A stretch of DNA of 43,582 nt from a virus (taxonomy: Duplodnaviria > Caudoviricetes), in the IMG/VR virus record IMGVR_UViG_3300037760_000034, positions 1 to 43,582 of that record, one strand, 5' to 3'. The notes below the pieces were generated by a model. It did not search any database. It saw only the letters and a program-made list of their open reading frames with translations, and had not been told where the DNA came from. Position numbers and translations under genes: made by a program. Each line of letters starts with the position of its first letter. Position 1 is the stretch's first letter. Shown one piece after another: positions 1 through 43,582 of this stretch.

Positions 1-1797
1 ACGGGTATCTACACGATGGTCGCGAACAGCTTCCGCGCCGGTAAGGACACCAAGGGCGCGTTCGGCTACGCCAAGGACGCCTTCAAGTCGGGCGAGTCCC
101 TGTTCGGCGTCGGCAAAGAGACCGAGGGCCTGCGCGTGGTCGAAGCCGCGATCAACAACGGCCAGGGTACGCTGCCCAAGGTGATCGAGGTGATGTCCCA
201 CCTGGGCCGCGCCAACCTCCGCTTCATGGGCGGCACCGACGAGTTCTTCAAGGTGATCTCGTTCAGCGCCGAGCTGCACGCCACCGCCCGGCGCACGGCG
301 CGCGCCAACGGACTGCGCGGTGCGGAGCTGACGGCCGAAGTCAACCGTCTCGTCGACAGCCCCACCAGCGAAATGCTCCAGCACGCGGAGTACTTCGCAC
401 GCGAGAACACCTTCACGAAGGCATTTGCTGCGGACACCCTCGGCGGCATCATCGAGAAGGGCGCGCAGCACCCCTTCATGCGGGTCGCCTTCACCCCCTT
501 CTACCGGACACCGATGCGGCTCGCGGAGTTCAGCACCACGCATACGCCGATCCTCAACCTCCTCGCGAAGCAGACGTGGTCGGACATGTTCGGCAAGAAC
601 GCCACCGCCGTCACTCGCAACCTCGCCGCTGCCAAGATCATGACGGGCACCGCTGCACTCGGCCTCGTGGGCTGGTTCGCACTCAACGGCTACATCACCG
701 GCAACGCTCCGAGCGATCCGTCCCTGCGCGCAGCGTACGAACGGAGCGGCTGGAAAGAGAAGTCCATCTACAATCCGATCAACGGAAAGTACTACAGCTA
801 CGACAACCTGGAGCCCCTCTCCACCATCGTCTCGACCGCCGCCAACATGGTGCAGATCAGCCGTGACCTGGAAGACTGGGACGTGCAGACGCTCATGATG
901 GCGGGTGCCATCGCCACCTCGAAGAGCGTCCTGTCCAAGCAGTGGTTCCAGGGCCTCTCCGACTTCGCGGACGTGATCGAAGCAGCGACGCGCGGCGAGG
1001 ACGTGGCACGCGGACTCGTCTTCGTACACAAGCGGCTCGCGAGCCTCATTCCCGGTGCCGCCCCCGCGCGCCTCTTCAACAAGATGACCGACGACCAGCG
1101 GCGCGAGCTGAAGACGGTCACCGAGAACGACAACCCGGAGCTGCGGGAGTGGTCCCAGCTCGTTCACATCTGGACGCAGAACATCCCCGGCTGGGGGCAC
1201 CTCATCCCCGGCACCAGGCCGCGCCCCGCCATGGTCCACATGATTACCGGCGAGCCCATCGCGAACGAGAATACCTGGCTCCAGGCGATCAACCCGTTCC
1301 AGGTGACCACACACCGCAACGACCCCGTGCTGAACGAGCTGGTCGCCCTCGAAGGGGCAGGCCTCCCGCGCGAGATCCCGCGCGTCGTAGGCGGGCAGCA
1401 GCCCGGCAGCGAGTTCCGCCTCTCGGCGAACGACGAAGCGCGGATCATCAAGGAAGGCGTGAAGCTGAACGAGGAGGAGCGCCAGCGTCTCGGCGTCCTG
1501 CTCACGAAGGAGGTTACCGACTACAACGGGGACACTCTGCACGAAGCGCTGACCGCCCTCATCGAGACCGACGAGTACGATGACGCGAAGGACGGGCGTG
1601 ACGGCGGCAAAGCAGGGATGATCCAGGACGTGTTCAACACCTTCATGGAGCAAGCACAGAACCAACTCTTCGAGGAGTACCCGGAGCTGCAACACATCGT
1701 GCTGAAGCGCCAGCTCGAACGCGGACTGGGGCGCATCCCGAAGTCCCAGGACGACCTGGCAGACTTCGCCCGCGAACAACTCGAATCACAGAGGTAG
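1..1797 (+). CDS. C-terminal part of giant internal virion (ejection) protein, gp16-like; continues from 38951..43582 across the window junction
   Basis: Frame open from base 1 (TGIYTMVANSF...) and in frame with the stop-less ORF at the window end. ENTFT..PF.RTP and YSYDNLEP segments resemble podovirus large internal virion proteins. Confidence 0.8.
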   Translation, partial: TGIYTMVANSFRAGKDTKGAFGYAKDAFKSGESLFGVGKETEGLRVVEAAINNGQGTLPKVIEVMSHLGRANLRFMGGTDEFFKVISFSAELHATARRTARANGLRGAELTAEVNRLVDSPTSEMLQHAEYFARENTFTKAFAADTLGGIIEKGAQHPFMRVAFTPFYRTPMRLAEFSTTHTPILNLLAKQTWSDMFGKNATAVTRNLAAAKIMTGTAALGLVGWFALNGYITGNAPSDPSLRAAYERSGWKEKSIYNPINGKYYSYDNLEPLSTIVSTAANMVQISRDLEDWDVQTLMMAGAIATSKSVLSKQWFQGLSDFADVIEAATRGEDVARGLVFVHKRLASLIPGAAPARLFNKMTDDQRRELKTVTENDNPELREWSQLVHIWTQNIPGWGHLIPGTRPRPAMVHMITGEPIANENTWLQAINPFQVTTHRNDPVLNELVALEGAGLPREIPRVVGGQQPGSEFRLSANDEARIIKEGVKLNEEERQRLGVLLTKEVTDYNGDTLHEALTALIETDEYDDAKDGRDGGKAGMIQDVFNTFMEQAQNQLFEEYPELQHIVLKRQLERGLGRIPKSQDDLADFAREQLESQR

Positions 1798-1800
1798 ACA

Positions 1801-2109
1801 ATGCAAAAGCGCCGTCCGACGCCAGCACAAAATCAATCCACGCTAAGGGCCATTATGAACAAACTCGACAAGCAGAACGTCACCCTCACCGAGCGCCTGA
1901 TCGAGATGACCACCGTGATGCAGGCCCACATTGCGGCGGACGCGAAGGCATTCGCGGAACAGAGCGAAGCGATCCTGGAAGTCAACAAGGACGTGAAGTC
2001 ACTGCTCGCCTCTCGGTCCTTCCTGCGCGGGACGTGGTTCGCCATCGTCACGGTCGGCACGCTGATCGGCGTCCTTGCTGGTCTCGTCATCGCATGGTAC
2101 AGGCCATGA
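1801..2109 (+). CDS. Holin-like / coiled-coil protein with C-terminal transmembrane helix
   Basis: Heptad-like N-terminus, single hydrophobic C-terminal segment (WFAIVTVGTLIGVLAGLVIAWY); stop overlaps the endolysin start (ATGA). Confidence 0.5.
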   Translation: MQKRRPTPAQNQSTLRAIMNKLDKQNVTLTERLIEMTTVMQAHIAADAKAFAEQSEAILEVNKDVKSLLASRSFLRGTWFAIVTVGTLIGVLAGLVIAWYRP

Positions 2110-2495
2110 AGAGCCAGTACTTCAAGCCCGAGGAGTTCTGGGCCAAGGTGCAGGAGCCCGGCTACGACGGCAAGGCGGACCCGCATCCCGATCTGGTGCG
2201 CCGCCTCGACATCCTGCGCGGCCTCGTCAACCGCCCCGTCATCATCAACTCCGGTCGACGTGGACCGGCCGCAAACGCTGCCGCAGGTGGGGTGCCGAAT
2301 AGCGAGCACATGCGGGGAGAAGGTGCGGATCTGCGCGCCATCGAGTCGCGCGAGCGCTTCCTCCTCGTGGACGCCGCACTCAAAGCAGGCTTCCGCCGCA
2401 TCGGCATCGGGCGCACGTTCGTCCACGTCGGCGTTTCGCAGGAGCTGGCGCAAGACGTGATATGGACCTACTACACGGGAGGGCAAATCGCATGA
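2106..2495 (+). CDS. Endolysin, peptidase M15A family
   Basis: From MKSQYFKPEEF: INSGRR, SEHMRGEGAD, GFRRIGIGRTFVHV give the His/Asp/His zinc ligands typical of M15A. Confidence 0.85.
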   Translation: MKSQYFKPEEFWAKVQEPGYDGKADPHPDLVRRLDILRGLVNRPVIINSGRRGPAANAAAGGVPNSEHMRGEGADLRAIESRERFLLVDAALKAGFRRIGIGRTFVHVGVSQELAQDVIWTYYTGGQIA

Positions 2496-2608
2496 AGTAC
2501 CTTCGCTTCGCGCAGCTCTGCTGGAAGGCATACAACGGTGACGTACACGCTGGCCTCGAAGTGCTCGGCATCCTGCGCGCGCGGTTCGGAGAGCGGTTCG
2601 GCCAGTGA
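2492..2608 (+). CDS. Small hypothetical protein (38 aa)
   Basis: MKYLRFAQLCWKAY...; fills the gap with ATGA and GTGA overlaps to both neighbours, preceded by GGAGG. Confidence 0.55.
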   Translation: MKYLRFAQLCWKAYNGDVHAGLEVLGILRARFGERFGQ

Positions 2609-3045
2609 GCGTCACCGCCATGTTCCTCTCGCCCCTCCGCGTCGAGCAGCTCGACAAGGACAACTGGAAGCTGCTCGACGAGCTGCGCTTCTACAGCGTC
2701 GAGCTGGGGCGGATGATCGTGGTTCCCGAGGGGTTCGTCACCGACTTCGCCTCGGTGCCGCGCCTGCCGTTCATCTACTGGGCGACGGGCGGGACCGCCG
2801 AAGCGCCCGCCGTCCTACACGACTGGCTCTACCGCACGGGAGCCGAGAGCGTTACGCGCACGCAGGCGGACGCCGTCTTCGCCGAAGCCATCATCTCTCG
2901 CGACTACTACTGGCGGCTGCGCGCATGGTCCATGTGGGCCGGTGTGCGCGTCGGCGGATACTGGTCGTTCCACACCCGCGACGCGCGGCCATTGAGCCAG
3001 CCGGGGCTTGATACCGGCACACCCGACCAAGGAGTACAGTCATGA
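2605..3045 (+). CDS. DUF1353 family protein
   Basis: VPEGFVTDFASVPR, AVLHDWLY, ADAVFAEA, MWAGVRVGG motifs; family common in phage lysis regions. Confidence 0.85.
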   Translation: MSVTAMFLSPLRVEQLDKDNWKLLDELRFYSVELGRMIVVPEGFVTDFASVPRLPFIYWATGGTAEAPAVLHDWLYRTGAESVTRTQADAVFAEAIISRDYYWRLRAWSMWAGVRVGGYWSFHTRDARPLSQPGLDTGTPDQGVQS

Positions 3046-3446
3046 AGATCCTCGCCGCCCTGCTGCTCACCGTTGCACTCGTTCTCGCCCCGTACACCGT
3101 CGAGCTGGAGCTGGGCGCAGCGTCGTCCCTGCCCTGGAAGACGTTCTCCGAGTCCGCCGTCGACAGTGTCGCCGCGACCATGAGCGCATGCCCCGTTGGC
3201 GGGTCCGCCGCCGAAGTGCTGTACGTGCAGCTCGTGCGCGATGGACAGGTCTGGCTGTATTTCTATGCGCCCGACAGTGAGCGCTTCCTCTTCGCGCGTA
3301 TGACAGACGGCGCGCCAGTGGAGATCTTCACGGGTGTGGTCGACATGAAGACGCCCGGCAAGCACGACGTGATCCCGGACGTACCCAGCCAGCCGTACAA
3401 TCCGGGCTCGAATCCCTGCGACTACCTGTTCCCGAAGCAAGCCTGA
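3042..3446 (+). CDS. Hypothetical exported/membrane-anchored protein
   Basis: N-terminal MKILAALLLTVALVLA signal-like segment, AAGGAG RBS, ATGA overlap. Confidence 0.65.
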   Translation: MKILAALLLTVALVLAPYTVELELGAASSLPWKTFSESAVDSVAATMSACPVGGSAAEVLYVQLVRDGQVWLYFYAPDSERFLFARMTDGAPVEIFTGVVDMKTPGKHDVIPDVPSQPYNPGSNPCDYLFPKQA

Positions 3447-3464
3447 TCCACTGCTAGACGCACG

Positions 3465-3504
3465 AACGCCCCGGTGTCCGATACCCAGGACATCGGGGCG
3501 TTTT
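3465..3504. terminator. Intrinsic terminator between the two convergent arms
   Basis: AACGCCCCGGTGTCC / GGACATCGGGGCGTT inverted repeat (one wobble) followed by a T run, located between convergent genes. Confidence 0.8.
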
Positions 3505-3526
3505 GGGTCTGGAGTATCGGACTACG

Positions 3527-3823
3527 TCAGGGCTCCGACCCGTAGAAGCGCGTCCACATCGCCTCGCGCACCTTCAGCTCGCGGCGGATCTGGATGCTCA
3601 CGAGCAGATCGGACACGTACTCCAGTACTGGCTTCTGCGGACAGCCCGTCGCGAGCACTTCCAGAGAGAGAGTCTTCATCGCCTCGTCGAGGATCGGTTG
3701 CAGCTCCTCGGCTAGCACGTCGAGGTAGCGGACGACGTATGGGTCCATCGCCAGCTTCGTGTCCTTGGGCACCAGCCGCAGCGAGCGGTTCAGCTCCGGG
3801 TACACCCGCGCGTCGTCTTCCAT
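3527..3823 (-). CDS. Hypothetical protein
   Basis: MEDDARVYPELNRS...; TGATG coupling to the upstream ORF. Confidence 0.6.
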   Translation of the reverse strand: MEDDARVYPELNRSLRLVPKDTKLAMDPYVVRYLDVLAEELQPILDEAMKTLSLEVLATGCPQKPVLEYVSDLLVSIQIRRELKVREAMWTRFYGSEP

Positions 3824-3990
3824 CACCGGTCCACCAGCGCGCTGATGGTAAGCGTCGCGAAGGGCTTGTCCCACCGCCGCGTGACGGCCACGTCGATCTC
3901 GCCTTGCACCGCCACGCCGTGCGTCGTCAGGAACTCACGGATGAGCGCCTGGAACTGCCGCATGGTGTCGAACTCGCCCACCTCATCCAC
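3823..3990 (-). CDS. Small hypothetical protein (55 aa)
   Basis: GTG start after GGAGG, (M)DEVGEFDTMRQFQALIREF...; fills the gap with overlaps. Confidence 0.55.
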   Translation of the reverse strand: MDEVGEFDTMRQFQALIREFLTTHGVAVQGEIDVAVTRRWDKPFATLTISALVDR

Positions 3991-4255
3991 GGTTGCATCC
4001 TCCCTTGACGGCTGCGATGCTGGCCCCCGGCCACAAGCCAGCCTTACCGCGCGAGTGTAGGTGTGATAGTGCGTAGATCCTGTCCCCGTTCAAGCACGTC
4101 CAGTACAACGACGGCCCGCTCTCCATCGCCTTCAACGTCCATGCCCCCTCACGCGCGCCGACGCCCTGTTGCGGCTCCAGCGGCTCGCACGCCGACAGGA
4201 TCAGCAGGAGCAGTAGCATCGTCAGCGCGCAGACGATCCACCCCTTGGTCGTCAA
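3983..4255 (-). CDS. Putative lipoprotein
   Basis: TTG start; hydrophobic stretch ending in lipobox LSAC. Confidence 0.55.
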   Translation of the reverse strand: MTTKGWIVCALTMLLLLLILSACEPLEPQQGVGAREGAWTLKAMESGPSLYWTCLNGDRIYALSHLHSRGKAGLWPGASIAAVKGGCNRG

Positions 4256-4971
4256 CGCACCCTCGGATGACGCGTGCTGAAGTCGAAGGGGTGGCGACGC
4301 GTGAGCCCGCCGCCCTTGCCATCGTCCGCGTCCTTGGTGATGGCGTCGATCTCCTCCTGCGTCGGTACCGGCATCTCCGAAAGCAGCGGCAAGCCGAGAG
4401 GCGTACCCCGATGGCGCGGCTCGCGCGCGGCGTCTTGCGGCGTGGCGCGCAGGTACGTTCCGTCCGCCCGCCGCTGATAGCCCGGCACCGCTTTGGTGTC
4501 GGTCACGTCGGGCGCGAAGAGTTTCTTCGCCCGGTCCTTCAGCGCGCAGATCGCGATCCCCGCGTACACGAGCACGTCGCCCAGCCGCTCGATGGGGCCT
4601 TCCACTTTCTGCTCGATCTTCTGCGACAGGCCCCACAGCGTGGCGTCCACCTGCTTCAGGGCGTACACCAGCATCACCACGACGGGGTCCGACAGGTCGA
4701 GGCCGGGGTACTGCCCCAGGATCTTGGCGACGCGCTCGAAGTTTCCCAGCGGGTTGCCGCCGCGCGCGTAGTCGTGGTTCTTGTCCGAGTGCAGCTTCAT
4801 CTTCTCCAGCAGCATGGGCAGGAACTCCGGGTGCCCGTGCGGGAACTCCGCCTTCAGCTCGTCGAGCAGCTCGTCGCGCTTCTCGTTCATGTAGTCTCCC
4901 GTGATGAGTTTGGACATCACTTCGTCGAAGGTGAACAGCGTCGTGTAGACCCACGGTCCGAAGACGGTCAT
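4252..4971 (-). CDS. Nucleotide-modification-associated domain 1 (DUF1599/Nmad1-like) protein
   Basis: KLHSDKNHDYA..NPLGNF, LKQVD, ERLGDVLVYA pattern. Alternative start at 4890 has a GGGAG RBS. Confidence 0.65.
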   Translation of the reverse strand: MTVFGPWVYTTLFTFDEVMSKLITGDYMNEKRDELLDELKAEFPHGHPEFLPMLLEKMKLHSDKNHDYARGGNPLGNFERVAKILGQYPGLDLSDPVVVMLVYALKQVDATLWGLSQKIEQKVEGPIERLGDVLVYAGIAICALKDRAKKLFAPDVTDTKAVPGYQRRADGTYLRATPQDAAREPRHRGTPLGLPLLSEMPVPTQEEIDAITKDADDGKGGGLTRRHPFDFSTRHPRVR

Positions 4972-5321
4972 CGGCCCCAGAACGATTGCGCGATGCGCGC
5001 CATGATGAGCAGGCCGAGGGCAAACCACGTCCCGCCCTTGACGTTGTCGCCCAGGACGAAGACCGACAGCGCCACCCGGATGAACGTCGTGCTGAACGCC
5101 CACACGATGAAGGCATCCATCAGTGGTGTGCCAGGGATGGACACCAGCCGGTAGATGCAGTACCCGATGGTGAGCTGCATCGGCACCCAGAGGTACAGGT
5201 AGTGGTGCCACGGGCCGGGCAGCACCCGGTACAGGTACTCAGCGGCCACCGCTGGCACCGCTGCCGCCAGCCCCCAGAGGGTGGCGGGACCGAGCATGGC
5301 GAGCAGCCGCGTCGCCGTCAC
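4968..5321 (-). CDS. Four-helix membrane protein, SMR/DMT (EmrE/EamA-like) superfamily candidate
   Basis: 117 aa, four hydrophobic segments, C-terminal LSVFVLGDNVKGGTWFALGLLI resembling the DMT G(E/D) loop signature. Confidence 0.55.
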   Translation of the reverse strand: MTATRLLAMLGPATLWGLAAAVPAVAAEYLYRVLPGPWHHYLYLWVPMQLTIGYCIYRLVSIPGTPLMDAFIVWAFSTTFIRVALSVFVLGDNVKGGTWFALGLLIMARIAQSFWGR

Positions 5322-5491
5322 TGCGTCGCTACCCGGCGATACGGCGCGCCGTCGAAGTGCTGTTCGTCCTTCGACAGGTCGGGCGGGAACTCCAGCAGCA
5401 CCGCGATCCGCGCGAGCGACTCCGCAATGGACTCGTGGGCCTTCACCTGCCGCTGCATCAGGGTCCACTCCACTTCCTGCGCCTTATCCAT
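5318..5491 (-). CDS. Small hypothetical protein (57 aa)
   Basis: MDKAQEVEWTLMQRQ...; overlaps both neighbours. Confidence 0.55.
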   Translation of the reverse strand: MDKAQEVEWTLMQRQVKAHESIAESLARIAVLLEFPPDLSKDEQHFDGAPYRRVATQ

Positions 5492-5732
5492 TTGCTTTCT
5501 TCCTCTCCCGGTGGCGCTTACGCGCTGCCGTCAGTGCGGCCTTGAGGTACGGCGTCTCCCACATGGCCTCGCCCCACGCGTGGGCTTGCGGGGCCAGGAT
5601 CAGGTCGAAGGTGAGAACGTCCTGCGGCACGATCTCGTGTCCTGCCTCGACCAGCTCGCGCACTTCAGGCCGGTCGCACCACTCGGCGAGAACGGCGATA
5701 CGTAGCTTGGGGTTCGCCTTGCCCTTAGCCAA
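5484..5732 (-). CDS. Hypothetical protein
   Basis: 82-aa ORF with GGAGG RBS, tight packing. Confidence 0.6.
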   Translation of the reverse strand: MAKGKANPKLRIAVLAEWCDRPEVRELVEAGHEIVPQDVLTFDLILAPQAHAWGEAMWETPYLKAALTAARKRHRERKKANG

Positions 5733-6054
5733 GTTTGATTACCTCCGCGTCGGTGGGCGTGGCGATCAGCGGATGCGCTTCGCGCTCGGCCGCGCCACGT
5801 TCCAGGTGCCGGTCGAACGAGCTGATGCCCGCGATGACCAGCGCGATGAAGAACGCGCTACGCGTGGGCAGGCGTTCGGCCTTCGCCTTGTCCGACACCG
5901 CCTTCTCGTACCGGTCGGTGATGGCTTGCGCCAGATCGGGCGGGACGAGGTGCGTCTCGGTCACCATCCGAATCGGTTTGACGTACTCGGTCTTCGCCAC
6001 CTCGGCGAGACCGCCTTTGATGAGGCCCAGCCGCCGCTTCCTGGCCGCGCCCAT
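5725..6054 (-). CDS. Hypothetical protein
   Basis: MGAARKRRLGLIKGG...; TAATG coupling to the phosphoesterase stop. Confidence 0.6.
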   Translation of the reverse strand: MGAARKRRLGLIKGGLAEVAKTEYVKPIRMVTETHLVPPDLAQAITDRYEKAVSDKAKAERLPTRSAFFIALVIAGISSFDRHLERGAAEREAHPLIATPTDAEVIKLG

Positions 6055-6941
6055 TACGACAACACCTCGATCTGCGGGCTCCAGTACCTCACGCGCTCGC
6101 CCTCCTTCACCTTGTCGTAGATGTTCGGGGTGATGAACACGAGGGGGTTGCCGAGCACGACGGGCCGCATCATCCCTGCCTCGACGTACGATCCACGCGG
6201 CACCTTCCCGTTCTGCGTCCGCTCCATGTAGCCCTTCGAGAACCCGCCCGCGCCGACGAGGTGCATCGTGCGGTGGCGGAGGAAGTGCTGTTTCTTCCCC
6301 CAGTAGTATTCGACGCGGTCGATCTCGGCGTGGGCTTTCTTCGTCATGTGGCCCATCACCATCAGGTCGACGTGCCAGCTCGGGCTCACCTTCTCTAGCT
6401 TGTTCACCGGAGCTGCCGCCGTAGTCCCGCCTCCGCACCCGTGCGTGGCCCAGATGTCCACGTTGCACGAGGCGCTGCTGCCCTGGAAGTTCTCGACCTT
6501 CAGACCGATGCCAACCGTGGTCCCGAGGAACGCCGTCTTCAGCCAGCGCGCGAGATGCTGGTCCGTCGTCGTCCCGTCTTCGAGCTGCGTGAAGTGGTGC
6601 CCCTCCAGCAGCCCGTACCACCGACCGACCGTAGGCTTCAGCGCCTTCTCGAAGATCTCCTGCGTCAGCTCCATCGCCTTGTCGTCGATCACCATCTCCG
6701 TCGTGTCGTAGAAGCCCGCCCCCTTCCGCGCCTTGCGATTGCTCGGCGACATGAAGTCGATGTAGTCCCCCATCCCGAGAAACCACGCGTCGTGCTTCAG
6801 GCCCACGTCGATGCGCCGACGCAGCAGATCGAGCGACGTGCTGCCCTTGGGGCCAGCCCACTGGATGTCCCCGATGGGCATGATGGCGATGGGCTTCCCG
6901 TTCAGCTTCGATGCGTCCACCTTGTACTGGATCAGCTCCAT
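6054..6941 (-). CDS. Calcineurin-like metallophosphoesterase
   Basis: GDIQ, MGDYID, EGHH, THG, GHMT motifs in canonical order; TAATG coupling to the polymerase stop. Confidence 0.85.
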   Translation of the reverse strand: MELIQYKVDASKLNGKPIAIMPIGDIQWAGPKGSTSLDLLRRRIDVGLKHDAWFLGMGDYIDFMSPSNRKARKGAGFYDTTEMVIDDKAMELTQEIFEKALKPTVGRWYGLLEGHHFTQLEDGTTTDQHLARWLKTAFLGTTVGIGLKVENFQGSSASCNVDIWATHGCGGGTTAAAPVNKLEKVSPSWHVDLMVMGHMTKKAHAEIDRVEYYWGKKQHFLRHRTMHLVGAGGFSKGYMERTQNGKVPRGSYVEAGMMRPVVLGNPLVFITPNIYDKVKEGERVRYWSPQIEVLS

Positions 6942-8833
6942 TATGCGTCCCGCCTTTTCTTGACGGAGGCCGGGAAGAAGGCGTCGCGTCCGTTGATGGT
7001 GTAGTGGCGCTGCGCTACGTTGAGTGCCACCTGAGAGTACACGTCGTACAGCTCGGCCGGGAACGCCCACGTCTGCGCGTCGTACGCCCCCGTGATGAAG
7101 CGCGCCTCGGGCAGCAGCCGCTTGATCGTAAGGTAGGTCTGATTGTAGATCCCGGCGACGCCGCCTTGAAGCGGATGGTTGCTCGCTTCCCGGTAGCGCG
7201 CGTTCACGCCCTTGGCCGTGAGCCTGCGCGGCCTGCCGTCCCAGGTGTAGACGACGCCCGCCGTATCCACGTCGTGCTCGATGCTCTTCCAGAACTCCCG
7301 AATCCAGTGGTGCAGATCGAGGTAGCGGTTCACGGCGGCGGTCATGCGCGCACCGTCCATGCCCAGCGCCTTCGCACCAGGGATGTCGCCCATCCCGTCC
7401 GGGTTACCACGGTAGTGGGTACGGAAGATGGCGCGCTTGCTGAACGTGCGACGGATGTCATCCGCGCCCTGCCACTTCATCGCCTGCCGCCAGCTCGTGC
7501 AGTTGATGCAGTCGCAGGTGTGTACCGCCTTCGTCCGGTCGACCGGATGCGAGACGCCCATCAGGTCGCAGAGGTTCACGGTGTGCGTGTCCCAGTTGTC
7601 GGCCTTCGCCTTCAGGATCAGCTCGTCGCCCGCGAGGTAGCCGAGCAGCCACGTCTCGATGTTGGACCAGTCGAACTCGAAGAACGGCCAGCCGGGGTCG
7701 GGCCGGAAGAGGCGGCGGTTGTCGCCTTTGATCTGCGGCAGCGGCGGCTTCACGATGGAGTGCCGCCCGCTCGCCTGCGCGTGGATGCGCGTCTCCGGGT
7801 AGATCCGGTCGAGCACGCCCACCACGTTGTCCTTCTCCCAGATGAGGCACGGGTCCACGTAGTGGGAGCGCGCCTGCTGCGCCCCGTAGTACAGGTAGCG
7901 CGCTTCGAGCAGCGGGTTTCCACCCGCCTCGATGGCGGCGTCCGCCAGCTCCAGCGTGGGCTCCACCTCTTCGTCCCACTCGGTGCCGTGTAGCTTACGC
8001 AGCTCGGCGAGCGCATCCTTGTTCGTCGTCACCTTGGGGTCCGCGTCCCAGTCCTGATGCTTGGCCCACTGCGCCGGGAACTTCTCGACCGCGTAGAACG
8101 CGTGCGCGAGCTGGTCCGGCGACCCAAGGTTGATCGGGTATCCGAGGTACGCTTGGCCCAGCTTCAGCGCCTCGGCGCACTTGCGGTCGAACTTGTCCTT
8201 CAGCTCGTACGCTACCGCCCCGTCGACGGCAAGGCCACGCTCCTCGCCTTCGAGAATGTGTGGCAGCAGCGGCAGCGACTGCGTGCGATAGATACTCTCC
8301 GCCCTCGGGTCCGCAGGCCACAGCTCACGCTCGAACCGCTCGATGATCCGCATCGGGGCGACCAAGTCCATCGCGTTGTACAGCTCCGGGTGCGACTCGC
8401 TCAGATCCTTCCATTCCGGCATGCCGACGACGCGCACGCCGATGTCGCCCAGGTCGTGGTCTTCCTCGGCGAAGTAGGCCGCGTCCGCGAGCATGGTGTC
8501 GTCGAGCTGGCGGTGCATGCCCGGCGAGACGTTGAACCCGTGCATCCGCAGCACCCGAAGGTCCGCGATGGCGTTGTGGTACACGACGGGGATGTCCATC
8601 ATGTACTCGAAGAGGTGCAGCCGGGCCAGCTCGCGGTCCCCCTCGCTCAGCTCCTGCCACCAGAGCTGAAACACCTCGCGCTGGTTGCCGATGCCGATAC
8701 ACTTCAGGATCTCGGGGCGGTCCCGCTCCCACTCCAGGTCAATCGTCGCCCGGCCCAAGGCGAAGGGCGGAAGCTGGTTCCGATTGATCGGGGGGCAGAT
8801 CGCCCGCAGAGCCGCGATGCGTTCGTCGCTCAT
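6941..8833 (-). CDS. polA: DNA polymerase family A with 3'-5' exonuclease domain
   Basis: Exo motifs IDLEW, YHNAIAD, YNAMD; polymerase motifs ASGRHS, FDWSNIE (A), RTFSKRAIFRTHYRG (B), NHPLQG, divergent AYDA (C). Confidence 0.9.
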   Translation of the reverse strand: MSDERIAALRAICPPINRNQLPPFALGRATIDLEWERDRPEILKCIGIGNQREVFQLWWQELSEGDRELARLHLFEYMMDIPVVYHNAIADLRVLRMHGFNVSPGMHRQLDDTMLADAAYFAEEDHDLGDIGVRVVGMPEWKDLSESHPELYNAMDLVAPMRIIERFERELWPADPRAESIYRTQSLPLLPHILEGEERGLAVDGAVAYELKDKFDRKCAEALKLGQAYLGYPINLGSPDQLAHAFYAVEKFPAQWAKHQDWDADPKVTTNKDALAELRKLHGTEWDEEVEPTLELADAAIEAGGNPLLEARYLYYGAQQARSHYVDPCLIWEKDNVVGVLDRIYPETRIHAQASGRHSIVKPPLPQIKGDNRRLFRPDPGWPFFEFDWSNIETWLLGYLAGDELILKAKADNWDTHTVNLCDLMGVSHPVDRTKAVHTCDCINCTSWRQAMKWQGADDIRRTFSKRAIFRTHYRGNPDGMGDIPGAKALGMDGARMTAAVNRYLDLHHWIREFWKSIEHDVDTAGVVYTWDGRPRRLTAKGVNARYREASNHPLQGGVAGIYNQTYLTIKRLLPEARFITGAYDAQTWAFPAELYDVYSQVALNVAQRHYTINGRDAFFPASVKKRRDA

Positions 8834-8851
8834 CACTACTATACGCCGCGA
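8833..8851 (-). promoter_or_regulatory. Conserved 19-bp motif copy 1 (TCGCGGCGTATAGTAGTGA), candidate phage promoter
   Basis: 18/19 identical to the other two copies; abuts the polymerase start codon. Confidence 0.75.
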
Positions 8852-9339
8852 GTGCGACGCCCGTACTCGGCAATCAGCATGGCGTCGGCGCGCCCGTCGT
8901 CTTTCTTCCGCTCGAAGAGTACCGCCCGGTCGGGCCACAGCTCCTGCGCGAGGCGGCGACCGGCGTCCTTGTCCTGGCCGAGCAGCCCGAAGTGGGCCTT
9001 CCACTTCTGCGGAGTGACTAGGGTGTAGTCGATGCCGAGCGCCGTCAGGATGCCGTGCCATGCCCCGACGCCGTAGCCCATGCTGAACATGGAGCGCACG
9101 CCCTGGCCGGGCATGCTGTGGATGTTCTCGACGAAGGCGTGCGACGGGATGCGAACGCCGCCCCGCTCTTGGTCCGCCCACGGCTGGAGCCAGATGACCA
9201 TCCGGCCCAGATCGTAGACGCGCTTCGTCCCGCGCGCCACCTTGTGCGTGAAGGTGGGCGTGTCGTACACCATCTTCTCGACGGGCTCGATCACGGCGAG
9301 CGCACCGTCGAGGCCGGGGTCGATGCCGATGATGTTCAT
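8839..9339 (-). CDS. ruvC: RuvC-like Holliday junction resolvase
   Basis: IIGIDPGLDGA, FVE, FSMGYGVG, VTPQKWK, DDGRADAMLIA motifs. Confidence 0.9.
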   Translation of the reverse strand: MNIIGIDPGLDGALAVIEPVEKMVYDTPTFTHKVARGTKRVYDLGRMVIWLQPWADQERGGVRIPSHAFVENIHSMPGQGVRSMFSMGYGVGAWHGILTALGIDYTLVTPQKWKAHFGLLGQDKDAGRRLAQELWPDRAVLFERKKDDGRADAMLIAEYGRRTRGV

Positions 9340-9515
9340 CGGCAGAACGCCAGGGCTTGCCCGACTACGTAGTCGTAGCCGAGGCCAAGGATCACGGCGA
9401 GTCCGACGAAGAAGGACGCGATCATCACGCCCAGCGCGCACGCCGCAGCAATCCGCTCGAAGGCGCGACGCACGGGACGTGGCCGGTCGGGGACATACGA
9501 ACTGTACTCGTGCAT
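9336..9515 (-). CDS. Small membrane protein
   Basis: 59 aa with one long hydrophobic segment; GGGAGG RBS. Confidence 0.55.
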   Translation of the reverse strand: MHEYSSYVPDRPRPVRRAFERIAAACALGVMIASFFVGLAVILGLGYDYVVGQALAFCR

Positions 9516-9616
9516 CACTTGGCCTCCCTCGGCTTGAAGGTCTTCTGCTTGCACCGCTGGCACGCGAGCTGGCTGGCGTGGTTGTGCGGGTAGTCGCAGG
9601 CCGCGCAGGTCTTCAC
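9515..9616 (-). CDS. Zinc-ribbon microprotein (33 aa)
   Basis: CAAC...CQRC; GTGA and TGATG overlaps with neighbours. Confidence 0.55.
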   Translation of the reverse strand: MKTCAACDYPHNHASQLACQRCKQKTFKPREAK

Positions 9617-10179
9617 TCGCCGCCTCCCTTGGGCTTCTCGTCGCCCTCGATGGTCACCTTGAAGGTGGCCTTGCTCGCGGTGTGGTAGACCACCACGCCC
9701 TCGGGATTCTCGAAGCCGGGCGCGGCGACTGATCCGCCCATCCGCAGATCCGCCAGGACATGGCCGATGGTGTGGCTGTCGAACGGTCCCTCGTACAGGA
9801 CAGGCACCACGCTGAAGAGCCCGTCGAGCGGCACCTGATAGCGGAACGGATTGAAGAGGGAGAAACGCTTGAACTCCTGATCGTAGCCGCGCTGAATGCC
9901 GCGCCCCCACCACTCACCGTAGTGGTAGCCAGGACCGAGCAGCTCGATCAGCTTCTGCGCGTGAAGGTATGCCCACGCGCCGAAGCCCATGTTGTCGCCG
10001 CGACCGGGCAGCACCCACCGGTTGCGACTCCCGACGTAGAGCGGGTCGGGGTACATCGTCGCCTCGATGGCGTCGGGGATGAAGAGCACCCCGTTGGTGC
10101 CGTCGATCTTCTCGGTGATGACGATGTCGCGGTTGAGCCGCGCGATCTTGGGGAATGGGATGAACCCAGGCATGTCCAT
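9613..10179 (-). CDS. RNA ligase family nucleotidyltransferase (Rnl2-like adenylyltransferase domain)
   Basis: FPKI, TEKIDGTNG (motif I), GSRNR, YGEW, FSLFN, EGVVV, FK motifs. Confidence 0.85.
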   Translation of the reverse strand: MDMPGFIPFPKIARLNRDIVITEKIDGTNGVLFIPDAIEATMYPDPLYVGSRNRWVLPGRGDNMGFGAWAYLHAQKLIELLGPGYHYGEWWGRGIQRGYDQEFKRFSLFNPFRYQVPLDGLFSVVPVLYEGPFDSHTIGHVLADLRMGGSVAAPGFENPEGVVVYHTASKATFKVTIEGDEKPKGGGE

Positions 10180-10180
10180 G

Positions 10181-11737
10181 TTATGCTCCCTTCTCGAAGG
10201 TCAGGGTCTCGCCGAGGAAGCGCATGCGCTGCATGCCCACGCGTCCGTCGCGGTTCTTCGCCACGTTCACTTCGATCTCTTCCGCTCCCGCCTCACGGTG
10301 CAGCAGCATCACGATGTCCGCGTCGTGCTCCAGCTCGCCCGACTCGCGAAGATCCGCGAGCTGCGGCCTCCACCGGGGCATGTCCCTCGGCGGACGGGAC
10401 AGGGACGACAGGACGATGGCGGGGATGCCCGTCGTCAGTGTCAGGGTGCGGATCTCGGAGCTGATGTGCTCGACCAGCGCCCGCTTGTCGCCACGCGACT
10501 GCATCTCCATCGGCCCCCGCAGGAGCTGGAGGTAGTCCACGATGAGCAGGTTCAGCTCGCCCTTGAAGTCGGCGACCGCATCCTTGAGCTGATCCACCGA
10601 CGAGAGGGTACTGATCCACAGCGGTAGCTCGACCAGCTTGGGCACCGCCGCCTCGATCTGCTTCCAGTCCAGCTCGTCGAGGTTCCCCGCCTTCAGCTTC
10701 GAGGCAGAGACGCAGCTCTGCTGGCACAGCATCCGCTTGAGCAGATTCTCCCTCGTCATCTCACGCGAGATGTAGAGCACGCTGCGTCCGGCCAAAGCCG
10801 AGCGCCGCGCGAGCTGCAGCGCGAGCGCAGTCTTGCCGACGCCAGGCCGCGCGCCGAGCAGGATGTACTCGCCCCGCTGCATCCCGCCGTCGAGCATGCC
10901 ATCGAGGGTGTCGTCACCGGTTGGCTGAAGCCGCGCCACGCCCCGCTTCAGGCTGGCGATCAAACCAGGCATGAGGCCAGCGATGTCAGACGGGGGTGGC
11001 TCCGGCTCCGGCTCCCGCTTGGCGATGGACTCGACGCACTTCTGCACGTCCGCCTCGGGGAAGGGCGGCTCGCAACGCGCGGCCCAACCCAGGAGCAGCT
11101 CGTACGTGGCCTCAGCGGGGAGCCCCTTGCCCAGCAGGTAACCCGCCAGCCGCGTACACGTCACGTCGCGTCCGCCCTCGCCCACCCCGGCGAGCGCCTC
11201 GGTCAGCCAGTTCTGTCCCGCCTGCGGTGCGCTCACGGTCGGCGTCGCGCGTGAAAGCAAGGCGACCAGCGCAGGAGGCGCAGGCGGCAGCTCGGCGATG
11301 TTCTCCATCTCCGTGATCCACGCGTACGTCTTGCCGCTGGCGTGAATGCTGGGCGGTGCGACGACGAAGCCCACGCCCCTGATGTCCACCTTGGGGAGCA
11401 AGCCCACCTTGTCGGGGCTGCTGCCCGCGACGAAGAGATGCTTGCCCTTGCCGGTGGAACTGCACGGGGTATCGAAGTGGAAGTCCACGCCCGCCTCGCG
11501 CAGCGCGGCCTCACCCTCTGGTCCGTCCACGTCGACGGCGAACATGCCCCGCCCCAGCACGAGCCCGACGTTGGCGTCGGGTGTGCTGGTCCACCATTCC
11601 ACGAGCTGCACGATGGTGGGCTGCGTCGTCTGAAAGTCCTTCCACGGTACGAGCGGGCGCTTGCCCTTGGGCTCGACCGGGATAGGGTGCAGCCCCTGGC
11701 CGTGATACTCCAGTGCTGCGTCGAGGAAGGTCTTCAT
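10181..11737 (-). CDS. Primase-helicase: bifunctional primase/polymerase N-terminus, PriCT-like linker, DnaB-type helicase
   Basis: GKRP, NVGL, AVDVDG, STGKGKH, GFVVAPPS; GARPGVGKT, IVDYLQL, DLRESGELEHDAD, AKNRDG. Confidence 0.9.
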   Translation of the reverse strand: MKTFLDAALEYHGQGLHPIPVEPKGKRPLVPWKDFQTTQPTIVQLVEWWTSTPDANVGLVLGRGMFAVDVDGPEGEAALREAGVDFHFDTPCSSTGKGKHLFVAGSSPDKVGLLPKVDIRGVGFVVAPPSIHASGKTYAWITEMENIAELPPAPPALVALLSRATPTVSAPQAGQNWLTEALAGVGEGGRDVTCTRLAGYLLGKGLPAEATYELLLGWAARCEPPFPEADVQKCVESIAKREPEPEPPPSDIAGLMPGLIASLKRGVARLQPTGDDTLDGMLDGGMQRGEYILLGARPGVGKTALALQLARRSALAGRSVLYISREMTRENLLKRMLCQQSCVSASKLKAGNLDELDWKQIEAAVPKLVELPLWISTLSSVDQLKDAVADFKGELNLLIVDYLQLLRGPMEMQSRGDKRALVEHISSEIRTLTLTTGIPAIVLSSLSRPPRDMPRWRPQLADLRESGELEHDADIVMLLHREAGAEEIEVNVAKNRDGRVGMQRMRFLGETLTFEKGA

Positions 11738-12066
11738 CAGACCTTGAAGAACTTCTGCTTGAGGGCCAGCTCTTGCCCGCGCCCGATGATCTCGGCGTAC
11801 GTCTCGGCAGCTTCGGCCAGCTCACCATCGGAGAGCAGATCGAAGAACTTGTAGCCCAGGTCCGCCAGCACGTCGTCGTCTGGCGTTCCCTTTGAAACGA
11901 CCAGACGCGGCTGCACTGACGCGCGTGCCTCGGCCACGGCGCACGACTTGAAGTCCGACGCCAGGTCCAGCTCATTCGGCTTCACGAACCCACGCTTGAG
12001 GATGCGCGGCAACGCGCGCAGCCAGTAGTCCGGTGACGGCAGCTTGTGCAGCTTACGCTTCGCCAT
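11737..12066 (-). CDS. Hypothetical protein
   Basis: 109-aa ORF, GGGAG RBS, TGATG coupling to primase-helicase. Confidence 0.65.
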   Translation of the reverse strand: MAKRKLHKLPSPDYWLRALPRILKRGFVKPNELDLASDFKSCAVAEARASVQPRLVVSKGTPDDDVLADLGYKFFDLLSDGELAEAAETYAEIIGRGQELALKQKFFKV

Positions 12067-12232
12067 GTTGGTCTCCCTTTGCCGCGAGTGCGGCTACGAT
12101 CTTTTGAGCCTGCTCGGACCCGAGCCCGCACGCCATGCAGGAGTACGTCACTGGGATGCCGCGATACCCGCCCATCTTCTGCCACGCGTCGGTGTTGCAC
12201 TTGGGGCAGGGCGCGATGGAGTAACTAGCCAC
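12053..12232 (-). CDS. Zinc-ribbon protein (59 aa)
   Basis: GTG start after GAGG; CPKC...CMAC. Confidence 0.55.
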   Translation of the reverse strand: MASYSIAPCPKCNTDAWQKMGGYRGIPVTYSCMACGLGSEQAQKIVAALAAKGDQHGEA

Positions 12233-13037
12233 GCGGCACCTCGGTCAGCTTCGCCTTGTCTTTGCGCCACGCGCGCACCTGGGCGGCGAGCTGCACGCCC
12301 TTCATGCCTTGCACCAGATCCGTCCAGTAGAGGGAGCACTTCCCCTCCCCAGCCGGGAGGTGGATGACGACACCGCGCTCCGTACTCACGCCCAGCACCG
12401 AGCGCGCCCCCGTCTTGGGGTCGTACCTCTTGCTGTTCGCGTACACAGTGAGCTGCATCGCGATCTTCGCGGTGTCATAGTCTATGTTGCCGGTCTTCAG
12501 GTCGGCGACGTATGCGCCGCCGTCGATCTCCAGCACGCGGTCGAACGTCCCGCCCACCTTCAGCTCGTCGTGGACCACGAACACCTCGATGTCCCGCTTG
12601 ACGATGCCCGCCGTCGCGCCGAGGTACGCGAAGATGTCCGGCGCGTGCGACTCCGGGAGCTGCGGCCTCTCGCCCCGGTCCCACCTCTCGGTCAGCTCAT
12701 GCAGCGCCGTGCCGATGGTCGCCTGCATCGAAGACCCTGCTGCCTCCAGCGCGGCCTCGGCCACGTCGTTCAGCGTGTCCTTGTCCAGCGTCGAGCCCGC
12801 GCGCAGGACTAGATCGGGGCGCTTGCTCATGCCGATGGCGACCATGCGCTGCTTCCAGGCTTCGAGCTGGTACCGATCCGAGAGCATGTCGATGAACGTG
12901 GTACACCGCTGGTACGCGACCGGCTTACCGCCACCCACCGGGATGATGAGCGGACGACCAAAGCCGTCGCGCTCCACCTCGGTGGCGTGCCCGACGACTG
13001 CCGCCTCCGACTTCGCTTTGGTCGTCCGCCGTGCCAT
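12225..13037 (-). CDS. PD-(D/E)XK exonuclease (RecB/Cas4-like phage family)
   Basis: GTALHE, GGTFDR, ADLKTG, QLTVYA motifs. Confidence 0.85.
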   Translation of the reverse strand: MARRTTKAKSEAAVVGHATEVERDGFGRPLIIPVGGGKPVAYQRCTTFIDMLSDRYQLEAWKQRMVAIGMSKRPDLVLRAGSTLDKDTLNDVAEAALEAAGSSMQATIGTALHELTERWDRGERPQLPESHAPDIFAYLGATAGIVKRDIEVFVVHDELKVGGTFDRVLEIDGGAYVADLKTGNIDYDTAKIAMQLTVYANSKRYDPKTGARSVLGVSTERGVVIHLPAGEGKCSLYWTDLVQGMKGVQLAAQVRAWRKDKAKLTEVPRG

Positions 13038-13041
13038 GCGC

Positions 13042-13257
13042 CTAGCTCCTGTCCCGCAGCACGTACGCTACGGTGCCCCGCGACACGTCGTCGCCCTTGA
13101 GGCGCATCGTCGCGATGAGGTGTCCATCTTCGCGCAGCTCGTGGATGCGCGCCGAGTAGCGATACCCGATGCGCTGGTTCAGCTCGTGGTTCGTCGCCAC
13201 GATGTCCCGCTTGAGCAGCGCCAGGAGCGCCGCCTTCTGCGACTCGCGCGCGGCCAC
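13042..13257 (-). CDS. Small winged helix-turn-helix protein
   Basis: SQKAALLALL...YRYSARIHELREDGHLI...VAYVL, typical of small phage HTH proteins. Confidence 0.7.
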   Translation of the reverse strand: MAARESQKAALLALLKRDIVATNHELNQRIGYRYSARIHELREDGHLIATMRLKGDDVSRGTVAYVLRDRS

Positions 13258-13808
13258 TAGAACGCTACCCCCTGCGCGATGAGCGTCTTCAGCATGCGGT
13301 CGGCCGGGTCGCCCTCCATGGACGCGATGGCGTCGGCGATGGCGTTGCCTGCCGCTGCGCCCTTGGCTTCGATCAGCTTCCCCTTCAGGTACTCGAAGGT
13401 GGGCTTGCTGCCCTGCTGCGGCGCCGGAGCCGCCTGCTGCTGGGGCTGCTGCTGCGGCGCCGGAGCCGCCTGCTGCGGCTGCTGCACCTGCCCGTCTTCC
13501 AGCCACGGCGTGGTCTCGAAGTTGTGGTACTCCTGCCCGGCCGAGCCGCGTTCCTTGCCGAGGTACAAGATGCGGACCCGCTGGCCGATCTTGATCTCGG
13601 CGAGCTGGCGCTCCAGCACCGTCTTCACGCCCACGGTCACCATCGTGCCGTCCATCTTGCGGATGTCGGCCAGCTTCCCCTCTTTGTACTGGCCCCTGGC
13701 CGGGGTCGTGCGGATGGCGACCAGCACACCGTCCACCTCCTGGCCGGTGGCCGTCCACTTCAGGATCGGTCCGCCCGCATTCCCTGCGATCTTCTGTCCC
13801 CAGCCCAT
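13257..13808 (-). CDS. ssb: Putative single-stranded DNA-binding protein (OB-fold with Q/P/A-rich linker)
   Basis: Beta-rich N-terminus with IGQRVRILYLG, low-complexity linker, first gene of the replication cluster, GGGAG RBS. Confidence 0.6.
   Translation of the reverse strand: MGWGQKIAGNAGGPILKWTATGQEVDGVLVAIRTTPARGQYKEGKLADIRKMDGTMVTVGVKTVLERQLAEIKIGQRVRILYLGKERGSAGQEYHNFETTPWLEDGQVQQPQQAAPAPQQQPQQQAAPAPQQGSKPTFEYLKGKLIEAKGAAAGNAIADAIASMEGDPADRMLKTLIAQGVAF
13413..13476. repeat. 28-bp exact direct repeat encoding QQAAPAPQQ twice
   Basis: CTGCTGCGGCGCCGGAGCCGCCTGCTGC at 13413-13440 and 13449-13476. Confidence 0.85.
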
Positions 13809-13900
13809 GGTGTCTCCCTTTGAGTGTAGAGTTTTTAGCATGCGGGCTGGTTGGTACAGGTCCAGTCCCGCTGAAACCTGGGGCTCTCTGTTCAGGCCCG

Positions 13901-13919
13901 TCACTGCTATACGCCGCGA
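13901..13919 (-). promoter_or_regulatory. Conserved 19-bp motif copy 2 (TCGCGGCGTATAGCAGTGA), candidate phage promoter
   Basis: Intergenic, immediately downstream of a terminator and about 90 nt upstream of ssb. Confidence 0.8.
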
Positions 13920-13923
13920 AGGC

Positions 13924-13959
13924 AATAAAAAACCCCCGAGCCGTGTGGGCCTCGGGGGT
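13924..13959 (-). terminator. Intrinsic terminator ending the early operon
   Basis: Minus strand ACCCCCGAG-loop-CTCGGGGGT followed by TTTTTATT, 5 nt after the sigma-like gene stop. Confidence 0.9.
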
Positions 13960-13964
13960 CGGAA

Positions 13965-14291
13965 CTACTCAACATCTGGCCCGTACAGGGCGCGATCCAG
14001 GTCCAGCGCCGTACCCATAGGCGTCTCGCGCCGGGACCGTTCACCGTCCCGCTTCCGATTCTTCACCGCGCCGGGTCCGGCCAACGCATGACGCGCATAG
14101 TCCACTGCCCGCCGAATGAACATGGCCGGAGTGATGGCGCTCCGTTGCTCCAGGTTGGACAGGAACTCAACCGAGGCTTTCTGCACGGCGTCTTCTGCTA
14201 CGTCGCGCGCGCCTCCCACTGCGGCGGCAGCGACCGCCACCGCCTTCTCGTACTGCTCCGTGTAGAGCTGCTCGAACTCCTCGCGGATCAC
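13965..14291 (-). CDS. Sigma-70/ECF region-2-only protein (no region 4)
   Basis: EEFEQLY..QY....AVA...G..DVAEDAVQKA.VEFL...AMFIRRAVDYARH matches the ECF sigma-2 pattern; only about 35 residues follow, with no HTH. Confidence 0.75.
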   Translation of the reverse strand: MIREEFEQLYTEQYEKAVAVAAAAVGGARDVAEDAVQKASVEFLSNLEQRSAITPAMFIRRAVDYARHALAGPGAVKNRKRDGERSRRETPMGTALDLDRALYGPDVE

Positions 14292-14662
14292 GGCCTACCG
14301 TACCTTTCCGCCGCCTGCGCGACAGTGAGTGTTTGCGGGCGCAGCTCCGGGTGCGGGTCCGTGACGTGAACGCCACCGACCTTCAGGTGTTCATTCAGCT
14401 CGTGCGTCTCCGCGCCGAGCAAAAACACGCGCACCCATTCGATGACGCTGGCGCGGTCCATCCCCTCCAAGACGCCAGGGCCGATAGTCTGCTCGTTGAT
14501 GATCGGACCCACTTCGCGCGTCAATGGGTCGGGCTCATTGTGCGACGTGGTAAGCCGGACCATGCCAGGGTACCCGTAGTACGCGCCCTCCTCGGCATGC
14601 AGATCCCACCCCGGCTTGTAGGACATCGAATCCACCAGCTTGACGAAATCCGTTGGCTTCAT
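14288..14662 (-). CDS. Conserved-looking phage hypothetical protein
   Basis: SYKPGW and ETHELNEHLKVGG..VTDPH motifs; GGAGG RBS. Confidence 0.65.
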   Translation of the reverse strand: MKPTDFVKLVDSMSYKPGWDLHAEEGAYYGYPGMVRLTTSHNEPDPLTREVGPIINEQTIGPGVLEGMDRASVIEWVRVFLLGAETHELNEHLKVGGVHVTDPHPELRPQTLTVAQAAERYGRP

Positions 14663-14799
14663 GAGGGCACCTCCTCGTGGTCCTTGTCCCACTCTCGCGC
14701 GTCTCTCGCGCAGAGGTAGATGGGCGTTGGTTTGTCCTGCTCGTTGCGCGCAAGGCGCATCGTACACTTCCGTACCTCTCCGCACTCGTGGCACTTCAT
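14659..14799 (-). CDS. Cys-rich microprotein (46 aa)
   Basis: MKCHECGEVRKC...YLCARD; ATGA overlap. Confidence 0.55.
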   Translation of the reverse strand: MKCHECGEVRKCTMRLARNEQDKPTPIYLCARDAREWDKDHEEVPS

Positions 14800-14800
14800 G

Positions 14801-14911
14801 CTAGGCATCGCGGCCACCCGCGCGCCAGACGGCGAGCAGCCCCGCCAGGATCAGCAGAACCGCCGCCGTCATGCCCAGTGCTACCAGGATGCTGACGTAC
14901 ATCTCGGCCAT
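14801..14911 (-). CDS. Small membrane protein (36 aa)
   Basis: GAGGAG RBS, single hydrophobic helix. Confidence 0.6.
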   Translation of the reverse strand: MAEMYVSILVALGMTAAVLLILAGLLAVWRAGGRDA

Positions 14912-14921
14912 GGTGTTCTCC

Positions 14922-15113
14922 TCACGCCCTCGGCGGGCACAATAGGTCGACGTTCCCGTGCGGATAGATGCACGGCCCCCACTTGGGGATCTCCAGCACG
15001 CGCCCGTCGAGCCTGACGGCGGGCTGCGTTGCCTGCGGACGCGGGGCCACGGTCGAGCACGCGCTCAGCGCGAACCCTACTAGCAGCGCCCAGGCCAGAA
15101 GTCGCTTGTTCAT
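14922..15113 (-). CDS. Small lipoprotein
   Basis: MNKR + hydrophobic core + lipobox LSAC; GGAGG RBS. Confidence 0.7.
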   Translation of the reverse strand: MNKRLLAWALLVGFALSACSTVAPRPQATQPAVRLDGRVLEIPKWGPCIYPHGNVDLLCPPRA

Positions 15114-15174
15114 GGTTCGCCTCCAGGGGCGAGGGGCCGTCCGGCCCCATCCGCCCCGACTAAGGTGAGCTGCG

Positions 15175-15915
15175 CTACTTGTCGCCGAGCCCGAAGGCGC
15201 GGCCCAGGCCGGTCAGCACCCGGAACTGCGACGCGGGCGCGAGCGCCTTGACGGCGCGCGTGGCCGCATTGTGCAGCCCCCACGCCGTGCGCGGCGCGGA
15301 GTCTTCGTAGCCGAGGGTCTCGGCCTTGAAGTAGTTGGTCGCCGCCTCGTCGAAAATGCTGACAGGCAGCACGCCCTGGTAGCGCAGATCGAACAGCGCC
15401 ACCTTGGCTTCGTCATCGGTCAGGGGCCGGGCCTCAGCGTCCACGATGGACGCCTCGAACCGCGCGGCAGCTCCGAGCCACCGTTGCAGCCCCTCGCGCA
15501 GCAGCGCCCGCAGGTGCAGGCCACGACTGTGCTTGTGGAGTGCGACCTTCTCACCCGACAGGGCGAGGTTGTCGCAGACGAAGACGCGGGCACCGCCCAC
15601 GAGCTGGACGGCGAGCGCCTTGTCATTGGAGTGCCTGAAGCCCAGCGCCATGGCGCGCCCACGCGGGAGCCCGCCACCCTGCGACAGGTCGAGCGCGCCG
15701 AAGAGGGCGAGCCCGTTCTTGCTCACGGCGAGCTGCTCGCGCTCGATGCCCAGGTCGATGCGGCCCAGCTCCTCGCCGAGCGTCGACACCAGCTCGCCGT
15801 GGGGGATGGGTCGCCACGTGGAGCTGCCTACGGGCGTGGGGAATTGCGCGAGCTGCTCACGCGTCACGACGCGACTCTGCTTGCTGATGAGCTGCGCGGT
15901 CTCGATGCGGTTCAT
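15175..15915 (-). CDS. DUF932/DUF945 family protein
   Basis: WRPIPH, LGFRHSND, GARVFVCDNL, HKHS, RTAWGLHNAAT motifs. Confidence 0.8.
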   Translation of the reverse strand: MNRIETAQLISKQSRVVTREQLAQFPTPVGSSTWRPIPHGELVSTLGEELGRIDLGIEREQLAVSKNGLALFGALDLSQGGGLPRGRAMALGFRHSNDKALAVQLVGGARVFVCDNLALSGEKVALHKHSRGLHLRALLREGLQRWLGAAARFEASIVDAEARPLTDDEAKVALFDLRYQGVLPVSIFDEAATNYFKAETLGYEDSAPRTAWGLHNAATRAVKALAPASQFRVLTGLGRAFGLGDK

Positions 15916-15917
15916 GG

Positions 15918-16133
15918 TTAAGCCTCCCTCAGCTTGGGGAACAACCTGCGTAGGTCGCTCCACCGGTTTAGGACGGAGCGTCGGTCAGTGTACCCGGCGC
16001 TCGTGGCAGGCAGGGTGAAAACCTTGCCGTTTGGTAGACGCCACTGCTCATGCCCACCTTTCTGCCGCACCGGGGTCGCGCCCAGCCCCCGTAGGAGCTG
16101 GGCGAAGTCCCCGTACGACCGAGGCGCGTTCAC
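15918..16133 (-). CDS. hicA: HicA-like (dsRBD-fold) protein
   Basis: LLRGLGATPVRQKGGHEQW...VFTLP pattern with the conserved GxH; 71 aa. Confidence 0.7.
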   Translation of the reverse strand: MNAPRSYGDFAQLLRGLGATPVRQKGGHEQWRLPNGKVFTLPATSAGYTDRRSVLNRWSDLRRLFPKLREA

Positions 16134-16339
16134 GGGCGCACGCCCAGCTCACGCGTGAACGCCTCGTGATAGGCGTCCTGCAGCGCGCGCCGAGCGGCCC
16201 GGTCCAGGCGCACATCGCCGTAGACCGCCTCGTCATTGTTCTTTTCGATGTCGCGGTACTCGCCCAGCTCAGCCGCCTCCGCCGCCTCACGACCAGCGGC
16301 CTCGGCGTTCTTCAGCATGATGACTTCTAGGCTCCTCAT
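16130..16339 (-). CDS. Hypothetical early protein
   Basis: 69-aa ORF, GGAGG RBS, GTGA overlap. Confidence 0.6.
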   Translation of the reverse strand: MRSLEVIMLKNAEAAGREAAEAAELGEYRDIEKNNDEAVYGDVRLDRAARRALQDAYHEAFTRELGVRP

Positions 16340-16341
16340 GG

Positions 16342-16548
16342 CTATGCCTCCCCTCCCTCGTCTGGGGTGAAGTACCCCGCCAGCTCGGACCGTTCGTCGT
16401 TCCCCTGCAGGACGATGGCCGGATGCCAGTCGGGCAGGCTCGATGCGCGCACGGCGCCGATAGCGTCAAGCGCGCGCTGTTCCTCGTCCTGCGCGAGCTG
16501 CGCCTCCGCCTCTCGCTTGTCTACGGGACCGCCAAAGTAAGGGTTCAT
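16342..16548 (-). CDS. Hypothetical early protein
   Basis: 68-aa ORF, AGGAG RBS, ATGA overlap. Confidence 0.6.
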   Translation of the reverse strand: MNPYFGGPVDKREAEAQLAQDEEQRALDAIGAVRASSLPDWHPAIVLQGNDERSELAGYFTPDEGGEA

Positions 16549-16736
16549 GAACGGATCTCCTGTCCTACGCGCTGAATGTCAGCGGCCAGAGGTGAGCGGC
16601 TGAAGGGCATGCCGCAGTAGCGGCACCGATAGTGCGTCAACCATCCGAGACGGCCCAGAAAGGCCTCCGCCTCGTCCTGCTCCTGCCCGCAAGCGGGGCA
16701 GGTGACCAGCTCTACATCGTCGTGGTCGTGGTTCAT
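16545..16736 (-). CDS. Zinc-ribbon early protein
   Basis: CPAC...CRYC; AAAGGA RBS. Confidence 0.65.
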   Translation of the reverse strand: MNHDHDDVELVTCPACGQEQDEAEAFLGRLGWLTHYRCRYCGMPFSRSPLAADIQRVGQEIRS

Positions 16737-16740
16737 TGTG

Positions 16741-16890
16741 TCATCCTTTCTGGAAGCGATTGACGCGGGCGACAATCGCCGCGCGCTGCTCCATCGTCAT
16801 CGTATCATGCCCGCCCCCAGCCGGGTGCGCTGGGCATGTATCCCAGCGCTCCCGGACAGGGATGGTGCCGCCGCAGTACACGCACTTCAC
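16741..16890 (-). CDS. Cys/His microprotein (49 aa)
   Basis: GTG start, CVYC...CPAH...H; fills the gap. Confidence 0.5.
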   Translation of the reverse strand: MKCVYCGGTIPVRERWDTCPAHPAGGGHDTMTMEQRAAIVARVNRFQKG

Positions 16891-16892
16891 GA

Positions 16893-17285
16893 CTACACTC
16901 CATGCGTGCGCGAGCGCCACTCGCAGGCGATCTCGCTGTTTTCGATGCCGGACACCGCCACCCGGATATAGCTAGGCCGCGCGCCGTACACCGAGCACTG
17001 CTTGCGGAAGTCGTCGCACGCCCGGCTGGCGATCTCCTCGCAGGAGCGGAACGTCCGCACCCGACTGTACGTCTTCACGAAGTAAGCCGGAATGTCATTG
17101 TTGTCGACGAGCCACCCCTGCGGGCAGTCGATCTCCCGCCCGATGATGGTCACGTCGTAGGTGAGCTGCTTCTCACCGTGGTAGCCACACTGCGCCTTGC
17201 TGTTGCCGCTCCATTCCACCGTGAAAGCGCCGGAGCGCCGGATGGTGAGCGTCTTGTCCTGGTCTCTCTGTCGGTCCAGTCTCAT
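16893..17285 (-). CDS. Degenerate QueD/6-pyruvoyl-tetrahydropterin synthase-like (T-fold) protein
   Basis: Order of C..HG, YDVTI.G, GWLVD, SCEEIA, IRVAV mirrors QueD C..HGH, GMVVD, PTAENIA; several catalytic residues absent. Confidence 0.5.
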   Translation of the reverse strand: MRLDRQRDQDKTLTIRRSGAFTVEWSGNSKAQCGYHGEKQLTYDVTIIGREIDCPQGWLVDNNDIPAYFVKTYSRVRTFRSCEEIASRACDDFRKQCSVYGARPSYIRVAVSGIENSEIACEWRSRTHGV

Positions 17286-17467
17286 GATGCGGCCTCCAGC
17301 CCGCCCTCAAGGCGGGCCGTCGTGGGGTTGAAGGGGGCCGTCTTCACGTGGAAGACGTGGCCGGGGAAGAAGTAGCCGTGGCAGATGGGGCAAAAGTGTG
17401 TCGCCCCGATGCTCTGGAGGTACTGCGCGAATGACAGGGTCTTTCGCGGCTTGCGCGTCGTCTTCAT
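17282..17467 (-). CDS. First early gene, small Cys/His protein
   Basis: GAGGAG RBS; HFCPICH...H..H. Confidence 0.65.
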   Translation of the reverse strand: MKTTRKPRKTLSFAQYLQSIGATHFCPICHGYFFPGHVFHVKTAPFNPTTARLEGGLEAAS

Positions 17468-17794
17468 GGTGGATCTCCTCTCAGGTTGGTTTGGTGAGTC
17501 TATCGCGCGCCGCCTCCTGCCCCCCTTGGTCCCGAGGCTCACCCCTTACGGGGCTCCTGGGCGGCGGGGCCGGGCACCCCTATGGTGGCGGGGCTTCCAC
17601 GGCGCGCTGAGCTGGCTTCCGACCTATGTAGTCGCTGGCGGCGAGGGGCTCGATGGCTGGGGGGCCGCTTCCGCCCCCGCCCATCCTGTTCCCCTTCCTA
17701 CTCCACCCGCCCCGGACGGCATCGCGTCTGCCTGCGCCTTCTCACCGGGTCCGTCTCGCTGCCTGCCTTCACCCTATGGAAAATCGGCGTGCTG

Positions 17795-17807
17795 TAAGTA
17801 CTTGATT
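17795..17807 (-). promoter_or_regulatory. IHF-consensus site
   Basis: AATCAAGTACTTA matches WATCAANNNNTTR exactly, in an AT-enriched non-coding stretch. Confidence 0.5.
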
Positions 17808-18018
17808 GACGCAGCGCTCAACAGGGCCTAAACGCCTGCCATTGCTGGCCGAAAGGGCTGGATTCGTACCTGAATATTTTCGTCGCAGTGAGTCATAGCC
17901 AACTACATGAGATCATTGAGCTAAATTATTTTCGGTCGTCAGCCGTTGAGTATTTCAGCCAGTTTCAGCGCAGGCCGCGACCAGGGCGCGCGCCGCCCCG
18001 ATACGATTGTGGGGTGGC

Positions 18019-18037
18019 TCGCGGCGTATAGGAGTGA
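18019..18037 (+). promoter_or_regulatory. Conserved 19-bp motif copy 3 (TCGCGGCGTATAGGAGTGA), candidate late promoter
   Basis: Non-coding, oriented toward terS and the whole plus-strand arm. Confidence 0.8.
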
Positions 18038-18378
18038 AGGGGGCTCGTTACCCTCTCTCATCGCACGCGCGCGCGTCTGCGGCTCTCCTGGCCCACTATA
18101 GGCCGGGAGAGCCCCCTCCTTCTATGCCCCAGGACTGTCTACTCGTCTGCTCGCGCGCGGCTTCTGCTTCTAAGCCTTAAGGATCAAGGGCTTAGGGCCA
18201 TGGCGCGAAGCGCCCCTTGAGCATAGGGGCATAAGGGCGGCTTCGCCGCCTGATGCTCTAGGGAAATCAAGTAGATAGCCCTCACCTTGGTGCCTCTAAC
18301 CCTCAGCTCTGAGCTGGTAGCATACAGCTCGCGGGGCGCAGAGGCACTCTGCAGCGAACTTAAGCACTTAGGGGGCAT

Positions 18379-18825
18379 ATGGCTCGACCGCGTAAGGCAG
18401 ATCTGGTGAAGCAGCTAGGCCCACTTGGGGGCGCGAGTGCGCGGCTCCAACTACTTGAAAGGGCTGGGCTTACGCCTGAGTCCAAGGCGGACATCCTACG
18501 TTCGTTCATCGAACAGGCTCGCCGCGCCATGGAGAGCGCTATGTTCGCGCTGGCCCCCGATCAGCCTGACTGGAATGCACGGCTACGGGCTGGCGCCCAG
18601 CTCGTGCAGCTCATCGAGGCACTGCCGCCCAGGTCCGCGAGCGCAGCAGCCCACGGGCCGCAAGTCGTTGTCGTTAATGAGATCCCTGCGTGGGCTCGTG
18701 ATCCCCAGCAGGCCAAGGCCGTAGTAGTCGAGGCTGGGCCAGGGACCAGGGCGCTCGAAGCCGGTGGCAGCGGTTTCCAGAAAAGTGGACCCCCCCACCC
18801 CCCAAAAGTTGAGCCCCGGCCTTGA
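18379..18825 (+). CDS. terS: Putative terminase small subunit
   Basis: First late gene, MARPRK start, PDWNARLRA helix motif, unusually A/T-rich third codon positions. Confidence 0.55.
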   Translation: MARPRKADLVKQLGPLGGASARLQLLERAGLTPESKADILRSFIEQARRAMESAMFALAPDQPDWNARLRAGAQLVQLIEALPPRSASAAAHGPQVVVVNEIPAWARDPQQAKAVVVEAGPGTRALEAGGSGFQKSGPPHPPKVEPRP

Positions 18826-18881
18826 TAGTGGGGACTTCTTCACCCATTTGTACCAGAATCCGAGGGGGTAAGGACCGAGAC

Positions 18882-19061
18882 GTGCGACCAACGAACGCCG
18901 CGCGCTACTGCCCCTGCTGCTGGCTGAACGAGCCCCACCGCACCGAGCGCAGGGCCGCGAAGGAAGAGATCCGCGTCTGGGTCAACCTGCGCTGGGTCGA
19001 AAGCCAGCGCGCCGAGACGGGCACCGTCCACGTACCATACGACGAATCCGAGGGGCCATGA
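18882..19061 (+). CDS. Hypothetical protein
   Basis: GTG start after TAAGGA; YCPCC motif. Confidence 0.5.
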   Translation: MRPTNAARYCPCCWLNEPHRTERRAAKEEIRVWVNLRWVESQRAETGTVHVPYDESEGP

Positions 19062-19165
19062 GCCTCCCGGCACACCCCAGCTTACGGCTGGGTCACACGG
19101 GCAGACGTTGAAGCCTGTGGGCCGCGCGATGTACCGACCGGCCGCTTGAAGCCCCGCGAAGGGGC

Positions 19166-19645
19166 ATGGAGATGCAGATGGCCCGCTGGAACGACGACGA
19201 GCAGGACGAGAAGGTGGAGCGTGTGATGGAGTGCCCGTCCCCCGACTTCGAGGGGATGGCGAAGCTGGTGGAGCAGATCTTCAAGATCCCGCAGGTGCCC
19301 GGTCCCAAGGGCGACGCGGGTGAGAAGGGCGAGAAGGGCGACAAGGGCGATCCCGGTGAGAAGGGCGAGAAGGGCGATGCCGGGATCAACGGCGTCGACG
19401 GACTCCCCGGCACCAACGGCACGAACGGTGCCGATGGCATCAACGGCACGAACGGCACCAACGGCGCGGACAGCGTCGTGCCCGGTCCCAAGGGCGATGC
19501 CGGAGAGAAGGGCGACAAGGGCGACGCTGGCGAGGATGGCGTGGACGGGGTGGACGGCGAGGATGCCGACCCGGCCGTGACGGATGCGCTGCGGGCCGAG
19601 CTGGACGCTCTCGTGGCGCGGGTGACCGCGCTGGAGCAGGCGTAG
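19166..19645 (+). CDS. Collagen-like protein with C-terminal coiled coil
   Basis: Long Gly-X-Y runs (GEKGDK, GTNGTN), ending in LRAELDALVARVTALE. Confidence 0.85.
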   Translation: MEMQMARWNDDEQDEKVERVMECPSPDFEGMAKLVEQIFKIPQVPGPKGDAGEKGEKGDKGDPGEKGEKGDAGINGVDGLPGTNGTNGADGINGTNGTNGADSVVPGPKGDAGEKGDKGDAGEDGVDGVDGEDADPAVTDALRAELDALVARVTALEQA

Positions 19646-19722
19646 TTCACAAGCAACCAAGCGGGGCGGTGGGGCTGCATCCAATCCCCACCGCTCCGCA
19701 GCAGTTCCCGAGAGGAGAACAC

Positions 19723-19851
19723 ATGATCGACTTCATCAAGGCGCACTACGGCAAGGGCGTCGCCGCGCTGGTCGCCTGGGTCGCCGAGGCGAAGCTGGGC
19801 CTCAGCGAGTACGTCAACCAGATCCTCGCCGTCATCGGCATCGGGGGCTGA
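19723..19851 (+). CDS. Small hydrophobic protein (42 aa)
   Basis: GAGGAG RBS; MIDFIKAHYGKGVAALVAWV... Confidence 0.6.
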   Translation: MIDFIKAHYGKGVAALVAWVAEAKLGLSEYVNQILAVIGIGG

Positions 19852-19903
19852 TCGTGGCCTCCAAGAAGCGCAAGGGCGGCAACAAGAAGAAGGGGGGCTA
19901 CTG

Positions 19904-20068
19904 ATGCCCCGCACCGCGTACCTCGCCGACAAGGAGATCGAAGAGCGTCTGTTCTGCGAGGCCGACATCGAGCTGTACTCCGCCGCACAGGTGACCGATC
20001 TCGTCGCAGCGGACTTCATCGAGTTCGCGGACGCCGACGCCGAGTTCTACCTCGTCATCGCAGGCTGA
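19904..20068 (+). CDS. Small acidic protein (54 aa)
   Basis: MPRTAYLADKEIEERLF...; D/E-rich; TGATG-coupled to a 16-codon basic ORF. Confidence 0.55.
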   Translation: MPRTAYLADKEIEERLFCEADIELYSAAQVTDLVAADFIEFADADAEFYLVIAG

Positions 20069-20076
20069 TCGTTCAT

Positions 20077-20152
20077 GGTGGCCGTGATGTAAGCGGCAGC
20101 ATTCCAGCCTGTGACGCTGGACGTTCGGGTTCGAGCCCCGACAGCCACCCCA
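20077..20152 (+). tRNA. tRNA-His (GTG)
   Basis: Cloverleaf: G-1:C73, anticodon arm CCAGC-CTGTGAC-GCTGG, T arm TCGGG-TTCGAGC-CCCGA, encoded CCA; one C-A mismatch in the acceptor stem. Confidence 0.9.
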
Positions 20153-20310
20153 ACCACAACCCGGCCAGATCTGCCCCGCTTGGCCTGGGGCGCGAGAGCG
20201 TCCCACATGGCGATGGACGACATCGACAGCGGAGACCTGACGTACTCCGACCCGGAGTGCCCCGAGTGCGTTCATCCGCACGGAGGACAACACAACCACT
20301 GGAGGAAGAC

Positions 20311-20535
20311 ATGCACTGGTCGTTCGGTCTCCGCAAGCCACAAGTCGCAGCGCCCCGGCACTTCTCGTACCGGCCCGCTCACCGCGTGACCCTGCAGGAA
20401 CACGGCCCCGGCGTCCCGTCCGGGTTCGTCTTTGAAATCCCGTTCGAGATTCCGACCAGCATCGGGAGCGCCTGCCGCGAAGGCGTCGCGCCGCGCGGGT
20501 GGATCGTCTTCCCCATCCAGCACTCACGCTCATGA
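20311..20535 (+). CDS. Hypothetical protein
   Basis: GGAGG RBS, ATGA overlap with the next gene. Confidence 0.5.
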   Translation: MHWSFGLRKPQVAAPRHFSYRPAHRVTLQEHGPGVPSGFVFEIPFEIPTSIGSACREGVAPRGWIVFPIQHSRS

Positions 20536-20996
20536 CGCCCGAGGCGCGGGCCAAGGCCATCGCGGAGCTGGAAGATCGGGAACTGAAGCCGCCGCAGCTC
20601 CGTCTCACTCCCGAAGAGATCGAGCAGCTCGAAGCTGAGAAGCGTGCGCTGACGGACGGCTTCGTGAAGCCACGGTCGGACGCCGGGCGCATCAGCGGCG
20701 AAGGCACCGCCATCGACGCGGGGCCGACGCTGGCGCGGCCCCTCAAGGAAGTGGTGGAGTCGAACATCCGCACCCTCGAAGCCACCGACCGCCTGCTGGC
20801 CCCGGCGCGCGACCGTCAGGCCCCGCGTCCGCTGGGCGATGTGGACACCGACGTTCTGGCCCGGCTGCTGACGGCGGCGAAGGAATCCTCGAAGCGCGCC
20901 GCCGCGCTCCGGCACCAAGCGGCGAACGCCGAAGCCGACGCGCGCGAAACGCGTCAGGCGCTCGACGAATACATGGACGAGTGCGGGCTCCGGTGA
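20532..20996 (+). CDS. Hypothetical helical protein
   Basis: MTPEARAKAIAELE...; codon usage typical of the genome. Confidence 0.65.
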   Translation: MTPEARAKAIAELEDRELKPPQLRLTPEEIEQLEAEKRALTDGFVKPRSDAGRISGEGTAIDAGPTLARPLKEVVESNIRTLEATDRLLAPARDRQAPRPLGDVDTDVLARLLTAAKESSKRAAALRHQAANAEADARETRQALDEYMDECGLR

Positions 20997-21066
20997 TGTG
21001 CGGCCTCTGCGGCGCGAAGTACAACAACGTCGGTGACATCGACCATTTCGACTGGTGTCCTTGCGC

Positions 21067-21237
21067 GTGAACTACCGCATCGTCGAGCTGGACTGCTGGT
21101 GCGGGCGACACCTGATCTGTACGTACGCGGCGTGCGATCCTGACCCGTCGTTCACCTGCGCGCAGTGCTCGCGCGTGTATCGGGTCATCTCGTCCTTCAC
21201 CGCCGAGTGGCCGACGTTCGAGCTGGTGTCGCGGTGA
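21067..21237 (+). CDS. Zinc-ribbon protein (56 aa)
   Basis: CWCG...CAQC; GTGA overlap with terL. Confidence 0.55.
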   Translation: MNYRIVELDCWCGRHLICTYAACDPDPSFTCAQCSRVYRVISSFTAEWPTFELVSR

Positions 21238-22697
21238 GTTTCAACCCGCGTTCGTACCAGCTCCCGTTCCTGCACACCTTCGCACCGCTGCTGACCGACT
21301 GGCGGAACGCGACGGTGCGCCGCGCCATCATGGTGTGGCACCGCCGCGCAGGCAAGGACATGACGGCGCTGAACTTCGTCGAGGCCGCGATGCGGCACCG
21401 GAGCGGCGTCTACTACCACTTCCTGCCGACGTACACGCAGGCGAAGAAGATCATCTGGGACGGCAAGGACAAAGAGGGTCGTCCCTTCCTGGCGAACTTC
21501 AACAGCCAGTTTTTCGACGGCGACCCGCACCAGACCGAGCTGAAGATCAAGTACCGGCCGACGCCGCAGGCGCCACACGGTTCGATCTACCAGCTCATCG
21601 GCGGAGACCAGATCGACACCATCGTGGGCACGAACCCGGTGGGCGTGATCTTCTCCGAGTACCCGCTGATGTCGCCGCGTGCGTGGGATCTGGTCCGTCC
21701 GATCCTCCGCGAGAACGGCGGGTGGGCGATCTTCATCTTCACCCCTCGCGGTAAGAATCACGCGTTCGATCTGTGGGACGGCGTCAAGGACGACCCCGAG
21801 TGGTTCCGGTCGCTTCTCACGATCAAGAACACGCGCCGCGACGCCGAGGGCGAAGACGGCTCGCCGGTCATGACGGATGCCGACGTACAGTCGGAGATCC
21901 GCGCCGGGATGTCGCGCGAGCTGGCGAACCAGGAGTTCTACTGCTCGTTCGAGGGCGCGCTCGAAGGCGCGTACTACGCGGACCAGATGCTGGACGCGGA
22001 AACCGAGCACCGCATCGACAGCGTCCCGTGGATCAAAGGGCTCCCCGTCGACACCGCCTGGGACTTAGGCCTCGACGACGAGACCGCCATCTGGTTCACG
22101 CAGACGGTCAGCTCGACCAAGCTGCACGTCATCGACTACGTCGAGAGCGACAACACGAGCCTGACGAAGTGGCTGGAGTACCTCTCGCGTCTGCCGTACT
22201 TCTACGGGCGGCACTACGCACCGTTCGACATGGAGGTGCGGAACTACGAGACGGGGCAGACCCGTACGCAGTTCGCCGCGACGAAGGGCGTCTACTTCGA
22301 GGTGATGCCGAAGCTGGCGGTCGAGGACGGTGTCGACGCCGCCCGCCGCCTCTTCCCGTACTGCTGGTTCGACAAGGAGAAGTGCCACGCTGGTCTCAGC
22401 GCGCTGCGCTCGTACCACCGCGCGCGGGACGAGAAGCTGGGTACCTTCAAGCCGACGCCGGTTCACGACTGGGCCTCTCACGGCGCGGACGCCTGGCGGC
22501 AACGCGCGGTCGCATGGCGCGGCGAGCTGGGCAACATGCCGCAGCCCGTTGCAGGCGGGCGAGCCTGGATGAACCGCAACGAGAAGAACCAGCCGCACGT
22601 CGATTGGAAGCGCGACGGCGGACGCCGCGCCGAGATCGAAACGAGCGAGAACGTCGACATCGAGTGGGGGGACTCCTGGTGGGGAAAGACGGAATGA
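21234..22697 (+). CDS. terL: Terminase large subunit
   Basis: PRSYQ, HRRAGKD (Walker A), VIFSEY (Walker B variant), FTPRGKNH, AWDLG, HDWASHGADA. Confidence 0.92.
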   Translation: MSFNPRSYQLPFLHTFAPLLTDWRNATVRRAIMVWHRRAGKDMTALNFVEAAMRHRSGVYYHFLPTYTQAKKIIWDGKDKEGRPFLANFNSQFFDGDPHQTELKIKYRPTPQAPHGSIYQLIGGDQIDTIVGTNPVGVIFSEYPLMSPRAWDLVRPILRENGGWAIFIFTPRGKNHAFDLWDGVKDDPEWFRSLLTIKNTRRDAEGEDGSPVMTDADVQSEIRAGMSRELANQEFYCSFEGALEGAYYADQMLDAETEHRIDSVPWIKGLPVDTAWDLGLDDETAIWFTQTVSSTKLHVIDYVESDNTSLTKWLEYLSRLPYFYGRHYAPFDMEVRNYETGQTRTQFAATKGVYFEVMPKLAVEDGVDAARRLFPYCWFDKEKCHAGLSALRSYHRARDEKLGTFKPTPVHDWASHGADAWRQRAVAWRGELGNMPQPVAGGRAWMNRNEKNQPHVDWKRDGGRRAEIETSENVDIEWGDSWWGKTE

Positions 22698-22954
22698 AAG
22701 CCAGTGATCGGATGATCGACCACATCAGCGCGCGGGCCGCAGTCGAGCGCCACGCCGCGCAGTCCGAAGACCGCAACCTCGACGCCGTACGTGGGCGCGC
22801 GCTGGACCGTGCCGACCGTCGTGAGTGGTCGCAGAAGAAGTTCGCAGTCGGCGGCGAGTTCCGCTGGCAGGAGACGGTGTCCCAACCGAAGCAGCACGGG
22901 CGTCGACGCTTCGTCTACGACCCCGCATCCGACCGCGTGGTCGAGATCAACTGA
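22694..22954 (+). CDS. Hypothetical protein
   Basis: ATGA overlap with the terL stop. Confidence 0.6.
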   Translation: MKASDRMIDHISARAAVERHAAQSEDRNLDAVRGRALDRADRREWSQKKFAVGGEFRWQETVSQPKQHGRRRFVYDPASDRVVEIN

Positions 22955-22964
22955 GGAGAGTACG

Positions 22965-23168
22965 ATGGAAAAGACGTTCGAGATGAAGATCGACACCGTC
23001 GACGCCGACACGGTGACCCTGATCCGCAACCCCCGGTACGGCATCGTAAACGCGGTGGCCGAGAGCCCCGACCTGACCAACATCGTGATCGAGTACGGCA
23101 CCGCGCGCGACGAGGAGCTGTTCCCCCTCGACGACGGCGAGTACACCATCACCATTCGGAAGAAGTAG
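22965..23168 (+). CDS. Hypothetical protein
   Basis: GAGGAG RBS, 67 aa. Confidence 0.65.
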   Translation: MEKTFEMKIDTVDADTVTLIRNPRYGIVNAVAESPDLTNIVIEYGTARDEELFPLDDGEYTITIRKK

Positions 23169-23177
23169 GAGCGCGCC

Positions 23178-23798
23178 ATGGCCGGAGCGATCAACCATCG
23201 GTTCGACAGCCCCGTTCCCGACGAGGGCGTGGCCGAGGAAGTTGGCCCCAACGAGTGGGACGATTCCCTCGTCGTCTCCGAAGGCGCGGACGGGCAGGCC
23301 TTCGTCCGTCGCACCTCGGCCACCGATGGCTGGGAGCTGATCTACCTCGGCGCGCCGCTCGCCTTCATCAACGCCACCCAAGCGGCGAACAGCGGGACGG
23401 GCCTCACCGACCTGCACGCGTTCACCTTCCCGCTCGATCACTTCAACGCGAACAAGCGGGCGGTGCGCTACAAGTTCACCGGCTCCTTCGCGGCGAACGC
23501 GAACGTCAAGACCCTGAACTTCGTTTGGGGTGGGGGCGCGGCCATCGTGCTGAACCCCGTGACCGGCTCGCCCAACGGCGTCCGGTTCGATGTGGAGATC
23601 CTGGTCATCCGCACCGGAGTCGACGCGCAGGACATCTACATCAAGTCTCTCGTCGGCCTTGCGGCGTACGATCTCGTCTCGAAGACCAGCCGGACGGAAG
23701 ACGACGGTGCGGCCATCATCGGCAAGATCACGGGCCAGAGCGGCACGGCCAGCAACGACATCCTCCTCGACTGCACCACGGTCGAGTACCTGAACTAA
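23178..23798 (+). CDS. Putative virion structural protein (beta-rich)
   Basis: AGGAG RBS; G/T/A/V-rich beta-strand pattern in the late arm. Confidence 0.55.
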   Translation: MAGAINHRFDSPVPDEGVAEEVGPNEWDDSLVVSEGADGQAFVRRTSATDGWELIYLGAPLAFINATQAANSGTGLTDLHAFTFPLDHFNANKRAVRYKFTGSFAANANVKTLNFVWGGGAAIVLNPVTGSPNGVRFDVEILVIRTGVDAQDIYIKSLVGLAAYDLVSKTSRTEDDGAAIIGKITGQSGTASNDILLDCTTVEYLN

Positions 23799-23808
23799 GG
23801 GAGCCCTC

Positions 23809-24093
23809 ATGGCGAACGTAGTCAACACACCGGGCGTCCTCACGCTCGACACCGCAGCGATCATCAGCGCGACGCTACCGTTCCACATCACCCAGATCGT
23901 GTACGCCGCGCCTGCCGCTGCCGTGGGCGCATGCACGCTGGAAGACGGCGAGGGTCGGCTGATCGCGACGCTGCGTGCGCCCGTGAGCGGGCTTGCGGTG
24001 GTGAACTTCGGGCACGAGGGCAAGAAGTTCGTCGGCCTGGAGCTGGCGACCATCACCGCCTCCAGCAACCTGACCATCTACTGCAAGGACTAG
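23809..24093 (+). CDS. Putative small structural protein
   Basis: AAGGGAG RBS; small beta-sandwich-like pattern. Confidence 0.55.
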   Translation: MANVVNTPGVLTLDTAAIISATLPFHITQIVYAAPAAAVGACTLEDGEGRLIATLRAPVSGLAVVNFGHEGKKFVGLELATITASSNLTIYCKD

Positions 24094-24097
24094 CCGG

Positions 24098-24505
24098 ATG
24101 GCTGGCCTCTCGACGTACACGATCAACCGCATCCGGGATCACCTCTACCGGACGGCCACGATGTCCAAGGTCACCACGCTGTGGATCTCGCTGCACACGG
24201 GCGACCCCGGCCTCACCGGTCTGAACGAGGTGACGGAGGCGTGGTACGGTCGCATCCAGCGCGACGCGGGTGACGCCAACTGGGACGACGCCGTCGACGG
24301 TGAGGCGGGGAACATCGCAGCCGTCGTGTTCGGCTCGCCGACCGGCATGGGCGGATCGCTGATCGTGACGCACGTCGGAGTCTGGGAAGCCGAGACTGTG
24401 GGAAACTTCGTCCAGGGCGGCGCCCTCGACAACCCGAAGACGATCAACAACGGCGACGCTCCGCCTGAGTTCACGGCGTTGGAGCTGCGCGCGGCGTTCG
24501 AGTAG
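24098..24505 (+). CDS. Phage tail-fibre-associated structural protein
   Basis: LHTGDPG...EV...YGR, N...VF, VTHVGVWEA.T.GNF, INNGD motifs common in this class. Confidence 0.65.
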   Translation: MAGLSTYTINRIRDHLYRTATMSKVTTLWISLHTGDPGLTGLNEVTEAWYGRIQRDAGDANWDDAVDGEAGNIAAVVFGSPTGMGGSLIVTHVGVWEAETVGNFVQGGALDNPKTINNGDAPPEFTALELRAAFE

Positions 24506-24506
24506 C

Positions 24507-25271
24507 ATGGCGGACTGGAACTACATCGGCAACAGTCGGGTCACCGACGACGGCGGAGGCGCGTCACGCAAGAACGTCGACACCGGCTCCGCCAACACCA
24601 AGACGGCGTGGGTGGAGATGACCGCATCTCTGCCGCATACGATCTGCGGCATCCTTGCGGAACTTCAGAATGCGCCGGGCGAGTATCAGGTGCTCGACAT
24701 CGGGGTCGGTGCGGCCGGATCAGAAGTGGTTGTGGTCCCTGATGTACGGGCGTCCAATTCGCTCTCTGGCGTTCACGCCAACCTGGGGCTCTACATCCCT
24801 CTGTCGCTCCCGGCAGGATCGAGGGTCGTATGCCGCTCGCAGGGATCTGCCGGTGGCGCATTCATGCGGGTGAAGTTCCAGTACCTCGGAGATGCGTGGG
24901 CGGGTATCCAGGCTCCGAGTCGATACGAGAACTGGGGCTTCAACTCGGGCACCACGAAGGGCACGCAGTTCACCACCGGGTCAGGATCGAAGGGCGCGTG
25001 GGTGCAGCTAGTCGCGGCCAGCGCGTTCACCACGAAGTGGATGAACATCTACCTGGTCGGCGACACGGCTCCAGCAGACTTCTTCATCGACATCGGCATC
25101 GGAGCGGCGGCGTCAGAGATCGTGCTCTTCTCGGATCTGGCGTACACCGTCGAGAACCTGGCGCAGCACATCGGTCCATTCCCGTTCTCGATCCCGGCAG
25201 GGACTCGTGTAGCGGTGCGTGGTCAAGCGGGCGGACAGACCAACACATGCCACATCTTGGTGGGAGGCTAG
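24507..25271 (+). CDS. Tandem two-domain putative receptor-binding/structural protein
   Basis: Internal duplication (K.AWV.. / DIG.GAA.SE.V / PAG.RV..R.Q twice). Confidence 0.6.
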   Translation: MADWNYIGNSRVTDDGGGASRKNVDTGSANTKTAWVEMTASLPHTICGILAELQNAPGEYQVLDIGVGAAGSEVVVVPDVRASNSLSGVHANLGLYIPLSLPAGSRVVCRSQGSAGGAFMRVKFQYLGDAWAGIQAPSRYENWGFNSGTTKGTQFTTGSGSKGAWVQLVAASAFTTKWMNIYLVGDTAPADFFIDIGIGAAASEIVLFSDLAYTVENLAQHIGPFPFSIPAGTRVAVRGQAGGQTNTCHILVGG

Positions 25272-25272
25272 C

Positions 25273-25641
25273 ATGGCGCTCGCGCTCGACAAAGCAAACG
25301 GCACCGAGACGGCCACCGCTGGCGGGACCGAAGACACCATCGTCACGGACACCGATCCAGGGATCTACGTCCTGGTCGTGGACATCCAGAACCTCGTGAA
25401 CGGTGAGAGCGTCGAGTTCCGCGCGTACACCAAGGTGCTGACGGGGGACGCCGAGGAGTGCGTGTACGAGCAGTCGTACTCCCACAAGCCCGGCGACGGC
25501 GCGGGCGTCGGCTCCGCCGCGAAGGGGCCGGTGATCGTGAAGAGCCCGCCCATCGAGAGTCCGTTCTCGGTCACCTTCACGGTGCGCCAGATCAACGGCA
25601 CGGGTCGCGCCTTCAAGTGGAGGCTCGACCAGCTTGCCTAG
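25273..25641 (+). CDS. Putative structural protein
   Basis: GGGAGG RBS; MALALDKANG..., beta-rich. Confidence 0.6.
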   Translation: MALALDKANGTETATAGGTEDTIVTDTDPGIYVLVVDIQNLVNGESVEFRAYTKVLTGDAEECVYEQSYSHKPGDGAGVGSAAKGPVIVKSPPIESPFSVTFTVRQINGTGRAFKWRLDQLA

Positions 25642-25957
25642 TTGGAGCTACCGGAACCTCTTCGAGTGGTTGGCGGGCGGCGACGACCGCTTCCGCGCCA
25701 CGATGACAGGCGAAGGGTTCTTCACGGGCGACCTGAAGCCGTTCATCATCTCGATGGCGGCGACGATGGTTGGCGAGGGGACACTCTCCGGCGACCTACT
25801 CACGCTCATCCTGCTCGTGGCACTCATGCAGGGCGAGGGCTTCCTGACCGGCGACCTGAAGGTCGCGCGCTTCATGGGACGGCTCACGACGTGCGGCGAT
25901 CCGCTCACCACCTTCCGCCAGGACTGGATTCCTGGTAACGAGGCACTGCCCGAATGA
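25634..25957 (+). CDS. Repeat-containing small protein
   Basis: Three A.M.GEG...GDL repeats. Confidence 0.6.
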   Translation: MPSWSYRNLFEWLAGGDDRFRATMTGEGFFTGDLKPFIISMAATMVGEGTLSGDLLTLILLVALMQGEGFLTGDLKVARFMGRLTTCGDPLTTFRQDWIPGNEALPE

Positions 25958-26376
25958 TCGGTGACGTGACGACTGCGGAGATTGAGGCCGTATTCTCCGC
26001 ATCGTCTGCGGCGAACCCGAAGCACGCGAAAGAGCCCGTCGTCATCCCCTGGCGGGAAGAGGGCGTGATCGTCGGCCTCGCGATGGGCTTCATCGAAGTG
26101 TGGCCCGAAGCGCCTGGCAAGACCGCGTACCTCGACTGCATCATCGTGCTGCCGACAGCACGCCGGAAGCTGGAAGTGATGAACCTGTTCCCCGACTACA
26201 TCGCGGAGATCCTGCGCGAGCGCGGGGACATCGAGCGCATCGCGCTCTGCATCGGACACGCCGACACGCGCCACGACCGCCTGGAGAAGTGGGCACTCAG
26301 TCGCGGCTACAAGAAGTACGGCACCACGGGGAGCCGAGACTGGTACGCACTGAACCTCAAGGAGAGCACGTCATGA
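25954..26376 (+). CDS. Putative GNAT-fold acetyltransferase
   Basis: IVG...AYLDCIIVLPTARRK...KWALSRGY pattern. Confidence 0.55.
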   Translation: MIGDVTTAEIEAVFSASSAANPKHAKEPVVIPWREEGVIVGLAMGFIEVWPEAPGKTAYLDCIIVLPTARRKLEVMNLFPDYIAEILRERGDIERIALCIGHADTRHDRLEKWALSRGYKKYGTTGSRDWYALNLKESTS

Positions 26377-26594
26377 AGAGCGGCGGAGCGGAGCGCCCGG
26401 CGATTCAGCAGACCGAGATGCCGGTGGAGAAGGACAAGAGCACCCAGGACAAGACCGCAGCGCGCCTGACGAAGGCCCGCTACCAGAAGGGATTCATGTC
26501 TACGATGCAGTCCGACCGGTCCGGCCTCGGGCAGGCGGGCGGCGGCATCGCAACGGGCGGCTCGCCGACCGGCAGCGTCGAGAAGCTGGGCTAG
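26373..26594 (+). CDS. Small pre-portal virion protein
   Basis: AAGGAG RBS; G/S/T-rich, ends in KLG, directly before portal as in T7/BPP-1-like phages. Confidence 0.6.
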   Translation: MKSGGAERPAIQQTEMPVEKDKSTQDKTAARLTKARYQKGFMSTMQSDRSGLGQAGGGIATGGSPTGSVEKLG

Positions 26595-26598
26595 TCTC

Positions 26599-28302
26599 GT
26601 GGCGGACGCCCTCGCTGTAGCCCACACGAGGCGGTGGCAGTCGCTGTACACCGACCTGAACCTGTGGCTCCCGACGTGGCAGGACATCACCGAGCTGTGC
26701 CTCCCCCGCAAGTCCAACATCACGCTGAACCGGACGCCGGGGCGGACGCAGACGGAGCGGATGACCGATGCCACCGCCGCCCACGCCATCGAGCTGCTCT
26801 CCGCTTCGATGCAGGGCTCGCTCACCTCGGGAAGCGTCCGCTGGTTCTACTACCGCATCCGTGGGCTCGCGTACGGGCAGGACACCGCGACCGATCAGTG
26901 GCTGGAGATCGCCAGCAACATGTCGTACGACGAGCTGAAGCAGTCCAACTTCAACTCGGAGGCGCACGAGTTCTACACCGATCTCGCCAGCGTGGGCACC
27001 GCCGCGATGTTCATCGAGCGGAAAGACCCGCGCCCCGGTCAGCCGTGGCAGGGCGTCCGCTTCAAGACGCTGCCGCCAGGCACGTTCGCCATCGACGAGA
27101 ACGAGGAAGGCGTCGTTGATACGCTGTACTACAAGTACCGGCTGACGGCCCGGCAGGCGGCGGAGAAGTTCACGCTCGCGAAACTGCCGGACATCATGCG
27201 TCGACACCTTCTCGCCGGGCAAGAGCCGGACCGGATGTTCGACTTCATCAACGCGATCTACCCGCGCAAGGACAAGTGGGCGGACGCGCGTGGGTCGCAG
27301 ATCACCTCGAAGGCGTGGGCTTCGCTGCACTTCTCGCTCGACGAGCCCACCGTCCTGAAGGAAGGCGGCTACGAGGAGTTCCCCTTCGCCGTGGGCCGCT
27401 GGACGAAGTCGTCCGACGAGAAGTACGGGCGCTCCCCGGCCTTCACCGTCCTGGCCGACGTGAAGACGCTGAACAAGCTGGTCGAGCTGAAGCTGCGCGC
27501 CCTCGCCAACAAGGTGCTCCCGCCGATGAAGCAGCGGGACAACGGCGTACTCGGCAGCATCAAGCTGTACCCCGGTGGCGGCACCATCGTGCGCGACATG
27601 GACGCGGTGCAGCCGCTCTTCACAGACCAGGGCGGAGTCGAGGCGGGGATGCTGCAGGAAGACCGCCTCCAGACCGCGATCAAGCGCGGGTTCTTCGCCG
27701 ACCAGCTCCAGCTCCAGGACGGCCCGCAGATGACCGCGTACGAGGTGCAGGTACGCTACGAGCTGATGCAGCGCATCCTCGGCCCGACGCTCGGGCGGCT
27801 CGAAGTCGAGTTCCTGGAGCCCGTCATCACCCGCGTGTACCGGATGCAGGAGCGCGCGAAGCGCCTGCCCGAGCCCACCGCGTGGATGCAGAAGCAGAAC
27901 GCCAAGTTCGACGTAGAGTACGAAGGCCCCCTGCAGCGGGCTCAGCGCCTGGGCGACGTGGTGTCGACGCAGCGCTTCCTCCAGGTGGCGATCCCGCTGG
28001 CCGAGCTGGACGACGAAGTGGTCGACAACCTCGACAGCGACAAGCTGTTCCGCCTCCTCGGCCGCGACACGGGCGCGAGCCCCACGATCTTCCGCAGCGA
28101 GAAGGACCGCGACGAACGGCGCGCCACACGTCGCGCGCAGCTCGCCGACCAGAACGCAAAGATGCAGCAGGCCGAGCAGATGAAGGCGATGGGCCAGGGC
28201 GCCCCGGCGCTGAAGGCCATCGTCGAGGCGCAGGCGGCGGGCATCCTTCCCCAAGGCGGGGCGACCGGCCAAGGGCCAGTGACAGGAGGCGTTGACCGGT
28301 GA
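26599..28302 (+). CDS. Portal protein (head-to-tail connector, T7 gp8/BPP-1-like)
   Basis: DATA, SNF.SE, GTA, RW....EKYGRSP, MTAYEV..R....RILGP..GRL..EFL.P motifs. Confidence 0.95.
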   Translation: MADALAVAHTRRWQSLYTDLNLWLPTWQDITELCLPRKSNITLNRTPGRTQTERMTDATAAHAIELLSASMQGSLTSGSVRWFYYRIRGLAYGQDTATDQWLEIASNMSYDELKQSNFNSEAHEFYTDLASVGTAAMFIERKDPRPGQPWQGVRFKTLPPGTFAIDENEEGVVDTLYYKYRLTARQAAEKFTLAKLPDIMRRHLLAGQEPDRMFDFINAIYPRKDKWADARGSQITSKAWASLHFSLDEPTVLKEGGYEEFPFAVGRWTKSSDEKYGRSPAFTVLADVKTLNKLVELKLRALANKVLPPMKQRDNGVLGSIKLYPGGGTIVRDMDAVQPLFTDQGGVEAGMLQEDRLQTAIKRGFFADQLQLQDGPQMTAYEVQVRYELMQRILGPTLGRLEVEFLEPVITRVYRMQERAKRLPEPTAWMQKQNAKFDVEYEGPLQRAQRLGDVVSTQRFLQVAIPLAELDDEVVDNLDSDKLFRLLGRDTGASPTIFRSEKDRDERRATRRAQLADQNAKMQQAEQMKAMGQGAPALKAIVEAQAAGILPQGGATGQGPVTGGVDR

Positions 28303-28631
28303 GGAAGACGACCACGCGGACGCCGAAGGACAAGGACGACGCGCACAAGCTGAACCTCGAAGCGTACGTCAGCCTCTTCCACAACACCCCGAGCGGTCGG
28401 CAGATCTTGGCCGACCTGAAGGCCAGCCTGGACCGTCCGACGTACCGGCCGGGCATGAGCCCCAACGACACGCTGTGGCTCGAAGGTCGCCGCTCCGTCT
28501 ACCTCGACATCATCGCCTCCGTAGGCGCGGGTGAAGAGCTGATCGAGTCCGGTGGCGAAGAGCAGCAGGAACCCGAGACGGAGGCCCCCGCTGTCGTCGA
28601 AGGCGGCGCGCTCACTACCCCGCTCGACTAG
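28299..28631 (+). CDS. Bbp19-like protein
   Basis: Y..LF...GRQILADL...EGRRSVYLDI motif, between portal and scaffold. Confidence 0.75.
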   Translation: MRKTTTRTPKDKDDAHKLNLEAYVSLFHNTPSGRQILADLKASLDRPTYRPGMSPNDTLWLEGRRSVYLDIIASVGAGEELIESGGEEQQEPETEAPAVVEGGALTTPLD

Positions 28632-28671
28632 CACGCATCTCACCTGCACGAAGAGGAGAATCTGACCCGCT

Positions 28672-29538
28672 ATGGCGGACAATCAAGACCCCAACGAAGG
28701 CAACACGCCCGACCCCGCAGCCGCAGCCGCCGAAGCCGCAGCGAAGCTGGCCGCAGGTGAGACACCCGCTCCCGACGCTCGCGCGTGGGTGCCGGAGAAG
28801 CTGAAGGGACACAAGTCCCTGGAGAAGTTCAAGACCAGCGAGGATGCCCTCAACGGCTACCTCAACCTGGAGAGCGCGTACGGCAAGAAGTTCGAGGAGA
28901 ACCTGAAGGACGACGCCCCCGCCGAAGTCAAGGCGCGCGTGGCGGCGGCTCTCGGCGTCCCCGAGTCGGCCGACGCGTACGAGTTCGCCGAGGCCCCCAA
29001 GGACAAGGACGGCAAGCCGCAGCTCACGCTCGACGAGACGGTCGCCAAGTCCTTCAAGGAAGTCGCCCACAAGGCGCGGCTCTCGAAGTCGCAGGTGAAG
29101 GCACTCTCCGAGTGGCAGATCAACCTGGAGCTGGGCCGCTCGACCGTGCAGTCGCAGGAGCGCAAGCAGGCCGAGACGAAAGGTATGGAAGAGCTGAACG
29201 CCGATTGGGGCGCGGCGGCTCCTCGCAACATCGCACTGGTGCAACAGGTCGTTCACGAAGTGGCGGGCGCGGAAGTCGCGGCCTACCTCAACGAGAGCGG
29301 CATGACCAACGATCCGCGCATGGTGAGGTTCCTCCACGGCGTGGCTCTCAAGCTGCAAGAGGACAACCTGATGACGCCGAATCCCACCGGTCTTGCCTCG
29401 GAAGACGCGAAGGCCGAGCTGGCGGCGATCCGCAAGGACGCCAAGACGAACGGTTACCTGGACCGGGACCACCCGGACCACAAGCGCATCGTCCAGCGCG
29501 TACACGAGCTGACTCAGCTCGCGTCGCCGGGACAGTAG
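28672..29538 (+). CDS. Capsid assembly scaffolding protein
   Basis: LEKFK....L..Y..LE, LGVPE.AD.Y, AHKA.LS..Q, L...WG, DHPDH motifs; position before the capsid gene. Confidence 0.85.
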   Translation: MADNQDPNEGNTPDPAAAAAEAAAKLAAGETPAPDARAWVPEKLKGHKSLEKFKTSEDALNGYLNLESAYGKKFEENLKDDAPAEVKARVAAALGVPESADAYEFAEAPKDKDGKPQLTLDETVAKSFKEVAHKARLSKSQVKALSEWQINLELGRSTVQSQERKQAETKGMEELNADWGAAAPRNIALVQQVVHEVAGAEVAAYLNESGMTNDPRMVRFLHGVALKLQEDNLMTPNPTGLASEDAKAELAAIRKDAKTNGYLDRDHPDHKRIVQRVHELTQLASPGQ

Positions 29539-29553
29539 CGCCGTAGCACGTAG

Positions 29554-29706
29554 CACCCGCGCATCACGACCCCCGCAAGGATAAGGTCGCGCGCGAGGTG
29601 TAGGCTGGGCCGCGCAAGCGACAACCCTCCGACAGGCTGTTCAAGCCGTACGGCTGTTCACGAAACGTGAACGGTCGCGATAGTCGAACACTGCCCAAGG
29701 AGGGCA
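29554..29706 (+). ncRNA. Structured leader upstream of the major capsid gene
   Basis: Two GCAA-capped hairpins, each with a C / A(T/C)AA internal loop, two further hairpins, and an RBS held in a TGCCC/GGGCA stem-loop. Confidence 0.55.
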
Positions 29707-29709
29707 ATC

Positions 29710-30585
29710 ATGAGCGCCAACATCCCCGTAGCATTCGTCGACCAGTACCACGCCGACGTGGAGATGCTGCTTCAGCAGAAGGGCAGCAGGCTTCGCGGCA
29801 AGGTGCGCGTCGAGGACCAGAAGGGCGAAGTGCAGTTCTGGGACCAGATCGGCCCCACCGAGGCGGAGGACATCACCAACCGCCACGGCGACTCCCCGCA
29901 GGTAGACTCCGAGCACTTCCGTCGCTCGGTGAGCCTCCAGTTCTTCGACTGGGGCGACTTCATCGACAAGATCGACAAGGTGCGGATGCTGATCGACCCG
30001 ACCAACAGCTACACCCAGAACGCGGTGTACGCTCTCGGCCGCAAGATCGACCGCATCGCCATCGCCGCAGTGTTCGGCACGTCCCAGACGGGGCACGCCG
30101 GAGCCACCGCGACGACCTTCCCGGCCGCGAACATCGTCCCGCTGAACCTCGGCGGCACGAACGTGGGCCTGACCGTGCCGAAGCTGGTGCGGGCGAAGAA
30201 GCTGCTCCTGTCGTTCGAGAACGACATGGAAGAGCCCATGTACCTCGGGTACGCGGCTCAGCAGATGGAGGACATGCTGAACCTCACGCAGGTGACCAGC
30301 GCCGACTACAACTCGGTGAAGGCGCTCGTGCGGGGCGATGTGAACTCCTTCATGGGGTTCGAGTTCTGCCACTCCGAGCTGTTCACGCACGACGGGACTT
30401 CCCGCCTCGTGCCGGTGTGGGCCAAGAGCGGCTGGCTGCTCGCCATCGCTCCCGATGTCGAGACGGCGGTCGAGCGTCGCTGGGACAAGCGCGGCAACGT
30501 GTACGTCTACGCGGCGGCTGGCGCCGGTTCGACCCGCATGCAGGAGAACAAGGTCATCCAGATCCCCTGCCTGGAGACGCTGTAA
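29710..30585 (+). CDS. Major capsid protein
   Basis: FVDQY......LLQQKGSRLR, RH.D.P, IDKIDK.RMLIDP, ALGRKID, TSADYN.VKALV.G..N.FMGF.F motifs. Confidence 0.93.
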   Translation: MSANIPVAFVDQYHADVEMLLQQKGSRLRGKVRVEDQKGEVQFWDQIGPTEAEDITNRHGDSPQVDSEHFRRSVSLQFFDWGDFIDKIDKVRMLIDPTNSYTQNAVYALGRKIDRIAIAAVFGTSQTGHAGATATTFPAANIVPLNLGGTNVGLTVPKLVRAKKLLLSFENDMEEPMYLGYAAQQMEDMLNLTQVTSADYNSVKALVRGDVNSFMGFEFCHSELFTHDGTSRLVPVWAKSGWLLAIAPDVETAVERRWDKRGNVYVYAAAGAGSTRMQENKVIQIPCLETL

Positions 30586-30703
30586 GTCCCAGGTAGTCCG
30601 ATAGACCACGACCCCGGCAGCGCACCGCGTCTCAGACTGTAAGGGAAAGCGGGCCGGGGCCACTTCCCCCTACACCCCACTTCCACGCCGAAAGGATCTC
30701 ACC

Positions 30704-31132
30704 ATGGCAACCCTCAAGTCCGACCAGCTCACCAACATCGAGGCGGTCCCCGCCGTTCAGAACCCCTCGCGCGACGAGGATGCTCGTCTGCGCGTCAAGG
30801 TCTTCACCTGGACGGCCACCGCCGACGTGGACCCCAGCACCATCCGTCTCGGCGTCCTGAAGAAGGGCTACCGCCTTCTCGGGATGCGCGTCACCGCTCC
30901 GATCATCGGCGACACGGGCGCGACCCTGTCGCTCGGCGTTGCGGGCACCGTGGCGAAGTACATGGCCGCGACCGCCATCGACGCCGCGCTCTCCGCCGAC
31001 GCCAACCACACCGCCGCGCTGTTCCACGGCGAAGTGCTGACCGAGGACGTGGAGCTGATCGCCACTCTGGCGACCGCAGACTTCACCGCGACCGGTGTCC
31101 TCACCGTCGTGGTCCGCTACTCCCGCGACTAA
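30704..31132 (+). CDS. Putative capsid cement/decoration protein
   Basis: Follows the capsid gene before the terminator; beta-sandwich pattern (ATLSLG...KY). Confidence 0.65.
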   Translation: MATLKSDQLTNIEAVPAVQNPSRDEDARLRVKVFTWTATADVDPSTIRLGVLKKGYRLLGMRVTAPIIGDTGATLSLGVAGTVAKYMAATAIDAALSADANHTAALFHGEVLTEDVELIATLATADFTATGVLTVVVRYSRD

Positions 31133-31141
31133 GTTCAACCC

Positions 31142-31187
31142 GGGCGGGCAGGCTCTCGGCAACGCGCTGAGGGCCTGTCCGCTCTTT
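31142..31187 (+). terminator. Hairpin terminator after the capsid genes, probably leaky
   Basis: 19-bp stem with G-T wobbles and only TTT after it; position analogous to T7 T-phi. Confidence 0.65.
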
Positions 31188-31204
31188 CCACAACAGGGGA
31201 GCCG

Positions 31205-32542
31205 ATGCCGCCGAGTCCGCCGTTCGATGCTGCGTCATGGGTACGCCGCGCCAACATCCCTGGGGCTATCCTGAACGGAGTCTATTCGGGTCAGGTGGTC
31301 GGGCCAATCAACGCCTCCTACGATCCAGTATCTCGAACGGTCCAGTCCTTTTCGCAGCAGGCTCACCACTTCCGTGGGTTCGTGAACACCGCTCAGATCA
31401 GCTTCGACGATGGCGCAACGTGGACTTTCAGCTTCAACGAAACAGCCGACATCAACCGGACAGATACGTGCCCTACCGGGTGGTCTTTGCCGAATCCGTC
31501 TGGAGTAGGAAGTATCCACTTCCAGGTTCGTGTCTTGTGGGACCATGCCTTCTTGATCGCGAGTGGAGCAATCAGCCCAGGCGGGATGTCGATTTGGGCG
31601 AGTGCTGGCGGGTCGTCGTTCTTCAAGCAGCAGGATCTGGCGACATGGCCCGCGCTCAACGACATCCCGGCCACATCCGGAGGCCACGCGACCTTCCACC
31701 TATTCCCGTCAGTCACTCAGCCGATTCTGCTAGAAGGTTCCGGTCCCGATGGGGAGGACGCTTACTGGATCATTTCCTCCTACAGCTTCGAGGCTGGCGG
31801 CACATCAAACCGGACGACGTTCAAGGCTGCGACCCTCTGGCGCTCTATCGACGGCGGAATAAGCTGGGAAGCAGTGCGCGACATGGAAGTCGCCCTCGGT
31901 GGGATGTTCAACGCTGGCTCGATTGTTCGCAGCACCTCGGGCCGTCTTGTGATCGTCGCTGGTGGAGCCGGTGGCATCTGGTGGACGGACGGGGATCTCC
32001 TGACAGGTGTTTTCACGGGAGCCAACTTCAGCGGAGCTAGCGGCATTCGTGGCCCGCTCATGGAGATGTATGGCGGCACGTTCTACACGTTCAGCCAGGG
32101 CACGCTCACGGGGCCGGGCTCGGGCTGGATCTCCTGCGACGACTGCGAGAACTTCTTCGGGGTGAACGAGATCATCCCCGCGAATGAAGCGGGGTACGGC
32201 GTCAAGCTAGGGCCGACAGAAATTCTGATCGTCGCGCCCGACTTTGATAACCCGACAACGGCCACGAGCGCATACTACAGCTCGAACGGCGGCGAGAACT
32301 TCGTCAAGAACGACCCGTGGCTCGTATCCGGGGTTGGGGAACGCCCCGTTCTATTGGCGCTCCGCAGCAACGGGACGCCCATCGTAGTCGCTCGTGGCGG
32401 GGGCGTCTTCCTCAGCGGCGACACCGCGCGCGGCGTCGCTGGCGAGCGCACGGTCTGTCCGCTCGCGAATGCAGGACTTGCTGCTGCGCGTCCGCTTATA
32501 CTTTGCGGCGGTGTACTCTCCAACATCTGCGACAACCACTGA
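31205..32542 (+). CDS. Asp-box (BNR) beta-propeller protein, putative receptor-binding/glycan-active spike
   Basis: SFDDGATW, RSIDGGISW, SCDDCENF, SSNGGENF repeats. Confidence 0.7.
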   Translation: MPPSPPFDAASWVRRANIPGAILNGVYSGQVVGPINASYDPVSRTVQSFSQQAHHFRGFVNTAQISFDDGATWTFSFNETADINRTDTCPTGWSLPNPSGVGSIHFQVRVLWDHAFLIASGAISPGGMSIWASAGGSSFFKQQDLATWPALNDIPATSGGHATFHLFPSVTQPILLEGSGPDGEDAYWIISSYSFEAGGTSNRTTFKAATLWRSIDGGISWEAVRDMEVALGGMFNAGSIVRSTSGRLVIVAGGAGGIWWTDGDLLTGVFTGANFSGASGIRGPLMEMYGGTFYTFSQGTLTGPGSGWISCDDCENFFGVNEIIPANEAGYGVKLGPTEILIVAPDFDNPTTATSAYYSSNGGENFVKNDPWLVSGVGERPVLLALRSNGTPIVVARGGGVFLSGDTARGVAGERTVCPLANAGLAAARPLILCGGVLSNICDNH

Positions 32543-32549
32543 GGCCCAC

Positions 32550-33395
32550 ATGGAACTTCTTGACGTAGCGAATCGCGCGCTGGTCCGGCTGGGAGCGAAG
32601 AAGATCGACTCCCTGTCGGAGGAGTCCGACTCCGCCATCGCCTGCAACGAAGAGGCGGAGGCCTGTCGGCTGGAGACGCTCCGCGCCTTCCCGTGGAACT
32701 TCGCGCGGGGCCGCTTCCGTCTGAACACGTTCCCGAGCGCGACGCTGGTGCCGGGCGTACAAGTGGTGGACACCGACGTGAACTTCTTTTCGGCTGCGTC
32801 GCCCTTCGTCGCGGGGCGGGACGAGGGCTTCATCCTGAAGCTGCAGGGCTCCAGCGAAGGAAGCGCCCGCATCGTCTCCGTCACCGACGCGCAGAACGTG
32901 ATCGCCACGGTGGAGTCAGTCTTCCCAGGCGGCGTGACGCCGCTGACCACCGGCCAGTGGTACTTCAAGCCGGGCTGGGAGTTCGAGTACCGCTACCCGA
33001 AGCCGTCCGACTACGTCCGCCTCATCAAGGTACAACGGGTGGGCGCGCTCGGCGCGACGGCGGCGATCCTCTGGTCCTACTGGCGCGATCTGGGCAGCGA
33101 GCCCGAGCCGATCAAGGTCGAGGGGGACTTCCTCGTCTCCGACGCAGGCACGCGGCTCGACATCATGTACACGCGCGACATCACCGACCTGGACAAGTGG
33201 GACGCGCTCGCGCTCTCCGCGCTTGCCGCGAGGCTGGCCTTCCGCATCTGCTACGCGGTGACCGGCTCCCTACAGGCGGCGCGTACGCAGCACGACTCGT
33301 TCGTGGAGATCCTCGCCGAGGCGCGCACCATGGACTCGCAGGAAGGCAGCATCGACCAGACCGGGTCAGACATCCTGCTCACCGTGCGGGTCTAA
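32550..33395 (+). CDS. Tail tubular protein A (adaptor, gp11-like)
   Basis: VANRALVRLGA..I.S, PWNFA, Y..P.DY.R, VEG, AR..DSQEG motifs. Confidence 0.85.
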   Translation: MELLDVANRALVRLGAKKIDSLSEESDSAIACNEEAEACRLETLRAFPWNFARGRFRLNTFPSATLVPGVQVVDTDVNFFSAASPFVAGRDEGFILKLQGSSEGSARIVSVTDAQNVIATVESVFPGGVTPLTTGQWYFKPGWEFEYRYPKPSDYVRLIKVQRVGALGATAAILWSYWRDLGSEPEPIKVEGDFLVSDAGTRLDIMYTRDITDLDKWDALALSALAARLAFRICYAVTGSLQAARTQHDSFVEILAEARTMDSQEGSIDQTGSDILLTVRV

Positions 33396-33398
33396 GCT

Positions 33399-36083
33399 GT
33401 GGGCCAGCATCCGTACCAGACCAACTTCACCGCAGGCGAGCTGACCAAAGGCCTGTGGTCACGCACCGACTACCGCAAGTACCCCAACGGCATCGAGTTC
33501 GGGATCAATGCTGTCGTCGAGGTGCAAGGCGGCGTCAGTCGACGCGCGGGCACGCAGTTCATCGCGCAGACGCGGGGCCGCTCCGCCTTCCAGGCGAGCG
33601 CGTTTCAGAACAACGCCTTCCAGGTCACGCCCAGCCGCTCGGTCATGCTGAAGGAGTTCATCTTCAATACGACCGAAGCCTACATGCTGGAGTTCGGCCC
33701 GTTCTACATCCGCTTCTATCGCAACCGGGAGCAGCTCCTGGGCACGGGCGACGGCACCGAGCTGGCGACGAACGGCGAGTTCACGTCCGACCTGTCGGGC
33801 TGGGATCTGCAGCAGGACAACGGCGGCACCGTGGTTCACTCGGCTCCGGGTATCGCGACGCTAGACCCCGGCGCGGCGGGCGTGGCGGGCATCAGCCAGC
33901 AGATCAGCGGCCTCTCGCCCGGCGAGAAGTACGTCCTGCACTTCGAGATCGGCGGGCAGCAGCTCGACTTCAACGTCGGCTCCTCGCTCGGTGCGGCGAA
34001 CGTCATCACCGAGCAGACACTCCTGTCAGGCGAGTACCGCGTGACCTTCACGGCACCGGGGGCGGGCAGCGTCTTCATCGAGTGGAAGGTATCCGGCCCC
34101 GGCGCGGTGGCGTCCCTCGACGACGTGTCGCTGCAGTTCGCGGCGCCGCTCGAAGTGACGACTCCGTACGAGCCCGAAGACATCCGCTCGTTGCGCTTCA
34201 CGCAGTCGCTCGACCAGCTCTGGATCGCGCACGACGACTACCCGGAGAAAATCCTGACCCGGCTGTCCGACGTGCTGTGGACGTTCCAGGACTCCATCCT
34301 CGTCCCGCCCCCGAGCGAAGAGGTGGACATCGAGCCGCCTGCGAAGCTGACGCCGGGCGACGTAGTGGGCCAGAACGTCCAGTTCGACGCGGACGCCAGC
34401 GTCTTCCTCGCGGCGGACGTGGGACGACAGATCAAGTCACGTGGCGGCAGCGCCTCGATCATCGTGGTGGACAGCGGCACCCAGGTCCACGCGGACATCA
34501 CCGCCGCGTTCATCTCGACGGATCAGATCCCCGCTGGACTGTGGTCGATGGACGGGTCGCCCAACTCGATCCTGACGTTCAGCGCGGCAGGCCCGGCCAA
34601 CGTCATCGTGGATCTGACGCTGACGACCGCAGGCTGGCGCTCGACCGACGTGGGCGCGTTCGTCCACGCCCTCGACGGCATCTTCGAGATCACCGAGATC
34701 AACAGCGCCACCGCTGCTCGCGCGCAGGTGATCCGCTCCATCCCTGATACCGTCCTGGTCGCGCAGGCGGGCGCATGGACGCTGGAGCGCGAGTCGTTCT
34801 CCGAGGCGCTCGGCTTCGCGGCGGTCCCCAACTTCTACGAGCAGCGCCGCTGGCTCGCGAAGGGACAGGAGATTTTCGGCTCGCGGGTGGGCGACTTCCA
34901 GAACTTTGGTCTCGGCCCCAACGACGACGATTCCGTACGCTTCCCGCTCGTGAACGGCTCGAACCAAGCCGACATCACCCGTTGGATGAAGTCGATGAAG
35001 GACATGCTCCTCGGCACTATCGGCACCGAGTACCGTGTCAACGGCGGCAGCGAGAGCACGATCACGCCGACGCAGATCCTGAACAAGCCGCAGTCCAACT
35101 GGGGCAGCGACCCCGAGCCCGACGCGATCCGCGCGGGCAAAGCGGTCATGTTCACGCAGCGGGGCCGCAGGCAGATCCGCGAGATGGGCTTCGACATCGC
35201 CGACGACGGGTTCGCCGCCGCCGACATCACCGTCCTGGCGGAGCACCTCTTCCGCTCGGGCGTCGTTCAGCTCGCCTACTGCAGCTCGCCCAGCTCGTAC
35301 GTCCTAGCTGTACTCGAAGACGGGCGCATCGCTTGCTGCACCTACTACCGCGAGGAAGAGGTGATCGCCTGGACTCAGTTCCGCCCGAGCGGTTGGGAGA
35401 TCGGGAAGGGCAAGTTCACCTCCGTCGCCGTCATGCCCTCGAAGTGCGGCAACGGTGACGAGGTGTGGTGCATCGCGGAGCGCGAGATCGGCACGCGCAC
35501 CGGCCTCTACGTCGAGGTGTTCGACGGCCAGCTCAACACCGAGTGCGCGCTCGTCTACGACGACACCATCCCGGTGGACACCGTGGTCGGCCTTACTCAC
35601 CTGGATGGCGCGGTCGTGGACATCCTCCACACCAGCCGCTCCGCATTCCAGAGGAGCGCCTTCCAGATGTCCGCCTTCCAGAAGGTGCGCGCGACGTATG
35701 CGACCGCCACCGTCGCGGCGGGTACCGTCACCCTCGCCGCGAACGAAGCCGTCCGCATCGAAGTGGGGCTCCACTACAACACCAAGATCAAGACGCTGCC
35801 GCTCGAAGCGCCCTCGCGTGAAGGGACCATCCACTTCCGCAAGAAGCGGAGTCCGACCGTCTACGTGCGCTTCCTCTGCACCAAGGGCACCGGAGTCTAC
35901 GTGAACAACCAGCTCGTTCCGCGTCGGGGTCTGGAGCTGACAGAGCTGTACGACTTCCAGCGTGAGACGAGCCTCGGATGGAATCGCCTGGAGCAGGTGA
36001 CCATCGAGCAGCGCCACCCCTTCCCCATGACTGTCCTCGGGGTCAGCCGCAACCTGATCTACGACGACGGGGAGAATCCGTGA
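33399..36083 (+). CDS. Tail tubular protein B (nozzle, gp12-like)
   Basis: QTNFTAGEL, R.D...Y, GGV.RR.GT.F, Y.LEFG..YIRFY, FYEQR, SR.GDF.NF, ITVLAEHLF motifs. Confidence 0.9.
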   Translation: MGQHPYQTNFTAGELTKGLWSRTDYRKYPNGIEFGINAVVEVQGGVSRRAGTQFIAQTRGRSAFQASAFQNNAFQVTPSRSVMLKEFIFNTTEAYMLEFGPFYIRFYRNREQLLGTGDGTELATNGEFTSDLSGWDLQQDNGGTVVHSAPGIATLDPGAAGVAGISQQISGLSPGEKYVLHFEIGGQQLDFNVGSSLGAANVITEQTLLSGEYRVTFTAPGAGSVFIEWKVSGPGAVASLDDVSLQFAAPLEVTTPYEPEDIRSLRFTQSLDQLWIAHDDYPEKILTRLSDVLWTFQDSILVPPPSEEVDIEPPAKLTPGDVVGQNVQFDADASVFLAADVGRQIKSRGGSASIIVVDSGTQVHADITAAFISTDQIPAGLWSMDGSPNSILTFSAAGPANVIVDLTLTTAGWRSTDVGAFVHALDGIFEITEINSATAARAQVIRSIPDTVLVAQAGAWTLERESFSEALGFAAVPNFYEQRRWLAKGQEIFGSRVGDFQNFGLGPNDDDSVRFPLVNGSNQADITRWMKSMKDMLLGTIGTEYRVNGGSESTITPTQILNKPQSNWGSDPEPDAIRAGKAVMFTQRGRRQIREMGFDIADDGFAAADITVLAEHLFRSGVVQLAYCSSPSSYVLAVLEDGRIACCTYYREEEVIAWTQFRPSGWEIGKGKFTSVAVMPSKCGNGDEVWCIAEREIGTRTGLYVEVFDGQLNTECALVYDDTIPVDTVVGLTHLDGAVVDILHTSRSAFQRSAFQMSAFQKVRATYATATVAAGTVTLAANEAVRIEVGLHYNTKIKTLPLEAPSREGTIHFRKKRSPTVYVRFLCTKGTGVYVNNQLVPRRGLELTELYDFQRETSLGWNRLEQVTIEQRHPFPMTVLGVSRNLIYDDGENP

Positions 36084-36544
36084 TCGAATACCGCCACATG
36101 GAGACGCCGCACGAGCAGCACGTTCGCCAGCTCGCGCGTGAAGTACACCCCTCCTGGCCGCAGCGTCCGAAGTTCTGGTTCCACGCGAACCCCACCATCG
36201 TCGCCCTGGAGAAGGGCAAGGTCGTGGGCTACGGCAGCTACACGGTGGATAACCACCCGGCAGGGAACAGCTTCATCATGTACCTTCGCGACAGCGGCGT
36301 CTCGCCCGCTGTGCAGGGACGCGGCGTCGGCCAGGCTCTCCTGAAGAAGCGGATGGACGTGGGCGCGCACCTCGGCATCCATATGTTCACCGGCTGCACT
36401 GCCCCGACGAATCTCCCGATGCGCGCGATCCTGAAGAAGGCGGGCTTCCACCAGTGCCAGCGCGTGCCGGACTACTTCGCTTTCAACGACCCGCCCGAGG
36501 ATGGTCTCATCTACATCCACACGGGCGACGAGCACGAGGACTAG
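36080..36544 (+). CDS. GNAT acetyltransferase (gp13 position)
   Basis: VSPAVQGRGVGQALL acetyl-CoA motif, N.PM..ILKKAGF. Confidence 0.85.
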   Translation: MIEYRHMETPHEQHVRQLAREVHPSWPQRPKFWFHANPTIVALEKGKVVGYGSYTVDNHPAGNSFIMYLRDSGVSPAVQGRGVGQALLKKRMDVGAHLGIHMFTGCTAPTNLPMRAILKKAGFHQCQRVPDYFAFNDPPEDGLIYIHTGDEHED

Positions 36545-36547
36545 ACC

Positions 36548-37153
36548 ATGGCGACAATCGCAACGCTCCTCATCGCAGCCGCAGGCGCGGCCATCGCCGC
36601 CTATGGAGCGTACTCGTCCGCCAAGGCCCAGCAGACGCAGCTCAAGCAGCAGGCGTACATGCAGGAGGCCGAGGCCGAGCAGGCGCGGCAGGCCGGTATC
36701 CAGGCCGCACGGCGTCAGCGCGCCAAGGACAAGGCGGCACAGGAGTCGTTCGGCGCACGCGCCGCGATGGCGGGCGTGGTCGCCCACGAAGGCTCTGCGC
36801 TCCTGACGGAGATGGACTTCGCCGAGGAGTCGGAGATGCAGGCGCTCCATGTCCAGCACGGGTACGAGGTGCAAGCCTCGCGCGCGCGGACGGAGGCGTC
36901 GTTCGCCCGCTGGCAGGCAGGCCGCATCAGCCCCATGATGGCGGCGGTCACCAGCGGGATCGGCTCTCTCGCCAGCTCGGCGGGGGGCTCGTTCGGCGGC
37001 ATCGCCACGGGCGCGACCGGAGCAGGCAAGCAGACTGGTGGCGGACTCACCACCTCTCCCACGTCCGGCGCGGCGTACAGCGCGCACCGGGCAGGTGAGC
37101 GGCAAGCATACGGCAAGAGCTGGACCAGCGACTACGCCTCGGTGGCCTACTAA
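36548..37153 (+). CDS. Internal virion/ejection protein, gp14-like
   Basis: Hydrophobic A/G-rich N-terminus, Q/A-rich helix, A.AGV...GS.L motif. Confidence 0.75.
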   Translation: MATIATLLIAAAGAAIAAYGAYSSAKAQQTQLKQQAYMQEAEAEQARQAGIQAARRQRAKDKAAQESFGARAAMAGVVAHEGSALLTEMDFAEESEMQALHVQHGYEVQASRARTEASFARWQAGRISPMMAAVTSGIGSLASSAGGSFGGIATGATGAGKQTGGGLTTSPTSGAAYSAHRAGERQAYGKSWTSDYASVAY

Positions 37154-38943
37154 TGCCCATCTTCCCGCGCTACGGCGGCATCAGCACCGACATCGCCTAC
37201 GACAAGGCGGTCGCGGCCCCGTCCGATCCTGCCCCGAAGCAGGTAGAGGCACTGGGCCAGAGCATCGAGCGCGCCGGGCTCGCGTACCACTCCGTCGCCC
37301 AGAAGCGGCAGGAGCTGAAGGACGAGGCCGAGACGCAGAAGCGGTACATGCAAGCGGTCACCGACATGGAGGGGATGACCGAAGAGCTGAACGTCCCCGT
37401 CAACGCGATGCAGGCCAAGGATCTGTTCGGCAAGTTCCTCGGCGAGCGCGAGCCGACGTGGTTCGAGGGGCTCAACTCGAAGCAGCAGGAACTTCTCCAG
37501 AAGAAGCTGTTCGCGAAGCGCCTGGAGTACACGGTCGGCAGCGCGAAGCTACAGAACCGCGCCGAGCTGGAAGACTACTCCGCCACGCTGGTGAAGACGC
37601 AGACGTGGTATGCCAACCAGGCCGCGCGCCGCGTCGAGGGCGACGACGGCTCGAAGACCCCGGAGTACATTCAGCTTGAGGATATGGTCAGGAAGGGCGT
37701 GGCGGTCGGGTACATCAAGCCCGACAAGGGCGAGGAGATCCTCGACGGCGCGCTGAAGCAGGGCGCGTACGCGCGCGTCTACCGCGCCACGGCGTCCAAC
37801 TCCAAGGAAGAGATCGAGCGCGTCCTGGAGCTGTACAAGGAGTCGGAGTCTGCGGTACGCACGGGCGAGGAAGACGCCAAAGACCCGACGTTCCTGAAGC
37901 ACATCGCTCCGAAAGAGCGCATCGAGCTGAAGAAGCAGCTTCAGGGGCGGCTGGAGTCCCTCAAGGCCGAAGACCGTCGCATCATCCGCGAGGAGCGCGA
38001 GGACACCAAGCGCCTGCACGACGAACAGTCGAAGGTGACGTACACCCTCGCGAGTCAGAAGCTGGCGGACCCCGGCAAGTATGGCACGCTCACGCGCGAA
38101 TGGCTCGACCAGCAGGCGTCGTTGCGGCTGCTCGACGGCAAAGAGTACACCTACCTCCGCGCGAAAGTGGAAGACATCGCGCGGAGCGGGACGCCTCAGA
38201 CGGGCGGGTTCGGCAACGCCGAAGTGATCGGTCGCTTCTCTGTAGAGGTGTTCGACACGTCCACGCCCGAGCAGGCCTCGCGCGTGAAGGCGAACCTCAA
38301 GGCGGCAATCGCGCGGGGCGACGTGCCCATCGGCCCCGGCTCTATCGGCTCACAGTGGCTGAACCACCTTGAAGAGAAGACGAAGGCCGGGACGGCAGGC
38401 AACCAGCCGCCGACGATGCAGCAGCAGACCGACGACCTGAAGGCGGCGGTCTCGCGCGATCTGCGGATCTCTGGCCCGATGGCGAAGATCTCCGACGCCG
38501 AGCGTACTGTCATCAGCGAAGCCAACGAGGCGTTCGACCGCAACGCAGCGGCTGGGTACAAGCGCGATCCGTGGGACATCTGGAACGAGAACATCGACAA
38601 GTGGCGTTGGCGTGTGGGCCAGCCCGGCGCGTACAAGTCGAGTGAGCTGCGTCGTTCGCTGGGCATGCCGCCGCGCCAGCGTGGCGAGAAGCTGCTCGAA
38701 AACGGTCTGTCCCAGGTACTAGAGAATAAGCGGATCGAGCTACAGGACCGCATGAAGGCAACCCCGCCCGGTGTCGCAGGCGATGCGGAGCGGAGCCAGA
38801 TCCTCGCCGAAGTACGGCAGCTCAACCGCCTTGGTGCGCTCGAATCCGTCGCCGTCGACATCGACGAGAACGTGGACACCGCAAAGCGCGCTCGTAACGA
38901 GCAGCGTGCAAACCGTCCTCCCAGCCCCAGGCGGGGACGATAG
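37153..38943 (+). CDS. Internal virion/ejection protein, gp15-like
   Basis: Helical 596-aa ORF, TAATG-coupled, between the gp14-like and giant genes. Confidence 0.7.
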   Translation: MPIFPRYGGISTDIAYDKAVAAPSDPAPKQVEALGQSIERAGLAYHSVAQKRQELKDEAETQKRYMQAVTDMEGMTEELNVPVNAMQAKDLFGKFLGEREPTWFEGLNSKQQELLQKKLFAKRLEYTVGSAKLQNRAELEDYSATLVKTQTWYANQAARRVEGDDGSKTPEYIQLEDMVRKGVAVGYIKPDKGEEILDGALKQGAYARVYRATASNSKEEIERVLELYKESESAVRTGEEDAKDPTFLKHIAPKERIELKKQLQGRLESLKAEDRRIIREEREDTKRLHDEQSKVTYTLASQKLADPGKYGTLTREWLDQQASLRLLDGKEYTYLRAKVEDIARSGTPQTGGFGNAEVIGRFSVEVFDTSTPEQASRVKANLKAAIARGDVPIGPGSIGSQWLNHLEEKTKAGTAGNQPPTMQQQTDDLKAAVSRDLRISGPMAKISDAERTVISEANEAFDRNAAAGYKRDPWDIWNENIDKWRWRVGQPGAYKSSELRRSLGMPPRQRGEKLLENGLSQVLENKRIELQDRMKATPPGVAGDAERSQILAEVRQLNRLGALESVAVDIDENVDTAKRARNEQRANRPPSPRRGR

Positions 38944-38950
38944 GAGAGCA

Positions 38951-41900
38951 ATGAACGCAGAGAAGGATCTGCTGAAGGCGTACCAGTCCGAGGACGACGA
39001 CCAATTGATGCAGTGGCTGATGCAGGAATCAGCCATAAAGCAGGAGGCGAAGCCGCCGAAGGCGAGCGAAGCCCCCAAGGTCGAGCCCGTGAAGCCGGTG
39101 GGATTCTTCAACACCATGGGCCAGGGTGTCGGCGGTGCGCTCACGTCCGCAGGCGGAGCTGTGCGCGGCGCACTCGGCGGCGAGGTGCCCGCACCGGGCG
39201 CGCCTATGTCCGATCAGCAGGGGCCGATGGGACCAGACACGCCGGAGCAGCGTGGGAAGCCAGGCGTTGGCCCGTCCATCGGCCGCGCGTTCGGCTCGTT
39301 CCTGGAGAGCGCGGGCGAGGGCTTCACCGAGGCGTCCACGCCGGGCGAGGAAGGCCCCGGCTTGCTGGAGCTGCCGGGAGGCGCCAGCGTCCCCGTACCA
39401 GAGTCCCTGATGCGCTTCCCCAGGCGCGCTATCGGTGCCGCCCAGGCGCTCTTCTCGTGGGCCAAGATCCCGGCCGGGCTCGCGGGCGACGCGATGGAGG
39501 CGGCTTCTGCGGCCAGCAATACCGATGCGGTCATCGACGAGCGCATCCGCCAGCTCGAAGCGCTGCCCGAGAGCACGCGTGAGACGAGCAACGCGGGGCA
39601 GCTCGCCTTTCTTCGCCGCTGGCGGATGATGCCGTACGACGAGCGCCAGAGGGTCGAAAACGAGAGCATGGCATTCGCGGTCGAGATCCTGTCCGGCGTC
39701 ACGCCAGGCTACACGCTGGCGGCGCGCGGCGGGAAGGCACTGCTCACCGCTCCGGCGAAAGCAGCCTCGGAAGCGGCCATCGCCGCGCGTGCGAACGTCA
39801 TCAAGGCGGCGGGCGAGAGTATCTCGATCCGCGAGGCGGAGAAGGCGACCCGCAAGGCCGAGGCAGCGGCGAAGCCCGTCGAGGAAGGCGGACCCCGTGG
39901 CCCGCTCACCCTGGCCGATCTGCGCCACGGGATGCAGCCGGAGAGCACCCCAGGCGTCAAGGCTGGCCCCAGCGCCCCCGGCTCTATCCCCGAGAACATG
40001 ATGACGTTGGAGAAGCTGAACGCCCAGCAGAAGCTGGCTATGCTCCGTGCGGAGCCCGGCGTTCAGCAGGCCATCGACGAAGTCATCCCCGACCCCCGCA
40101 CCATGGCCCGCCCTGGCGTGGGACGCACGGCCGAAGCAGCGGACTCTCGTGAGGCGCTGCGCGCCAGCGGGCGGACCCCTATCGGAGGCGACCTTCCCAG
40201 CTCCGGTGCGCCCGCGCGCCGGGCTGTAGGCGACGACCAGCTCGAAGAGATCGCGCGCGCGACCAACGAGGGCGGGGCGTCTTTCTCGCTTGACGAGGGG
40301 CGGTTGCGCCTGTCGGACGAAGGTGGGTACTACGTCGGCGGGCAGGCTGGCACCGTTCAGATCAAGGGTCGTCAGGTCACCGCCGCCGACATCGCGGACT
40401 TCGCGAAGGCGAACGAAGCGGAGCTGGCGAAGCCGGGCGCGCATATCGGCGCGGAGAAGCTGCCGGACGGCACCGTGAACCTGGACGTGAGCGTCCGGCT
40501 GGACGACGAGGCGTCCGCGTTCGGCATGGGACGCGCGCTGAAGCAGGAGCGGATCTGGGACGCATCGGGGAACAAGGCGCTCGACGTACCGCCCGAAACC
40601 TCCGTCACCGGCCACCCGTACACGAGCCCCTCCGAGCCGCTCGACGACCAGGCAATCAAGATGGCGCAGGAGTACGACGCCGCCGTGACCGACCCTGCGG
40701 CGAAGCCCGCTTGGGACGCCCTCGCGCGCGAGACGGACCGCATGTTCGATGAGATCGCGAAGAAGGTCAAGGTCGAGCGCGTCACCGGCCAGCCGTACGC
40801 TACGGCCGACGAGATGCTGGAAGACATCAAGCGTGGGAACTTCAAGGTCACGACCGACAACAGCGAGCACCCCTTCTGGTCCGTCGACGAGAACTGGAAG
40901 TTCCGCGTCGTTCACGACTACCTCGGCCACTTCGACGGGAAGGTCGACTTCTCTCTGAAGGGCGAGAAGGACGCGTACCTCCACCACGCCAAGCACCTGA
41001 CGGACCCTGCCGCGAAGGACGCCCTCCAGCTCGAAGTCTACGGACAGGCGGCGGCGAACGTCGCGCACGGCGGCGTCTTCCAGCCGCAGAAGGCGTACAT
41101 CACGAAGCAGCCGTTCGGGGAGATCAAAGACCCCAGCATCACGGCGTACCACGGGACGGCGTCGCAGTTCGACTCGTACAAGACGGGTGCAGAGACGCGC
41201 GACGGTGGCACGTGGTTCTCCGCCGACCCCGAGACGGCGGGTGCGCGCGCCATGGGCGAGGCCGGTGAGATCGCGGGTGACGCGCCGCAGGTGCGCCCCG
41301 TCGTCCTCCGCATGCAGAACATTGCCACCGAGGAGGAGTTCCGCGCCGCACGCATACTAATGCAGGGCGACACGCCGATGGCGTCCGAGCTGTTGAAGTC
41401 GAAGGGTTACGACGGCGTGGTCTTCAACCGCCCAGAGATCGGCCCGACGCCCAACTACCTCGTCTTCGACGCCAACAAGTCGGCCAACCCGCTGTACGGC
41501 TCCGTGGGGCAACCGCTGGAGACGGCTCTCCAAGCGGCCGAGCGCCGCATGGCGGAGCGGCTCGCCGCGATCAAGAGCACGCTCACAGGCGAAGCGGGCG
41601 CGGTGGATCTGCGCGGATCGTTCGCCGAAGGCTGGGAAAAGAACAAGATGCTGTGGAACGACCTGGTCACCATCGGCGCCGGTCGCCTGTGGGAGATGCA
41701 GTCGGTCATGGCGAACAAGTACCAGCAGTGGTCGGCGAAGATGCTCGCGGCGTACGGTGATCTCATCAAGCCCCAGCTCCCGCGCATCTTCGAGCAGTCG
41801 CAGAAGCGCTTCGACGACATCCTTGCGAAGGTTGAGCGGAAGATGGGGAAAGAGCTGCCTGCACTGTCGCAAGTCCTGGAGCTGTACCACCGGGGCGAGG

Positions 41901-43582
41901 CGGGGCTGTCCTGGTACGACGAAGCCTGGCCGCAGATCCAGCGGCTGTTCGGCAAGCACGCCGAGCTGTACGTGGACGTGCTCTCGGCGACTTCGCCCAA
42001 CACGGGGGTGAAGTCGAACGTCACCAAAGCGAACGAAGCCATGGCGCTCATCCTGTCGGGCAAGCGCAGCTTGAAGAAGCCGTTCAAGGCGACGATCACC
42101 GACGACGCTGGGAACGTCGTGAAGAAAGGCGACGGGCTACAGGCGCACACCGACAACCTGAACCGCATTCTGAAGGGTCAGCCCCTCAGCGGTCCCAAGG
42201 TCGGCCCCTTCTCGCGCGCACTCAAGAACGACCGCGACGCCGTCGTCGTGGACACCTGGATGAAGCGCGCGTTCGGCTTCGACGACGCCGCAAAGGACGG
42301 CGACATCACCTTCATCCAGCAGGCGGTGACCGGCATGGCCGAGGCGTTGGGCAAGGACGCGCGGCAGGTGCAGGCCGCGATCTGGACCGGCGCGAAGATC
42401 GTGGCCGAAGGCCCTGGCACCTTCGTCGAGGACATTCACAAGACCATCGGGCGCGCGCTCACGGACGCGGAGTCCCCACTCCACAAGATGTTCGGGCAGG
42501 AGCTGGCGCTGGCGCAGAAGAAGCTGGGCGAGGAGGGCTTCACCCGCCTCGGCACCATCGTCGTAGCGGCACGCACCGCGCTGTTCGCGGCAGTGGGCGC
42601 AGCGACGGGTGACGACGCCGAGTCCCGTGCGCGCAACATGCTCATCGCGGCCGGGCTCGGGCTCGTGGCCTCGCCGAAGCTGGCAAAGCAGATCGTCGAC
42701 CGGATGAACGACCCCGAAGTCCGCACCATGCTCAAGGATCTGATGAAAGACGAGACGGGCGCGCTCTTCCCGAAGCCGAAGCGGAAGCCGCTCGTGGTGA
42801 ACCAGGGCAACACCGGGGGCTCGAACGAAGCCCGTGCCCTGATCCGTGGCGTCAACCGCGCCCTGGAGAAGGCGCGGATGCTGGAGCGCTCGCGCGTCGT
42901 CTCCCACGAAGAGACGATCCTGGCCGCATCCCTGTCCGGGAAGTTCCGCACCGTCGAAGACGTGCTCGCTCTCGACCACACCGCCATGACGCTGAACGAA
43001 CTGGCGGCGGCGAAGGTCAACGTGAAGGCGGTGCGCGACGTGGTCACCACTGACATCATCGAGACCGCCGCGCGCGCGAAGATGCTGGACGACGAGGGCC
43101 TGATGTCCGAAGCCGTCGACAAGACGTTCCTCCTGGCGAAGGTGAACCAGAAGTGGGCAGACATGGAGACGGCGGGAGGGCGCTTCGTCGAGGCCAGCAA
43201 GATCAAGTCCCCCGCCTCGCTGGCGTCGAAGTACGACCTGGACGAGTTCGCGGGCGACATCCAGCAGATGCGCGATGCGTTGCTTGCGCGCGGGAAGGTG
43301 ACCGACCGCCAGCTCGTGGAAATGCTGACCGAGTTCGCCGACAAGGCTGCGGCGTTGAAGGTCGCCGACGTAGCGTCCCGCTGGCCCGAGGCCCTGTGGA
43401 ACATCTACTACGGCCTCAACCTCCTCGGCTCCCCCATCACGCACGCACGCAACACGCTCGGCAACATCGGCGGGCTGGGTATGGCGGTCACCGACCGTGC
43501 ATTCGGCGAGATCATCGCGCTCCCGTTCCACGCAGCGGGGAAGGGCCAGAACATGGTCCAGCCCGGCGAGACGTGGGAGCTG
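38951..43582 (+). CDS. Giant multi-domain internal virion (ejection) protein, N-terminal 1544 codons; continues at 1..1797
   Basis: AGGAG RBS, ATG at 38951; missing from the ORF track, consistent with no in-frame stop before the window end; contains ART, HDxxGH, HhH-glycosylase-like and SAM-lyase-like segments. Confidence 0.85.
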   Translation, partial: MNAEKDLLKAYQSEDDDQLMQWLMQESAIKQEAKPPKASEAPKVEPVKPVGFFNTMGQGVGGALTSAGGAVRGALGGEVPAPGAPMSDQQGPMGPDTPEQRGKPGVGPSIGRAFGSFLESAGEGFTEASTPGEEGPGLLELPGGASVPVPESLMRFPRRAIGAAQALFSWAKIPAGLAGDAMEAASAASNTDAVIDERIRQLEALPESTRETSNAGQLAFLRRWRMMPYDERQRVENESMAFAVEILSGVTPGYTLAARGGKALLTAPAKAASEAAIAARANVIKAAGESISIREAEKATRKAEAAAKPVEEGGPRGPLTLADLRHGMQPESTPGVKAGPSAPGSIPENMMTLEKLNAQQKLAMLRAEPGVQQAIDEVIPDPRTMARPGVGRTAEAADSREALRASGRTPIGGDLPSSGAPARRAVGDDQLEEIARATNEGGASFSLDEGRLRLSDEGGYYVGGQAGTVQIKGRQVTAADIADFAKANEAELAKPGAHIGAEKLPDGTVNLDVSVRLDDEASAFGMGRALKQERIWDASGNKALDVPPETSVTGHPYTSPSEPLDDQAIKMAQEYDAAVTDPAAKPAWDALARETDRMFDEIAKKVKVERVTGQPYATADEMLEDIKRGNFKVTTDNSEHPFWSVDENWKFRVVHDYLGHFDGKVDFSLKGEKDAYLHHAKHLTDPAAKDALQLEVYGQAAANVAHGGVFQPQKAYITKQPFGEIKDPSITAYHGTASQFDSYKTGAETRDGGTWFSADPETAGARAMGEAGEIAGDAPQVRPVVLRMQNIATEEEFRAARILMQGDTPMASELLKSKGYDGVVFNRPEIGPTPNYLVFDANKSANPLYGSVGQPLETALQAAERRMAERLAAIKSTLTGEAGAVDLRGSFAEGWEKNKMLWNDLVTIGAGRLWEMQSVMANKYQQWSAKMLAAYGDLIKPQLPRIFEQSQKRFDDILAKVERKMGKELPALSQVLELYHRGEAGLSWYDEAWPQIQRLFGKHAELYVDVLSATSPNTGVKSNVTKANEAMALILSGKRSLKKPFKATITDDAGNVVKKGDGLQAHTDNLNRILKGQPLSGPKVGPFSRALKNDRDAVVVDTWMKRAFGFDDAAKDGDITFIQQAVTGMAEALGKDARQVQAAIWTGAKIVAEGPGTFVEDIHKTIGRALTDAESPLHKMFGQELALAQKKLGEEGFTRLGTIVVAARTALFAAVGAATGDDAESRARNMLIAAGLGLVASPKLAKQIVDRMNDPEVRTMLKDLMKDETGALFPKPKRKPLVVNQGNTGGSNEARALIRGVNRALEKARMLERSRVVSHEETILAASLSGKFRTVEDVLALDHTAMTLNELAAAKVNVKAVRDVVTTDIIETAARAKMLDDEGLMSEAVDKTFLLAKVNQKWADMETAGGRFVEASKIKSPASLASKYDLDEFAGDIQQMRDALLARGKVTDRQLVEMLTEFADKAAALKVADVASRWPEALWNIYYGLNLLGSPITHARNTLGNIGGLGMAVTDRAFGEIIALPFHAAGKGQNMVQPGETWEL

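Follow-up and report, generated by a model that had tools for sequence, protein, structure and literature searches.

Regions 2 and 4 together are usually regarded as the minimum for a sigma factor, and to our knowledge the phage sigmas studied so far that read only a −10 element have additional domains or depend on helpers. T4 gp55, a factor of the type termed a minimal sigma in the available part of one account (PMC7824862), is described in part of another as placing a sigma region 2 homology domain on the clamp helices, reading a −10-like element only and supporting basal transcription with core polymerase alone (PMC7892883). Phage phiEco32, a podovirus without its own polymerase, switches sigmas via gp36, which, according to the portion of the report available, is activated by gp79, carries its C-terminal domain (CTD) in residues 138–214 and serves the middle and late classes as a single sigma (PMC12276001). 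Proteins that consist of region 2 only are common in phage proteomes, as the accessible part of a catalogue states (bioRxiv 10.64898/2026.10.08.757525), and one of them, Gp01 of Bacillus phage HSE3, is mentioned in an excerpt of PMC7826278. A literature search of incomplete coverage returned no region 2-only phage protein tied to a cognate promoter.

The window, the whole stretch of 43,582 nt analysed here, represents the entire 43.6-kb genome of a phage (G000) and is circularly permuted. Its ends are bridged by a near-identical contig (G007) across a 3-nt gap; with this contig as reference, 3 nt are missing from the window at the junction. A large internal virion protein gene is interrupted by the window ends (38946–43582 and 1–1797). 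The replication genes and the small early genes lie on the minus strand between about 17467 and 3527; the plus strand carries the genes for packaging, virion and lysis, which begin near 18900 and continue across the window ends to 3446. In its virion module the phage resembles BPP-1, HTVC010P and VP2, and its portal protein finds its best cultured matches in a Pelagibacter phage (41%) and in VP2/phiVC8-type Vibrio phages (33–34%). The window also contains an RNA-ligase-like gene in the replication arm (9613–10179), a HicA-like early gene (15918–16133) and a collagen-repeat late gene (19166–19645).

The original prediction placed a half-sigma at this locus in place of a T7-type RNA polymerase, having recognized no polymerase gene. 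The absence holds: PF00940 is missing from the genome, with the T7 control positive at 1e-109, and the phage, which has no single-subunit RNA polymerase gene, is not a member of the Autographiviridae. Replacement of a T7 enzyme is not indicated, because BPP-1, of the same virion lineage, also has no RNA polymerase among its 53 annotated features; the phrase "in place of" is mere analogy. Together with BPP-1, the Zobellviridae, described in the available part of their account as podoviruses with T7-like virions, divergent arms and no polymerase (PMC9960094), and CVT22, which encodes a sigma (PMC4505115), make a missing T7 enzyme unsurprising.

The 108-residue protein and its gene slot

The last gene of the early cluster (13965–14291, minus strand) starts with GTG, overlaps the stop codon of the gene upstream and encodes 108 amino acids. 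Region 2 spans approximately residues 1–75 and is followed by a sigma3.2-like linker and a short C-terminal helix (95–103). The residues singled out by the original prediction (FEQLY...AEDAVQ...FIRRAVDYAR) occur in this open reading frame (ORF), and the D-x-x-Q of region 2.2 is retained. To call the ECF region 2 pattern clear was an overstatement for the single sequence: searched by itself, the protein matches nothing in Pfam or PHROG, and its NCBIfam matches (TIGR02985, E 4e-4; TIGR02983, E 5.7e-4) fall far under the cut-off. The family and the fold nevertheless identify region 2. Two homologues, P0003 and P0004 (50% and 44% identical), exceed the Pfam cut-off for PF04542 (region 2), which is matched by 31 of 47 short homologues; the family profile matches SigK (E 9.5e-5), and the predicted structure has the three-helix region 2 fold and resembles region 2 of E. 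coli sigmaE. Among the PHROG, PDB-sequence and fold matches listed for the protein, the top ones are all ECF and gp55 does not occur, which argues for ECF ancestry.

Region 4 was found nowhere. PF08281 and PF04545 are absent from the protein and from the genome, the search with PF08281 being positive in 14 of 14 control genomes, and no region 4 match was obtained in any of the 47 short homologues (at most 133 residues); five phage genomes, this one and four others, were tested and none contains a region 4. Our analysis therefore confirms that the ORF encodes an ECF-type region 2 plus linker without region 4. With 47 of 59 homologues at or below 133 residues, none with region 4, the data support a conserved short family and not a lone truncation of full-length sigmas. 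The gene is best explained as encoding a phage minimal sigma that presumably arose from an ECF sigma when region 4 was lost.

At least half of the region's words are present in four public runs, all of them sediment metagenomes. The sigma gene is covered by contigs of two runs: X1, possibly the source sample of this genome, shows no difference over 5.5 kb, and X3 shows 6 over 2.8 kb. The short form is therefore no assembly error.

Relatives selected by the portal protein were mostly sigma-less or fragmentary records. Selection by the family A DNA polymerase (6941–8833, minus strand, 630 residues) gave six phages of 36–46% identity (G001 and G012–G016). In each of them a sigma-like gene separates the small early ORFs from the replication genes, indicating that it travels with the replication module. 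Four encode region 2-only forms of 102, 105, 99 and 113 residues. The slot holds a 225-residue form with a Cys-rich tail in G014, a 172-residue full-length form in G015, aligned to TIGR02937 up to position 143 of 165, and a divergent 187-residue form in the virion relative G004. Thus, forms with and without region 4 share one gene slot.

Several further features were noted in these genomes. In G014 (L177:10235-10912) and P0038, region 2 is fused to a Cys-rich, zinc-ribbon-like tail that replaces region 4, and the two tails align. Shortly upstream of the sigma gene, G004, G012, G014 and G016 carry an ORF of 51–61 residues with a beta-hairpin-like pattern (L137:12606-12782, L173:1535-1720, L177:10001-10159 and L183:8898-9053). 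It has no family match, although we take it to resemble DUF2292, and none was seen in the window; it is possibly a helper of the sigma. The virion relative G002, which is complete, contains five copies of GTCCCAAGCCC within the early region (L133:10970-16015); it has no detectable sigma, encodes a 583-residue ORF of no known family and possibly uses a different transcription switch. A tyrosine-integrase-like ORF was recognized by eye in G004 (L138:7212-8102), and none was seen in the window. The sole host hint, a weak one, is the record title of a 41.9-kb relative (L163, G016:C27), which was binned with an Acidobacteriota metagenome-assembled genome.

Repeated words and the terminator

The 19-bp motif TCGCGGCGTATAGNAGTGA occurs in three exact copies in the window. 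Shuffling produced no copy in 100 trials with up to three mismatches allowed, and no fourth copy exists in the window at four mismatches. All three copies are non-palindromic and oriented with transcription. Copy 1 (13901–13919, minus strand), a putative middle promoter, points toward genes for a single-strand-binding-like protein, a winged-helix protein, an exonuclease and a primase-helicase; the first of these (13257–13808, minus strand) appears single-strand-binding-like by eye and has no family match. Copy 2 (8833–8851, minus strand) precedes the DNA polymerase gene, contains the stop codon of the upstream gene and ends in the A of the polymerase ATG. No Shine-Dalgarno sequence lies ahead of this ATG, and the DNA polymerase message is predicted to be leaderless; polymerase homologues at 83% and 70% identity start at the same Met, and four more distant ones have a few extra residues. 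Copy 3 (18019–18037, plus strand), a putative late promoter, heads the operon of packaging, virion and lysis genes. Neither the sigma gene nor its small-ORF cluster (14288–17467, minus strand), which is early as judged by layout, has a copy upstream.

The copies share no −35 box, only 3 of 50 upstream columns being identical. With the last A as +1, CGTA falls at −12 to −9 and TCGCGG, a GC-rich extension, at −18 to −13; the discriminator is conserved. ECF −10 boxes have a CGTA-like consensus. The motif's single variable base sits where sigma70 needs a conserved T, which disfavours the housekeeping sigma. Placement and lack of a −35 box thus bear out the view that a −10-only motif heads the replication and late operons, as putative promoters.

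An intrinsic terminator (13927–13960, minus strand; hairpin 13960–13931, then T6) closes the early small-ORF cluster. Its hairpin begins 4–6 nt past the sigma stop codon, in agreement with the 5 nt first proposed, and has a folding energy of −22 kcal/mol (z −3.16), which 1 of 200 shuffled sequences matched; copy 1 starts 7–8 nt past the T-run, in line with the few bases first proposed. A stock terminator scan did not pick up this site. In a genome scan it was one of only two such strong hairpin-plus-T sites, the other lying behind the lysis genes at the end of the late operon (3461–3504, plus strand). The terminator is real in this genome; its proposed role as a part of the switch does not generalize. 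A T-run terminator follows the sigma gene in only one of eight genomes, this one, and in G012, G014 and G016 the first motif copy falls within the sigma gene, arguing that the terminator is a local feature.

In each of eight genomes we looked for words that the sigma gene with a further 400 nt shares with the initial 1500 nt of the late arm; the coding strands were compared, and random windows served as reference. By word length, random windows equalled or exceeded the real pair in 38 (G000), 88 (G001), 13 (G012), 0 (G013), 109 (G016), 10 (G014), 400 (G004) and 132 (G015) of 400 cases, significant only in part. When weighted by rarity, the counts were 0 (G000), 4 (G001), 2 (G012), 0 (G013), 5 (G016), 0 (G014), 122 (G004) and 69 (G015) of 150. 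The four in G001 reflect another real repeat or chance, and the two in G012 a true third copy directly behind its DNA polymerase gene; in G016 an opposite-strand control scored above the real match in the weighted test. The words of G000, G001, G012 and G016 were known before the regions were fixed, and those of G013 (26/27 nt) and G014 (16/17 nt) emerged from the test itself.

Each word is restricted to its own genome: CCCCTGTATGTA in G001, GCCGGGGTCTATCA in G012, CCGGAGTTATAT in G016, a 27-mer in G013 and TCAGTATCTCTAG in G014. A single-block word stands at both matching sites in all five region 2-only genomes (weakly in one relative) and in one of the three with longer forms. The expectation that related phages co-inherit the gene with a putatively cognate motif is accordingly borne out by all four region 2-only relatives, each with a word of its own (one weakly).

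Two other repeats were observed. In G001, a hairpin-rich element of ~100 nt is present in two copies (L130:13987-14090, plus; L130:8340-8240, minus), one directly following the sigma gene and one preceding a late gene, on the coding strand both times; it is possibly a structured RNA or a processing site. Behind the DNA polymerase gene of G013 (L175:2399-2989, minus), a ~60-nt segment with the polymerase stop codon and ACGTTATAATGCAT is duplicated 590 nt apart.

A putative middle and late switch and its alternatives

The 108-residue protein probably acts as a mini-sigma on the host core polymerase and drives middle and late transcription, with core binding, motif reading, start sites and timing being the parts that we infer. 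The early small genes, including the sigma gene, would be transcribed by the host holoenzyme up to the terminator; no consensus sigma70 promoter for the early transcript passed the scan, and relaxed sigma70 candidates (8/12) lie near 17900. Region 2 of the protein would dock on the beta-prime clamp helices of the core polymerase, and the repeated word would be read as a long, −10-only promoter: CGTA as the ECF −10 box and TCGCGG as an extended −10 that, with the conserved discriminator, would compensate for the absent −35. The mini-sigma would then use copies 1 and 2 to drive the replication genes, and copy 3 to drive the late operon.

The protein could instead be a vestige, or a mimic that occupies the core polymerase and thereby stops host transcription, with the word serving another regulator that works with a host sigma. 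Residues for melting have diverged in the protein, its link to the motif is the indirect one of co-occurrence, G002 has its own five-copy word and no detectable sigma, and a winged-helix protein is encoded close by. We nevertheless regard this reading as unlikely: the words are strand-specific, non-palindromic and point into operons, the one in this genome ends exactly at a start codon, the words change between phages together with the sigma, and the winged-helix gene is absent from three of five genomes that have gene and motif. The start-codon copy also speaks against reading the word as a signal for replication, recombination or packaging that has nothing to do with the adjoining sigma gene. 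In favour of such a signal, replication genes adjoin two of the three copies, and the divergent gap, where the ends or origins of such phages may be situated, contains one; since all three copies follow the direction of transcription and relatives have other words at the same two positions, such a signal is highly improbable.

The winged-helix gene (13042–13257, minus strand) was itself proposed as a partner, which would make a split sigma of the SigO-RsoA type with the 108-residue protein as region 2 and the helix-turn-helix (HTH) protein as region 4 contacting a −35 element. Such sigmas exist, as the available part of one account states (PMC7826278), and the small HTH gene lies two genes downstream of the sigma gene. 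This pairing is very unlikely, because the HTH is a winged helix (PF14090, HTH_39) with no region 4 match, no −35 is conserved, the gene lies behind the promoter that it would serve, and it was found in only two of five genomes tested (G012 and G013 being ~80% complete). All three genomes without it have the region 2-only gene and the motif.

The mini-sigma reading can be extended with more reserve. A region 2 of ~100 residues plus linker may by itself be a complete sequence-specific initiation factor that reads a single-block promoter of 12–27 bp without region 4 or a co-activator; the protein–promoter pairs of the clade would have co-diverged and be mutually orthogonal, with full-length and domain-swapped forms sharing the slot. 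That the mini-sigma works without a helper is proposed just as tentatively. Because candidate cognate promoters accompany five region 2-only proteins, and a start site is predicted, whether region 2 suffices can be tested in vitro; sufficiency, if true, would define the smallest sigma and provide small orthogonal sigma–promoter pairs. From the original reading, the region 2-only family, the placement of the −10-only motif and the co-inheritance are retained, and the T7 replacement, the HTH partner and a general terminator are given up.

Comparison with known systems

With the canonical ECF (group 4) sigmas SigK, SigE and SigW the 108-residue protein shares region 2 sequence and fold, the linker and, in its putative promoter, a CGTA box like the ECF −10 consensus; it differs in having neither region 4 nor a −35 box, and no anti-sigma neighbour was seen. 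The likeness to the T7 cascade is one of logic only: the gene is the last early one, an early terminator follows and long −10-region promoters would serve the middle and late genes, but there is no homology, and the BPP-1-like virion lineage has no T7 polymerase. A small stand-alone polypeptide that forms part of a sigma recalls SigO-RsoA, as far as described in the available parts of PMC7826278 and PMC10141391; in contrast to that pair, no region 4 partner was found in this genome or in four other phage genomes.

In phiEco32, host sigma70 serves early genes and the phage sigma middle and late ones, on divergent arms, and the promoter consensus has one element near −11.5, according to the portion of the report available (PMC12276001); the same division of labour is inferred here, and the motif is likewise a single block, of 19 bp. 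gp36, at 214 residues, has a sigma4-like CTD that sits on the flap and contacts the −35 region, in the same partial source (PMC12276001), whereas the 108-residue protein is half that size, lacks a C-terminal domain and ends ~30 residues past region 2. T4 gp55 combines a region 2 domain with a −10-only element, as excerpted from PMC7892883, and the putative promoters here have the same anatomy; however, gp55 has in addition a helix-loop-helix and a tail that binds the clamp, and its activators are gp33 and gp45 (PMC7892883, available part). Neither gp33 nor a sliding clamp was found among the 62 and 48 ORFs scanned, in which small ORFs without matches remain. By the features tested, the 108-residue protein is neither a gp36-type nor a canonical ECF sigma, and it is probably not of the gp55 type. 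The catalogued region 2-only phage proteins have the same domain architecture and, in the accessible part of the catalogue, no assigned promoter, regulon or function (bioRxiv 10.64898/2026.10.08.757525), whereas here candidate cognate promoters are present, in six genomes.
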